A DNA stretch of 64,000 nucleotides, from assembly GCA_048268245.1 (NCBI GenBank), contig JBLWVX010000002.1, positions 96,001 through 160,000 on the forward strand, read 5' to 3'. Positions 1-64,000 of this stretch are shown here, piece by piece. The position numbers were made by a program, and so were the translations under genes. How positions within the stretch are numbered: position 1 is the first letter of the stretch; every line of letters begins with the position of its first letter. The DNA is from Arcobacteraceae bacterium (GTDB taxonomy: Bacteria > Campylobacterota > Campylobacteria > Campylobacterales > Arcobacteraceae). The notes below the pieces were generated by a model that saw only the letters and a list, made by a program, of their open reading frames with translations, made no database searches and was not told where the DNA came from.

Positions 1-894
1 TACTAATAAAACAATATAGTCTAATCTATCTTTTAAAGTATCTAATAAATTATATGCTCCCTCAACCATAACAAACTTATAATCAAGCAGTTTAAACAAA
101 TCATCACTAATATGTACTTTTCTATTGGGTATTTTAAATAAAGGAATATTTGTATCGAATACTTTATTCTTACTGTAAATAAAAATATCAGGAGCACGTC
201 CTGCAATATATCTTGCATCTAATGTTGGTTTATCAGTTCGAACTGTATTTCCACCTATTAGCATTAAGTCAATTTTATCTCTCAGTGTATGTACATATGC
301 TTTAGCTGCATTTGATGAAATACTACCATCTATACTTCCATTTAATGTCTGAGCCATTTTATAAAATATGAATGTTCCACTATTCCACTTTAAAAATGGA
401 TATAAAAGCTCATAAGCCTCTTTTTTCATACATCCTATATCTATATCTATATTTGCATTTTTAAGAGTCTCACAGCCTCCCTTTGCTATGTTATTTAAAT
501 CTTCATGCGCTACTATTACTTTTTTAGGTTTAACTTCTTTTAATAGGTTTGCACATGCAGGTGTTTTACCTTCATGATTACAAGGTTCGAGTGTTACATA
601 AATCGTACAATCATTAAAAAAACCATTGTGGTTTTTTATAAGATAATCATGTATTTGCTTTGAGCTTCTCTTAGTTTTTAAAATATCATTTGGATGGTAT
701 TTTAAAAAAGCAGCTTTAAGTGCATTCACTTCTGCATGAGCCATACCTGCTTCTTTATGTGCTTCAATGGCTAATATTTCGCTTTCACCTTTAACAACAA
801 CACATCCAACAGCAGGATTAGGGAATGTGATAAATTGATATTTCCATGCTTCATCAATTGCTAGTTTCATAAAAAAGTTATCATTAATTTTCAT
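1..894 (-). CDS. ribD: Riboflavin biosynthesis deaminase/reductase RibD, 3' end runs off the window
   Basis: Not in the ORF track. Manual translation from ATG at 894 gives MKINDNFFMKLAIDEAWKYQFITFPNPAVGCVVVK...HAEV...TLEPCNHEGKTPAC (NPxVG, HAE and PCxxxxxxxxC zinc-deaminase motifs). Confidence 0.93.
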   Translation of the reverse strand, partial: MKINDNFFMKLAIDEAWKYQFITFPNPAVGCVVVKGESEILAIEAHKEAGMAHAEVNALKAAFLKYHPNDILKTKRSSKQIHDYLIKNHNGFFNDCTIYVTLEPCNHEGKTPACANLLKEVKPKKVIVAHEDLNNIAKGGCETLKNANIDIDIGCMKKEAYELLYPFLKWNSGTFIFYKMAQTLNGSIDGSISSNAAKAYVHTLRDKIDLMLIGGNTVRTDKPTLDARYIAGRAPDIFIYSKNKVFDTNIPLFKIPNRKVHISDDLFKLLDYKFVMVEGAYNLLDTLKDRLDYIVLLV

Positions 895-998
895 ATTTTA
901 CTTCCAATAATTGTTTATATTTAAATGAAGTATATATTAAGAAGGCTAAATAAATAGTTAGTTTAATTTTGTAGAAAATAGTAATAGATTAAAATCTA

Positions 999-1427
999 TT
1001 ACCATTCAAAATAAGTAGATGCAGAAAGAATTGAATCATATTCAACTTCTTCTTCACCAAATTCAGTTTTTAAAAGTATTTTTTCATCATCTGCACTTAA
1101 AAGTTCACCCTTGTAAACTTCTGTTGCAATATCTTTTATTTTTACTTTATCACCTATTGAAGCTTTAAAGTGTTCTTTTGTTTTTAGTTTTCTTTCAATT
1201 CCAGGCGAGCTTACTTCTAAGTTATAAACTCCACTCATTGGTTCTTCAACATCTAGAATAGGTGAAATCATTCTTGAAATTTCAGCACATTTATCTAAAT
1301 TTATACCACCTTTAGCAGTAACATAAACTCTATAAATATTTCTGTCATTCTCTTTTGTAGTTACAATATCATAAAGTTGAGCATCTAAACTCTCAACAGC
1401 TAATTTAATTGATTCTTCTAAACTCAT
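999..1427 (-). CDS. rimP: Ribosome maturation factor RimP
   Basis: [14 protein letters not shown] motif; follows rbfA/infB. Confidence 0.95.
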
Positions 1428-1786
1428 TACTCTTCTTCTTTTTTATCTTTACTAATTTTTGCAAAAAGTGCTTCAATGTTTCGTGACTGTTCAAGTGAAG
1501 TATCATTAACAAACTTAAAGTTAGGACACTTGTACCAACCTGTACTTGCTAAAACATGAGACTTCATTCTACCATTAGCTTTTTTCAGAAGTGAGATAAT
1601 TTGATTAATTTCATTTTTATCATAATCACTTCCATCAAAATAAACAATTGCATCATATTTACCATTCTTACAGTTTACTCCTGTAATAGGTAAAGATCTT
1701 ATTCTTTCATCAGCCATACTTGATAGAGCTTCTGGAATAAGCTCCATCAGTAATGATTCAGTTCTTTGTAGATTAATACTTTTCAT
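1427..1786 (-). CDS. rbfA: Ribosome-binding factor A
   Basis: 119 aa directly downstream of infB; C-terminal [21 protein letters not shown] matches the RbfA pattern. Confidence 0.9.
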
Positions 1787-4464
1787 TATTTATCGTCAAT
1801 AGAAACTTTTTCTTCAATCTGAATAAATGTTTCAACAAAGTCACCAACTTGAATGTCGTTGAACTTCTCAAACATTACACCACACTCGTAACCATTAGAT
1901 ACTTCTTTAACATCATCTTTAAATCTCTTAAGTGATGAAATTTTACCTGTATATGTAACAACACCATCTCTAATGATTCTTGCCATTCCACCTCTGATTA
2001 CTTTACCATCAGTTACAATACATCCTGCAACTGTTCCAACTTTAGGAACAACAAATGTATCTCTAACTTCAGCTTGACCTGTATTCTCTTCTCTAATTAC
2101 ACCACTCATCATACCAGATAATGTATCTTTAACATCATCAAGTAAGTCATAGATAATTGAGTATGTATTGATTGTAATACCATCAGCTTTTGCTTTTGAC
2201 TTAACAGAACCAGTTGGTCTTACGTTAAATCCTAAGATAATACAACCCTCTGATGCACTCGCTAAAACTAAGTCAGATTCAGTAATACCACCTACTGCAG
2301 CATGAATAACTTTTACTTTAACTTCATCATTAGCAATCTTCTCTAGTGATCCCTTAATAGCTTCAAGTGAACCACCAACATCAGTTTTGATAATTACTGG
2401 AAGTTGTTTAATTTTACCTTCTGCAATTAATCCACTCATTTCTTCAAGTGAAACTTTAGTAGATTTAGATAACTCTTTTGCTCTTTCATGTTCAGCTCTT
2501 TTAGTAGCAATATCTCTAGCTTCTTTATCAGAATCTTGAGCAACCATAATAGCACCAGCTGCAGGAACATCATTTAATCCTAAAACAGAACCTGTTTCAG
2601 ATAAACCTAATTCTTTTACTGGTTTACCCATATCATTAGTAATAGCTTTTACTCTACCATATGTCGTATCACAAACAATATTATCACCAACTCTTAAAGT
2701 ACCATTTTCAACAATAATTGTTGCAACAGGACCTCTACCTTTTTCAAGCAATGATTCAACAACAGTAGCTTTAGCTTTTGCAGTTGGATCTGCTTTAAGT
2801 TCTAAGATTTCTGCTTGAAGTAAGATATTTTCTAATAAATCATCAATTCCAGCACCAGTTTTTGCTGATACTCCAATAAATTCAATATCTCCACCCCAAT
2901 CAACAGGAGTCATATCTCTTTCTGCCATTTGTGATTTAACCATATCAATGTTAGCAGCTTCTTTATCTATTTTGTTAACTGCAACAATAATAGGACAACC
3001 AGAAGCTTTTGCATGAGAAATAACTTCTTCAGTTTGAGGCTTAACTCCATCATCAGCTGCAACAACAATAATTACAACATCAGTTACACTAGCACCTCTT
3101 GCTCTCATAGCAGAGAATGCGGCGTGACCTGGAGTATCAACAAAAGTGATTTTTTCACCATTTTTTTCAACTGTATAAGATGAGATATGTTGTGTAATTC
3201 CACCAGCTTCACCAGCTGCAACTTTAGATTCTCTAATTTTATCTAATAATGATGTTTTACCATGATCAACGTGTCCCATAATTGTAACTACAGGAGGTCT
3301 AGTCTCAAAGTTTGAATCATCAATATCTTCTTCATTATACTCTTCAACATAATTAGCATCTTCTAAAGCATCTTTTACTGTTACTTCAATTTCAAATTCT
3401 TCTCCAAGAATCTCTAATTCATCTTGTTTTAAGAAGTCATTTTTAGTAACCATCATTCCTAAACCAAATAGAACACTAATTACTTCAGATGCAGATTTTC
3501 CACAAGCTTCAGCAAATTCGTAAACTCTGATATCTTCAGGAATTGTAACTTCTTTTATTTCAATATTCTCTTCTGCTTTTCTTACTTTTTTCTTTCTTTT
3601 TCTTCTTTTTAAACCTTGTGGTCTATTACCAAATGCAGCTGGTTTTGAACCTCTTGCTTGTTTATTTGGATTAGTATTTGTTTTTTGTTCTTCAAAAAGT
3701 TTAGAAGTATCAGATAAATCCATGTCAAGTAATACTACTTCTTCACCTAAAAGTGAATCTGTTGAAGTGTTGCTAAAATCACTTGTATCTCTTTGTACTT
3801 CTAATTTCTTACCATGTGATTGAGTTTTTGCTGGTTGCTTTTTCTTTTTAGCTTTAGCTTTTTTCGCAGCTTCTTCATTTGAGTTAAATTGAGGAGTAGT
3901 TTTTTTCTCTTCTTTATCTGCACCTAAAATTTCACTAAGTGATTTCATTTTAGCTTTATCAGTAGGTGTTGAATGAGTTATTACTTCTTCTTTAGGTTCA
4001 GGTCTTGGTTTTTTCTTCTTAATAATCTTAAGACCTCTTCTTTTTGGAATAATCTTTTTAGCCTTATTCTCTACTTTCTTTTCTTCATCTTTTTTTTCTT
4101 CAGTTTGAGCTTTTTCTACACTCTTTGTAGGTTCAGATATAGTTTCTTCTTTCTTCTCAGTTTTATTTACTTCAACCGCTTTAGGTGCTTCTTCTTTTTT
4201 CTCTTCTGGTTTTGAGTCTTTATTCTCTACAGTTTTTTCGACTTTTTTAACTGTAGGTTTCTTTGTTTCCGGTGTAGCTTTCTTAGCTAACTTTTTACTC
4301 TTACCGGTCATTATATAGTTTGCAATTTCTTCTGCATCTTCGTAAGAAACTGCACTCTGAGGCGACTTAAGTTCAATACTTAAATCTTTCGCTTTTGTTA
4401 TTACTTCTTGGCTGCTCGCCCCTGCCTCATCTGCAATTTCATAAACTCTTACTTTATCTGACAT
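1786..4464 (-). CDS. infB: Translation initiation factor IF-2
   Basis: GHVDHGKT, DTPGH and NKID GTPase motifs; long charged N-terminus. Confidence 0.99.
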   Translation of the reverse strand: MSDKVRVYEIADEAGASSQEVITKAKDLSIELKSPQSAVSYEDAEEIANYIMTGKSKKLAKKATPETKKPTVKKVEKTVENKDSKPEEKKEEAPKAVEVNKTEKKEETISEPTKSVEKAQTEEKKDEEKKVENKAKKIIPKRRGLKIIKKKKPRPEPKEEVITHSTPTDKAKMKSLSEILGADKEEKKTTPQFNSNEEAAKKAKAKKKKQPAKTQSHGKKLEVQRDTSDFSNTSTDSLLGEEVVLLDMDLSDTSKLFEEQKTNTNPNKQARGSKPAAFGNRPQGLKRRKRKKKVRKAEENIEIKEVTIPEDIRVYEFAEACGKSASEVISVLFGLGMMVTKNDFLKQDELEILGEEFEIEVTVKDALEDANYVEEYNEEDIDDSNFETRPPVVTIMGHVDHGKTSLLDKIRESKVAAGEAGGITQHISSYTVEKNGEKITFVDTPGHAAFSAMRARGASVTDVVIIVVAADDGVKPQTEEVISHAKASGCPIIVAVNKIDKEAANIDMVKSQMAERDMTPVDWGGDIEFIGVSAKTGAGIDDLLENILLQAEILELKADPTAKAKATVVESLLEKGRGPVATIIVENGTLRVGDNIVCDTTYGRVKAITNDMGKPVKELGLSETGSVLGLNDVPAAGAIMVAQDSDKEARDIATKRAEHERAKELSKSTKVSLEEMSGLIAEGKIKQLPVIIKTDVGGSLEAIKGSLEKIANDEVKVKVIHAAVGGITESDLVLASASEGCIILGFNVRPTGSVKSKAKADGITINTYSIIYDLLDDVKDTLSGMMSGVIREENTGQAEVRDTFVVPKVGTVAGCIVTDGKVIRGGMARIIRDGVVTYTGKISSLKRFKDDVKEVSNGYECGVMFEKFNDIQVGDFVETFIQIEEKVSIDDK

Positions 4465-4729
4465 CTGCTAAAATCTCCTTAAGTTGTAGAACATACTTAT
4501 CTTTATTTTTACACTCTCTACATAGTGCGTTTTCAAATCTTTTATAATCTCTTTGATTAATATCTAATTGTACTTTTTCTATACAACAACTACAAACATA
4601 GAAACTTCTACCAATGTGGTTGTATAATACAATTTTCTTTTCTTCACATTTTAACCTTAACAACTCTTTTTGTTCAAATTTACCTCTACAAAAAATACAA
4701 GTTCTTAAAGTTTTTTTCGAATTAGCCAA
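4454..4729 (-). CDS. YlxR/DUF448-like RNA-binding protein
   Basis: RTCIFCR...GRSFYVC motif, immediately upstream of infB. TTG start; a TATAAT at 4732-4737 (minus strand) suggests an internal promoter. Confidence 0.85.
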   Translation of the reverse strand: MANSKKTLRTCIFCRGKFEQKELLRLKCEEKKIVLYNHIGRSFYVCSCCIEKVQLDINQRDYKRFENALCRECKNKDKYVLQLKEILADVR

Positions 4730-4765
4730 CTATTATACCTAAAATATACTTATTTATCAAAAAAC

Positions 4766-5647
4766 TTATAAATCTATCTTCACACCTGTGTTATCAAAGT
4801 CACTTGTGAATACTTTGAAGTGTGAAAATCTATTTTTTAAAGCCTTCTCAATTCTCTTTGCATCATCTGCAAAACAAATAGAAAATAAAGTTGAACCTGA
4901 ACCTGAAAGTGTACTCATTAATGCTCCACTTCTAAGGGCAGTTTTTTGTACATCAAAAAGTTCTGGCATTTGTTTCATTCTATATTTTTGGTGAACTTTA
5001 TCTAAAGATGCAGTTCTTAACATCTTCCAGTCTTCACTCATAAATGCTGCTGTTAATAATGAAGAATGAGAAATATTAAATATCACATCATCTTTTGAGT
5101 ATTTAAAAGGCAGTGTTTTTCTTGATAATTGTGTTGAAATAGGTCTATTTGGAACAACAATTACAGCTTTTAAAGCTTTTGGTATTGACTTGTTAATATA
5201 CCTTACTTCATTATCTTGAACAGTAGCAACATTAAATCCACCCATTACAGCTGGTGTAATATTATCTGGATGATTTTCATATGCTAATGCTAAGTTTAAT
5301 AACTTATTTTTATCAAGTTTGATTCCCTCAATAGCATAGGCACTTGCAATTGCTGAAACAATAACAGCAGAAGAACTTCCTAAACCTCTTGATAATGGAA
5401 TTTCATTAAAAAATTCAAATCTAAAATGTCTTTTTTTATGTGACAAATTGTGATAGAAATCATTAAAAATAGAGATAAACATATTGTTATCTTTTAATAC
5501 AGGGTTATTAGCACCCTCTCCTTTTAATGATACACTATGAAATTTCGATGGTCTAATGATTACTTGATTTTTCATAGTAATTGCAATACCAAGTGAGTCA
5601 AACCCTGGTCCTAAATTTGCACTAGTAGCTGGAACGCTTACTTTCAT
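4766..5647 (-). CDS. thrB: Homoserine kinase
   Basis: PATSANLGPGFD, PLSRGLGSS and HPDN GHMP-kinase motifs. Confidence 0.98.
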   Translation of the reverse strand: MKVSVPATSANLGPGFDSLGIAITMKNQVIIRPSKFHSVSLKGEGANNPVLKDNNMFISIFNDFYHNLSHKKRHFRFEFFNEIPLSRGLGSSSAVIVSAIASAYAIEGIKLDKNKLLNLALAYENHPDNITPAVMGGFNVATVQDNEVRYINKSIPKALKAVIVVPNRPISTQLSRKTLPFKYSKDDVIFNISHSSLLTAAFMSEDWKMLRTASLDKVHQKYRMKQMPELFDVQKTALRSGALMSTLSGSGSTLFSICFADDAKRIEKALKNRFSHFKVFTSDFDNTGVKIDL

Positions 5648-5658
5648 CTATTTCCTTC

Positions 5659-6111
5659 TTAAACAGCAGGTAAATTATAAATTGGTAATGTCTGTTTATT
5701 AAAATTTATTTTATCTATACTCTTAGGTAATTCAAAGTCGCGAATTATACAATCTTTTTCTAAAAAGTCTACTTTAATTTCATTTTCATCTTGAATAAAG
5801 TATTTTTTTCCTAAGGCTTTTATTGGAGAGTTATTATTAAATTCAAAACCACTACAGGCTCTAAATTCAATATTTTTTGTGATACTTATAGTTTTTAAAA
5901 ATACATATGATACTTTTATAGCCATGTAAGATCCTGGTGTATTTACATAATTCACTCTATCTATATCATACTGTTTTAAAATTTCTTCAAATAGTTGGGG
6001 AAGTAAATCAGAAGTTTTACCTTCCAATTTATGTTCTTTTATTAAATTTTCATTCTCATATATTCCTATTAAAATAGGATTAGAGATACTAATAACTAAA
6101 ACTTCTGTCAA
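5659..6111 (-). CDS. Short TsaB-like (t6A/glycoprotease family) protein
   Basis: PGSYMAIKV motif; same lpxC-X-thrB position as in Campylobacter/Helicobacter. Confidence 0.75.
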   Translation of the reverse strand: MTEVLVISISNPILIGIYENENLIKEHKLEGKTSDLLPQLFEEILKQYDIDRVNYVNTPGSYMAIKVSYVFLKTISITKNIEFRACSGFEFNNNSPIKALGKKYFIQDENEIKVDFLEKDCIIRDFELPKSIDKINFNKQTLPIYNLPAV

Positions 6112-6120
6112 ACTTTTATC

Positions 6121-7026
6121 CTAAACTTCAACTTTTGAATAAGCAAGTTCAAATACTTCTGCTTCTTCATTAGCTTCTTCTAAATCAATTATTTCATAAT
6201 TTGCTTCATCTTTATATAACTCTTTTGTTAAAAGATGATTTAAGTGATGGCTTCCAGCAATTGCATCATATTCACCAACCATTGTATAACCAAGAAGTGC
6301 CATATCACCAATTGCATCTAATATTTTATGTCTTACAAATTCATCAGTATATCTTAAACCCTCAGGGTTTAAAACTTTTGATTGATCTAAAACAATAGCA
6401 TTTTCCATAGAACCACCTTTTGCAAGACCAATACTTCTTAAATATTGTACTTCATGTAAAAAACCAAATGTTCTAGCTCTACTAATATTTTCTTTATATT
6501 CAGCAATAGAGTAATCAAAATGAAAATTTTGCTCACCTATAGAAGGATGATCAAAAGAAATTTGGAAATCATAAATAATTCTATTTGATGGTTTTAAACA
6601 AACTCTTTTACCCTCAGGAGTTGTAACTTCAACTTCTTTTTTTACTTTTATAGCTTTTTTAGATTTTTCAAGTTCTTTAATACCTGCTTCTTCAATTAAC
6701 ATACAATAACCAGATGAACTTCCATCAAGTACTGGAACTTCATCATTATCAATTACTACTCTTAAGTTATCAATTCCATATGCATAAACAGCTGATAAAA
6801 GATGTTCAATTGTAGATACAACAACATCATCTTTTCCAATAACAGTTGCCATTTTTGTATCAACAACATTATCAATTTCTAAAGGAATAGTAACCCCAGC
6901 ATCTACTCTGTAAAAAACTATCCCCATATCTGAATCTAATGGTTCAAGTTTCATTTTTACAGGTACTCCTTTGTGAAGTCCTACTCCTACAATCTCAACA
7001 CTTTTTGCTATTGTTCTTTGTTTCAT
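6121..7026 (-). CDS. lpxC: UDP-3-O-acyl-N-acetylglucosamine deacetylase
   Basis: TIEHLLSA, DGSS and HKILDAIGD motifs. Confidence 0.99.
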   Translation of the reverse strand: MKQRTIAKSVEIVGVGLHKGVPVKMKLEPLDSDMGIVFYRVDAGVTIPLEIDNVVDTKMATVIGKDDVVVSTIEHLLSAVYAYGIDNLRVVIDNDEVPVLDGSSSGYCMLIEEAGIKELEKSKKAIKVKKEVEVTTPEGKRVCLKPSNRIIYDFQISFDHPSIGEQNFHFDYSIAEYKENISRARTFGFLHEVQYLRSIGLAKGGSMENAIVLDQSKVLNPEGLRYTDEFVRHKILDAIGDMALLGYTMVGEYDAIAGSHHLNHLLTKELYKDEANYEIIDLEEANEEAEVFELAYSKVEV

Positions 7027-8411
7027 TTAGTATCTATCACTTTCTTCGCTTGATTTAAAATTTTCTTTACATTTATATCTATCCACTTTTTATCCATCCA
7101 TTCTAAAGGATTAACTTCTAATCCTTGAATTAAAACACCAAAGTGAAGATGATCTCCAAATACTGCACCAGTTGAACCAGTATTTGCTATATGCTGTTTT
7201 GCATTTACAAAATCATTTAGCTCAACATTTAACTTACTTGTATGTGCATAAAGAGTAGCTAAACCAAATCCATGATCAACAATAGCTGCATTTCCATAAA
7301 TCCCTAAATAATCTTTAAATACAACTTTTCCAGGGTTAGTTACATAAATCTTTGCGTTTCTAATACTAGCCCAGTCCATTCCTAAGTGCCATGCTTCATC
7401 AATCTTTTCACCATTATAATAATAGTGTCTTCTTTCTGCATATTTTGAAAATGTCTTTGAGCCTTTCAATTGCTTGAAAGCATCCAAATCAAAACTTGAA
7501 ACCATTGAGTAATCTAAGTTTTGTCTAGATACATCTTTTATAACTTTTACATTTTCGGCTCTTAAATCTTTATTTGTCATAACAAAAGCTTCTGCTATTT
7601 CATCAGGAATATCATAACCACTTTTAGAAAGTACATTTTTACTAACTTTATTTACGAAACTTCTAGATATTTTTATATTATCAACTTTAACATTTAGGTT
7701 TTTAATATAATATGGTACTTTTGTCGTAGTTTTATTTCCAGCTTTATCAATTGCTACTAAATTAACTCTTTTGAACTCTTCTATAGTTACAGGCCAAGCA
7801 ATAATTGCCATATAAAAGTTCTTTTTATAAAATGGAATAAGTTCAAATCTCTCTTCATCATTGAAAGAAATATAAAAATCTTTTAGATTTTCATCTTTTA
7901 CTTCTACAACAACACTAGCACTTCCACCTTGTCTTATTAAGTAAGAGTTTGCAATTACATTTGCAACAGGATTTTTTCTATCTATATCAATAGTAATATC
8001 TTCTCTTGTAACATTACCCTTGAAAAAGTTCCATTTACTACTATCAATAACTTCTGCTTTTAAAACTATCTGTTTTGGAGCAGTTTGAAGTCTATTAAAT
8101 TTTGGAGGTATAATTTCTACAATAATCTCTTTACCATTATCATTTAAAACTTTAGTTTCTAGTTTTTTTAATTCTTTTCCATCAAAATATGCAACTTTAT
8201 ATGATTTTATTTCATTATCATCTGAAAACTTAATTTCTAATGGTTTCTTAAAATTCCAAAATTTATCTTGAGAAAACTTTACTTTAGGAGCATTCTTTTC
8301 AAATGTTGGAGATAAAAAAACAAACGCTGTTATACCTACTACTAAAAGAACAACAATATATATTAATAATTTTTTAACTTTATTACTTTTTTTTCTATTT
8401 ATAAAACTCAA
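7023..8411 (-). CDS. Membrane-anchored M23 family metallopeptidase
   Basis: N-terminal TM segment; HLGMD, YAH and HLHF zinc motifs. Confidence 0.92.
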   Translation of the reverse strand: MSFINRKKSNKVKKLLIYIVVLLVVGITAFVFLSPTFEKNAPKVKFSQDKFWNFKKPLEIKFSDDNEIKSYKVAYFDGKELKKLETKVLNDNGKEIIVEIIPPKFNRLQTAPKQIVLKAEVIDSSKWNFFKGNVTREDITIDIDRKNPVANVIANSYLIRQGGSASVVVEVKDENLKDFYISFNDEERFELIPFYKKNFYMAIIAWPVTIEEFKRVNLVAIDKAGNKTTTKVPYYIKNLNVKVDNIKISRSFVNKVSKNVLSKSGYDIPDEIAEAFVMTNKDLRAENVKVIKDVSRQNLDYSMVSSFDLDAFKQLKGSKTFSKYAERRHYYYNGEKIDEAWHLGMDWASIRNAKIYVTNPGKVVFKDYLGIYGNAAIVDHGFGLATLYAHTSKLNVELNDFVNAKQHIANTGSTGAVFGDHLHFGVLIQGLEVNPLEWMDKKWIDINVKKILNQAKKVIDTK

Positions 8412-9381
8412 AAATTTCCTTTATAACTAAATTTTTTGCTTCTTGTTCATCTATTGTATTAATAGTACAACCAGCAGCATTTAGGTGTCCGCCACCATCA
8501 AAATTTGATGCAATTCTTGCAACATCAAACTTTCCTTTTGATCGAAGTGATACCCTTGTAGTTCCATTTACTACTCTAACAAAAAATGCAACTCTTACAA
8601 TTGCCATACTCATAATCATATCTAAGGCATCTTCACAATCTCTATTGTGTGCACCTGTTTGTTTAAACCAAAGCTCTTTAGCATAAATAGATGCTACTTC
8701 ACCTTCTTTGTAAAGTTCTAAACTATTTAATACCTTAGGTATGATTCTATATTTAGCTAGTGAATCTCTTCTTAAAAGCTTATTTGCAATTGCCGAAGGG
8801 TTTGCCCCACATTGAACTAAAAAGTTAACTTTATCAAAAGTTAACTCATCACATCTTCCTAAAGAAAATGCTAATGAATCATCATATATACCTACATAAA
8901 GTGCTGTTGCTGAATTTTTTGTAATATATAAACCATTGTGTTTAAAAAAGTCATATACAATTTCAGCTGTTGAACTTTTCATAGGATCGACTATATTTAT
9001 AGTTCCAAAACCATTATTTGATTTATGATGATCAAAATTTATAAGTGGAATACTTGGGTCTAGTTCAAAACCTAATCTTTTATATGTCCCACAATCTACA
9101 GATATTGCTAAGTCAAAAAACTTAGGTAGTTGATCTGTAATTTTGTCAAATCTTTCAATAAAATTTAAATTCTCTGGTAAATCAGAGCTTATATTAAATA
9201 CTTTATGCTTTATTCTATTCTCATGAAGTAAATTTGACAAGGCTAAAGCTGAACCAATAGAATCAGGGTCGGGATTTACATGAGTGATTATTAAAATATA
9301 TTTACTCTTTTCTATTAAATCTAAGGCTTTTGTGTAATCAGCCATATCTATTTTATTACTAATAATAAAATCTTTTTTCAA
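8395..9381 (-). CDS. DHH/DHHA1 phosphoesterase (NrnA-like oligoribonuclease/pAp phosphatase)
   Basis: HxNPDPD, DHH and GGGH motifs. Confidence 0.93.
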   Translation of the reverse strand: MKKDFIISNKIDMADYTKALDLIEKSKYILIITHVNPDPDSIGSALALSNLLHENRIKHKVFNISSDLPENLNFIERFDKITDQLPKFFDLAISVDCGTYKRLGFELDPSIPLINFDHHKSNNGFGTINIVDPMKSSTAEIVYDFFKHNGLYITKNSATALYVGIYDDSLAFSLGRCDELTFDKVNFLVQCGANPSAIANKLLRRDSLAKYRIIPKVLNSLELYKEGEVASIYAKELWFKQTGAHNRDCEDALDMIMSMAIVRVAFFVRVVNGTTRVSLRSKGKFDVARIASNFDGGGHLNAAGCTINTIDEQEAKNLVIKEIFEFYK

Positions 9382-9424
9382 CCCATCTCCTTTTCCTTAA
9401 GCTTTTAATTCTATTAAAGTTGTG

Positions 9425-9455
9425 ATAACAAAAAGTTAACAATACTTTTTGTTAT
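9425..9455 (-). terminator. Probable intrinsic terminator after nadC
   Basis: ATAACAAAAAGT-N7-ACTTTTTGTTAT inverted repeat. Confidence 0.55.
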
Positions 9456-10276
9456 TAATCAAACTTCATTGAGAAGTCTAACCATGTAGCTTGATGAATA
9501 ATACTTCCACTACTAATTGCATCAACACCTGTTTTTGCATAAGTTTGAATAGTTTCAAGATTTATATTTCCACTAGCTTCTAGTAAAATATGAGGATACT
9601 TTTCATCTCTGTATTTAACAACATCTTTAATTTGTTCAGGAGTCATATTATCACACATGATTATATCAGCACCCGCTTCCATTGCTTCTTCAACTTGAGG
9701 AAAAGTTTCACACTCTATCTCAATTTTTGTAACCCATGAAATTCTTTTTCTTGCTTTTTTAATAAATTCTTTTAAATTTTTAATAGTTCTTAAGTGCGTA
9801 TCTTTAAGCATTAAACAATCATCAAGTCCAAGTCTATGATTTATAGAACCACCTACTCTACTTGCATACTTTTCAAAATCTCTTAATTGAGGTCTTGTTT
9901 TTCTTGTATCAAGTAAAACAACATCATAACCTTCTAGAAGTTTTGCGTATTTATTTGCCATAGTTGCAATACCACTTGCATGTTGAAGCATATTTAAAAA
10001 AGTTCTCTCAGATGAAAGTAATACAGAAGCTTTACCTTCAAGTTCTGCTATAACTTCACCTGCTTTTATTTCATCTCCATCTCTTTTAAGAAATTTACAA
10101 TCAAACTTTTCAGTTCTTGCTAATACTTTTGCATACTGTATACCTGCAACAATACCATCAGATTTAGAAATAGCTCTTGCTGTAAATCTTCCTTTTGGTG
10201 CAACATCGAAGAATAAATCCCCTCTACCATTATCTTCTATAATGGCATTTTTAACAAATTTTTTTATGTTAATCAT
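9455..10276 (-). CDS. nadC: Nicotinate-nucleotide pyrophosphorylase (carboxylating)
   Basis: DTRKT, NHR, MLKD, DNM and EASGNI motifs; next to nadA. Confidence 0.98.
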   Translation of the reverse strand: MINIKKFVKNAIIEDNGRGDLFFDVAPKGRFTARAISKSDGIVAGIQYAKVLARTEKFDCKFLKRDGDEIKAGEVIAELEGKASVLLSSERTFLNMLQHASGIATMANKYAKLLEGYDVVLLDTRKTRPQLRDFEKYASRVGGSINHRLGLDDCLMLKDTHLRTIKNLKEFIKKARKRISWVTKIEIECETFPQVEEAMEAGADIIMCDNMTPEQIKDVVKYRDEKYPHILLEASGNINLETIQTYAKTGVDAISSGSIIHQATWLDFSMKFD

Positions 10277-11262
10277 ACTTCAAACATCCTTTCTAATGCT
10301 ATTCTTGCGTATTTAACAGTCTCTTCATCCACAAATATCTCATTCTCTTTTGAGATATTATCATCTTTAATAGATTTTAAAGTATTGTAAACATCTTCTA
10401 ATGTTGTTTCATTCATAGTTGGACACTCAGGTTTCGTAGAACTTAAAATATAAGTATTTTTTTCTCTTAATCTATTAACCATATTAAATTCAGTACCAAC
10501 TGCAATTTTTTGATCTTCTGGTAACTCTTTAATATATTTAATTAATTGAGAAGTTGAACCTACAAAATCTGCTTCATCACAAATACTTGGGTCACATTCA
10601 GGGTGAACAGCTATTAAAATATCTGGATATTTGTTTCTATAAAACTCTATATCTTCCACAGTAAACTGTTGATGAACTGAACAAAAACCGTTGTAACATA
10701 TAATATCAGCTTCTTTTAAATCAGTCCCATCACCAACAACTGCTGATTTTAGATTTAAAGATTTTGCAAAGTTTTGACCTAAACATCTATCTGGAACAAA
10801 AAATATCTTCTTACCAGACTCTAAACCTTTTTCAATAATCTTATAAGCATTTGAAGAAGTACAAACCATACCACCCATTTCACCAACTCTTGCTTTTACT
10901 CTTGCACTTGAGTTGATATAAGTAATAGGTAAAATATCTTCATTTGGTATTCCTGCATCATTTATCTGCTTTAAATTTTGTTCATAATACCCTTCATCAA
11001 TCATTCTTGCCATTGCACAACATGCAATTTTTGGCATTAAAACTCTTTTTTCTGGGTCAAGTACTTTTACACTCTCACCCATAAAACCAACACCACAAAA
11101 AACAATAAATTTTGAGTCTGTCAATTTTGCTTTTTTTGCTAATTCTAAAGAGTCACCTGTAATATCTGCTAATTCAAAAACTTCATCTCTTTGGTAAAAG
11201 TGAGCTACAAGTGTTACGTCTAGCTCCTCTTTAAGCTTTATTATCTCTTCTTTTAAATTCAA
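10273..11262 (-). CDS. nadA: Quinolinate synthase
   Basis: AHFYQ, GDS, FCGVxFMxE, YINS and HPEC motifs. Confidence 0.98.
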   Translation of the reverse strand: MNLKEEIIKLKEELDVTLVAHFYQRDEVFELADITGDSLELAKKAKLTDSKFIVFCGVGFMGESVKVLDPEKRVLMPKIACCAMARMIDEGYYEQNLKQINDAGIPNEDILPITYINSSARVKARVGEMGGMVCTSSNAYKIIEKGLESGKKIFFVPDRCLGQNFAKSLNLKSAVVGDGTDLKEADIICYNGFCSVHQQFTVEDIEFYRNKYPDILIAVHPECDPSICDEADFVGSTSQLIKYIKELPEDQKIAVGTEFNMVNRLREKNTYILSSTKPECPTMNETTLEDVYNTLKSIKDDNISKENEIFVDEETVKYARIALERMFEV

Positions 11263-11373
11263 AATAAACCTTCAATAAAACATATTTAAATGATAATATA
11301 ACTAAATTTTAGTTATAATCCATTTAACTAAATAGGTGAAATCTCACTGTAAACAACAAATTAAAGGTAATAA

Positions 11374-11997
11374 ATGGATTTTTTAACAAACCCTAATGTG
11401 CTATTTTATATTGCAGCATATTTAATAGGTTCTATTCCTTTTGGTCTTCTTCTTGCAAAAACTTTTGCAGGTGTTGATATAAAATCTCAAGGTAGTAAAT
11501 CAATTGGTGCAACAAATGTACTAAGAGTAGTAAAAGAAACAAATCCAAGCTTAGCAAAAAAACTAGGTATTGCAACAGTTATACTTGATGCATTAAAAGG
11601 TACTTTAGTTATTTTAGTAGCTATGAGTATGGGAATGAGTGAACAAACACTTTGGGCAATTGCAGTCTTAGCAGTTTTAGGGCATTGTTATTCTATATAC
11701 TTAGGACTAGAAGGTGGTAAAGGAGTTGCTACTGGACTTGGTGTATATATAGCTTTAGCACCCATAGCAACTTTAATAGGTGCACTTACATGGATAATAG
11801 CTGCAAAAGTTCTAAAAATTTCATCAGTATCTTCACTTTTAGGATTAACTGCTGTGATAGTTAGTGCTACACTTATGAATGATGGCTTAGATATAGGCTC
11901 AAATGCTCCTATGTATCTAATAGCATTTATTATCTACTATAAACACATCCCAAATATCATAAGAGTTATAAAGGGAGAGGAAAAAAAAGTTATCTAA
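11374..11997 (+). CDS. plsY: Glycerol-3-phosphate acyltransferase PlsY
   Basis: YLIGSIPFG, GSxSIGATN, GGKGVAT and HxxNI motifs. Confidence 0.98.
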   Translation: MDFLTNPNVLFYIAAYLIGSIPFGLLLAKTFAGVDIKSQGSKSIGATNVLRVVKETNPSLAKKLGIATVILDALKGTLVILVAMSMGMSEQTLWAIAVLAVLGHCYSIYLGLEGGKGVATGLGVYIALAPIATLIGALTWIIAAKVLKISSVSSLLGLTAVIVSATLMNDGLDIGSNAPMYLIAFIIYYKHIPNIIRVIKGEEKKVI

Positions 11998-12070
11998 CAT
12001 AAGTTTTTTTTCCGAATGAAAAGAGAGTTATCTAACATAAGTTTTTTTCCGAATGAAAAGAGAGTTATCT
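11988..12070. repeat. Tandem direct repeat, 37-38 bp unit, about 2.2 copies
   Basis: AGTTATCTAACATAAG(T8/T7)CCGAATGAAAAGAG at 11988-12025 and 12026-12062, plus partial AGTTATCT at 12063-12070. Confidence 0.95.
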
Positions 12071-12157
12071 GTTTAGACAACTCTCCCCCCTCAATCTCTT
12101 TTTACTATCAAAAAATAAATCCCAACTCTCTACTATTAATAAATATAAGGACAAGAA

Positions 12158-12481
12158 ATGAAACAAAACCTAACAATAAATATAAAAGAACTAACATTCA
12201 AATGTATCATAGGAATACTACCTTTTGAAAGAGAAGAAAAGCAAAGAGTTATTATAAATTTATCTTTTGATTACATATATAAGAACAATTACTTTATAGA
12301 TTATAGTGAAGTTTCACAGTTTGTAAAAAAACAAATGAAAAAGAAAAAATTTGAACTATTAGAGGAAGCTATTGCCCACATAGAGGGAAAGCTATACAAA
12401 ATGTATAAAATTAATAATCTAAAAATAGAAATATCTAAGCCAGATATTTTAAGTGATTGTATTGTGTCTCTTAGCAATTAA
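12158..12481 (+). CDS. folB: Dihydroneopterin aldolase
   Basis: IIGILPFER, IDYSEV, LLEE and ISKP motifs; plsY-folB synteny. Confidence 0.93.
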   Translation: MKQNLTINIKELTFKCIIGILPFEREEKQRVIINLSFDYIYKNNYFIDYSEVSQFVKKQMKKKKFELLEEAIAHIEGKLYKMYKINNLKIEISKPDILSDCIVSLSN

Positions 12482-12579
12482 TCAAAGGTTAATAGCTTGT
12501 TAATTAAAAGTAACCTTAAATTAACACTCAATTAACATAAAATAGATAACTTTTAAGAAAACTTTAAAATTTAGTGCAG

Positions 12580-12684
12580 TAGAATGACCGTAACGGTAAG
12601 CCGGAAAAGTTTTAAAACTAGTTTTTAAATGAGTTCGCGCGCTCCGGTAAACTGATAAAAGATTTCGAAATTTTAGGAGAACAA
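12580..12684 (+). promoter_or_regulatory. Porin promoter (-10 TAGAAT) and structured 5' leader
   Basis: TAGAAT at 12580-12585; CCGGA/TCCGG stem at 12601-12605/12643-12647; RBS AGGAG before ATG 12685. Confidence 0.6.
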
Positions 12685-13794
12685 ATGAAAAAAATCGCAA
12701 AATTAAGTTTAGTAGCTGCAGTAGCAGTAGCTGGATTAACAACAACTTCATCAGCTGCATCTTTAGAAGAAGCAATCAAAGGTGTTGATATTTCTGGTAC
12801 AGCTACATATAGATATGATGATAGAGATAAAGATTCATCAAACTACACAAAAAACTCTTACAAAGTTGCTGTTAATTTAAAATCAAAAGTTAATGAAGAT
12901 ATTACTTTTAACTCAAGAACAATAATTGGTGCTGGTAACACTGATATGGCTGAACTTAATACTAATGCTGCAGATAGTGAAGCTGCATTCGCTTTAACTC
13001 ATGCAAACTTTGCATACACTGGTTTAGCTAATACTACAATTATTGCTGGTAAACAAGCTGTACCATCTCCATTTGCTGTAAGTGCAGATTCTGCTGGTGA
13101 TGAAGATACTGGTGCAGGTTTAACTGCAGTAATTAATGCTGGTGCAGTAACAGTTGCTGCTACTTACTTAAACCAAACAAACTTAGTTACTAATGGTGCA
13201 GATATTGCTGGTTTAGGTTTAATGGGTAACGTTGCTGGTGTAGCTTTAGATGCATGGTACTTAGATGTACAAGAAACTTCTGCAAATAATAATGGACACC
13301 AAGCATATACAATTGGTGCAAAAACTAAAATTGCTCCAGTATCATTATATGCTAGATACTCTGCAGTAGCTCATGACGCAGCAAACACAGATACTGAATC
13401 ATTATGGAAAGTTGGAGCGAAAGCTAAAGTTGGTATTGTTGGATTTGGTATTGACTATGGTCAAACAAATAAAGTTAATAACTACCAAACTGGTGTAAAC
13501 TTAACTGGAGATGCTGATGCAACAGTTAACTTACAAGGATGGGCACTTAACTTAAATAAAAATGATGCTTCATTATTAAAATTAAATGTTAATGCACAAG
13601 TTTCAAATACAGTTAATTTATCAGCTAACTACAATACTTTAGAAGTTGGTTCTGTAGATTCTAAAGAATACTATGGACAAGCTTCATATAAAGTAAACAA
13701 AAACTTCTCTACATATGTAAGATTAGGTCAACACAAAACTGATGGTTCTGATAAAGGTACTAGAGGTAGACTTCACGTACAATACTCTTTCTAG
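12685..13794 (+). CDS. porA: Major outer membrane porin (Campylobacterales MOMP family)
   Basis: Signal peptide; mature N-terminus ASLEEAIKGVDISGxxxYRY typical of MOMP; C-terminal YSF; strong codon bias. Confidence 0.9.
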   Translation: MKKIAKLSLVAAVAVAGLTTTSSAASLEEAIKGVDISGTATYRYDDRDKDSSNYTKNSYKVAVNLKSKVNEDITFNSRTIIGAGNTDMAELNTNAADSEAAFALTHANFAYTGLANTTIIAGKQAVPSPFAVSADSAGDEDTGAGLTAVINAGAVTVAATYLNQTNLVTNGADIAGLGLMGNVAGVALDAWYLDVQETSANNNGHQAYTIGAKTKIAPVSLYARYSAVAHDAANTDTESLWKVGAKAKVGIVGFGIDYGQTNKVNNYQTGVNLTGDADATVNLQGWALNLNKNDASLLKLNVNAQVSNTVNLSANYNTLEVGSVDSKEYYGQASYKVNKNFSTYVRLGQHKTDGSDKGTRGRLHVQYSF

Positions 13795-13820
13795 TCAAAA
13801 GTATTGTTTCTATTAAACTT

Positions 13821-13858
13821 AAAAAAAAAGGTTAGAGATTTATCTCTAACCTTTTTTT
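13821..13858 (+). terminator. Intrinsic terminator of the porin gene
   Basis: A-run-GGTTAGAGAT-TT-ATCTCTAACC-T7. Confidence 0.9.
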
Positions 13859-13920
13859 ATTACTAACTATTTTTTAATTTTATTATGATAAAATCTATAA
13901 ATTTAAAAAAGGATTTTGTC

Positions 13921-14556
13921 TTGAAAAAAATACTTCTTTCAGCTTTTGCAATTGTTAGTTCAACAATTGTATATGCAAATACAACTATGTGTTTTAAAGA
14001 AAATCATACTTCAATGTCTACAATTGAAAAGGTTAAACTTAATGGTGGAGAATGTAAAAGTATATTTAGTGTTAATGATATGAAAAATAAGGGCTGGATA
14101 ATTGATGACATAAAAATCACTACTTCATCAAATGGTATGAACTATATCTATATATTTAAAGATAAGAATCTTATTTCTAATGGTAATACTTTTAATACTA
14201 CTGAAACTCAAAAAGATATAGAAGCTAGAATATTAGCTAGCTTAGAAAAGAAAAAAGAAAAAGAAAAAATTGAAAAAGAATTAAAAAGAAAAACTACTCT
14301 TGAACAAGAAGGTGAAATATTTTATATAGCAAAGTGTCAGAGTTGTCATGGGAAAAATGGTGAACTTGAAGCAAGAGGATACTCAAGACCTTTAAATACA
14401 TTAACATTAGATGAAATGGAAAAGACTATTAGAGATTATTCAAATGGTACATATGACAGAGGACTAGCCATGGTAATGAGACCAATAGCAAATACAACTA
14501 CTTATAAAGATTTAGAAAAAGTTTACAACTACTTAAATAAAATAAATAAAAAATAA
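13921..14556 (+). CDS. Exported monoheme c-type cytochrome (c553-like C-terminal domain, uncharacterised N-terminal domain)
   Basis: Signal peptide from TTG 13921 (AAGGA RBS; the ORF track starts at 13885); CQSCH heme motif; distal Met candidates (AMVMRP). Confidence 0.85.
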   Translation: MKKILLSAFAIVSSTIVYANTTMCFKENHTSMSTIEKVKLNGGECKSIFSVNDMKNKGWIIDDIKITTSSNGMNYIYIFKDKNLISNGNTFNTTETQKDIEARILASLEKKKEKEKIEKELKRKTTLEQEGEIFYIAKCQSCHGKNGELEARGYSRPLNTLTLDEMEKTIRDYSNGTYDRGLAMVMRPIANTTTYKDLEKVYNYLNKINKK

Positions 14557-14577
14557 ACTATAAATAGTTTATTTTTT
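14549..14577 (+). terminator. Probable intrinsic terminator
   Basis: AAATAAACTAT-AA-ATAGTTTATTT followed by a T-run. Confidence 0.6.
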
Positions 14578-14610
14578 ATACATTATAACCATATAAATAT
14601 TTTTAACAAA

Positions 14611-14619
14611 TGCTATACT
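14611..14619 (+). promoter_or_regulatory. Extended -10 promoter
   Basis: TGCTATACT 28 nt upstream of ATG 14648 (RBS AGGAG). Confidence 0.65.
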
Positions 14620-14647
14620 AATCCTATTATTACACATAGGAGATTAT

Positions 14648-15736
14648 ATGAAAAAATTAAGTTTATTTACATCTATATTATTAGTTAACAGTGCTATTAC
14701 ATTTGCTAGTGCTGATACTTTGAAAGAAGCCATTTCATCTGGTTCTACTTCAGGAGATATTTCAATTTATCATGAATCTACAAACATGGATACAGGAACT
14801 GATTCTGGATTTACTTCTGCGGGTGTTAGTCTTAACTATACTACTAAATCATTTAATGGATTTAGCGGAAAAGTAGGTTTTGTTGCTGCAAGTGATATTG
14901 ATGAAAAAAATGACAATGACTCATCAGTTTTAGCTGATAATTCAATATTAAGTGAAGCTAATATCACATATTCAACTGATTCATTTAGTATTACTGCTGG
15001 TAGACAAGCAATTGATTTAGAATGGATGGGAGATTATCATGAAGCCATTGTAGCTTCAACTTCAATCATTCCTAATACAACTCTTATAGTTGGATATTCT
15101 GATAAAACTGCTGTTGCAGGAGTAGATGAAATTTCATCAAAATTCTCAGATGTAAACGGTACAAAAGGTGCATATGTTGTTGATGCAAAATATACTGGTA
15201 TTGAAAGTATAACTTTAAATCCATATTACTATTCTGCAAATGATGTTGCTAACTTCTATGGTTTAAAAGGTGATTACTCATCAGATTTATTTTCTGCAAC
15301 TGCACATTATGCAAGTTCAAGTGAAGATGTATCAACTACTAAAGATGGCTCAATCATTCATTTAGGTTTAGGTACAAATATTTCAGGTATTTCTTTAAAT
15401 GCAGGATATATTAAAACTGACAAAGATGGTGGAATTGGTTCAATCAGTTCATTTGGAGATAATATTTCACCTTTTGATGATGGAACAAATGTATATGGAA
15501 CAGATGCAAAAACTTATTATGGTAGTGCATCATATACTATATCAAAAGCAACTCTAACTGCACTATATGGTACAACGGATTATGGAACAAATAATGATAC
15601 AGATGAGCTAAATTTAACTCTTGACTATAGCTTTACTGATGAATTATCGGCTAATGTTTTATATGTTGATTATGAAGATTCAACTTCAACAAAAGACTAT
15701 GATAAAATTTATGCATCTTTAACATACACTTTCTAA
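14648..15736 (+). CDS. Outer membrane porin (Opr/OprD-like family of Campylobacterota)
   Basis: Signal peptide, AGRQAIDLEW motif, amphipathic beta-strands, C-terminal YTF. Confidence 0.85.
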   Translation: MKKLSLFTSILLVNSAITFASADTLKEAISSGSTSGDISIYHESTNMDTGTDSGFTSAGVSLNYTTKSFNGFSGKVGFVAASDIDEKNDNDSSVLADNSILSEANITYSTDSFSITAGRQAIDLEWMGDYHEAIVASTSIIPNTTLIVGYSDKTAVAGVDEISSKFSDVNGTKGAYVVDAKYTGIESITLNPYYYSANDVANFYGLKGDYSSDLFSATAHYASSSEDVSTTKDGSIIHLGLGTNISGISLNAGYIKTDKDGGIGSISSFGDNISPFDDGTNVYGTDAKTYYGSASYTISKATLTALYGTTDYGTNNDTDELNLTLDYSFTDELSANVLYVDYEDSTSTKDYDKIYASLTYTF

Positions 15737-15762
15737 AATAAAATCTTTAAATAAGCGCGAAC

Positions 15763-15790
15763 AAATCAGGACCTAAAAAAGTCCTGATTT
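15763..15790 (+). terminator. Intrinsic terminator
   Basis: AAATCAGGAC-N8-GTCCTGATTT. Confidence 0.8.
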
Positions 15791-15853
15791 AATTTTACTC
15801 TAACCACTTCTTATACTACTTTTTTGTATAATCCATGCAAAGGATTTAATTAT

Positions 15854-16948
15854 ATGGACGCATACGAATATAGTGAACTACTAAAAACATTAAATACAAA
15901 ACTTGACAACATTACAGGAATTTTAAAACCTGATGAATTAAATGCTAGACTTAAAGAAATAGAAGAACTAGAAGCACAACAAGATTTTTGGAATGATGTT
16001 GACACTGCTACTAAAATAGGTATAGAAAAAAATAGAATACTTTCAAAACTAAGTAAATTTAATAAGGCCAACGAAGCATTAAGTGGAACAAATGACCTTT
16101 ATGAACTTGCAAATGAAGAAAGAGATGAAGATACTATTGAAATGCTTTATGAAGAAGCAGATGAGTTAAAAGAGCTTATAAAATCAACAGAAATTTCTGT
16201 AATGCTAAGCAACCCTGATGATGCTTCAAATGCAATTGTTTCTATTCATCCAGGTGCAGGTGGAACTGAGTCACAAGACTGGGCACAAATGCTTTATAGA
16301 ATGTATTTAAGATGGGCTGAAAGATATGATTATAAAATTGAACTACTTGATTATCAGCCAGGGGAAGAAGCTGGTATAAAAGATGTGTCATTTATCGTAA
16401 AGGGTGAAAATGCTTACGGATATCTAAAAGCAGAAAATGGAATTCATAGACTTGTTAGAATTTCACCATTTGATTCAAATGCAAAAAGACATACTTCATT
16501 TGCTTCTGTTATGGTATCTCCTGAAATTGATGATAATATTGATATTGAAATAGAAGATAAAGATATTAGAATTGATACTTATAGAGCAAGTGGAGCTGGT
16601 GGACAGCATGTAAATAAAACAGAATCAGCTATTAGAATCACACATATAGAATCAGGAATTGTAGTTCAATGTCAAAATGATAGATCTCAGCACAAAAACA
16701 AAGCTAGTGCCATGAAAATGTTAAAATCAAGACTTTATGAGTTAGAGCTTGAAAAACAACAAGCAGACAAAGATGGTGTTGAAAAAAGTGAAATTGGATG
16801 GGGTCATCAAATTAGATCTTATGTTCTTCAACCATACCAACAAGTAAAAGATACTAGAAGTAATATTGGTTACTCAAATGTAGATGCTATCTTAGATGGT
16901 GATATAACAAAAATTATTGAAGATGTACTTATAGCTACAAGCAAATAA
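15854..16948 (+). CDS. prfB: Peptide chain release factor 2 (continuous ORF, no programmed frameshift)
   Basis: SPF and GGQ motifs. ATG 15854 is preceded by AAGGA and by TATAAT at 15827-15832. Confidence 0.97.
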
Positions 16949-16951
16949 TAC

Positions 16952-16992
16952 TTAAAAGCAGAAGCGAATCTTATATTCGCACTCTGTTTAAA
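16952..16992. terminator. Hairpin between convergent prfB and addB
   Basis: GCAGA-A-GCGAAT-CTTAT-ATTCGC-AC-TCTGT imperfect stem. Confidence 0.6.
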
Positions 16993-16996
16993 ATCA

Positions 16997-19378
16997 CTAT
17001 TCTCTATCGCAAATAGTTTTATAAATACAGAAATTACAAGATGATTTTTGTTCAGTTTTTTCAAAATTTATATCATTTTTACTTAACTCTTTTAGCTCTT
17101 CTAGTTTACTGCTTAATAGCTCAAGCTTTTTATCTAAAGCAATCTCTTCTACAAGCTTAACAGAGTTTAAATCATAATAAAAAGTGTCTATATTATCATC
17201 TTTATAAAGTTCATTTACTGCAAGATAATAAAACTCTAATTGAAAATCAATAGATTTTTCATAGTTTTTTAAAGTATCAACTTTTAAAGAAGATGAAGTT
17301 TTATAATCTATTACTTCATATCTTTTTGTCTGATTATTATAATCTATTCTATCAACTATACCTTTTAACTTAAAACCATCAAACTCTATTTCAAACATTT
17401 TTTCTAAGGCTAAAATCTTTGAGTTTTCAAGTCTTTTTGAATCATAAATATAAAAATCATGAAGTTTCTTTTTCCATATTTCTAAATCAAGAGCTAAAAG
17501 TGGGTTTTCACTTCTGTAGTTATTAAATAGATTCTCTATTTTTCTAAAATCTAATTCTAAATTACTCTCATCAATAGTATAATATTTTTCTAATATCTCA
17601 TGTACAATATTTCCAAGCTCAAAAGATTTTGGTTTTAAAGATAAATCATGATCAGCAATTTTTAAAATATATTGTAAATAAAATCTTCTTTTACAATCTA
17701 AGAAAGTCTTTAGTGAGCTTGCAGACCAAGAGAACTTTGATAAATCAACTCTATCAATTATATCTTTATCAAAATGTTTCAAAGTATAGTTATTGTATAA
17801 AATATGTCTATATGAGTTATCGTATACATTATAATCAATCTTCTCTGTAAATAACTCATTTGCAAATCTTGTAATCTGATTTGAATCAGAATTAACATAA
17901 GAGATATAAACCTCTTTTGATGAGTTAATCAATCTTTTATAATAGTACTTTTGTAAAAGTTCTCTATCACTTAAAGTTGGAAGATTTGTCATAGCTTTAA
18001 TTTTTGAAGATAAAAACTTATCTTTTACAGATGCTTTTGGTATAAACTGCTCATTAAAATCACATATAATTACTGCATCAAAACTGTTTGCTCTTGTTTC
18101 AAGCAGTCCTAAAACGGTAATCTTTCCAGAGTTAATATCATCAAGTTTTATCTCTTTTATTCTTTGAAGTAAAACTTTATATACATCTTTTACTAAAAGA
18201 GGATTTTCTGAAATAAAAAGTAATCTTTTTAATTTATAAACTAAATCATCAAACTTTTCACATAACTCACTGCTACTTTCAAAACTTTTTATATATTCAC
18301 ATAAAAACTCAAAATTCTCTTTAGTACAAATTTTTGTATATATTTTTTGAATATTATCATCAACATATTTTTTATCAATTTTTAAATAGTTTAATCTCTC
18401 AATATTAACTATTTCTTTTTCATTTAGATAATTATAAATTGCATTTGATACTTCATATAGTTTTCTGTTTTCAATAGATTTACCCATAGCAAAGTTAAAA
18501 TATCTTTCATTGTCAAATAACTGTACTGTAGAAGCAAAACTTTCATCGGGTAATACCAAAGCTATATTAGATGGGTTTATACCTTTTTGAATACAGTTTA
18601 CAATTGAGGCTTTAATAAAAGCTATTTGATTTACTCTTGAATTAAAACCTTTAATTTCAACATAACCATTTTGTGATTTCAGTTCATTTTTATAAATGAT
18701 TTTTTTCTCACTCATATTTACTATATACTCAAAATCTATTTCGATTTTTTCATCTTCTATAAACTCTTTAAATACTTCTAAAGACTTTTGATTGTATTCA
18801 TTTGAAAAAAATTTAATATTTAAATTAACTTCACTTGAAATAGCTTTGATTATATCAAACTCAACTTTTGTAAAGTACCCTTCAAATATAAGATTTATTT
18901 CACTAAATTTATCCAAATAGCTTTTATTTAATTCATAATATTTAAAATATGTTACCCTATCAACAAATCCATTTTTGTCAAGAATTTCAACATATTTATC
19001 ATAGATTTTTGATAATATCTCTAAATGTTCAAAATAGTAATCATAAGTATCTGCTGTTTTAATATCTTGTATTGAAATTTTTTCACTAGAAAGTTCTGTA
19101 AAAAATCTATATATGTACTCATTTTGTTTTAAAAATTTTGTAAAACTATCTGATATCCCAAGTTTAGAAACGTCGATATCTTTAATAGCCTCTTTTAAAA
19201 ATAAAAATCTTTGTTCTTCATCACAATATTTTTTATCATTAATAATAATAGATTTTTTAAAAAACTCATCAATTGTAAGAGTAAAAGGAAGAAGAGTATT
19301 AGAACCTTTTAAGTCACCTAAAAAAGTTCTAATAGCTCTTGATGTTGGGAAAACAAAAAGTCTATTTTTTTCTAGCAT
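16997..19378 (-). CDS. addB: AddB-like recombination nuclease subunit (PD-(D/E)XK)
   Basis: WSASSL..C, GIVDRID, IDYKT, QLEFY and C-terminal CxxCxxxxxC Fe-S staple; same position after the cco operon as C. jejuni addB. Confidence 0.85.
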   Translation of the reverse strand: MLEKNRLFVFPTSRAIRTFLGDLKGSNTLLPFTLTIDEFFKKSIIINDKKYCDEEQRFLFLKEAIKDIDVSKLGISDSFTKFLKQNEYIYRFFTELSSEKISIQDIKTADTYDYYFEHLEILSKIYDKYVEILDKNGFVDRVTYFKYYELNKSYLDKFSEINLIFEGYFTKVEFDIIKAISSEVNLNIKFFSNEYNQKSLEVFKEFIEDEKIEIDFEYIVNMSEKKIIYKNELKSQNGYVEIKGFNSRVNQIAFIKASIVNCIQKGINPSNIALVLPDESFASTVQLFDNERYFNFAMGKSIENRKLYEVSNAIYNYLNEKEIVNIERLNYLKIDKKYVDDNIQKIYTKICTKENFEFLCEYIKSFESSSELCEKFDDLVYKLKRLLFISENPLLVKDVYKVLLQRIKEIKLDDINSGKITVLGLLETRANSFDAVIICDFNEQFIPKASVKDKFLSSKIKAMTNLPTLSDRELLQKYYYKRLINSSKEVYISYVNSDSNQITRFANELFTEKIDYNVYDNSYRHILYNNYTLKHFDKDIIDRVDLSKFSWSASSLKTFLDCKRRFYLQYILKIADHDLSLKPKSFELGNIVHEILEKYYTIDESNLELDFRKIENLFNNYRSENPLLALDLEIWKKKLHDFYIYDSKRLENSKILALEKMFEIEFDGFKLKGIVDRIDYNNQTKRYEVIDYKTSSSLKVDTLKNYEKSIDFQLEFYYLAVNELYKDDNIDTFYYDLNSVKLVEEIALDKKLELLSSKLEELKELSKNDINFEKTEQKSSCNFCIYKTICDRE

Positions 19379-19928
19379 TTGTTTTTATATAAATATAACC
19401 TGCATTACCATCTATATCAAGTGTACCTGTTATATTCCAATTATTTTCTTCTGTAATATCAAATTGTGTTACATATTCATTATTATTATTTTTAAACTTA
19501 CTATTATCTAGTAAAATATCATTATCAATAGTACTACTTTTTGTAACTTTTAAATTAATATCAATAGTTTTTTTAATATTAGTTTTTTTGTCAATTGCAA
19601 ATACTTTTATAGTATTTAATCCTAAAACCATAACATCTTTATGTTTTGATTTCTTTTCAAGTACTCTTTGTGAATGCATAATATCATCAACAGTTAAATC
19701 AAAACTTCTGTCATTTAAAACTAATTTTAAATCATATAAACTGTTGAATTTTTTATTTGAATTCATAATATCATTATATGATTCATCAACATCTTGATAT
19801 TCTTTCATAAAGCTTTTATCTTCATCGATATTAGCTTGAGAAGTACTATATATAGTCCATATAATCATTGAAAATACAAATGAAAATATTCCTATAAAAA
19901 AAAGCGGCCAATAATTTCTATTTTTCAT
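19362..19928 (-). CDS. FixH/CcoH-like cbb3 oxidase assembly protein
   Basis: N-terminal YWP plus one TM, then a soluble beta-rich domain; lies in the cco operon. Confidence 0.7.
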   Translation of the reverse strand: MKNRNYWPLFFIGIFSFVFSMIIWTIYSTSQANIDEDKSFMKEYQDVDESYNDIMNSNKKFNSLYDLKLVLNDRSFDLTVDDIMHSQRVLEKKSKHKDVMVLGLNTIKVFAIDKKTNIKKTIDINLKVTKSSTIDNDILLDNSKFKNNNNEYVTQFDITEENNWNITGTLDIDGNAGYIYIKTNARKK

Positions 19929-19932
19929 AAAT

Positions 19933-20568
19933 TTATGATTTCCTTTTTCTTAATACTGCATAAGTATAAGCTAACAGTCCTATAACAATAATAGTATACA
20001 TAAACACACGCCATATAGTACTAGAAACTTTTCCTTGGTTTCCAATACTTGTTTCAAGTTTTACTTCTTTTTGTGAAGCTAATGTATCTGCTATTGAAGC
20101 ATAACCATTTAACATAGAAGCACTAACTTTTGCAAAAAGTGTGTTCTTATCTTTTGAAGCCAATAAAGGTACTACATATCCATCTAAAATATCATCTTTA
20201 TCAACAATTTTCTTTAAATTATCATCTGAATAAATTAAATTTACATGTGTATCATCTATAAACGCAGTTAAAAGAATATAAGGCTTTTTAAGAGCCAGCA
20301 GAAGATCATTTTCATGAGCTTTTATAGTAGCAAATTTCTTTTTCATAGGAAATTCTTCTGGTAAATTTAAACCTTTAATAGTATAAACATAAATATTCAC
20401 ACCTAATTTAGTTTTAACTTCATTTCCAATTTGATTTATTTTTTCTTGTGCTCTTGTATCAATTAGACTATCATCTTTTAAGATGTAACCTTGTGCAAAT
20501 AAGTTTTGTGATAAAAAAAATAGCAGTGAAAAAAACACTGCTATTTTAAAATTAACTAAATTTTTCAT
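19933..20568 (-). CDS. Conserved membrane protein of the cco operon (TPM-like periplasmic domain)
   Basis: Signal peptide plus C-terminal TM; operon position. Confidence 0.65.
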   Translation of the reverse strand: MKNLVNFKIAVFFSLLFFLSQNLFAQGYILKDDSLIDTRAQEKINQIGNEVKTKLGVNIYVYTIKGLNLPEEFPMKKKFATIKAHENDLLLALKKPYILLTAFIDDTHVNLIYSDDNLKKIVDKDDILDGYVVPLLASKDKNTLFAKVSASMLNGYASIADTLASQKEVKLETSIGNQGKVSSTIWRVFMYTIIVIGLLAYTYAVLRKRKS

Positions 20569-20661
20569 TTATCCAACGAACACTCTAGTTGAGTCAAAAA
20601 ACCCATAGTAAGCTGTCATAACGGCAGAAACTAAAAGTAAAACACCTATGATTTTTTCCAT
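20569..20661 (-). CDS. 30-aa single-TM small protein in the cco operon (absent from the ORF track)
   Basis: MEKIIGVLLLVSAVMTAYYGFFDSTRVFVG; AGGAG RBS; its stop codon abuts the next ATG. Confidence 0.85.
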   Translation of the reverse strand: MEKIIGVLLLVSAVMTAYYGFFDSTRVFVG

Positions 20662-20671
20662 ACTTTACTCC

Positions 20672-20914
20672 TTACTTACCATTACCAACAAGCTCATATT
20701 GCTTGTGGTTGTCTGAACTATTCATTTTTAAACCATTTAAATCTTGGTTAATTTTATAATAGTTATCAGCCTCGTTTTGTTGAACCTTAATTGCATTAAT
20801 AGTTAGAACTGCTAAGATTGTAAGTAATAAAGCAGTTGCTATAAGCATTCCTGTAATACCATGTAATTTAAAGATTCCTCTTTCATTTTCATTCATTTGT
20901 GTATTTCCAGCCAT
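20672..20914 (-). CDS. DUF4006 family small membrane protein (CcoZ-like)
   Basis: NERGIFKLHGITGMLIATALLL motif, directly after ccoP. Confidence 0.85.
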   Translation of the reverse strand: MAGNTQMNENERGIFKLHGITGMLIATALLLTILAVLTINAIKVQQNEADNYYKINQDLNGLKMNSSDNHKQYELVGNGK

Positions 20915-20915
20915 A

Positions 20916-21809
20916 TTACTCTCCTAAACTTCTAATATAAGTAGCTAATGCTTTTTCTTGAGTTTCGTTAAGTCTTCCATCAAAACTTGGCATTACACCA
21001 ATGTTTCCTTTTTTACCATCTTTTAATACAGCCATAACAATTGCATCATCATATTCTCTAATATTTGGTGCAACATATGCCATACCTTTACCATCAATAC
21101 CATGACATCCAGCACAAACACCATAAGCTGCAGGTTGTTCACCTTGGAATCCATTAGCTACGTACTCTGCCACTTCATTGATATCTTTTTCTTCTGTTAA
21201 CATCATTGGAGGCATTCCAGCTGGGTATGCAGTTTTTAAATTGTTTGCACCATTTTTAATCACATTAACAACTTGATTTTTAGCAAATCTTTTTGTTAAA
21301 TTATGAGCTTTACCATTAATACCCTCAGCATCAACACCATGACAAGGTGCACATTGTACTAAGAATAATGAACTTCCCATTGCTTCAAGAGTTTCTTGTG
21401 ATGGATTTTCCCATTTAGCTTCAAACTTTTTATTGTATTCAATAGTTTCTTCATTCCATTGACCAATTTGTGAAAAACCATTAATTGGATAACCAACTGT
21501 AAAGTACCAAAACATCCATACAATAGTACCAATAAATGCTAATCCCCATCCTGTAGGAATAGGGTTTTTATATTCACCAATACCATCCCAATTTTCTTCA
21601 GCTAAATCACCACTAGCTGTATCATTTTTCATTTGATTAACATATTTAAGTGCTACAAATACTGTAATAGTAATAATTGCTACAGCACCTAACATTGTTA
21701 AACTATTTATATTCGAAATATCGCTACTAAAAGCATCACCTGCTGCGAAGTAAGTTCCTGCTAATAAAGCGATGATAAGAACAATTCCACCTACTACCAT
21801 AGATTTCAT
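20916..21809 (-). CDS. ccoP: cbb3 cytochrome c oxidase subunit III
   Basis: WDGIGEYKNPIP; two heme motifs (CAPCH, CAGCH). Confidence 0.97.
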   Translation of the reverse strand: MKSMVVGGIVLIIALLAGTYFAAGDAFSSDISNINSLTMLGAVAIITITVFVALKYVNQMKNDTASGDLAEENWDGIGEYKNPIPTGWGLAFIGTIVWMFWYFTVGYPINGFSQIGQWNEETIEYNKKFEAKWENPSQETLEAMGSSLFLVQCAPCHGVDAEGINGKAHNLTKRFAKNQVVNVIKNGANNLKTAYPAGMPPMMLTEEKDINEVAEYVANGFQGEQPAAYGVCAGCHGIDGKGMAYVAPNIREYDDAIVMAVLKDGKKGNIGVMPSFDGRLNETQEKALATYIRSLGE

Positions 21810-21810
21810 G

Positions 21811-22035
21811 TTATGTCTCCTTATTATCTATATCTTTATCTTTTTTTCTATCTTCTAGAGGAGTTGAAACATCTGCATCATCGTGCACTAGTTTTGAGTA
21901 TTTTTCAAAATCTCTTTCACCAGTTTTATCTCTCTTGTATATAGAGTAAGCATAAGAGTAAAAAATAATAAATATAGCTAAAATAAAAAAGAATTTAGCA
22001 TAACCTTGCACAGTAACCAGTGTTTCATAATCCAT
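21811..22035 (-). CDS. ccoQ: cbb3 cytochrome c oxidase subunit IV
   Basis: 74-aa single-TM protein between ccoO and ccoP. Confidence 0.93.
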   Translation of the reverse strand: MDYETLVTVQGYAKFFFILAIFIIFYSYAYSIYKRDKTGERDFEKYSKLVHDDADVSTPLEDRKKDKDIDNKET

Positions 22036-22045
22036 TTAAGAACCT

Positions 22046-22729
22046 CTATTTTAAAGAATTTAAATATGCAATTAATGCAACTATTTCAGGAACCTGACCG
22101 TTTGCAACAGCATCTTTTACAGCTTGATTTTTCATATCAGCAGCAATCTCTTTTGCATCAACTTTTGCTCTTGCAATAGCAGATTCAAAATCACCTAATG
22201 GAACATCAATTTGCCCATCTCCATCAATATCAACATCGTATGGAGTATTAAATACAGTTTTTACTGTATATGCTTCTGCATATGCAGTTTCTAAATCAGC
22301 AATATTCTCAAACTGGTGAGGGTATGCTGGCATAATTGAACCAGGAACAACAGATTCTGGATCTAACATGTGATTTTCATGCCAGTCAGTAGTTCTATAG
22401 TTTCCAACTCTCATTAAGTCTGGTCCAGTTCTCTTTGATCCCCATAAGAATGGTCTATCATAAGCGTACTCACCAGATAATGAATACATACCATATCTAT
22501 CAGTTTCTGATTTAAATGGTCTAATTAATTGTGAGTGACACGCATTACAAGAATCTTTAATATATACTTGTCTACCTGCTAACTCTAATAGTGTATATGG
22601 TTTAGTACCAACTGTTGGTCTAGACTGTTTTGCAAAATCAGGAATTACTTCAATGATACCTGCAAATGAAATAAATACGAATACTAATACCGCAAAGAAA
22701 AACGGTCTTTGTTCAAACCAATGAAACAT
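22046..22729 (-). CDS. ccoO: cbb3 cytochrome c oxidase subunit II
   Basis: CNACHSQLIRP, WGSKRTGPDL and SIMP motifs. Confidence 0.98.
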   Translation of the reverse strand: MFHWFEQRPFFFAVLVFVFISFAGIIEVIPDFAKQSRPTVGTKPYTLLELAGRQVYIKDSCNACHSQLIRPFKSETDRYGMYSLSGEYAYDRPFLWGSKRTGPDLMRVGNYRTTDWHENHMLDPESVVPGSIMPAYPHQFENIADLETAYAEAYTVKTVFNTPYDVDIDGDGQIDVPLGDFESAIARAKVDAKEIAADMKNQAVKDAVANGQVPEIVALIAYLNSLK

Positions 22730-22744
22730 AATTTTCCCTCCTTC

Positions 22745-24211
22745 TTATGCAGCTACTGGTGTAGTGTTAGCTGGTTCTTTATCAAGTACTCTACCACATT
22801 TAATAGTTTTATAAATGTTGTATGCGAACATAAAGAATCCAATTAAGTATAATAACCCACCAACAGCTCTAATAGTATAGTATGGTTTTAATACTACAAC
22901 AGTATCAATAAATGAGTAAACTAATGAACCATATTCGTCATAAGCTCTCCACATCATACCTTGTGTAATACCTGCAATCCACATAGATGTAAAGTATAAA
23001 ACAATACCAGTTGTTTGTAACCAGAATTGAGTATCCATTAATGATTTAGAGTAAATCTCTCTTTTATACATTCTTGGAACCATATGGTATAAAGCAGCCA
23101 TAATCATAAACACAACCCATCCTAATACACCATCATGTACGTGACCTGGAATCCAGTCAGTAAAGTGTGCAATTGCATTTACAGATTTAATAGCTTGAAT
23201 TGGACCTTCAATTGTAGATAACATATAGAAAGTTGAAGCTAATACCATGAATTTAATTAGTGTATTTGTTTGTAACTGTTGCCATTCACCTTTCATAGTT
23301 AAAAGCATATTAATAGCAGATCCCCATGATGGTAAGATTAATACAACTGACATTACAGAACCCATTGTCTGCATCCAATCCGGAACAGTTGAATAAATAA
23401 GGTGGTGTCCACCAGCCCATAAGTAAACAAATAATAATCCCCAGAATGCTAAGATAGAAAGTTTATAAGAATAAACATTTTGTCCTGACTCTTTAGGTAA
23501 AAAGTAATAAATTAAAGCAATAATTGGTGTAGTAAATACGAATGCAACAGCATTGTGTCCATACCACCATTGTACTAGTGCATCATTTGTACCTGAATAC
23601 ATAGAAACTGAGTGAATCCACGATCCATAACCTGATACTAATGCAGTTGGAACTTCCATATTGTTAAATAAATATAACATTGCAACAGCAATAAATGTAG
23701 CAATCATATACCAAATTGAAATATATAAAGTTCTTTCTCTTCTAATTCCAATTAAACCAAAAATAGAGATACCCCATAAAACCCACCATACAACAACTAA
23801 AATGTCTAATGGCCACTCTAATTCAGCATACTCTTTTGAAGTTGTAATACCCATAAATAGAGTAACAACAGCTAAAAGAATTGTGATAAAATATAGAGCA
23901 AAATGTAATTTTGCTACTGCCATTAAAAATGGCGATTCTTTTAAAGAAACTTTTAATACTCTTTGAGAAAGGTAATACCATCCTGCAAAGATACCACTTA
24001 GAGCAAAACCAAAAGCAACACCATTAGTGTGTAAAGGTCTTAATCTACTGAAAGTACCATATTCCCCTGCTAAGTTATTTAAACCTGGGAAAGCTAATTG
24101 AAACGCTAGTATAACACCAATTGTCATACCAATGATACCAAACAAAATTGTTGCAAATGTAAAGGCTTTTGCAACTGAGTAATCATACTCAATTTTTGCA
24201 CCGTTTTGCAT
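22745..24211 (-). CDS. ccoN: cbb3 cytochrome c oxidase subunit I
   Basis: RLRPLHTN, WWYGHN, GHH and GHVH motifs. Start is ATG 24211 or TTG 24214. Confidence 0.99.
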   Translation of the reverse strand: MQNGAKIEYDYSVAKAFTFATILFGIIGMTIGVILAFQLAFPGLNNLAGEYGTFSRLRPLHTNGVAFGFALSGIFAGWYYLSQRVLKVSLKESPFLMAVAKLHFALYFITILLAVVTLFMGITTSKEYAELEWPLDILVVVWWVLWGISIFGLIGIRRERTLYISIWYMIATFIAVAMLYLFNNMEVPTALVSGYGSWIHSVSMYSGTNDALVQWWYGHNAVAFVFTTPIIALIYYFLPKESGQNVYSYKLSILAFWGLLFVYLWAGGHHLIYSTVPDWMQTMGSVMSVVLILPSWGSAINMLLTMKGEWQQLQTNTLIKFMVLASTFYMLSTIEGPIQAIKSVNAIAHFTDWIPGHVHDGVLGWVVFMIMAALYHMVPRMYKREIYSKSLMDTQFWLQTTGIVLYFTSMWIAGITQGMMWRAYDEYGSLVYSFIDTVVVLKPYYTIRAVGGLLYLIGFFMFAYNIYKTIKCGRVLDKEPANTTPVAA

Positions 24212-24353
24212 CAATCTCCTCCTACTAATTTTATATACAAGTCACAAATCGTCACTTATGCTAAATATTAGCTAAATGCCTCTAAAGTTTTACTTAATTT
24301 TAGTAGTATTTAAGTATTTTATTAACAAATATTTAACAATTAAATAACAACTC

Positions 24354-24372
24354 TATAATGATAATAATTATC
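24354..24372. promoter_or_regulatory. Fur-family box upstream of ccoN
   Basis: TATAATGATAATAATTATC matches GATAATGATAATCATTATC at 17/19 positions. Confidence 0.6.
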
Positions 24373-24666
24373 TGTTTTGCTATTTTAATCTTATTTTTCT
24401 TATTTACAGTTTTGTATAATTTAAACTTATGTTTTTATTGAGCCTATAGATAAATATATTTTTGTAAAGGCCTTATTATAGGCTTTTGTTATTGCTTTTA
24501 TTTTTAAAAAGTTAAATTTTTATAAATCTAACATTTTATTTTTCTTTTAATATGATTATTTTAAAGTAGAATAAAAGCCTAACATGAATGATTTTTCAGT
24601 CAAATTACATAATTAGTAATTAATAATAGTTATTTAATGAATTTTATTATTAACTTGGAAGTTTTA

Positions 24667-25143
24667 TCACTTCCAGTTTTTTAGTGTCTGTTGAGTCTCT
24701 CTTTGCATAGTTTTTCTCTTCATATCTTCTCTTTTATCATGAAGTTTTTTACCTTGTGCAGTTGCTATTTGAACCTTTACCATATTCTTTGAATTAAAGT
24801 ACAATTTTAGTGCAACTATAGTAATACCATCTTTAGTAACTTTAGTATGAAGTTTTTCTATTTCTTTTCTGTGAAGTAATAGTTTTCTATCTCTTCTCTC
24901 ATTTGGTCTAAAAGTTGTATGTGCCGTACTTAAATGGGAAATATGCATATTTAGTAAAAATACTTCATCTTTTATAATTCTAATGTGAGTATCTTTTAAG
25001 TTAACTCTACCTTCTCTTATAGCTTTTACTTCACTTCCTTGAAGAGATATTCCAGCTTCATATGTATCTAAAATATGATAGTCATGCCATGCTTTTTTAT
25101 TTTTGAATACTAAATTTTTATCTTTTTCTTTCTTTTTTGCCAT
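24667..25143 (-). CDS. smpB: SsrA-binding protein
   Basis: NKKAWHDY, EAGIxLxGSEVK, RKLLLH and GKKLHDKR motifs. Confidence 0.99.
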
Positions 25144-25907
25144 TAGTTTTCCTCATTTATTGTAAAAAAAGAGCTTCCACTACCACTAAAATACCAATTG
25201 CTTTTTGCATATTCTTCTAAAAGTGGTTCAGACATGATTGCAGGTTCATATAAATCGTTAGCTTCTTTTATATTAAATTCTTTTAAAATATCTATTGACT
25301 TCATGCTTAATAGTTTTTCTTTTTCTACTTCTTTTATTTCTTTATAAAAGTGTTTTCTAAAAAGTGTAAATATTTTACCTGTGTCACATTTTATATTTGG
25401 AGTTATTGTTTTTATATTCAAAGGTTTTTCTTCAAACTCTTCTACAATCTCACCAATCCCTGTAACATTTGCACTGTCATATTCATATACAAAAAATGGA
25501 ACATCTGCACCAATTTTTACAGCTATATTGCATAGTTCATCTTTTGATAGCCCTAAATTACAATATTTATTTGCCATAATTAAAAAAGTAGCAGCATTTG
25601 AACTTCCACCCCCAAGTCCTGCAAACTCTGGGATATTTTTATCAATCTTTACACTATATTCTTGAAAAAAATTCTCAACACTTTTCATGTGTTTTATCAA
25701 ATTGTATGCTTTATATACAGTATTTGATTCTAATTTACATCCAAAATCCCCTATAATGTTAAAAGCTTTCCTATTCGTTTTAACAAAAGAGAATTCGTCA
25801 TACAGACTATGAACTCGTATGAACCTAGATACAAGTTCATGGTATGTATCTCTTTTTCCAGCTATTTTTAAAAATATATTAACTTTTGCGTAAGACTTAG
25901 CATACAT
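25143..25907 (-). CDS. ispE: 4-diphosphocytidyl-2-C-methyl-D-erythritol kinase
   Basis: [25 protein letters not shown] and SGSGS motifs. Confidence 0.97.
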
Positions 25908-26755
25908 TACAATACAACCTTATTTAAAAGATATTTAACTTTAGCTTTTTCAATTTGAATTATACTAAAAAATGTATCAAACACAAGTAGATATTTTCCA
26001 TCATTTTTATTTTCTAAATAATCAATTGAGATTTTTTTTCCAGTATCAAGCCATTCTTTTGTGCCAAAATATTTATTTTGAGGTAAATCTATATAATCAA
26101 GTGGATTTAAATCTTTTTCATTTTCATAGAAAAATTTACCCTCATTAAGTCTTTCTAGGTATGACAATGTCCCTTTTCTGTTAACTCTTTTAAGTAATAT
26201 CTGAGCTAAACTTCTAATATATGAGCCTTCACTAACTGTAGCTTCAAAAGTAATAAAAGGATGATTATAAGAAATAAATTTTGTATCACTTATAGTCATA
26301 GATGATTTTTTCATCTCGACTTCTTTGCCTTCTCTTGCCAAGTCATAAGCTCTTTTTCCATTAATCTTCTTAGCTGAAAATTTTGGAGGATAATATTCGT
26401 GTGTTCCTTGAAGTTTTACCACTTCTTCCTTGATAAGTTCAAGTTCAAGTCTTTGTTCATTTTCAATACTTATCATATTTTCAATATCCAAAGATTCAGA
26501 TTGTGCACCAAGCCATACTACAGCCCTGTATGTTTTAGGTGTTTTACTCATATAATTAAAAAGTTTTGAGTATTGTCCAAAAGCAACTATAAGACATCCA
26601 CAAGCAAATGGGTCTAGTGTTCCACTAAAACCTGCCTTTTTATTTTTGTATTTTCTTTTTATTTGATTTAAATAGGAGTTAGAACTTCTAAAAATCGGTT
26701 TTTTTACAACAATTAATTTATTTAATGGTTCTTTATTATATAACTTTTTTTGCAA
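25907..26755 (-). CDS. truB: tRNA pseudouridine(55) synthase
   Basis: KAGFSGTLDPFA, PPKFSAKKINGKRAY and GSYIRSL motifs. Confidence 0.97.
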   Translation of the reverse strand: MQKKLYNKEPLNKLIVVKKPIFRSSNSYLNQIKRKYKNKKAGFSGTLDPFACGCLIVAFGQYSKLFNYMSKTPKTYRAVVWLGAQSESLDIENMISIENEQRLELELIKEEVVKLQGTHEYYPPKFSAKKINGKRAYDLAREGKEVEMKKSSMTISDTKFISYNHPFITFEATVSEGSYIRSLAQILLKRVNRKGTLSYLERLNEGKFFYENEKDLNPLDYIDLPQNKYFGTKEWLDTGKKISIDYLENKNDGKYLLVFDTFFSIIQIEKAKVKYLLNKVVL

Positions 26756-26767
26756 TTAAAAACTCTT

Positions 26768-28822
26768 TTATATTTTTTCTACAAATGAAGATAAGATATC
26801 TCTTCTTTGTCCACCAAAATTAATAGTTAGTTTATAGTCTTTACCTGCTTTATTTGCTTTTTGAATTCTTCCCATACCAAATATTTTATGTTGAACTAAA
26901 TCACCTTTTTTAAATGATGAGTGCTTTTCAATAGTTAGACACCCTTTAATAAGTCCTGATTCACTTAAAAATCTAGATTTTGTTAAAGAAGTTCTTTTCC
27001 CTTTATAAAATCTCGAATGAGCAAAAGATAAAGTCAAATTATCCATAGCTCTAGTAATCGCAACATAACCTAATCTTCTTTCTTCTTCAATATCACTACC
27101 ATCACCTGTGATTGGAAAGAATCCTTCTTCAAAACCAATAATAAACAAGTGTTTAAATTCTAAACCTTTTGAAGCATGTATACTCATCATCGAAACTGCT
27201 TCATTATAAAGTCCATCATTTTCACTCTCTAATGCTATTTCATTTAAAAAGTCTTTTAAATCTAAGTGTGGATTTTGAATAAAGAAATCTCTGATATATC
27301 CATAGAACTCATCAATATTTCCTTGTCTATCAAAACCATCTGGAACAGTATCGTATGATGCTCTATAATCAAAAGCTTCTTCAAAAGAGTCTAAGAATTT
27401 CATTTTAGACTCTTTTAATTGTTCTTTTAAATCCATTATAGAAGCTTCAAACACTTTAAGTGTTCTTGAATTTTTCTTTCCTACAACTGCTGATAACTCT
27501 TCTGCATCAAAATTTTGAATTATTTCAAAAATAGGTTTTTTAAGTTCTGCTGATTTTGCATCAAGCTTTTCAATAGTAGTTTTTCCAATACCTCTTTTAG
27601 GTTTATTTACAATTCTTTTTAAAGAGAAGTTATCATGTGAGTTTGTAAGTACTCTAAAATATGCAATTAAATCTTTAATTTCTGCTCTTTCATAGAACTT
27701 CATTCCACCAACTAGTTTATAGTTAAGCCCTGCTCTATTAAATCCTTCTTCTAAAGATCTTGATAAAGCATTTACTCTAAAAAGTATTGCAACGTCTTTT
27801 GCACTAATACCACTATCTAAAAGTTTTTTAATATCGTCAATTATTTTTCTTGTTTCTTCATTTTCATCATGTGACTCATAAATTCTAATAGAATCACCTT
27901 TTTGTCTAGTTCCAACAAGCTTTTTGCCAAGTCTATCTCTATTATGCTCAATTAGCTGATTTGCATGATCTAAGATTGTATCAGTTGACCTATAGTTTTC
28001 TTCTAATTTTACAACTTTTGTATCTTCAAAATGCTCACTAAAATTAAGAATATTTTTAATTGTAGCACCTCTCCAACCATAAATAGATTGGTCATCATCA
28101 CCAACTACACAAAGATTGTTATGTGATGAACAAAGTTTTTTAAGTAATTTATATTGAAGCTCATTTGTATCTTGATACTCATCAACCATAATGTATTGGT
28201 ATTTTTGGCTAATTTCTTGAGCTAATTTGTCATTGTTTTTTAATATCAAATATGGAAGTAAAATCAAATCATCAAAATCAACAAGATTATTTTTCTCTAG
28301 ATAAGATTCATATTTCTCATAAACATCTGCTATTTGTTGATAAAGCTTTAATTCAGCACCAGCTTTTGCTTCACTTGGAGTGATTAAAGTATTTTTGTAT
28401 TTTGATATTTCACTAACTAAAAGTGATGTTGTTATATCTTTATCTATTGATTTTAATATTCTTTTTTTATCATCAGTATCAATAATAATGAAATTATTCT
28501 TTCTATCAAGTTCGCTCATGTGAAACTTTAGGAAAAGCAATCCAAATTTGTGGAATGTACATAATAATGGTGGAGTATTTATCATTGCTGGATCAATCAA
28601 AGAGAATGCTCTTTCTCTCATCTCTGCTGCTGCTTTATTTGTAAAAGTAAGAGTTAGAATAGAACTTGGATCTATTCCTATTGAAATCAAATATGCAAGC
28701 CTTGTTGTGATTGTTTTTGTTTTTCCAGATCCCGCACCCGCTAAAATTAACAGTGAACCATCGATATGTTGTGCTGCATCTTTTTGTGAATCGTTTAGTA
28801 ATGATAATAGATTTTCTGACAT
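26768..28822 (-). CDS. uvrD: UvrD/PcrA/Rep family ATP-dependent DNA helicase
   Basis: AGAGSGKT, VDEYQD, VGDDDQSIY, NYRS and HASKGLEF motifs. Start moved to ATG 28822 (GGAG RBS; TGGTATAAT at 28844-28852). Confidence 0.93.
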   Translation of the reverse strand: MSENLLSLLNDSQKDAAQHIDGSLLILAGAGSGKTKTITTRLAYLISIGIDPSSILTLTFTNKAAAEMRERAFSLIDPAMINTPPLLCTFHKFGLLFLKFHMSELDRKNNFIIIDTDDKKRILKSIDKDITTSLLVSEISKYKNTLITPSEAKAGAELKLYQQIADVYEKYESYLEKNNLVDFDDLILLPYLILKNNDKLAQEISQKYQYIMVDEYQDTNELQYKLLKKLCSSHNNLCVVGDDDQSIYGWRGATIKNILNFSEHFEDTKVVKLEENYRSTDTILDHANQLIEHNRDRLGKKLVGTRQKGDSIRIYESHDENEETRKIIDDIKKLLDSGISAKDVAILFRVNALSRSLEEGFNRAGLNYKLVGGMKFYERAEIKDLIAYFRVLTNSHDNFSLKRIVNKPKRGIGKTTIEKLDAKSAELKKPIFEIIQNFDAEELSAVVGKKNSRTLKVFEASIMDLKEQLKESKMKFLDSFEEAFDYRASYDTVPDGFDRQGNIDEFYGYIRDFFIQNPHLDLKDFLNEIALESENDGLYNEAVSMMSIHASKGLEFKHLFIIGFEEGFFPITGDGSDIEEERRLGYVAITRAMDNLTLSFAHSRFYKGKRTSLTKSRFLSESGLIKGCLTIEKHSSFKKGDLVQHKIFGMGRIQKANKAGKDYKLTINFGGQRRDILSSFVEKI

Positions 28823-28939
28823 TTCTTCTCCCAATAATATATAATTATACCACATATAAATTAAATTCACTATTTCTCTTAATTATTCTATATATAAATA
28901 AATGTTATTATAATCATAATTTATTTTACGGAGGTTATA

Positions 28940-29836
28940 ATGCTAACAGATTTTGCTAAACTAGAGACATTTCTAACAGTTGTTAGAGAAAAGTCCTTCT
29001 CAAAAGCTTCAGCAAAACTTGGTATTTCTCAACCTGCTGTAACACAACAAATGAGATATATTGAAGACTACTTAGATGTTCAAGTTGTTGATAGAAAGAA
29101 AAATGGAATTAGACTTACAAAAGAAGGTCAAATGCTATATTCTATTGCACTTAAAATTGAAAAATGTGTTGCAAATGGCGAAAAAGAACTACTAAAAATT
29201 ATGAACAAAGATGTTACTTTTGTTTTCGGAGCATCTTTTATTATTGGAAACTATATTTTACCTAGATTTTTAAACAATCTTAAAGAGAATATTAATAATG
29301 AAGTATCAATAAATGTTTCAGTTTCTCATGAAGCAATTGAAGATTTACTTGATAAAAAAATTGATATGGCATTAGTTGAAAACTATGTTCCAAATGAAGA
29401 TATTATTTACAGAGAATGGATGGAAGATGAAATAGTAATTTTCTCAAACCAAAAACTTCCTTCAAGAGCAAAAGCTGAAGATTTATTATCATACAAATGG
29501 GTATGTAGAAATCCGGACTCTCATACAAGAGCAATCTTTAAAGAGAATCTTGATAAAGCAAACTTCCCTGATTGTGATACTTTTGATGTTACAAGTGAAG
29601 TTACAAGTGCTACAACTATTGTACAAACAGTTTTACACTCAGATAAAAATGCAACACCTACAGTATCAATTGTTTCAAGAAATGCAATTGAATCACTTTT
29701 AAAATCTGGTGCTTTATATGAATCAAGAATTAATAATCAAAAAATGGTTAGAAAATTATATATTGCGTACAGAAAAGATAGAAAACATGATGCGTTTATA
29801 GACAATGTTGTTGACTATCTTCTAAAAATGAAATAA
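28940..29836 (+). CDS. LysR-type transcriptional regulator (CysL-like)
   Basis: SFSKASAKLGISQPAVT HTH followed by a LysR substrate domain. Confidence 0.95.
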   Translation: MLTDFAKLETFLTVVREKSFSKASAKLGISQPAVTQQMRYIEDYLDVQVVDRKKNGIRLTKEGQMLYSIALKIEKCVANGEKELLKIMNKDVTFVFGASFIIGNYILPRFLNNLKENINNEVSINVSVSHEAIEDLLDKKIDMALVENYVPNEDIIYREWMEDEIVIFSNQKLPSRAKAEDLLSYKWVCRNPDSHTRAIFKENLDKANFPDCDTFDVTSEVTSATTIVQTVLHSDKNATPTVSIVSRNAIESLLKSGALYESRINNQKMVRKLYIAYRKDRKHDAFIDNVVDYLLKMK

Positions 29837-29860
29837 GTATTAGAATTCTAATACTTATTT
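29831..29860. terminator. Perfect 30-bp palindrome, likely bidirectional terminator
   Basis: AAATAAGTATTAGAATTCTAATACTTATTT between convergent genes. Confidence 0.8.
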
Positions 29861-30822
29861 TAATAGTTAAGACCCTCTTTTTCTAAAGCTAATCTTATTT
29901 TTTTCATTTGAGTATGTTTATCTCTACACCAATCAGGTGATAAAAGTGTATCATCATCAATTCCAGCTGTAATTCTTTGAATTGAAATATTTTTTGGTAA
30001 ATCAACTATTGATTTTACTACTGTATCTATATATAAATCCTCAGTAATAGGAGTAAATCTTCCTTTTCTAAACTCATTAGTTAATAAAGTGTTTTTTACT
30101 ACATATAAAGGATGGAATTTGATTGAATCAACATCAAGTTCAATAGTCTGCTTAAATGACTCAAGCATCATCTCTTGATCTTCACCGGGAAGTCCATAAA
30201 TTAAATGTCCACAAACATTTAATCCTTTTTCCTTACTTCTTTTTATCCAGTATTTCATATTTTCAACACTATCACCTCTATTGATTACATCAAGTGTTTC
30301 ATCATAGAATGACTGAATTCCATACTCAACCCAAATTTCTTTATCTTTAGAAAGATCCACTAGATAGTCTAATATTTCATCTGTTACACAATCTGTTCTT
30401 GTACCAATACTAAGACCTATCACATTGTCAAAAGATAAGGCTTTTTCATATAAAGCTTTTAGTGTTGAAAAAGGAGCATATGTGTTTGTGAAAGATTGAA
30501 AATACACAATAAACTTTCCAACACCAAACTTATTTTGTAACCTATCTCTTGTTGCAGCAAATTGCATTTCAAGTTGTTTTAGTTGATTATCTAAGTATGG
30601 ATTTTCTTCAATTTTTGGATTTAGTTTAAATTTAGTTTTTTTCTCTTTTAGATTAGGAGAGAAAGAGTCATTCTCGCAAAAAGAACAACCCCCTTTAGCT
30701 TTTGTTCCATCAATATTAGGACATGTAAATCCCGATATTGAGATTGGAACTTTATATACTTTTTCTCCAAACTTGTTTTTAAAATATCTACCTATTGTTA
30801 AAACGTCTTTTAAATTACTCAT
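29860..30822 (-). CDS. TIGR01212/YhcC family radical SAM protein
   Basis: GFTCPNIDG....GGCSFC and YFQSFTNTY motifs. Confidence 0.93.
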   Translation of the reverse strand: MSNLKDVLTIGRYFKNKFGEKVYKVPISISGFTCPNIDGTKAKGGCSFCENDSFSPNLKEKKTKFKLNPKIEENPYLDNQLKQLEMQFAATRDRLQNKFGVGKFIVYFQSFTNTYAPFSTLKALYEKALSFDNVIGLSIGTRTDCVTDEILDYLVDLSKDKEIWVEYGIQSFYDETLDVINRGDSVENMKYWIKRSKEKGLNVCGHLIYGLPGEDQEMMLESFKQTIELDVDSIKFHPLYVVKNTLLTNEFRKGRFTPITEDLYIDTVVKSIVDLPKNISIQRITAGIDDDTLLSPDWCRDKHTQMKKIRLALEKEGLNY

Positions 30823-30823
30823 C

Positions 30824-32173
30824 TTACTCTTTTACGAAGTAGTCCCCGTTGAAACTCTCTAAAGCATAATTTCTATCATTTCCAATTGCATTCGTTAAAT
30901 CATCAACAGAAAGGTATTTTAATGAATCAGCTTGAATATATTCACATACTTCATCAACTGACATATTATTTGAAATTAACTCTTCTTTATTTGGTGTATC
31001 AATACCATAGTAACAAGGGAATTTAATTTCAGGAGAAGCAACTCTAAAGTGAACTTCTTTTGCACCAGCATCTTTTAGCATTTTTACAATTCTTTTAGAT
31101 GTAGTTCCTCTTACAACCGAATCATCAATAACAAGTAATGATTTACCTGCAATAAGAGATTTCATTGGGCTTAATTTCATTCTAACTTTTAAGTTTCTCA
31201 TCTCTTGAGTTGGTTCAATAAATGTTCTTCCAACATAGTGATTTCTAATAATTCCATACTCAAAAGGAATACCACTTTGTGCTGCATATCCAAGTGCTGC
31301 TGGAACCCCTGAATCTGGAACAGGAACAACCATATCTACATTTATTTCTGACTTCTCATCATTTCTAGCAAGTGCTCTTCCCATGTTTTCTCTTGTTCTA
31401 TATACATTTTTACCATCAATAACTGAATCTGGTCTTGCAAAGTATACAAATTCAAAAGCACAAGGTCTATATTGACTTTCAAATAATTGAATTGATTCTG
31501 GTTCTTCTTTATCTTCACTAAAGATTAACATTTCTCCTGGGTTAACATCTCTTACAAACTGGGCATCTACTAAATCAAATGCACAAGTTTCAGATGCAAC
31601 AATATAACCACCTGATTTTAATTTTCCTAGAGATAATGGTCTTATACCATATCTATCTCTAATTACAAACTGTTTTGATCTTGATTGAACAATAAAACAA
31701 TAAGCTCCAATAGTTCTTGTTAAGGCTTCTTTAATTCTATCTCTTAGTCTATCTTTTGTATTTTTAGCGATTAAATGAATAAGGTTTTCTGTGTCCATTC
31801 CAGTTTGGAAAATAGCACCTTTGTCAATTAAGTCTTGTCTTACTTCTTGCTTGTTAATTAAATTACCATTATGAACAATTGATATTTCACCTAATTTATA
31901 CTTTGCAAATACTGGTTGTGCATCTAAAATAGAATCTCCACCTGCTGTAGAGTATCTATTATGACCAATTGCCATATTACCTTTTAGATATTGTAAAGCC
32001 TCATCAGTAAAAACTTCAGATACTAAACCTCTATCTTTTTTCGTATAAATCTTTCCATTACATGAAGAAGAAATACCTGTTGCTTCTTGACCTCTATGCT
32101 GCATTGAGAATAAAGCTAGTGAAGCTAATCTTGCTGCATTATCATTTCCGTAAATTCCAACTATTGCACACAT
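30824..32173 (-). CDS. purF: Amidophosphoribosyltransferase
   Basis: N-terminal Cys; QHRGQE, GHNRYST and DDSVVRGTT motifs. Confidence 0.99.
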   Translation of the reverse strand: MCAIVGIYGNDNAARLASLALFSMQHRGQEATGISSSCNGKIYTKKDRGLVSEVFTDEALQYLKGNMAIGHNRYSTAGGDSILDAQPVFAKYKLGEISIVHNGNLINKQEVRQDLIDKGAIFQTGMDTENLIHLIAKNTKDRLRDRIKEALTRTIGAYCFIVQSRSKQFVIRDRYGIRPLSLGKLKSGGYIVASETCAFDLVDAQFVRDVNPGEMLIFSEDKEEPESIQLFESQYRPCAFEFVYFARPDSVIDGKNVYRTRENMGRALARNDEKSEINVDMVVPVPDSGVPAALGYAAQSGIPFEYGIIRNHYVGRTFIEPTQEMRNLKVRMKLSPMKSLIAGKSLLVIDDSVVRGTTSKRIVKMLKDAGAKEVHFRVASPEIKFPCYYGIDTPNKEELISNNMSVDEVCEYIQADSLKYLSVDDLTNAIGNDRNYALESFNGDYFVKE

Positions 32174-32254
32174 TTATTTAACCTTTGGAAAGAGGAAGAA
32201 GTGAAAGTGTAAATGTCTTTTCCTCTTAGTTTTGAATTTTGTTTTTGTTTTATT

Positions 32255-33028
32255 TTATAGACCTAAAGCGTCATTAATTGAGTAAAGTTTTGGATCTTTT
32301 CCAATAATCCATTTTGCTACTTTAATTGCACCTTGCGAGAAAGTATTTCTTGCAGTTGCAGTATGATTTAATTCCAAGAATTCACCATCATTGTATAATC
32401 CAACAGTATGTCTCCCTACAATATCTCCACCTCTTAATGCCATCACAGCGATTTCATCTTTTGTTCTAGCACCAATATTACCATCTCTACCAGAAACTCT
32501 TACATCATCTAAATCTAAACCTCTAGCATCTGCTGCGTGCTCTGCTAAAGTAAGTGCTGTCCCTGATGGTGAATCAACTTTATGTCTATGGTGTTGTTCA
32601 ACAATCTCAATATCAAAATCGGCAAGTGTTTTTGAAGCTAAGTGTACAAGTTTATTTAAAACTGCAACACCTAAACTCATATTAGTAGCATATAATACTG
32701 GTACTAATTTACTAGCTTCTAACAATAAATTTTGTTGATGCTTGTTAAATCCAGTTGTAGCAATAACTAATGGCTTTCTAGCACCATTTTCTACTACCTC
32801 TGTAAGTAAAGCTTCTGTTGCGCTTGGAGCAGAGAAATCAATAATAACATCTGAACTTTCAAATAAAACTGCAAAGTCATTTGTAACTACTGTATCTTCA
32901 GGTACTGGCTTTTTTAATTTATCAAAAACATGTACTGCACCTACTCTTGCTTGCTCATCATTAGCTAAATCATCAATTAGCAATGAACCAACTCTACCTG
33001 TACTTCCTAAAATACCTACTTTAATCAT
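32255..33028 (-). CDS. dapB: 4-hydroxy-tetrahydrodipicolinate reductase
   Basis: GxxGRVG and [15 protein letters not shown] motifs. Confidence 0.99.
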
Positions 33029-33040
33029 TTTTTAGCTTCC

Positions 33041-33970
33041 TTATCCTATATATTCAATAATATTTACTGCTGCTGTTGCCCCATCACCTGAAGCACAAAC
33101 AACTTGTTTTGCTGCATCAATTCTGATGTCTCCTGCTGCATATAAACCAGGTGTTGATGTTTCCATTTTTAGGTTTACGATAACCTCACCTTGCTCATTT
33201 ACATCACAAAGGAATGATCCATCTTCTTGTTTAATAGGGTCATTTAATACATCTCTACCAACAAATACAAATACACCTGGTGTTGGTAAGTCTCTAATTT
33301 CACCTGTTTCTTTAGATTTAACTTTTAATCCAAGAACACCTGTATTATCACCAAATACTTCTTCAACAGTTACATTAGTAACTTCTTCAATATTTTCAGT
33401 GTTTTTCATATGCTCAATTGTAGAAGGAGCTGCTCTATATGTATCTCTTCTATGAACTAAATAAACTTTTGAACAAAGTTTTGCTAAATATACTGCTTCT
33501 TCTAAAGCTGTATCTCCACCACCAACTACTGCAACTTCTTTACCTTTATAGAAGAATCCATCACAAGTAGCACAAGTTGAAATACCTTGACCGAAGAATT
33601 TATCTTCACCTTCAAAACCAGCTCTTCTTGGAACAGAACCTGTAGCCATTAATACAGTCTTAGCTTCATACTCTTTACCATCAACAGCTGTTAGTTTGAA
33701 AATATCATTCTCTTTAACAACACTTGTAATTTGGTTCATTTCATGCTTTAAACCAAATTTTTGACACTGCTCTGGCCAGTTTTGCATTAACTCCATACCA
33801 GTCATTACTTCACCTTGACCTGGATAGTTCTCAATTTCTGATGAACCAGTAATTTGTCCACCTGGCATTCCCATCTCGAACATAACAACATTATTTAAAC
33901 CGCCTCTAGTAGCATAAAGCCCAGCAGTTAAACCAGCAGGTCCTCCACCAATGATTGCTAAATCTAACAT
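33041..33970 (-). CDS. trxB: Thioredoxin reductase
   Basis: GGGPAG, CATCDG and GGGDTA motifs. Confidence 0.98.
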
Positions 33971-34181
33971 ATTAGTATCCTTTTATTTGTTTCATTTATA
34001 TTTATTATAGTTTATAGTATTTATTAAAACAGTATAATACTAAAAACTATGTAAGTTATAGTTTAATCAAAAGAAAAAACTTAATGGATAAATTTTATCA
34101 TTTAATAATAAATATTAACTTAAAGTACCAAATTTTTGCCTTATGACTTTTATGCTATTATTTCATGATTAAAGGAAATAT

Positions 34182-35522
34182 ATGGATAACTTAAATACTA
34201 CAATTTCATCAATTGCATCTTTTATTTGGGGACCACCTATGTTAATCTTATTAGTAGGTACTGGTCTTTACTTAACAATAAAATTAAAAGGTATGCAATT
34301 TTGGGCATTGGGACATGCTTTTAAGCTAATTTTTGAAAAAGAAGATTCAAATAAAGGTGACATAACTAACTTTGCTGCACTTATGACTGCACTTGCAGCA
34401 ACAGTTGGAATAGGAAATATAGTAGGTGTTGCTACTGCTATTACGATGGGAGGTCCAGGAGCTGTATTTTGGATGTGGGTTACAGGATTAGTTGGTATGG
34501 CAACTAAATACTCAGAAGCAATTCTAGCAGTAAAATATAGAGAAAAAGGTATAAATGGTTACAAGGGTGGACCTATGTACTATATCTTCAAAGGTGCAAA
34601 TATGCCAAAACTTGCAATGGCCTTTGCATTTTTCACTGTGATTGCCTCTTTTGGTATAGGTAATATGGCCCAAGCAAATGCAGTTTCTACAGCCTTAAAT
34701 TCACAATTTGGAATATCATTTGAAGTTACAGGAATATCATTACTATTAATTACTGGGATTGTTGTGCTTGGTGGAATAAAAACAATTGGAAAAGTAACCA
34801 CTTACTTAATACCATTTATGATTGCTATTTATTTAGTTACTGCACTAATAATCATAGTAACTAACATTGATAAAGTAAGTGATGCTTTAGGGATGATTTT
34901 CTATTATGCCTTTAATCCAATTGCAGCAACAGGTGGATTTGCAGGTGCAGCTATTGCAGCAGCTATTAGATATGGTATTGCAAGAGGAGTTTTTTCAAAT
35001 GAATCAGGACTAGGTTCTGCTCCAATAGCAGCTGCTGCTGCTAAAACAAACGATCCAGTTAAACAAGCTTTAATATCAATGACTCAAACTTTCATTGATA
35101 CATTAATTGTTTGTACGATGACAGCTTTAATCATTTTAATGGCACCTATTTGGACACAAGATGGAAGTGCTGGAGAGTTAACTTTAAAGAGTTTTGAATA
35201 CTTCCTTGGTGATTGGGGAGCTTTAGTTATTGTATTTGCAACAATACTTTTTGGATACTCTACTATACTTGGCTGGTCATATTATGGAGAAAGAGCATTT
35301 GAGTACATTTTAGGTGATAAAAAAGTATTCTATTATAGAATTTTCTTTATTTCTATAATATATGTGGGATGTGTTTCACAACTTAGACTTGTTTGGAACT
35401 TCTCAGACCTAGCAAATGGTCTTATGGCTATTCCTAACTTAATAGGTTTATTAATTCTCTCAAAAGTAGTAAGTGATGAAACAAAAAGATATTTTGATAA
35501 GAAAAATGGTATAAAAGCTTAA
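34182..35522 (+). CDS. Sodium:alanine/glycine symporter (AGCS family)
   Basis: GIGNIVGVATAI, GGPGAVFWMW, GGPMYY and FSNESGLGS motifs. Confidence 0.96.
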   Translation: MDNLNTTISSIASFIWGPPMLILLVGTGLYLTIKLKGMQFWALGHAFKLIFEKEDSNKGDITNFAALMTALAATVGIGNIVGVATAITMGGPGAVFWMWVTGLVGMATKYSEAILAVKYREKGINGYKGGPMYYIFKGANMPKLAMAFAFFTVIASFGIGNMAQANAVSTALNSQFGISFEVTGISLLLITGIVVLGGIKTIGKVTTYLIPFMIAIYLVTALIIIVTNIDKVSDALGMIFYYAFNPIAATGGFAGAAIAAAIRYGIARGVFSNESGLGSAPIAAAAAKTNDPVKQALISMTQTFIDTLIVCTMTALIILMAPIWTQDGSAGELTLKSFEYFLGDWGALVIVFATILFGYSTILGWSYYGERAFEYILGDKKVFYYRIFFISIIYVGCVSQLRLVWNFSDLANGLMAIPNLIGLLILSKVVSDETKRYFDKKNGIKA

Positions 35523-35532
35523 GCTTTTATAC
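35509..35532. terminator. Palindrome between convergent genes
   Basis: GTATAAAAGCTTAAGCTTTTATAC. Confidence 0.6.
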
Positions 35533-36183
35533 TAATTTCGTCTCTTTGTTTAAACTATAACCTAAACCTTTTACACTTAAAATTGCCTCATTAAAAAGCT
35601 TTTTTCTCAGTCTTTTTATCATAGCTCTAATATTAGTTAGATTTGTATCTTCACCTTCCCATACATATTCATAAATTTCTTCATAATTTGCTATGTGATG
35701 AAGATTTTTAGAAAACATTTCTAAAAACAAAATCTCTTTTTTTGTAAGTTCAATTTCTTCATTGTTTTTATACATAATTCTATTTTTAAAATCATATTTT
35801 AAATTTTCATTAAATTGCAAAAACATTTTTTCAACTCTGCAAAGTTTCTTTACTTTTTGTACTAATTCAAAAATATAAAAAGGTTTTTTTATATAATCAT
35901 CACATCCTAAATCATAAGATTTTTGAATCTTCTCAAAATCATGATTTGAACTAATTATAATTACAGGAATATCTTTATGATTAACTCTTAATAGTTCCAA
36001 AAGTGAAATACCATCAATATTTGGAACATTTATATCTAATATAAAACAAGAGTAACCATTTTCTAAACTTTCAAGTGCTTCTTGTCCATCTATAAAGGTA
36101 TCCACATTATAAGACTCTTTTTCAAGAGAACTCTTTATTAAATTAAGTAATCTTTCATTATCTTCTAGTACTAAAATCTTCAA
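35527..36183 (-). CDS. OmpR-family response regulator
   Basis: Receiver domain (LED, ILDINVP, KPF) plus winged-helix domain (IKRLRKKL, GLGY). Confidence 0.96.
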   Translation of the reverse strand: MKILVLEDNERLLNLIKSSLEKESYNVDTFIDGQEALESLENGYSCFILDINVPNIDGISLLELLRVNHKDIPVIIISSNHDFEKIQKSYDLGCDDYIKKPFYIFELVQKVKKLCRVEKMFLQFNENLKYDFKNRIMYKNNEEIELTKKEILFLEMFSKNLHHIANYEEIYEYVWEGEDTNLTNIRAMIKRLRKKLFNEAILSVKGLGYSLNKETKLV

Positions 36184-38360
36184 TCTACATACTCCAAAAT
36201 AATTTCAAATAATGCTCCATTTTCTATGTTGCTTGCTTGTAGTTTTCCATTCATTTTATCTTCAATTATCATTTTTGCCATATAAAGCCCTATTCCATGT
36301 CCCTCTTTTTTAGTAGAAAAATAGGCTTTAAATACTCTCTTTAAAGCTGCTTTCTTAATTCCACCTGCATTATCTAAAATTTGTATTTTTAGGTTTTTAT
36401 CTTCATTTAAAATATTAATTCTTATAAGTCTATCATCAAAATCTTTTTTTATCAACTCATCTTTTGCATTGTTTATTATATTTAAAATAGCTTGCATAAA
36501 CTCATTTCTAAAACCTAGTACTTTTAAGTTTATATCTTTACTATAGTTAAATTCAAGCTTTATATAATTATATTTTATATTATGATTTACAATTTTTAAA
36601 AGTTCATCAATTGCCAAACTTACATCAAAAACTGTTTTTTTATTTGAAGGAATCATAAAATTTTGAAAATCATTAATTGTTTTATTCATATATTCAACTT
36701 GTGTCATGATGTCTTTTACATAAGATTCATCTTCATTCTTTTGGGTTGAAGAAGAATAAAAACTCTCTTGAGCAATTGTAGTTATTTCAACAAGTGGAGA
36801 TTTCCATTGATGGGCAATTGAAGAAAAAATTTCACCAATTTCAGCAAGTTTTGATTGCTGAATTATAAACTGCTGGTTTTTTTGTCTTTCAATTTCAGCT
36901 TTTTTCTCTTTTGTAATATCTGTAAGAATGGTAACTGTACCTGTTTTTTTAGTCTTACTATCACAATAAGTAGTTTGTTTAATAAAATAAATTTTTTCAT
37001 CAATACTTGTAACTTTTAATTTAAAAGAAGAGTGTTTCTTTGAGTTTTTTTGATACTTTAGTAAGGCTTTTTGAACTATTTTTACACTTTCATTATCATA
37101 AAATTCATCTAATCTCTTATTGTAAATATGACTTTTTTCAATATTTATAATATTACAAAACATCATATTTGAATCTAATATTCTTCCCTTTTCATCTTGC
37201 CAGAATATTGGACTTTCAATTGCATTTAGTAATACTTCATCAAAATCTATTCTTTGTCTTAATTTTTTTTGAGTATTAACTCTCATATAGATATTATGTA
37301 TTAAAGCTAAAATTAAAAATATCAACAAAGGAAAAATTATAAAAACAAAATTTATAAAAACACGATGTTTATCAAAAAAAGTCAACCTTTTGTTTATAAG
37401 CTCATATTCTTCTTTTAACTGAGCTATTGCAATAGTAAATTCATTTAATTTTTTTGAGTCAAAAACATAAGAAAAGTCATCAAAAACTTCAACTCTTTTT
37501 ATCTCTTTATTAGTTAGTATATCTAAAGCCATAAATCCAGATTGAGTACCAAATTTCTCTAAATCTACTATCTTTCCACCAATTACTCCACTATATTTAA
37601 ATACTGAATCTGTAATAAAAATAGGAACTTTAGAGTGATTTATAAATTTTGAGATTTCATAGTTTTTATTTAGCGTGCCATCACTATTTTTGTAAAACCT
37701 TATAAATAAAACTGCACTATTATTTTCAGCCTTAGAAAATCTGTTTTTCAAACTATCTAGATTATCTTCTTTTAAATAAATAAGATTATATCTTCCCGTA
37801 AAATCTGAAAATAGCTCTTTTATCAAAGGCTCTGTATGTGTTGCATTTATACTTTTATCATTTATTATATATAGATTTTTGATACTTGGAATAATACTTT
37901 CAACTAATTTTATATTAGCCTTTAAGTCTCTTTTTTCAAGTAAAGCCCAAACTTTTTTTTCTAGACCTTTTTTTATAAGTTTTTCTTGTAAAAAGTTTTC
38001 AATTCCAACTGTAAGAATTTTTGTTTTGCTAAATAGTTCACGATAAGAATCAACTATAAAATCATATGCAAATCTGTCTATTGTAATAACTAAATCATAC
38101 TTTCTAGATTTTAACTGTACTTTATAGAGATCTTTTAAACTCTCACTATATTCTTTTGAAGTTATTCTTTTTGAGTCCATATATAAAACATTTATATCTA
38201 AATTAGTGTGTTTATAAAAAACTTTTTCAATTGATTTTACAATATCATCACTCCATTTATAGCCTTTATGGTAAGAACTTATTATCAAGATATTTTTATT
38301 AATTGAATTTGAGAAAAGAAAAGTTGTGAAAATTAAAAGTAGAAATAGAGTTTTTTTCAT
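36180..38360 (-). CDS. Sensor histidine kinase with periplasmic substrate-binding-like domain and PAS domain
   Basis: Signal peptide, TM, IAHQWKSPL H-box, NIINNAKD, DNAGG and GHGIGL boxes. Confidence 0.95.
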   Translation of the reverse strand: MKKTLFLLLIFTTFLFSNSINKNILIISSYHKGYKWSDDIVKSIEKVFYKHTNLDINVLYMDSKRITSKEYSESLKDLYKVQLKSRKYDLVITIDRFAYDFIVDSYRELFSKTKILTVGIENFLQEKLIKKGLEKKVWALLEKRDLKANIKLVESIIPSIKNLYIINDKSINATHTEPLIKELFSDFTGRYNLIYLKEDNLDSLKNRFSKAENNSAVLFIRFYKNSDGTLNKNYEISKFINHSKVPIFITDSVFKYSGVIGGKIVDLEKFGTQSGFMALDILTNKEIKRVEVFDDFSYVFDSKKLNEFTIAIAQLKEEYELINKRLTFFDKHRVFINFVFIIFPLLIFLILALIHNIYMRVNTQKKLRQRIDFDEVLLNAIESPIFWQDEKGRILDSNMMFCNIINIEKSHIYNKRLDEFYDNESVKIVQKALLKYQKNSKKHSSFKLKVTSIDEKIYFIKQTTYCDSKTKKTGTVTILTDITKEKKAEIERQKNQQFIIQQSKLAEIGEIFSSIAHQWKSPLVEITTIAQESFYSSSTQKNEDESYVKDIMTQVEYMNKTINDFQNFMIPSNKKTVFDVSLAIDELLKIVNHNIKYNYIKLEFNYSKDINLKVLGFRNEFMQAILNIINNAKDELIKKDFDDRLIRINILNEDKNLKIQILDNAGGIKKAALKRVFKAYFSTKKEGHGIGLYMAKMIIEDKMNGKLQASNIENGALFEIILEYVD

Positions 38361-38383
38361 AAACTTATTATAGTAAGTTTTAT

Positions 38384-38412
38384 AAAAATAGCACCTTTAT
38401 TGGTGCTATTTT
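38384..38412 (-). terminator. Intrinsic terminator after the DASS transporter gene
   Basis: AAAATAGCACC-N6-GGTGCTATTTT. Confidence 0.85.
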
Positions 38413-38414
38413 AT

Positions 38415-39827
38415 TTAAAGAATAATGAAGCATAAAAGAACTAATGAAGCCAAGAATATTGCTCCAAATATTGCTCCTAATTTCCACCATGTTGCTTGTG
38501 AAATATATCCAGCACCATACCAAATTGGTGAAGGCCCTGTAGCATATGGAGTAATAATTCCCATAAGTCCAAGTGAACCAACTAATAATATCGCTAGTGA
38601 AGGTACCATTTCAGCAGGAATTAAATTCATACCAATTCCTAGAAAAAGTGGTAAAAGTGCAACTACATGAGCTGTAACACTTGCAAATAAATAATGGAAT
38701 AAGAAGAATAATGATACAAGTATAATCACTATGTTTACAGGATCAACACCTGCTAACCAACTTGAGATTAAACCTGCTGCCCATTTTAAATATCCAACTT
38801 TTTTAAGACCACTTGCCATTGCAACTAATGTTGCAAACCAAATAAATACATTGATTGCTGCTTTATTTGTAATCACATCTTCCCAGTCAATAACTTTAGT
38901 TAAAACAAGTAAACATAAAACTACTAAGGCTGCAACTGTTCCATTTATACCTATTGCTTTTCCAAAAATCCACATAACTAAAGCTAATATTCCAAGACCT
39001 AACATAATTAACTCTTTTTTAGTTATAGGTCCTATATTTTCAAGCTCTTTTGCTGCCCATGCTGGAGCTTCTGGTGAAGTTTTTTGTTCAGGTGGATACA
39101 CTAAATATGTGATGTAAGGAACAAGTAAAAATAGTGGTACCATAATTAGTGCAAGAGTACTAAACCACTCTCCCCATGAGATCAAAATACCTGTGTTTTT
39201 TTCAACTAATGATACTGCTAATAAATTTGGTGCTAAAGCTGTTAAGAACATAGAACTTGTAACACAAGTTGCTGCAATTGCCACCCATGAAATGTATGCC
39301 CCTAGTTTTCTTGGTTCATTTTCAGGAGTAGAATTAAACATTTGTGGAATATTAATAGCTATTGGAAAAATAGTTCCTGCACTTCTTGCTGTGTTTGATG
39401 GCATAAATGGTGATAATATACCATCTGCAAAAGCAATAGCATATCCTAAACCAAGTGATGTTTTACCTAAGGCTTTTACTAAAAGTAAAGCAATTCTTTT
39501 TCCAAGTCCTGATTTTTTGTACCCTAGTGCAAACATAAATGCTGCAAAAATTAACCAGATAACTCCATTTGAAAAACCACTTAAAGCCCAATCTCTATTG
39601 GCTTTAGCAGTTTCACCTACTAATCCAAAAGCGGCACTAAATGAAACCCCAATTAGACCTATTAAGGCTGCTGGAATTGGCTCTAAAATAAGTGCAACTA
39701 TTACACCTAAAAATACTGCGAAGAAGTATTGTGCGTTAACACTTAAACCTTCTGGTGTTGGTATTATTGCAACAATAATTGCAACAATAATTGGTAATGC
39801 TATTTTAAAAGTCTGACTTTGAAGCAT
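38415..39827 (-). CDS. DASS family di/tricarboxylate transporter (CitT/TtdT-like)
   Basis: PSNTAR, SSMFLTALAPN, HYLFASVTAH and TPYATGPSP motifs. Confidence 0.95.
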   Translation of the reverse strand: MLQSQTFKIALPIIVAIIVAIIPTPEGLSVNAQYFFAVFLGVIVALILEPIPAALIGLIGVSFSAAFGLVGETAKANRDWALSGFSNGVIWLIFAAFMFALGYKKSGLGKRIALLLVKALGKTSLGLGYAIAFADGILSPFMPSNTARSAGTIFPIAINIPQMFNSTPENEPRKLGAYISWVAIAATCVTSSMFLTALAPNLLAVSLVEKNTGILISWGEWFSTLALIMVPLFLLVPYITYLVYPPEQKTSPEAPAWAAKELENIGPITKKELIMLGLGILALVMWIFGKAIGINGTVAALVVLCLLVLTKVIDWEDVITNKAAINVFIWFATLVAMASGLKKVGYLKWAAGLISSWLAGVDPVNIVIILVSLFFLFHYLFASVTAHVVALLPLFLGIGMNLIPAEMVPSLAILLVGSLGLMGIITPYATGPSPIWYGAGYISQATWWKLGAIFGAIFLASLVLLCFIIL

Positions 39828-39873
39828 GACATCTCCTTTTTATTTCTTATATTGAAATATTAGAAAAGAAGAG

Positions 39874-39891
39874 TGACGTTAATATGACATT
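39874..39891 (-). promoter_or_regulatory. Direct repeat, candidate OmpR-family binding site
   Basis: TGACGTT-N4-TGACATT (11-bp period) 47-64 bp upstream of the DASS start. Confidence 0.55.
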
Positions 39892-39914
39892 TTGATTTAT
39901 TTAGTATAAAAAAT

Positions 39915-39943
39915 AAAAACTAAGAGAAATTCTCTTAGTTTTT
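39915..39943 (-). terminator. Intrinsic terminator after the second thioredoxin
   Basis: AAAAACTAAGAGAA-A-TTCTCTTAGTTTTT. Confidence 0.8.
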
Positions 39944-39985
39944 TAATAATTGTTAGTATTTATAAAAATTAAATATTTTATTTAA

Positions 39986-40303
39986 TTAAATTAATGAATT
40001 TAATTTATCAACAAATGCTTGTTTTGAAGCTGCACCAATCATAGTATCCACAACTTCTCCATCTTTCATAAAAATGATTGTAGGAATAGATCTTACACCA
40101 AATTTAACTGCTAAGTCTTGTTCTTCATCTGAATTAACTTTACAAATTTTAGCTTTTCCATCAAATTCTTGTGCTAATTCATCAATTACAGGTGCAAGCA
40201 TTCTACAAGGTCCGCACCATGGTGCCCAAAAGTCTACTAAAGCAATACCTTCTTTTGTTGTTTCATCAAAATTATCATTATTTAACTCTATATATTTACT
40301 CAT
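39986..40303 (-). CDS. trxA: Thioredoxin (second copy)
   Basis: WCGPC motif; 105 aa from ATG 40303 (AAGGA RBS). Confidence 0.93.
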   Translation of the reverse strand: MSKYIELNNDNFDETTKEGIALVDFWAPWCGPCRMLAPVIDELAQEFDGKAKICKVNSDEEQDLAVKFGVRSIPTIIFMKDGEVVDTMIGAASKQAFVDKLNSLI

Positions 40304-40374
40304 ATTTTTTCCTTTTTTGTTATATTGGAAAAATTTTATCATTTAATAAATAATATCTAGCTTAAAGTGGGCAT

Positions 40375-40406
40375 AAAAAAAGATAAGACTATAATGTCTT
40401 ACCTTT
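40375..40406 (-). terminator. Intrinsic terminator after the first thioredoxin
   Basis: Minus strand AAAGGTAAGAC-ATTATA-GTCTTATCTTTTTTT. Confidence 0.8.
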
Positions 40407-40436
40407 CTTAATAATTGTTTGTATTTTTATTATGAA

Positions 40437-40754
40437 TTATAATAATGAGTTAATTTTGTCAGCAAATGCTTGTTTAGAAGAAGCTCCAACCATTTGATCA
40501 ACTACTTCACCATCTTTCATGAAGATAATAGTAGGAATAGATCTAATTCCATATTTTACAGCTAAATCTTGCTCTTCATCAGTATTTACTTTACAAATGT
40601 TTGCTTTACCTTCAAACTCTTCAGCTAATTCTTCAATAACTGGAGCGATCATTCTACAAGGTCCACACCATGGAGCCCAGAAATCTACTAGTGAAACACC
40701 ACTTTTTGTAACTTCTTCAAAATTTGCAGGAGTTAATTCAATATATTTACCCAT
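40437..40754 (-). CDS. trxA: Thioredoxin
   Basis: WCGPC motif; 105 aa. Confidence 0.97.
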   Translation of the reverse strand: MGKYIELTPANFEEVTKSGVSLVDFWAPWCGPCRMIAPVIEELAEEFEGKANICKVNTDEEQDLAVKYGIRSIPTIIFMKDGEVVDQMVGASSKQAFADKINSLL

Positions 40755-40912
40755 TTTATTTCCTTATTATTAGTTTTAGTTCTCTTTATCAAAATATTTT
40801 ATAAATAAAACTTATTAATTTTAGCCTAGCTTAACTTAAAATTTCTTTTATAATCTAGCCTAAATCTGTTTTTAGATAAAATAACTCTATTTTAATTAAA
40901 ATGGATAGTTTT

Positions 40913-43468
40913 ATGGATATAAGAAAAGAGTATTTAGAGTTTTTTAAAAATAAAGGTCACGAGGTAGTTTCATCTATGCCTTTAGTACCTGATGATCCAA
41001 CATTGATGTTTACAAATGCTGGAATGGTACAATTTAAAGATATTTTTACAGGTGATGTTCCAACTCCTACTAACCCAACTGCTACATCTTGTCAGTTATG
41101 TGTTAGAGCAGGTGGTAAACATAATGACTTAGAAAATGTAGGTTATACGGCAAGACACCATACACTATTTGAAATGCTAGGAAATTTCTCATTTGGTGAT
41201 TACTTCAAAGAAGAAGCAATTGCTTATGCTTGGGAATTTGTTACAAAAAACCTAGCACTACCAATAGACAAGTTATGGGTTACTATTCATGAAAGTGATG
41301 ATGAAGCATATGAATTATGGCAAAAACATATTGATGCTTCTAGAATCAAAAGATTTGGTGATAAAGATAACTTCTGGTCTATGGGTGATACTGGGGCTTG
41401 TGGTCCTTGTTCTGAGATTTTCTATGATCAAGGTGAAGAACATTTTAATAGTGATGAAGATTATTTAGGTGGAGAAGGAGATAGATTCTTAGAGATCTGG
41501 AACCTTGTATTTATGCAGTATGAAAGAGATACAAGTGGAAAATTAAATCCATTACCAAAACCTTCAATTGACACAGGTATGGGACTTGAGAGAGTTATTG
41601 CTATTAAAGAAGGTGTACTTAATAACTTTGATTCTTCAAACTTCCAACCAATTATAAAAAAGATTGAAGAACTTGCAATTAATAAAATCAGTGATGAAAA
41701 TATAGGTTCATATAGAGTAATTGCTGACCACTTAAGAGCAAACTCATTTATGCTATCTCAAGGTATTTTATTTGGGAATGAGGGAAGACCTTATGTAAAT
41801 AGAAGAATCATGAGAAGAGCTGTAAGACATGGTTACTTACTTGGATTTAGAAAACCTTTCTTGGCTGATGTATATGATACTTTATGTGAAATGATGGGTC
41901 AACATTACAGTGACTTAATTGATCAAAAAGATTATATTAAAGAGCAATTAACTTTAGAAGAAGCTAGATTCTTTAAAACAATTGAATCAGGTATGGCTTT
42001 ATTTGAAGAAGAATTAAAAAATACAAAAGATGTATTCTCAGGAGAGATTGCATTTAAACTTTATGATGAAAAAGGTTTCCCATTAGACTTAACAGAAGAT
42101 ATGTTAAGAGATAAAAACATCAAAGTTGATATTGAAAAGTTTGATGAATTAATGGCTGAACAAAAAGCAAAAGCAAAAGCTGCTTGGAAAGGTAGTGGAG
42201 ATGCTGCTACTTCTGGTGATTTTAAAGCCTTACTTGAAAAATATGGTGAAAATGAGTTTGTAGGATATGATAATACAAACTACAGAAGTAAAATACTTGC
42301 ACTTTTAGATGAAAACTTCAAAGAAGTTGATACACTTAAAAAAGGTAAATCTGGATGGGTTATGTTAGATAAAACTCCATTCTATGCTACTTCTGGTGGA
42401 CAAGCAGGTGATATTGGAGCACTTGAAGATAATGAGCATATAGCAATTATTGAAGATACGCAAAAATTCCATGGATTAAATCTTTCTAAAGTAAGAGTTG
42501 AAAATACTGATATAAATAAAGATGAAGAAGTTAAAGCTGTTGTAGTAAATAGATATGAAGTTGCAAAACATCATAGTGCTACACACCTTTTACAAAGTGC
42601 TTTAAAAATGGTTTTAGGTGATACAGTTGCGCAAGCTGGTTCTTTAAACGATTCTTCTAGATTAAGATTTGACTTTACATATCCAAAAGCTATGACGCAA
42701 GAGCAAATTGAAGAAGTAGAAGATTTAGTAAACTCTATGATTTCAAGAGGAATTGTTGGAAATGTTGAAGAGTTAGCTATTGAAGATGCTAAGAAAAAAG
42801 GTGCTATTGCTATGTTTGGTGAAAAATATGGTGATGTAGTAAGAGTTGTTGAGTTTGGTGATGTTTCTGTTGAGTTCTGTGGTGGAACACACGTAAGAAA
42901 TACACATGATATTGGTTCTTTCTATATTACAAAAGAATCAGGTGTAAGTGCTGGTGTTAGAAGAATTGAAGCTGTATGTGGAATGTCTGCTATTTCATAT
43001 GCAAAATCATTTATGAAAAAATACCAAGAAGTTCAAACTGAAGTTAAAAACCAAGATGCAATTACTGGTATCAAAAAATTAAAAGACCAAATCAAAGAGC
43101 TTAAAAAAGAAGTTGAAGAGGCTCAAAGTCAAAGTTCAGCTCCTATAGCAGAAGAGATGATTGGTGATGTTAAAGTTGTAGTTGATATTGTTAAAAATGG
43201 TGATATTAAAAAACTAATTGATGATATGAAAAATGCAAATGAAAAGTTAGCTGCACTACTTATTCAACCAAAAGGTGAAAAAGTTATGATTGTTGCAGGA
43301 AGCAAGGACACATCTATTAAAGCTGGTGATTGGATTAAAAATATTGCACCAATCGTTGGTGGTGGAGGTGGAGGAAGACCTGACTTCGCTCAAGCTGGTG
43401 GAAAAGATGTATCAAAAATTGAAGATGCAAAAAAAGCTGCTTTAGAGTATGCAAAAGAAAACTTATAG
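40913..43468 (+). CDS. alaS: Alanine--tRNA ligase
   Basis: [40 protein letters not shown] and GGGGGRP motifs. Start is 40913 or 40901. Confidence 0.99.
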
Positions 43469-43477
43469 GATTACAAA

Positions 43478-43957
43478 GTGAGTGAACTATTTGATAATTA
43501 TTCATCAATTATAGTTTTTCTACATGTAATTTCTGCTGTGTTATGGGTAGGTGGAATGTTAGCAATTAGATTTGCCGTTCACTACTCAATGCAAGATATT
43601 ACAGACCCAAAAATAAAACTAGGAAGAACTTTAGAGAGTTTAAGAAGATTTTTTAATATGGTTATTCCAGCAATTATTTTACTTTTATTAACTGCTATTA
43701 TTATGATAATTGCCTTAGGTTTTAAAGGTACACCTTTATATAGTGTAGTAATTGCAAAAGAAGTGATATGGACTATAATGACTTTAGTTTTTATTACTAT
43801 TTATATAAAAAGAAACAAAGCCTCAAAGGCTTTTGAAAGTGGTAATTTACCTGCAGCAAAACAGCAGTTAGAACCAATAGCTAAATACTTTATTCCATTA
43901 AATATTATTCTAGGAATTATTGCTATATTTCTAGGAGTTACGTTAAGAGGGTTTTAA
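43478..43957 (+). CDS. Four-TM membrane protein (CopD/DUF4149-like N-terminus)
   Basis: FLHVISAVLWVGG motif; four hydrophobic segments; GTG start. Confidence 0.65.
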   Translation: MSELFDNYSSIIVFLHVISAVLWVGGMLAIRFAVHYSMQDITDPKIKLGRTLESLRRFFNMVIPAIILLLLTAIIMIIALGFKGTPLYSVVIAKEVIWTIMTLVFITIYIKRNKASKAFESGNLPAAKQQLEPIAKYFIPLNIILGIIAIFLGVTLRGF

Positions 43958-43962
43958 TCCTC

Positions 43963-44679
43963 TTAATCGTCTAAATAATATTCAACTGTTGAAACAACTC
44001 TAACTCTTTTTATATGTTGAGTGTTTTGATCCCTACTTGAAATAGAAAATTGTCCTTGTCTTGCTTTTTTAATTTTTCCCAATTTACTATTTGAATCCTT
44101 AGCAAACTTCAAAGCAACTTCTCTAGCTTTTCTTGTAGCTTCTTCTATCATAATTGGTTTTACTTCATTTAAATTTGTAAAAAAGTATTGAGCTTTTGAA
44201 TCATAATCATTTACTCTAAATAAAATACCTTTCTTGTTTAGAGTTGAGATATTTAAAATAGCACTTCTTACTAAATCAACATTTTTAGAGTAAACATTAA
44301 TTGTTTGATTTGCACTATATCTAAATCTCACATTTTCATTTGAGTAACTATTTGCTAACTTATCATTTATTGAAGGTGCTGGTATTGTCCATTCATCTTG
44401 CATAATACCATTATCTTTTAAGAAATCTATTATGACTTTTGTATTTGTATCAATTTGTTTATTCAAATCATTTAAATCATTACTTGCAACTGTAAACTTT
44501 ATCGGCCATAAAACTATGTTTGCATTAAACTCTTTTTGAGATAATCCCTTTACAGTTACACTTCTATCAAATTGTTTATAAGTTTTTACACCTTCTACTA
44601 AAAAGTAACCTAGTGAGCTTAAACCTAAAAAAATTGAAATACCTAAAATATAAATTGATTTACTACTTAAACTTGACAT
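43963..44679 (-). CDS. SIMPL (DUF541) domain protein
   Basis: RSVTVKGLS, ARQGQFSI and RVVSTVEY motifs. Confidence 0.9.
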   Translation of the reverse strand: MSSLSSKSIYILGISIFLGLSSLGYFLVEGVKTYKQFDRSVTVKGLSQKEFNANIVLWPIKFTVASNDLNDLNKQIDTNTKVIIDFLKDNGIMQDEWTIPAPSINDKLANSYSNENVRFRYSANQTINVYSKNVDLVRSAILNISTLNKKGILFRVNDYDSKAQYFFTNLNEVKPIMIEEATRKAREVALKFAKDSNSKLGKIKKARQGQFSISSRDQNTQHIKRVRVVSTVEYYLDD

Positions 44680-44690
44680 ATTTAATCCTT

Positions 44691-45830
44691 TTAATCAAAT
44701 AACTTTTTATTTTTGTAAACTAATACAAACATCAAAAATAGAATACAAATAAATGTATAAACCATAATATCCCATCCAAAATGTTGATATATTATAGATG
44801 GTAAAAATGACCCCATTGCTCCACCAAAATAATAAAAAGTTAAATACATTCCTGATGTAAGTGATTTTTGTTCACTCTTCATAGAATTGGCTAAACCCGT
44901 ACTCATAGTATGAACTGTAAACATACCAATACAAAAAATAAACAACATTATAAATAGAAAAAGTACACTCTGACTAATTAGAAAGAAGTTTATTATTGTA
45001 AATATCCCTAAGCCAACTAAAATTGTATTTAACTCTGTTTTGAAAAACTTCACTATTTTTTTTGAAAGTAAAGAGACTAAAATACCCATACCATAACCTA
45101 AGTATAAAAGACTTATTTCAAATTCATTAATTGAACTACTTATATCTTTTACTCTAAATGGCAACACATTTAATATTCCTGCGAATACAAAAAAGACACA
45201 GAACATTAACAAATAAACTAAAACAAATCTTTTATCTTTTAAGATATTACTTATATCACTTAGTTTTGGTTTTGATAAAGTTGCATCTCCTTCATACTTT
45301 AATTTTTTAACAAAAAATAGTGAAATAAAAATTGCTAAAGATAAAGAGTAAAAAACATACTCATAAGAGAAGGTTGTAGCAATCGCTCCTGAGAAAATTC
45401 TTCCTATCATCCCTCCAAGAACTGTTGCTGCCACATAAATAGCCATATTGTATTTAATATTTTCCTTATCAATATTTGCCAATATACTCATAAGAGCAGT
45501 TAATATAGCTGGTACAACTAAAGCCTCACAAAACCTAAAAAATAAAAAAGTTTCATAACTTGTACTTAAACCTAAAAAAATATTTGTTATGAGTAAAATA
45601 GAAGAAGAGTATATTAACATCTTTTTCGCACAAACTTTTTCTAAAATATATCCATAAACAATTGGTGAAATTGCTAAAAAAAGCATTATTATTGCAGTAA
45701 ACTGTGAAGCTTTTACAACTGATATTTCAAACTCTTTAGCAAGTAAAGGCTGAAGTGGTTGTGTTGCGTACATAACAGATAAAACAATTACAATACAATA
45801 TATAACGATAAATAAATCTAACCTTTTCAT
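44691..45830 (-). CDS. MFS transporter (YnfM-like)
   Basis: MYATQPLQP, GGMIGR and YLTFYYFGG motifs; about 12 TMs. Confidence 0.92.
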   Translation of the reverse strand: MKRLDLFIVIYCIVIVLSVMYATQPLQPLLAKEFEISVVKASQFTAIIMLFLAISPIVYGYILEKVCAKKMLIYSSSILLITNIFLGLSTSYETFLFFRFCEALVVPAILTALMSILANIDKENIKYNMAIYVAATVLGGMIGRIFSGAIATTFSYEYVFYSLSLAIFISLFFVKKLKYEGDATLSKPKLSDISNILKDKRFVLVYLLMFCVFFVFAGILNVLPFRVKDISSSINEFEISLLYLGYGMGILVSLLSKKIVKFFKTELNTILVGLGIFTIINFFLISQSVLFLFIMLFIFCIGMFTVHTMSTGLANSMKSEQKSLTSGMYLTFYYFGGAMGSFLPSIIYQHFGWDIMVYTFICILFLMFVLVYKNKKLFD

Positions 45831-46396
45831 TAAAATTCACTTTTTAAATATATTTTTTCAAAATAGTTTTCTACTATATTCATTCTTACTAAACTTTTGA
45901 AATACTCTTTTTGAAATCTTTTTTTATTTATATTTTTATTTACATAAGAAATATCATACTTTTGTATTAATTCTTCATAATATAATCCTTCATAATCTAA
46001 AATAAATAAATCTTCTTGAAACCCAAACTTATAAATTAAATCAATGTAATACTTATCATCAATTAAATAAGTTGTAAATTCATAATTGTCATATTCATAG
46101 CTTTGAATCTTTTTCATACTTGTAATTTTAAAATGCTTCTTAAATTGATAAACAAAATATCCTCTTGGAAAACCGTTCCAAGTGCAAGAATTGTTTAAAG
46201 AAATATACTCAATGAATAGCTTTTTATATTTACTATCATTTATAGTTTTTATATATGAGTCTCTTGTACAAAAGCCAAGAGTTGAAAGCTCTTTTTGTGT
46301 CTTTAAATCTAAAGAATCAAAAGAGTTTTTATATTTAACAGGCATGCAAGCAGTAAAAAAAACAAGACTTATTAAACTAAATAATATTAATCTCAT
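45830..46396 (-). CDS. Hypothetical lipoprotein
   Basis: Lipobox FTAC; translationally coupled to the MFS gene. Confidence 0.75.
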   Translation of the reverse strand: MRLILFSLISLVFFTACMPVKYKNSFDSLDLKTQKELSTLGFCTRDSYIKTINDSKYKKLFIEYISLNNSCTWNGFPRGYFVYQFKKHFKITSMKKIQSYEYDNYEFTTYLIDDKYYIDLIYKFGFQEDLFILDYEGLYYEELIQKYDISYVNKNINKKRFQKEYFKSLVRMNIVENYFEKIYLKSEF

Positions 46397-46445
46397 TTTA
46401 AATCCTTATATTAAAAACAAATTATACCATTTTTAAGATAATTAA

Positions 46446-46474
46446 TTGACATAGTATTATTATTCTAATAATAT
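46446..46474 (+). promoter_or_regulatory. Candidate sigma70 promoter of the NlpC/P60 gene
   Basis: TTGACA-N17-TAATAT; low-complexity inverted repeat TATTATTA-N3-TAATAATA across the spacer. Confidence 0.45.
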
Positions 46475-46509
46475 ATCTTTATTCATTGCCTATAGGAAAA
46501 ATTTGAATC

Positions 46510-47025
46510 ATGATTAAGTCTATAATTTTTATTTCTCTATGTTTATTTTTTATAACTGGATGTTCATATAAAACCGGTTCACAAGAATTTATAAGTAGCT
46601 ATAAAGAGTTAGATAATCTTCCTTTTCCTAGTGCTTCACTTGAGCATACTCTACTTGAAACAAACAATCAACTAAAAAGATTTTATAATGAGTGGAGAGG
46701 GGTTAGATATAAATGGGGTGGAAATACTAAAAGAGGTATTGATTGTTCTGCTTTTGTTCAAAAGGCCTATAGAAATAGTTTTAATTTAAAACTTCCAAGA
46801 ACTACAAAATATCAACATAAAGTTGGCAAATACATAAATAAAAGCTCTCTTAGACTAGGAGATTTAGTCTTTTTCAAAACAGGATGGGACTCAAGACATG
46901 TGGGTATTTATATAGACAATGGAAGATTTATGCATGCATCAATAAGTAAAGGGGTAATTATTTCTTCTTTAAATAATAGGTATTATAAAAAGCACTATTG
47001 GAAAGCAAAAAGAGTTTTATTTTAA
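46510..47025 (+). CDS. NlpC/P60 (C40) peptidoglycan endopeptidase lipoprotein, MepS/Spr-like
   Basis: Lipobox ITGC; YKWGG, DCS, GDLVFF, HVGIY and FMHAS motifs. Confidence 0.95.
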   Translation: MIKSIIFISLCLFFITGCSYKTGSQEFISSYKELDNLPFPSASLEHTLLETNNQLKRFYNEWRGVRYKWGGNTKRGIDCSAFVQKAYRNSFNLKLPRTTKYQHKVGKYINKSSLRLGDLVFFKTGWDSRHVGIYIDNGRFMHASISKGVIISSLNNRYYKKHYWKAKRVLF

Positions 47026-47080
47026 ACACTAATAAAAAAAGGATAGGATGTAAGATTAATCTAATTTTAGAGGAGTACAT

Positions 47081-47429
47081 CTGATAAGAAACTTATCATT
47101 TTTTATTTTTATAACACTTTTTTTAGTGCATGTAATAGCACTAAAACACTTACATATAAAGAAACAACTAACGAAAATATAAACAAACAAATACAAGCAT
47201 TAAAACAGTTTGAACCAGAACCAAAAAAGAAATGAACCTTCTGCAAGCTAAACTTAAAGAAGAGATTCAAAAAGAAGAAATACAAAATCAATTAAATAAT
47301 GATGAAATCATCAAAAACTCTTTAATAGAGTTTTATGCTGAATGGAAAGGTGTAAAATTCACAAAACTAAATAAAGCTTTTTATAAAAAGGCTTATTGGG
47401 CATCAAGAAGACTTATCAAAGATTTATAA
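47081..47429 (+). pseudogene. Decayed NlpC/P60 lipoprotein paralog
   Basis: AGGAG RBS plus CTG start; lipobox FSAC out of frame after a T-run; second frame break near 47230; FYAEWKGVK fused directly to LNKAFYKKAYWASRRL with the catalytic core missing. Confidence 0.8.
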
Positions 47430-47430
47430 T

Positions 47431-47634
47431 ACAAAAGCCTCAAAGTTTTAATTATGTTTAGGAGAAATGAGTTCATTTTTACTTACTACTCTTAATATAA
47501 AAATAAATGTGATTAAAAGAGTAATACAAATGAGGCTTTTAGTAATTTGAGTAAGTTAATGAGATAAATGCACTTAAATTTATAATTTAGGAAGCAGAAA
47601 GGATACAAATGAGAAATGCATCTATCTCTTTAAT
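47431..47634 (-). ncRNA. Candidate structured small RNA with C/U-rich anti-SD loops
   Basis: Minus-strand TATAAT at 47641-47646; two long-range stems (47433-47442/47531-47540 and 47561-47572/47617-47628); repeated motifs complementary to SD+AUG. Strand and ends are inferred. Confidence 0.5.
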
Positions 47635-47649
47635 ACTGTAATTATAATC

Positions 47650-47668
47650 TACAAATATGATATTTGTA
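47650..47668. promoter_or_regulatory. 19-bp palindromic operator candidate
   Basis: TACAAATAT-G-ATATTTGTA. Confidence 0.55.
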
Positions 47669-47676
47669 TGATTTTA

Positions 47677-48969
47677 TTACAATTTTATGAAATTTGATAA
47701 AATATATAGACAAATTACCCCTATAATATACATTTTTAGAACATATAAAATATTGGCTTTAAAAATATCTTTTGCATTTAAACTATATCTAGCAACAATT
47801 GTAAGGTTCAATCCACTAAATGGTGAGGTTGAAACTGTAGTAGCCCAAGCCATCAAAAATGTCACAGCTAATAGTGTATGATTTACAGAACTTAAAAACT
47901 CACCAATAATTGCTATTGTAATAATAGGATGAATTCCCACAAAAGCTAAAACTATAAAAATAGCTAAAAGAATTGAAGCTATAAACCAATCAAACTCTTC
48001 AAAAGGAAGTGTTAATTCCAATCCTAAAAGTATTGAACTAACAGAAATACCAAACATTCCAGCTATTAGAAAAAGAGAAAGTTCTACTTTCATTTTTGGT
48101 AATTCTTCAAAGATATGATTTACTATTTTACTACTAGCTTTATTTAAACCTTTTTTTATAGGTAATACTAAAATAGTTAGTAAAAATGAAAATAGTGAAA
48201 TTAAAACAATCACTTTAATTTGAGGATAAAAATGATTTGTTACTAAAACTAAGATAGCTAGACAAAAAGGTAAAAGTAAAGTATCAAAAGCCATGGGATA
48301 ACCTCTAAATTCATCCAAATTAAAACTTTTATCTTTATTCACTTCATAGTATGTAAACAAAAATGCTATAAAAGCTAATATTAGTCCATTTACCAAAATC
48401 ACACCTGCATTTAAATTTGGAGCATAAGTTAAAGCTGCTGCAAAAGCTACAAAAAAAGGTGACCAGTAAGCATCTGTAGAAAAAGCTCTTGTAAGTAAAA
48501 CTATTTGAGTTTTTGTAAGTTTTGCTTTTTTATGTAATTTGTCTGCTACTAAAATTAAAGAAGACAAATTTATTACAGAACCAAACAAATGAACTCCAAG
48601 ATATGTTTTTAAAAAAGATTGCTTGCCTTTTGGTAAATTTGTACTTTTATCTTTTTTAGGAGTTGCTATTAATCTTAAAAAACCAACTCCAATTAAAAGA
48701 GTTAGTAAGTATTGGTTTACAGTAAAGACTTTTATAAAATCAATGCTAAAACCATAAAAAAAACAAATAGCAAATGCAATAAAACTTAAAAGTAAAAGTA
48801 TGTTTAACATCTTTTTACTTTTTAAAGATGTATAAGAAAAACCAAGTGATAGCCAAGCTAAAGTACCAGCAACAATCAATAGTGAATTATCAAAAAAATA
48901 TGCTATAAAAGTTATAAAAAATGATGAGAAAATTAATATCCCGCTTAAATTTGATAATACTCTATTCAC
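47677..48969 (-). CDS. Uncharacterised multi-pass membrane protein (possibly ion-transporter superfamily)
   Basis: About 12 hydrophobic segments; YWSPFF motif; overlaps the upstream DMT gene. Confidence 0.7.
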   Translation of the reverse strand: MNRVLSNLSGILIFSSFFITFIAYFFDNSLLIVAGTLAWLSLGFSYTSLKSKKMLNILLLLSFIAFAICFFYGFSIDFIKVFTVNQYLLTLLIGVGFLRLIATPKKDKSTNLPKGKQSFLKTYLGVHLFGSVINLSSLILVADKLHKKAKLTKTQIVLLTRAFSTDAYWSPFFVAFAAALTYAPNLNAGVILVNGLILAFIAFLFTYYEVNKDKSFNLDEFRGYPMAFDTLLLPFCLAILVLVTNHFYPQIKVIVLISLFSFLLTILVLPIKKGLNKASSKIVNHIFEELPKMKVELSLFLIAGMFGISVSSILLGLELTLPFEEFDWFIASILLAIFIVLAFVGIHPIITIAIIGEFLSSVNHTLLAVTFLMAWATTVSTSPFSGLNLTIVARYSLNAKDIFKANILYVLKMYIIGVICLYILSNFIKL

Positions 48970-49858
48970 TTTTTTTGTCTTTCTTTAAATAAAATATTGA
49001 TAAATAAATTCCAAGAGCTATTAGAATAAGCCCAACTAAATGATAAAACTCTAGTTTTTCACCTAAAAATATATAAGCCAAAACTGCACCAAAAATTGGC
49101 ATTAAGTGTGCAAACTGACCTGCTTTATTTGCTCCCACCTCAACTGTTGATATATTCCAAAAATAAAAAGATAAAATTGATGGAAAAATCACCATATATA
49201 TTAATGAATAAAATAGCTCTTTATTTTCTATAAACCCAACACTAAAACTATATCCTTGATAATAAAAGGCTATAGTTAAAAACCCAACACCAATAAAAGT
49301 AGTAATAGCTAAAAAGTCAAAAGCTTTAAGCTCTTTTGGTATAAACTTTAAAAATATAGAGTATAAAGACCATACAAGTCCAGCAAGGAGTATCCATAAA
49401 TCACCTTTAGAAAACTCTAAAGTACTCAAAGTTCCTAATTCACCTTTTACAATAAGATATATAACACCTAAAGTAGATATAAAAATCCCAAATACTTGAA
49501 TAGCTTTAATTTTTGCTTTTAAAATAACTCCAGATAAAACTACAATCATAATAGGAATAGCTGAATTAATCAATAAAGCATTTATAGCTGTTGTTGTTTG
49601 CAAGCCATAGTATAAAAAAGTATTAAATCCTGCAACACCAACTGCACCTAAGAAAAATAAAAGTAAAAAATCTTTACGTAAGGCTTTTGTTAATCTTTTT
49701 ATGTTTATTAACATATATGGTAAAAGTAAAACTAAAACAAAAAACCATCTATAAAATGAAAGCTCAGTTGGTTCAATACTTGAAGATACTAATCTTCCAA
49801 AAACAAAATTACCTGACCAAAAAAGTACTGCTAAAACTAATAAAATATAATACTTCAT
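48962..49858 (-). CDS. DMT/EamA family transporter
   Basis: LFWSGNFV start, two EamA repeats, FLGE motif. Confidence 0.94.
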   Translation of the reverse strand: MKYYILLVLAVLFWSGNFVFGRLVSSSIEPTELSFYRWFFVLVLLLPYMLINIKRLTKALRKDFLLLFFLGAVGVAGFNTFLYYGLQTTTAINALLINSAIPIMIVVLSGVILKAKIKAIQVFGIFISTLGVIYLIVKGELGTLSTLEFSKGDLWILLAGLVWSLYSIFLKFIPKELKAFDFLAITTFIGVGFLTIAFYYQGYSFSVGFIENKELFYSLIYMVIFPSILSFYFWNISTVEVGANKAGQFAHLMPIFGAVLAYIFLGEKLEFYHLVGLILIALGIYLSIFYLKKDKKSE

Positions 49859-49888
49859 AATAACTTCTTTTGAAAAAAATTTTAAATT

Positions 49889-49920
49889 AAAAAAGGGTTC
49901 AAGTATATACTTGAACCCTT
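49889..49920 (-). terminator. Intrinsic terminator downstream of the prephenate dehydratase gene
   Basis: AAGGGTTCAAGTATATACTTGAACCCTT palindrome with an A-run on its left (U-run on the minus strand). Confidence 0.85.
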
Positions 49921-50022
49921 AAAAATAGCTTTTATAATAAAGTAATTTACTAGAATTTATATGAAGTGTAAACTCTTAAAGCATTTGAATCTTTTAAAGT
50001 ATCACTAAATGAAGCATTAGCT

Positions 50023-50889
50023 TCATTTTATAACTTGATTTAACTCACACATTTTATCTCTATATTCATGTCTTTCATAAACACCAATTACTTTTAATTC
50101 TTCCACAAAAAACCTCAGCTCATCAAGGGCTAATTGTAGTCTTTTTTCATCCGTATGCCCATATAAATCCACATGAAACTGAGTTGAGTACATACTTCCA
50201 ATCCCTGAATAACTCTCTATTTTTATCAAATCTATTCCATTTGTAGCAAAACCGCCTAGAGCTTTATAAAGTGCTGCTGGTATATTTCTAACACTAAATA
50301 TAAGAGATGTTATATATGCTTTGTTTTCTTCAAACTTTGGTACTTTTGCTTCTTTTGATAAGACAATAAACCTAGTAACATTTCCAGCATAATCTGAAAA
50401 CTTCTCTTTTACTATCTCTAAATTATAGATTTTTGCAGCTAATGTTGATGCTATTACTGCATGGGTTTTATCATTTGATTGTTCTAACTTCATAGCAGAA
50501 CCCGCTGTATCAAACTCTGAGATTGCTTTTAGGTTTAACTCTTTTATATTATTCATACATTGAGCTAGGGCTTGTGGATGAGAAGATACTGTTTTTAATT
50601 CTTCTAGTTTGTATCCTTTTACAGCTATTAGGGCATGTTCAATAGGATGGAAATATTCATCTATTATATTTAATTGCATTTTAGGAACAAGCCTGTAAAT
50701 CTCTTCAACTCTACCAGCTGATGAGTTCTCAATAGGAATTACTCCAAAGTCTGCTTTTCCTTGCTCTACTAGTTGCATTGATTCTAAAAAAGAGTCTGAT
50801 GCTATAAATTTTGAGTCTGGGAAAAGCTTACTACTTGCAAGATGAGAATATGCTCCCTCAACTCCTTGATATACAACTGTTTTATTCAT
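50023..50889 (-). CDS. Monofunctional prephenate dehydratase (PDT-ACT)
   Basis: YQGVEGAYS, PIENSSAG, SHPQALAQC, NVTRF and KIES motifs; no chorismate mutase domain. Confidence 0.93.
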   Translation of the reverse strand: MNKTVVYQGVEGAYSHLASSKLFPDSKFIASDSFLESMQLVEQGKADFGVIPIENSSAGRVEEIYRLVPKMQLNIIDEYFHPIEHALIAVKGYKLEELKTVSSHPQALAQCMNNIKELNLKAISEFDTAGSAMKLEQSNDKTHAVIASTLAAKIYNLEIVKEKFSDYAGNVTRFIVLSKEAKVPKFEENKAYITSLIFSVRNIPAALYKALGGFATNGIDLIKIESYSGIGSMYSTQFHVDLYGHTDEKRLQLALDELRFFVEELKVIGVYERHEYRDKMCELNQVIK

Positions 50890-50964
50890 AAAATTCCTTT
50901 TGCTTATGACTAATTATATCTATGAAATACTAACTTTAAAAATCAAGCGATTATTTCGCGATTT

Positions 50965-51921
50965 TTAGTTTTGTTTATTTCTTTGTCTATTGTATGTAAA
51001 CTCTAAAAGCGTAGAAATAGTTCTAGTATAAGGAGCATCAACTCCTAGTTTTTCACAGTTTTTTATAACAACTCCACAGATTTGCTCTAATTCTAAATCT
51101 CTATTATTCTCTTTATCAACCCACATAGATGGTTTTACTGATTGAAACTGTGTATAAAGTTCAAACATTTTATCTGCATCTTCTTGAGTTAAATTAACTC
51201 CAACTGCATTTGAAGCAAGCGCAGTCTCACTCATTAAGCCATAGATTAATTTTGAAGTTTTTTCATTTTTCATTAAAGGACCTGTTTCTTCTTCTAGTAA
51301 GGCACAAATTGCATTTACTCCATTGTTTACTATAAGTTTATTCCAAAGCTCTAGTTTTATGTTTTCACAAATAATAGTTTTTGTTTGAGTTTTATCTAAA
51401 ATATTTTTTAAGTCTTCTAAGAACTTACTATTTTCATCATTTGGATTAACTGCTCCTATTAATGTTTCAACACCACCTTCACAGTGAACATGCCCAAGTC
51501 CTACTGTATGAGATACAATTAGTCTTGTAAGTCCACCTATAACATACTCTTTTTTATAATATTCTTCCATAATATCTTCATTGTCAACACCATTTTGTAA
51601 TGAAATATAATATGGAACTTTTAAAGAATCCTCACTCCAAGAAGCTAAAGTTTTAGAGATTGACTCTGTACTCATTCCTTTTGTTGCAATAAATATAGCA
51701 TCAATATCTTCAGGCTTATGTTTTTGCACAAACTCTTCAAGACTATATGTATCAATTTTATCTTCAATAGTATAATTTGGGTGACTTACTTTCATCTTAT
51801 TATTTTTAAGATATTCTAAGTTTTTCCCTCTTGCTACAAATTTTACATTACATCCTACATCATGTAAAATCATTCCATAAAAAGCACCTATTCCACCTGC
51901 ACCTATTACAACTATATTCAT
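50965..51921 (-). CDS. Ketopantoate reductase (PanE/ApbA) family protein
   Basis: GAGGIG, LQNG, WNKL..N and PSMxxD motifs. Confidence 0.9.
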   Translation of the reverse strand: MNIVVIGAGGIGAFYGMILHDVGCNVKFVARGKNLEYLKNNKMKVSHPNYTIEDKIDTYSLEEFVQKHKPEDIDAIFIATKGMSTESISKTLASWSEDSLKVPYYISLQNGVDNEDIMEEYYKKEYVIGGLTRLIVSHTVGLGHVHCEGGVETLIGAVNPNDENSKFLEDLKNILDKTQTKTIICENIKLELWNKLIVNNGVNAICALLEEETGPLMKNEKTSKLIYGLMSETALASNAVGVNLTQEDADKMFELYTQFQSVKPSMWVDKENNRDLELEQICGVVIKNCEKLGVDAPYTRTISTLLEFTYNRQRNKQN

Positions 51922-52002
51922 TATTTAATCCTATAAAATACTCATTTTTTAAAACTGTTATTATATACTAATAGAGTATAATTTAAATAAAAAAGGTTTA
52001 AC

Positions 52003-52548
52003 TTGATAAGACTTGGTTCAAATTCGCCAACAAGAGCATTAATACTTAAAAACTTTGGGATTGACTTTATTCAAAATGGAGGTAGTTTTGATGAAGATTC
52101 TATAAAAACTACTGATCCTAAATCTTTTTGTTATGAAGCAACAAGGGGAAAGTTTGATGAACTATATAAAAAGTATGGAGTTGATGATATTCCCTTACTT
52201 GTGGCTGACTCAGTTGTTACAGCAAATAATAAACTGCTTAGAAAAGCAAAAGATGAAGATGATGCAAGAGAAATGTTAGAACTTCAAAGTGGAAATGAAA
52301 CTTCAGTTATAACATGTATGATTTATAAATCAAAAGAAAAAGAGCTTATTGATATAAGTATTACTACATATGAGTTTGATAAATTTGATGAGCAACATAT
52401 GAATGAATATATCAAATCAGGTGAGTGTTTTGGAAAAGCAGGAGCTATCATGGTTGAGGGCTTTTGTAAACCCTATATTAAAAATGTGAAAGGGTTTGAA
52501 AGTACGGCTATGGGTTTATGTGCCCAAAAACTAATCGCATTTATGTAA
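52003..52548 (+). CDS. maf: Maf family nucleoside triphosphate pyrophosphatase
   Basis: LGSNSPTR, ADSVV, KAGA and MGL motifs; TTG start. Confidence 0.93.
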   Translation: MIRLGSNSPTRALILKNFGIDFIQNGGSFDEDSIKTTDPKSFCYEATRGKFDELYKKYGVDDIPLLVADSVVTANNKLLRKAKDEDDAREMLELQSGNETSVITCMIYKSKEKELIDISITTYEFDKFDEQHMNEYIKSGECFGKAGAIMVEGFCKPYIKNVKGFESTAMGLCAQKLIAFM

Positions 52549-52558
52549 AGGACAAAAA

Positions 52559-52753
52559 ATGTATAAAAGCTTTAAAACTATAATGAAAAATCAAAAAGGT
52601 GCAATAGAAAATATTCTTGTTGCAATTTTATTAGTAATGATTGGAGTTGGAGCTTTTATAGGTTATTCCACGTGGATAGAAACTCAAAATACAAATGTAA
52701 AAAATGAAACTACAAAACAAATAAGCAAAACATTAAATGATACAAATAATTAA
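52559..52753 (+). CDS. Small pilin-like protein with a class III (prepilin-type) signal
   Basis: AAGGA RBS; basic leader ending NQKG, then AIE, a ~19-residue hydrophobic helix and a short polar tail. Confidence 0.6.
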   Translation: MYKSFKTIMKNQKGAIENILVAILLVMIGVGAFIGYSTWIETQNTNVKNETTKQISKTLNDTNN

Positions 52754-52816
52754 TTAGCCATCAATTAAATAACATTTATATAAATTTATTGTAAAATAAA
52801 ATCTTGAAAGGCTTAC

Positions 52817-54169
52817 ATGAAAATAAAAAAATATATATTTTTAATTACAATAGTTGTTGGCTTCACTGCATGTAGTAATAAAAATGTTCCAAATCAATAT
52901 GTGATAAATACAGACTATAAAGAGAATAAAGAAGTTGAACAAGTTAATAAAGTTATATTGGAAAATAAACCAAATATCTTAGACACTTTATCAAAAAAAG
53001 AAAAAGATTTTTTGGAAGTTATAAAAAAAGATAAATACTCATCTTTATGTGACAAAAAAGATTTCTACAAAGAAATAGAAAAACTTGAAAATAAAAAAGA
53101 AATATCTATAAAACTAAAAGAGTTTTTTCCAGTTTATGTTGAAAACCTTGAGAACTCTTGTATTAATAAAGAAGCTTTTTACTCAGAGATTAGAAAAAAT
53201 AAATATAAAGATTTAAAATATTCTTATGAGTTTTATACAAAAAAAATAGATAAAAAAAATATTCTAAATGAGTATGAAAACCCAAATACTTCAATTAAAG
53301 AGATTTTAGATAGGCATGCCCCTTCACATCCAGATTTCTTTAAATTTATTTCATTTAAAAATAGTGGTGATTTAAATAAATCCAAAAAAGCTAGACTAAA
53401 GCTAAATATAGAAAGATTGAAAGTTTTAAAAGATTATAACTCTGATGATTTTATTCAGTTAAATATTCCTTCATATAATTTTAGTTTATATGAAAATGGT
53501 AAGACTGTTAAAAGCTTTGGAACTGTTGTTGGTTCAAAAAAAGACCAAACACCAATCTTATCTAGTAGGCTATCTTACTTTATAGTAAATCCAACTTGGA
53601 ATATCCCAAGTTCTATTGCTAAAAAAAGTATTATCCCAAAGGCTTTAAAAGATAAAAACTTCTTAAAAAAGAAAAATATAGTTATTAGAAAAAAAAGATA
53701 TGATTTAGATGCCCAAGAAGTGAAATTTAGTGAAGTAAAATGGGATAAATACCTAAAAGAAGATATTAAATCTATTCCATATAAATTTATTCAGCTTCCA
53801 TCAAAAACAAACGGCATGGGAAGAATAAAATATATGTTTAAAAATGACCATGCTGTTTATATGCATGATACAATTGGTTCATGGAGATTTAAAATCCCAA
53901 AAGAGAGTATTAGAGCAGTTAGTCATGGATGTGTAAGGTTAGAACACCCTATTTCGTTGATGGAGCATATCACAAAAAGATATACTCCAAAAACCTATAA
54001 AAGTGTAAGAAGTATTTATGATAATGAAAAAACTGACTCAATTAGTTTAAATAAGAAACTTCCTTTACATATCACATATATTACTTCATATATAAAAGAT
54101 GGAAAATTAAAATTTACTAGTGATATTTACGGATATGATAAAATCCAAAAATTAAATTATGAGCTTTAA
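52817..54169 (+). CDS. L,D-transpeptidase lipoprotein (YkuD domain, LdtD/YcbB-like)
   Basis: Lipobox FTAC; NIP, NPTWNIP and YMHDT...SHGCVRL motifs. Confidence 0.93.
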   Translation: MKIKKYIFLITIVVGFTACSNKNVPNQYVINTDYKENKEVEQVNKVILENKPNILDTLSKKEKDFLEVIKKDKYSSLCDKKDFYKEIEKLENKKEISIKLKEFFPVYVENLENSCINKEAFYSEIRKNKYKDLKYSYEFYTKKIDKKNILNEYENPNTSIKEILDRHAPSHPDFFKFISFKNSGDLNKSKKARLKLNIERLKVLKDYNSDDFIQLNIPSYNFSLYENGKTVKSFGTVVGSKKDQTPILSSRLSYFIVNPTWNIPSSIAKKSIIPKALKDKNFLKKKNIVIRKKRYDLDAQEVKFSEVKWDKYLKEDIKSIPYKFIQLPSKTNGMGRIKYMFKNDHAVYMHDTIGSWRFKIPKESIRAVSHGCVRLEHPISLMEHITKRYTPKTYKSVRSIYDNEKTDSISLNKKLPLHITYITSYIKDGKLKFTSDIYGYDKIQKLNYEL

Positions 54170-54191
54170 ATAGGTAAATTATTACCTATTT
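54168..54191. terminator. Bidirectional terminator hairpin
   Basis: AAATAGGTAA-ATTA-TTACCTATTT between convergent genes. Confidence 0.75.
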
Positions 54192-54656
54192 AATTAAAGT
54201 TTTTATTGTTGTAAGCATTCCTGTATGAAGATTATAGTTTGCTACAGGAAAATCAAGATTATCCTCATCTGTAAGATTTACTCTATAAGAGTTTAGGTAT
54301 TCACCTAAAGCTTTTAAATCTACTACCTTATAATTAACATTTTTATAATCAGTTCTAACTAAAGAGTTTTTTTCATTTGATTGCTCTAAAATAAAAGCCA
54401 TAGTTCTTAAACAAACTAAATCAGACCATCTATAAAAAAACTCTTTATCAATCTGTTCTACTTTTCTACCCTCAGGAGTAAAAAGAAGATTTTGATCTCT
54501 AAGAGGTAAAAGAACTGACAAAGTTGCTTCAACATAAGGTAGAATTTTATCTTTCCAAAAATCCTCTTCTTCACTTTTATCTAAGGCTTTTTCATACTCT
54601 TCTAAAATCTCTTCTTTTGAAGCTGTTTTTAACAACTCGTCTAATGACATACTCAT
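54186..54656 (-). CDS. Hypothetical all-alpha protein
   Basis: 156-aa ORF translationally coupled to dxs. Confidence 0.75.
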   Translation of the reverse strand: MSMSLDELLKTASKEEILEEYEKALDKSEEEDFWKDKILPYVEATLSVLLPLRDQNLLFTPEGRKVEQIDKEFFYRWSDLVCLRTMAFILEQSNEKNSLVRTDYKNVNYKVVDLKALGEYLNSYRVNLTDEDNLDFPVANYNLHTGMLTTIKTLIK

Positions 54657-56458
54657 TACTTCACCTTTTTTACTAATTGTTCAGGAAGTAGCCCTAATGA
54701 CTCTTCAACTTTTTTAGTATCACCATGATTAATAAAATCATCTTCATATTCAAAAGAAGTAAGACTCACACATATTTTTTCTTCATTTAAAAACTCTAAA
54801 ATTGCACTACCTACTCCACCTTGTTTTTGAGAATCAGAGAATACGTACCAATCATCATATTTACAGGCTAAATCTTTTAAAGTCTCTTTATCAAGTGGTT
54901 TTACAAATCTTAAATCTAAAATAGCAATATCATCTTCATGTAAAGCCTCAGTCTTACATGCTCTCCCAACAGCTGCGCCATATCCTATAAATAGTTTTTT
55001 TGATTTTCCCTCTTTTAAAAGCTGAGCTTTTCCTAATTCAAAAGTTTCACTTTTATAATTAGTTTCAATAAATGCACCTCTTGGATATCTAATAGCACAT
55101 GGCTTATCTAAAGTATATGAAAACTCTATTGCTTGATGTAATGTTTCATTATCTCTTGGAGCAAATAAAACCATATTTGGGATAAATCTTAAATATGAAA
55201 TATCAAATGTTCCTTGATGTGTTTCACCATCATTTCCTACAATTCCAGCTCTATCAATTGCGAAAACTACAGGTAAACCCATAAGACATACATCATGTAT
55301 TATTTGATCAAAACCTCTTTGCAAAAATGTAGAATAAATAGTAATAAAAGGTTTGAAACCTTCTTTTGCCATAGCTGCCATAGATGTAACTGCGTGTTGT
55401 TCTGCAATTGCTACATCCCAAAATCTATCAGGAAACTTATCCATTAGTTTATTTATCCCTGTACCACTTGGCATTGCAGCTGTAACACCAACTACATTTT
55501 CATGTTTACAGGCTAAATTAGTAAGTGCATCTGCAAATACAGCTGTTGCAGCTTTTGGTGCTTCTTTTTTTACAAATGCTCCATCTTCTACGTTAAAAGG
55601 TCCTACTCCGTGCCAATGTTCATGTTGTCCCTCAGCTACTTTATAACCTTTTCCTTTTACTGTTCTTGCATGAACAATTACAGGTTTTTTCATAGCTTTT
55701 GCTATTTGTAAAGTATCAATTACTTCTTCTAGATTATGTCCATCAATTGGTCCAATATAATCAACACCCATTTCTTCAAATAAAATTCCAGGAGTAATAA
55801 GCTTCATAGCCTCTTCCATTCTTTTAGCTATATAAGTTGTACCTTCTGGCATATTTTTCTTTATGAAATTATCAACTTTACCTTTAAAACCTTGGTAATA
55901 TTTACCTGCTAAAAGCTTTGAAAGATATTTTGATATTGCACCTATTGGTTTAGCTATTGACATCTCATTGTCATTTAAAATAATAACAACAGGAAGTTTT
56001 AAATCACCTAATTCATTTAATGCTTCATAGACCATACCAGCTGTCATTGAACCATCACCTATCATCACAACAGGTGTTCTATCTTCTTTTTTAAGCTGTA
56101 TTGATTTTGCAGCACCAACTGCTAATGATATAGATGTTGAACTATGTCCTGCTACAAAATAATCAGCAGGAGATTCTTTTGGTTTTGTAAAACCACTTAA
56201 ACCTTCAAACTGTCTAATAGTTTCAAACTCTTCCCATCTCTCAGTTAAAAGCTTATGAGGATAACACTGATGTGATACATCAAAAATAAATGGATCTTTG
56301 TATGCATCAAATATATAATGCATACCAATTGTTAATTCTACAGCACCTAATGTTGAAGAGAAGTGTCCACCTTTTCTCGATACTACATCAATAATTCTAT
56401 CTCTAATTTTTTGAGAAATGTCTTCTAACTCTTCTAATGATTTGTTTTTTACTTCCAT
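54656..56458 (-). CDS. dxs: 1-deoxy-D-xylulose-5-phosphate synthase
   Basis: GGHFSSTLG, DVSHQCYPHK, GDGSMTAG, AIAEQH and DGETHQG motifs. Confidence 0.99.
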   Translation of the reverse strand: MEVKNKSLEELEDISQKIRDRIIDVVSRKGGHFSSTLGAVELTIGMHYIFDAYKDPFIFDVSHQCYPHKLLTERWEEFETIRQFEGLSGFTKPKESPADYFVAGHSSTSISLAVGAAKSIQLKKEDRTPVVMIGDGSMTAGMVYEALNELGDLKLPVVIILNDNEMSIAKPIGAISKYLSKLLAGKYYQGFKGKVDNFIKKNMPEGTTYIAKRMEEAMKLITPGILFEEMGVDYIGPIDGHNLEEVIDTLQIAKAMKKPVIVHARTVKGKGYKVAEGQHEHWHGVGPFNVEDGAFVKKEAPKAATAVFADALTNLACKHENVVGVTAAMPSGTGINKLMDKFPDRFWDVAIAEQHAVTSMAAMAKEGFKPFITIYSTFLQRGFDQIIHDVCLMGLPVVFAIDRAGIVGNDGETHQGTFDISYLRFIPNMVLFAPRDNETLHQAIEFSYTLDKPCAIRYPRGAFIETNYKSETFELGKAQLLKEGKSKKLFIGYGAAVGRACKTEALHEDDIAILDLRFVKPLDKETLKDLACKYDDWYVFSDSQKQGGVGSAILEFLNEEKICVSLTSFEYEDDFINHGDTKKVEESLGLLPEQLVKKVK

Positions 56459-56471
56459 AATAATATCTTAT

Positions 56472-57578
56472 TTATTTATTTTCTTCTAATACCTCATCTA
56501 AGATACTAAAGAGTTTTGTATTCTGGCTTTGAGAACCAATTGTTACTCTTATTGCATTAACGCCATAACCAGTTAAATCTCTTACAATAACACCTCTTTT
56601 TAAAAGTTGTGATGCTATTTCTTTTGAATTATACTTATCACCAAATTTTAAAGTAATAAAGTTTGTATATGAATCAATAAAATCAAAACCTTTTTGTTTT
56701 GCATAATCTTCATATCTTTTCATCTCTTCAAAGTTTAAAGCTATACAGCTTTGCACAAATTCTTCGTCTTTTAAAGCCTCAATTGCCGCTGCTAGTGATA
56801 AAGTTGTAATATTAAATGGTGCTCTTAATTTATATAAAGTATTAATAATCTCTTCATTAGCTACACCATATCCAACTCTCATACCACCTAAAGCATAAGC
56901 TTTTGAGAAAGTTCCTAAGTAAATAGCATTAGGGAACTTACTTATTAAATCTTTTGCATCAATTTTTTTCTTTTCATCTTTAAATGAAGCATACTCTTGA
57001 TAAGCTCCATCTACAATAACTAATGTATTTTTATCAACTGTTTCTAAAAATTTATAAACATCATCTTTGTCTAAACACTCTCCTAAAGGATTGTTTGGTA
57101 GACATAAGAAGATAATATCAGCTCCATGCTCTTTATACATTGCACTAAACTGTTCTAAATTATGCTCATCATCTTTTGTTTTTAAAATTTGGCATCCTGT
57201 TTGTTTACCATATATTTCATACATAGCAAAAGTTGTTTTAGACATTAACATTTTTGAGTTTTCATTACACTTAGCATGTACACAAAACTCTAAAATTTGA
57301 TCACTTCCTGAACCTATAATAATATTTGACTCATTAACATCAAATTTATTAGCTAAAGCCTCTTTTAGTTCAAACATAGAATCATCAGGATAAATAAACA
57401 TATTTTTTGATAATTCTTGAATTTTTTGCTCAACCTTTGGTGATGTTCCATAAGGATTTTCATTTGAAGCAAGTTTTATAATATCTTTTGGATCAATACC
57501 ATATTCTCTTACAACAAGCTCAATAGGCTTACCTGCTTCATAAGTTGTCACATTTTCTAAAACTTTATTAAATTTCAT
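56472..57578 (-). CDS. hisC: Histidinol-phosphate aminotransferase
   Basis: [14 protein letters not shown] and [15 protein letters not shown] motifs. Confidence 0.96.
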
Positions 57579-57598
57579 TTTGTTTCCTAAGTTTTTGA

Positions 57599-58666
57599 TT
57601 AAATATCGTTTATCTCTTTTACATAAGATCCTAAAACTTTTACAGTATCTTTATGTTTTTCTAATACATTTTTCACATGTTCATCATCTTTATGACCATC
57701 AAAGTCAATAAAGAAAATTGAATTACCTTGTACAATATGTGATTTAATTTTTGTTAAGTTAATACCTGAATTATTAAAATCAGTTAAAAACTCAACTAAT
57801 GCACCTTGTCTATCAGGGAACTCAACTAAAATTGATGTTTTATCATTTCCTGATTGAGCATTTTCAAAGTCACTTATTATAAAGAATCTTGTTTTATTGT
57901 TATCTTTATCTTCAATATTTTCAAATAAAATTGGAAGATTGTTAAGTTTCGCTCCAACATGAGGACAAATTGCTGCACTATATGGCTCTTTAGCTGCAAG
58001 TTTTGCGGCTTTTGTTGTTGACTCAATAGGAATTTGCTCAATTTCATCTAATCCAAAGTTTGCTAAAAACTTTCTACATTGTTCAAAAGCAATATCTTTA
58101 GAATAAATTCTTTTAATATCTTGTACTTTATCACAAGTACTTGCAAAAGTATGATGAATATCAAGAACAACTTCAGCAATAATTTTTAAGTTATACTTAT
58201 TTAAACAATTAATAGTATCTGTTACTATACCATTTGAAGAGTTCTCAATAGGAACAACACCAAATTTTGCTTTTTTAGTATCTACTTCTCTGAAGATACC
58301 ATTTATAGAAGCTATAGATACATATGAACTCATAGCACCAAATCTTCCTTCTGCTGCTTGATGAGTAAAGCTTCCCTCAGGTCCTAAATATGCCACATTT
58401 TCTGGAAGTTCTAAATTTCTAGAAATAGCAAATATTTCTAAGAAAAGTGCTTCAATAGCTGCTCTATTTAATTTTCCATCATTCATAGATTCTAATCTAT
58501 CAATAATCTCTTTTTCCCTTTCTGGTCTATAAATAGCTCCACCACTTTTAGCCTTTAGAAGTCCTACTTGATGTACAACTTCCATTCTTTCATTTATAAG
58601 TTTTAAAAGTTGTTCATCTATACTATCTAGCTTATTTCTTAAGTCTAATAATCCATGCTCATTCAT
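57599..58666 (-). CDS. pheA: Bifunctional chorismate mutase/prephenate dehydratase
   Basis: AroQ N-terminal domain (LRNKLDSID...RPERE) plus PDT ([13 protein letters not shown]) and ACT domains. Confidence 0.97.
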
Positions 58667-58685
58667 TTGTACCCTTTTTGTTCTG

Positions 58686-59894
58686 CTACTTGATGTACTC
58701 TTCTTCTAAAGCAATTAAATCTTCAAAAGTCTCTCTTTTTCTAATTATTCTATCAACTCCATTTTCAACTGCAATTTCAGCTACTTTTCCTCTTGTATTA
58801 TAGTTTGAAGCCATTGTAAAACAATACGCTCCTGCACTATAAATAGCAACTAAATCATTATGTTGAGTTTTTGGTAAGTCGATATTTTTAGCAAAGAAGT
58901 CACCACTTTCACAAACAGGACCAACTAAGTTACAATCACTTAACTCTTCATTATCATTTAATACTTCAATCTTATGGTATGCGTTATATAAAGATGGTCT
59001 AATTAAATCATTCATAGCTCCATCAACAATAACAAATCTTTTTTCACCATTTACTTTTTCATATAATACTTTAGTTACAAATACCCCAGAGTTTCCAACT
59101 AAAAATCTTCCTGGTTCACATACTATTGTAATATCTAAACCAAATAAAGCTTCTAAAATTGATTGAGCATATTCATTTGTATCAATAAGTTTTTCATCAT
59201 CATATACAATACCTAATCCTCCACCAACATCAAAGAAAGATAAATCAATTTTAATTGCTGCTAGATTTCTTACTAAATCAGCAACTAATTTAACTGACTC
59301 TTTAATTGGCTCTAGCTCTGTTAATTGCGATCCAATATGACAATGAATACCACTTGGCTCTAAAGCATCACTATTTTTACACTGGATATACATTCTTTTT
59401 GCTGTATCAATATCTACACCAAACTTATTTTCATGTAAACCTGTTGAGATATAAGGATGTGTTTGTGGATCAATATTTGGATTAACTCTAATAGAGATTC
59501 TAGCAACTTTCCCTAACTCTTTAGCAATTAACTCAACTCTATCAAGTTCTGCTGCACTTTCAACATTAATCATTAAAATACCAAGCTCTAAAGCCTCTTT
59601 TATCTCGCTGTCAATTTTTCCAACACCTGAAAAAATGATTTTATATGGCTGAATACCTACTTTTAATGCTCTTTTAACCTCACCGATTGATACACAATCA
59701 GCACCAGCACCTAAATTTGCTAAGTGCTTAATAACAGATAAATTTGAATTTGCTTTAACAGCGTATGCTAAAAGAGATTTTCTAGCTTTAAAAGCTCCTT
59801 TTAATTCTTCATATTGTGCCGTAATATGATCAAAATCATATACATAATATGGCGTTTGATACTTGTTTGCTAATTCTTTAAAATTTATATTCAT
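58686..59894 (-). CDS. lysA: Diaminopimelate decarboxylase
   Basis: YAVKAN, HIGSQ, EPGR, GPVCESGD and GAY motifs. Confidence 0.99.
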   Translation of the reverse strand: MNINFKELANKYQTPYYVYDFDHITAQYEELKGAFKARKSLLAYAVKANSNLSVIKHLANLGAGADCVSIGEVKRALKVGIQPYKIIFSGVGKIDSEIKEALELGILMINVESAAELDRVELIAKELGKVARISIRVNPNIDPQTHPYISTGLHENKFGVDIDTAKRMYIQCKNSDALEPSGIHCHIGSQLTELEPIKESVKLVADLVRNLAAIKIDLSFFDVGGGLGIVYDDEKLIDTNEYAQSILEALFGLDITIVCEPGRFLVGNSGVFVTKVLYEKVNGEKRFVIVDGAMNDLIRPSLYNAYHKIEVLNDNEELSDCNLVGPVCESGDFFAKNIDLPKTQHNDLVAIYSAGAYCFTMASNYNTRGKVAEIAVENGVDRIIRKRETFEDLIALEEEYIK

Positions 59895-59997
59895 ACTCTT
59901 TTATTACCTATTCCTCTTTAAAATCTTAATTTAAAATTTCAATAAATTAAAAATTAAAACTTTTAAAATCTTTTATGTTTTATATATAAATAGTTAG

Positions 59998-60119
59998 TAA
60001 GTATGAGATTTTGATTGAAATTCAAGGCGGAAGAAAAGTTTTAGGCAGGAGCTTACTGTAGTAAGTGAGTGTCTAAAACTTTTCTGACAACATAGAAGTT
60101 CGCCAAAAGCTTATGCTTA
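59998..60119 (+). mobile_element. ERIC-like 122-bp palindromic intergenic element (MITE-like)
   Basis: Nested inverted repeats with TA ends; core CAGGAGCTTAC-TGT-AGTAAGTGA resembles the ERIC core CAGGAGCTTAC-ATA-AGTAAGTGA. Confidence 0.75.
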
Positions 60120-60123
60120 ATGA

Positions 60124-61663
<1,540 letters not shown>

Positions 61664-61709
61664 AAAATTCCTTTTGAATTGATTTACAATTTTTCTATTT
61701 TTGTTTTTA

Positions 61710-62906
61710 CTACTCTTCTATTACAAGTGCTTTTACACCAGGAAGAACTTTCCCTTCAATTAACTCTAGTGATGCTCCACCACCAGTTGAAATAAATGTC
61801 ATTTCATCTTCATCACCAGTAACTCTAACTAAGTCAGCAGTATCTCCACCACCAACTACAGTTGTAGCATATGAAGATGCAACTGCATGAGAAATTTTTG
61901 TACTACCTTTTGCAAACTTATCCATTTCATAAACACCCATTGGTCCATTCCATAAAATAGTATGAGCATCCTCAAGAGCTTGAGAGAATAAAAGTGCAGT
62001 TGCAGGTCCGATATCTAATCCCATCCAACCTTTTGGAATTTCTTGTGTTGTTGTTGGTTTTGCAAATGCTTCTGCATCAAAAGCTTCAGCAGCTACAACA
62101 TCTACAGGTAAGTATAACTTAACACCTAATTGTTTTGCTTCTTCCATAATTTTTATTGCTTCAGGAATTAAATCTTCTTCAACTAAAGAATTACCTACTT
62201 CATGTCCTAATGCTTTTAAGAAAGTAAATGCCATTCCACCACCAATAAGTATTTTGTCAACTTTTGGTACTAAGTTATATAATGCTTCTAATTTTCCTGA
62301 AACTTTTGAACCACCAACAATTGAAACAAATGGTCTTTTTGGTTCATTTACAATATGATGGAAAAATTTAATCTCTTTTGCTAGTAAGAATCCTGCAGCT
62401 TTTGAATTAATATCAAAATGTTGTGCAATTCCCTCAACAGAAGCATGAGCTCTATGAGATACACCAAATGCGTCGTTTACATAAACATCTGCCATTGAAG
62501 CTAATTTTGCACTTAAGTCTTTATCGTTTTTAGTTTCACCAGCTTCAAATCTCATATTTTCTAATAATAGAATTTCACCAGCTTTTAAAAATTTTGCCAT
62601 AGAAACTGTTTCATCACATACAATTCCTGGAGCCATTTTAATCTCTTGTTTTAATAAAGTATGTAATCTTTTTGCAATTGGTTTTAAAGAGAACTTTTCT
62701 TCAAAACCATTTTTTGGTCTACCAAAATGTGATGCTAAAATAATAGAACAATCATTGTCAATACAATATCTAATTGTATTTAAAGCACTTCTAATTCTTC
62801 TATCATCAGTAATATTATTGTACTCATCCATAGGTACATTAAAATCACATCTAATAAAAACTCTTTTATTAGCTACATCAATATTTTTAATTTCCTGTAA
62901 TTTCAT
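61710..62906 (-). CDS. pgk: Phosphoglycerate kinase
   Basis: [20 protein letters not shown] and STGGGASLE motifs. Confidence 0.99.
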
Positions 62907-62922
62907 CGTCTTCCTTAATCTA

Positions 62923-63915
62923 CTAGTTAGTTGCTACGTGAACACCCATATCTACAAGTCTAGTAGAGTATCCCCATTCATTGTCATACCAAGATAATAC
63001 TTTTACCATGTTTCCTTCAATCACTTGAATTGTATCTAAAGGAACTACTGTTGATAATTGTTCTCCATTGAAATCAGAACTTACTCTATACTCTTCATCT
63101 ACACCTAAGATTCCTTTTAAAGAACCATTTGCAGCATCTTTAAATGCAGCTTGAACTTCTTCTAAAGTTACTTCTTTTTTAAGTGTTACTGTTAAATCAA
63201 CTAATGAAACATTTGGAGTTGGTACTCTAATTGCTTGACCATTTAATTTTCCATTTAAGTGAGGCATTACTTTTCCAATTGCTTTTGCAGCACCTGTACT
63301 TGCTGGTGTTAAGTTAGTAGCCCCTGCTCTTCCTTTTCTTGGATCTTTTTTATCTTTTGCATCTAAGATAGGTTGAGATGAAGTATAAGAGTGAATAGTT
63401 GTCATTAAACCTTTTTCAATTCCATAAACATCATCTAATACTTTTGCAACTGGTGCTAAACCATTTGTAGTACAAGAAGCATTTGAAACAATAGCTTGCC
63501 CTGCATAAGTGTCCTCATTTGCTCCCATAACAAATGTAGGTGTATCATCTTTTGCTGGTGCAGACATTACAACTTTTTTAACTCCTGCATCAATATATGC
63601 TTGACACTTCTCTTGTGTTAAGAATGCTCCCGTACACTCTAAAACAACATCAGCACCATATTCTGCAAAGTTTAACTTAGCAGGATCTCTCTCAGCTAAT
63701 AATTTTGCTTTATCATTTCCAATACATACATAACCATCTTTAACTACAACATCAGCATTCCCATGTACAGTGTCATATTTTAAGTTGTATTGAATCATTT
63801 CTTCACTACCACTTGCATTAACAGCTACTAATTCAACATCATCTCTACTTGCTACGATCTTAGCAACACATCTTCCAATTCTACCTAATCCGTTAATTGC
63901 AACTTTAACAGCCAT
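62923..63915 (-). CDS. gap: Type I glyceraldehyde-3-phosphate dehydrogenase
   Basis: [17 protein letters not shown] and WYDNEWGY motifs. Confidence 0.99.
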
Positions 63916-63962
63916 ATTTTCCCTTTATTTAAATCTTAATGGTAGATATTTTATCCAAAAAT

Positions 63963-63971
63963 TGCTATAAT
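63963..63971 (+). promoter_or_regulatory. Extended -10 promoter for a divergent gene beyond the window
   Basis: TGCTATAAT, with an AAGG RBS-like sequence at the window end. Confidence 0.65.
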
Positions 63972-64000
63972 ATTATTTAAGTAAATTACAAAGGTTTTAA

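Follow-up and report, generated by a model that had tools for sequence, protein, structure and literature searches.

A conserved minus-strand RNA gene of Arcobacteraceae and its possible role in the control of acetate uptake

An intergenic gap in the genome of an Arcobacteraceae bacterium probably encodes, on the minus strand, a trans-acting and Hfq-independent small RNA (sRNA) whose loop would block the Shine-Dalgarno (SD) sequence of yjcH-actP, which would be under the control of an OmpR-type regulator, and which is extended in a single genus. The gap is located in a window of 64 kb, which is the whole stretch of DNA that was analyzed, and all the coordinates given below refer to it. The RNA would run from about position 47634 to about position 47425 on the minus strand, that is roughly 205 nt in the window's genus; in those genera in which a run of U follows the first hairpin, the predicted RNA is of about 85–90 nt. 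An OmpR-type response regulator would activate the promoter, and the RNA would fold into a single long hairpin, whose CU-rich loop, UCCUUUCUGCUUCCUAA, is nearly invariant. By pairing with the SD region of yjcH-actP, and probably also of pta(-ackA), this loop would block ribosome binding and translation initiation. No hfq gene was found in the window's own genome, which is 99.3% complete, in keeping with the sRNAs of this phylum that are known to work without Hfq.

Organization of the gap and its conserved core

The gap comprises 247 bp between a 65-aa ORF on the plus strand, which ends at 47429, and a 430-aa ORF on the minus strand, whose stop codon corresponds to positions 47677–47679; the two flanking ORFs are convergent. 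An earlier note on this DNA, made from the sequence alone, had read the gap as a highly organized one, and the elements on which it relied were recovered when the sequence was checked. The stem between AAAAGCCTCA (47433–47442) and TGAGGCTTTT (47531–47540) is perfect, with 10/10 pairs. A second stem (47561–47572 with 47617–47628) is real as well: arms covering 47556–47575 and 47614–47633 pair at 85%, and the 12-nt core includes one A·C mismatch on the plus strand which is a G·U pair on the minus strand. The inner stem, TACTACTCTT with AAGAGTAATA, is 90% complementary. The repeat ATACAAATGAG is present in exactly two copies, at 47524 and 47603, as is TTTAGGA, at 47457 and 47586. The hexamer AATGAG occurs four times (47466, 47529, 47558, and 47608), always on the plus strand and within a span of 148 nt; the whole window contains 47 copies of it, both strands taken together, and about 0.1 would be expected in the gap. 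When folded as minus-strand RNA, the gap gives a z-score of −7.0, with none of 200 shuffles being as good; folding of the plus strand is weaker (z = −3.7). Considering the stems, the repeat counts and the fold z-scores, the organization of the gap is far beyond chance, and it is conserved in relatives too. The sequence is single-copy in its own genome.

The proposal that the gap is one unit did not hold. It consists of two modules, both of them on the minus strand: an old conserved core, the right module, and a 3′ extension restricted to the genus, the left module. In a search of 40 relatives, three congeneric species matched over the whole 256 nt (84–93% identity), and further species, two of them belonging to other genera, matched over the right half only (about 47576–47680; 78–83%). 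The right module, which corresponds to the core sRNA (47556–47634, minus strand), is 78–98% identical across genera g1, g6, g10, and g18. When 184 genomes of the family were searched by BLASTN, 49 had a match at E ≤ 1e-3; long matches were obtained in g1 (5/5), g6 (10/11), g18 (2/2), and g10 (22/44), the single matches in the remaining genera being short fragments. A covariance model of the core, built from 30 sequences, detected one copy each in 27 of 151 family genomes and added genus g19. Its carriers are distributed over g1 (5/5, plus the window's genome), g6 (10/11), g10 (7/22), g18 (2/2), and g19 (2/3), and two further carriers were found by direct search of their loci. The core RNA gene is present in 5 of the 22 genera of the family. 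BLASTN and covariance searches in relatives were the check that the earlier note had suggested for its stems and CU-rich loops, and for the core they show stem and loop to be conserved.

At 37/37 loci the core lies directly behind the same membrane-protein gene of 430 aa (47677–48969, minus strand), and on the same strand. Neither Pfam nor NCBIfam gave a match for the protein, and its close relatives are named "tellurium resistance protein TerC" in public sources; in most of the 37 loci, an EamA-family gene precedes it. Read at the sequence level, with this position past a coding gene and with a predicted promoter of its own, the RNA is a 3′-end-associated sRNA of the DapZ/MicL type.

The anatomy of the core was read on a minus-strand alignment of 37 homologues. 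A direct-repeat box with an 11-bp period, ATCATAcaaatATCATA (47656–47672, minus strand), starts 4 nt past the stop codon of the 430-aa gene and has the consensus A(A/T)(A/T)ATCATA-N5-ATCAT(A); ATCATA-N5-ATCAT is exact in 33/37 homologues, and each of the other four shows one mismatch. The box ends 9 nt (9–10 nt in relatives) upstream of a −10 box, TATAAT (47641–47646, minus strand), present as TAnAAT at the same alignment columns in 36/37 homologues. Judging by the geometry of this promoter, transcription is predicted to start at 47632–47636, about 6–8 nt past the −10 box. The 12-bp outer stem begins about 14 nt past the −10 box and encloses some 50 nt, its 5′ arm being GAGAUAGAUGCA (47617–47628) and its 3′ arm UGCAUUUAUCUC (47561–47572), both given as minus-strand RNA. 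In the alignment, 91% of the cells of this stem are paired, versus 35–51% when the partner columns are slid; compensatory (two-sided) changes occur in 7 of its 12 pairs, and none of 500 column shuffles reached the observed covariation score. Read on the minus strand, the stem contains 47 G·U cells versus 10 A·C cells, which argues for an RNA on the minus strand. The minus-strand sRNA that the earlier note had derived from the TATAAT at 47646–47641 is thus supported by the conservation of this box, by the covariation of the stem and by G·U cells that fit the minus strand only.

In the minimum-energy fold, the outer stem encloses an inner helix, AUUUGUA/UAUAAAU (47604–47610 with 47578–47584, minus strand). 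About 88% of its cells are paired and a two-sided change is seen in one pair only; the support that covariation lends to this predicted helix is weak. It closes the apical loop UCCUUUCUGCUUCCUAAAU (47585–47603, minus strand), which is unpaired in the fold and is the candidate main seed; the part UUUCUGCUUCCU is kept in 34/37 homologues. The seed CUCAUUUGUAU put forward in the earlier note falls partly inside the inner helix; among the seeds, the apical loop, UCCUUUCUGCUUCCUAA, has the best support. Directly behind the outer stem, a run of at least four U is present in 25/37 homologues, the window's genus being among the 12 that do not have it. Where the U-run follows, the core hairpin is, by prediction, an intrinsic terminator. 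As no terminator was found between the 430-aa gene and the RNA, read-through from that gene may also feed the RNA. Transcript data are available from four RNA-library runs, which gave low-depth contigs that show neither strand nor ends; one contig of 1043 nt, from one RNA library of a single study, covers 47200–47617 and ends there, without strand information.

Promoter box and candidate regulator

The exact pattern ATCATA-N5-ATCAT-N9-11-TAnAAT was found in 86 of the 184 genomes, at about 130 sites, compared with about 15 for a reversed-pattern control. Beyond the sRNA, one class of these sites recurs in nine genera, which include both carriers and non-carriers of the sRNA: the promoter of the TRAP transporter genes dctPQM. 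In the window's own genome, the pattern with one mismatch allowed gives six sites, three of which correspond to the sRNA, lutA, and dctP; box, spacing and −10 at the lutA and TRAP dctPQM promoters are the same as those at the sRNA. Two other genera (loci G007 and G024) have the boxes before lutA, dctP, and a fused FAD/Fe-S gene of the D-lactate dehydrogenase type. The cluster between these boxes encodes a kinase of about 730 aa, with a periplasmic ABC_sub_bind-type domain and PAS, together with an OmpR-type regulator, and also includes lutABC and dctPQM. The same block of lutABC, kinase and regulator is present in the window's own genome, with 68% identity for the kinase and 78% for the regulator (Pfam domains assigned).

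Two direct repeats with an 11-bp period which end about 10 bp before the −10 box are the classic arrangement of OmpR/PhoB-type activators, and the pho-like box of the window's own genome has the same direct-repeat layout with a different hexamer. We therefore consider the box a candidate site for binding by a response regulator of the OmpR type. Taking together the box shared with the lut and dctP promoters, the neighboring kinase/regulator pair and the classic layout, the sRNA most likely belongs to the regulon of the lactate-cluster two-component system; box and regulator are linked by gene neighborhood in three genera, and lactate as the signal is deduced from gene content.

Other regulators were considered and set aside. 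A Fur-like site upstream of the own TonB-receptor gene reads TGATACTAATTATCA, and the sRNA box shares one half-site only with it. A Pho box does not fit either, the own pstS-type gene having GTAACC-N5-GTAACC instead. A CusRS-like two-component system on another contig of the genome (C6), with a similar TTCAT repeat upstream, was rejected by its distribution: genera that lack the sRNA have close orthologues of it, and several carriers have none. The kinase/regulator pair encoded in the window itself (35527–38360) is a paralogue of the lactate-cluster pair, with 32 and 47% identity, respectively.

Candidate targets and alternative readings

Target prediction was performed on the 1929 likely start regions of the window's own genome. 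Duplex energies of the seed did not single out any of them, the best value being −19.4, versus −18.6 to −23.9 for shuffled seeds. With the loop as query, yjcH2 ranked first and pta fourth of the 1929. Both genes belong to a 9.5-kb acetate cluster which comprises yjcH1-actP1, yjcH2-actP2, genes for a DUF294/CBS protein and an exonuclease, pta, and ackA. The motif AGGA[AG]GCA is present in only 10 of the 1929 start regions, and three of these 10 are in the acetate cluster; GGAAGCA is the complement of UGCUUCC in the loop.

Across genomes, GGAAGCA is found in the yjcH start region of 31/36 sRNA carriers (16/16, a set that includes G060, counted as a carrier on the basis of a direct search of its locus, plus 15/20). 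Three of the five exceptions, two with GGGAGCA and one with AGGAGGCA, still pair by means of G·U; the remaining two are genomes of genus g19. The motif is absent from the yjcH start region in 14/14 sRNA-lacking genomes of g3, g11, g17, and g20, as well as in 19/19 yjcH start regions of 16 sRNA-lacking species of g10, a count from which G077 was left out because its sRNA locus, at the 430-aa gene, is cut by a contig end. Presence and absence of the motif follow the lineages, and these counts are therefore confounded by shared descent. The only independent event is the change of loop and site in g19. In this genus the loop has diverged to GUGUGUCCUUUCUAUAUCAUAA, and the yjcH start region is perfectly complementary to this version over 23, 21, and 22 nt in the three genomes (3/3). 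The complementarity spans the SD sequence of yjcH, and the sRNA and yjcH are the only two sites per genome with the g19 loop pattern; when loops and yjcH regions are paired across genera, at most 8 nt match. As both partners changed together, g19 represents a natural compensatory-mutation experiment. If its co-variation with the target is taken as a guide, the loop most likely masks the yjcH-actP ribosome-binding site, yjcH-actP encoding a DUF485 protein and the acetate permease; such action is what the earlier note had anticipated in proposing CU-rich, anti-SD seeds.

Another gene of the acetate cluster, pta, is probably a target too, the case for it being weaker than that for yjcH. Its start region carries GTAGAAAGGA, which could form 13 bp with the loop part GUAUCCUUUCUGCU, including one G·U. 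GTAGAAAGGA is present at pta in 18/29 carriers, in 0/19 genomes of other genera and in 1/18 sRNA-lacking species of g10 (G077), and the site is absent in 11/29 carriers. It is not obvious what cells growing on lactate would gain from a repressed pta. Among further candidates, the neighboring genes gave no convincing pairing. The longest exact match in the own genome, a 15-mer at position 4971 of contig C40, is about what chance would give by a rough estimate, and a second match of the loop pattern, CCTTTATGCTTCCTA, lies inside the coding region of a transporter and is unrelated.

Alternative explanations of the locus were weighed against a base-pairing sRNA. The conserved hairpin might be just the cis-acting 3′ end of the 430-aa gene, a terminator or stabilizer with no function in trans, and its position favors such a role: same strand, right after the stop codon at 37/37 loci, no other terminator between them, and a U-run behind the stem in 25/37. 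We nevertheless regard this as unlikely, since a terminator needs neither a near-invariant 19-nt loop (34/37) nor a conserved box and −10 of its own, common to the lut and TRAP promoters, and since it would leave unexplained why, in g19, the loop and yjcH have changed jointly and match over 21–23 nt. A 5′ leader (attenuator or riboswitch) of an AEC-family transporter gene, of which a relic would persist in the window's genome, comes to mind because an AEC gene (Pfam Mem_trans) is located about 45 nt past the U-run and on the same strand at 21/37 loci (g6, g10, g18, and g19). The RNA is nonetheless unchanged at the 16/37 loci that have no AEC gene, including all six species of the window's genus, and a conserved TACAAT, a −10-like box from which the AEC gene can be transcribed independently, separates the U-run from the AEC start codon at 5/5 loci inspected. 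The candidate leader showed no alternative antiterminator pairing, and the AEC homologue of the own genome lies elsewhere, without a leader of this kind. An own TACAAT box and an RNA that is kept where the AEC gene is missing make the leader role very unlikely.

Two more readings place the function on the plus strand. Copies of the yjcH start region with GGA motifs (AGGAG, AGGAAG, AAGGAT) could serve, in a plus-strand RNA, as a decoy for a protein such as CsrA, and a plus-strand TATAAT is available at 47581–47586. Co-variation alone cannot distinguish a minus-strand RNA from a plus-strand mimic of yjcH, because complementarity to the minus strand is identity to the plus strand; what excludes the mimic is the evidence for the strand. 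The mismatches of the stem, 47 versus 10 cells, are A·C on the plus strand and G·U on the minus strand, the plus strand folds worse, the orientation of box, −10 and U-run is that of the minus strand, and the plus-strand TATAAT is the complement of the inner helix. A decoy is, on this account, highly improbable. We consider a type I toxin-antitoxin system or a small-protein gene, with a plus-strand ORF of 27 aa (47467–47550) and an antisense RNA, to be extremely improbable, although the plus strand offers a good SD (AGGAG, 5 nt upstream) with an ATG, and although long-range stems are present, as is an antisense promoter. Among the five species with the left module, the length of the frame is 27, 21, 15, 11, and 30 aa, with frame-shifted middles, and that module is absent from G010 and G022, two species of other genera that were compared directly. 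In the right module, a plus-strand frame of 10 aa is broken by a 1-nt indel in 4/8 species, and the frame of a minus-strand ATG in the stem is shifted by indels, or the ATG itself is absent, in relatives. No reading frame was conserved on either strand among the relatives compared, which removes the type I toxin reading, and by this comparison of frames the locus is non-coding.

Returning to the minus-strand sRNA, the box common to the lut genes and to the sRNA implies that acetate uptake and activation would be turned down while lactate is used. We put forward only tentatively the complete scheme, in which a two-component system sensing lactate (or a related 2-hydroxy acid) would drive an sRNA that shuts off yjcH-actP and pta-ackA, and in which the left module would recruit further targets. 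If it is correct, Arcobacteraceae have an RNA-based hierarchy of carbon sources, a preference for lactate over acetate wired through RNA in bacteria without Hfq, with a seed and a target that have co-evolved and were rewritten over 21–23 nt in g19; the locus would also be an example of the way in which a new 3′ module is added to an sRNA. It would present a whole circuit, from sensor kinase and regulator to the box, from the box to the sRNA, and from the sRNA to the acetate permease operon at its ribosome-binding site. The Arcobacteraceae include food- and water-borne opportunists as well as abundant sewage and marine bacteria.

Relation to known RNAs and the genus-restricted extension

The earlier note did not recognize a described family in this sequence, and a cmscan against Rfam 15 agrees with it: in region 46900–48100, both strands and with E-values of up to 10 allowed, the best hit had E = 1, and every hit scored well short of its gathering cutoff. 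We found neither an Arcobacteraceae sRNA nor an sRNA acting on actP in the published articles that were searched. As set out by Stav et al. (2019; PMC6429828), 38 intergenic regions of Arcobacter sp. L were examined, most of which were left unnamed; the present element may be among the latter. The RNA described here appears to be a real new sRNA family, as far as prediction goes, and of a known kind, that is base-pairing and anti-SD.

Several known sRNAs resemble it in part. The C/U-rich loop of RepG, from Helicobacter pylori, is reportedly the loop of its terminator as well. The core hairpin shares this feature, a C/U-rich loop on a terminator hairpin, in most genera. There is no relation between both RNAs at the Rfam level, and RepG targets the G-repeat of tlpB, whereas the candidate site of the present RNA is the SD of an acetate-uptake operon; a regulator box and, in one genus, a second module set the latter further apart from RepG. 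Campylobacter jejuni, an Hfq-less relative, has CJnc190, which is likewise said to repress translation of its target through a C/U-rich loop. CJnc190, compared here by the Rfam scan, differs in targets and in genomic context, and no antagonist RNA was seen at the present locus. In Escherichia coli, a carbon-sensing factor reportedly controls Spot 42, an sRNA that represses uptake genes of less preferred carbon sources. The logic proposed here would be the same by analogy; in the case of Spot 42, however, the factor is CRP and not a two-component system, the sRNA is Hfq-dependent, and the sequences are unrelated. SdhX (RybD) of enteric bacteria reportedly represses ackA. It shares with the present RNA the location at the 3′ end of an mRNA and the link to acetate metabolism; in contrast to SdhX, the latter has its own conserved promoter, is found in a genome without Hfq and shows no sequence relation. 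RepG is described as an sRNA of Hfq-less Campylobacterota that pairs with an mRNA leader (PMC8295292), and SdhX as Hfq-dependent and released from the parent mRNA through RNase E cleavage (PMC6393394).

The left module (47431–47555, minus strand) is present in the window and in 4/5 other species of the genus only. In G010 and G022 it is cleanly absent: positions 47438–47561 are missing and the flanks abut. In the window's genus, in which the U-run behind the core hairpin is missing, this extension of 125 nt would provide both a new terminator and a second anti-SD stretch. The predicted terminator is formed by the 3′ arm UGAGGCUUUU, which pairs with 47531–47540 over 10/10 positions, and by a U-rich tail, arm and tail together covering 47425–47442 (minus strand). 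The outer stem of the module is followed by UUUUGUAUUAU and, in two species, shows a double compensatory change, from GCCUCA/UGAGGC to GCCCUA/UAGGGC, which suggests that it replaces the terminator lost in the window's genus. A stem plus U-run is also what the earlier note had given as the 3′ end.

The second CU-rich anti-SD stretch, ACUCAUUUCUCCUAAA (47457–47472, minus strand), is conserved in the genus; within the module, ACUCAUUUCUCCU is invariant in 5/5 module-carrying species and is mostly unpaired in the fold. The several seeds proposed in the earlier note find partial support: ACUCAUUUCUCCU is conserved, and a scan of the 1929 start regions of the own genome with the left module gave nothing coherent as a target, the acetate genes ranking 79th or lower. 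An origin of the left module by duplication of the core is not supported: their local alignment score of 24 compares with a mean of 23.2 for shuffled sequences, and 218 of 500 shuffles scored as high. At 21/37 loci, all of them in other genera, the position of the left module is occupied by the AEC-family gene, on the same strand.

Further candidate members of the box regulon

The direct repeat ATCATA-N5-ATCAT, the putative site of an OmpR-type regulator, is also present in three genomes of another genus of the family (g13), and a variant of it is found in a fourth. In the sole g13 locus examined (L238, genome G170), the box lies at about position 2977 (minus strand), upstream of an operon which comprises the gene for a 405-aa Fe-S protein and a hybrid-cluster-protein-like gene, the latter assigned from its N-terminal sequence only. 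As the box precedes such an operon in G170, its regulon may differ from genus to genus. Within the genome of the window, contig C24 carries at 13062 (locus L243, about 562) a one-mismatch box correctly spaced to a TAAAAT hexamer. It stands before the gene for a 365-aa HdrB-like Fe-S protein, which may also belong to the regulon.

Directly downstream of the box-controlled dctPQM operon, on contig C8 of the same genome, lies a gene of the D-lactate-dehydrogenase type (946 aa; C8:73631; locus L242, about 3631). Its start region, AAAGGATACAAAATG, includes a 12-nt exact complement to the stretch UUUGUAUCCUUU of the proposed sRNA. This complementarity could reflect a feedback target of the sRNA, or it could be due to chance.

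Other regulators and possible boxes

The window includes a kinase/regulator pair of its own (35527-39827, minus strand), next to a transporter of the Na+/sulfate-symporter family (DASS). The sensor kinase carries an ABC_sub_bind-type domain, and the regulator is of the OmpR type. Kinase and regulator are paralogous to their counterparts in the lactate cluster (identities of 32% and 47%, respectively), and the pair may sense another organic acid.

In the acetate cluster of the same genome (C1:42149-51605; locus L079), yjcH-actP is duplicated in tandem. Both yjcH2 and pta are preceded by TTGCTAT-N4-TTGCTAT direct repeats, with -10-like boxes following about 10 nt further on, and the repeat recurs upstream of yjcH in one genome of genus g19 (L223). 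It would seem to be the box of another regulator, one that activates the acetate genes.

Two other box-like sequences were observed in this genome: a Fur-box-like TGATACTAATTATCA upstream of a TonB-dependent receptor gene (C1:181887), and a pho-box-like GTAACC-N5-GTAACC, 10 nt before TATACT, upstream of the gene at C4:24662, which encodes a PBP_like_2 protein of the phosphate-binding-protein type.

Surroundings of the proposed sRNA gene

In four genera, a conserved (T/G/A)TACAAT follows the U-run of the sRNA and precedes the start codon of the gene for the AEC-family transporter (L048, 1626-1669; equivalent stretch in L055, L062, L065 and L072). It is probably the -10 box of that gene. The window retains a degenerate copy, TTACTAA, at about 47541-47547 (minus strand).

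The similarity of a 65-aa ORF at 47232-47429 (plus strand) is confined to the C-terminal ~30 residues of a second NlpC/P60 paralogue, which is full-length in relatives. This ORF is preceded by a short frame that resembles a lipoprotein signal and ends in an ATGA overlap; the two combined (47084-47429, plus strand) resemble what would be left of a decayed NlpC/P60 lipoprotein gene.

The minus-strand gene at 47677-48969 encodes a 430-aa multi-pass membrane protein, which in close relatives bears the public name 'tellurium resistance protein TerC'. As the protein has no Pfam or NCBIfam match, TerC included, this name looks unsupported.
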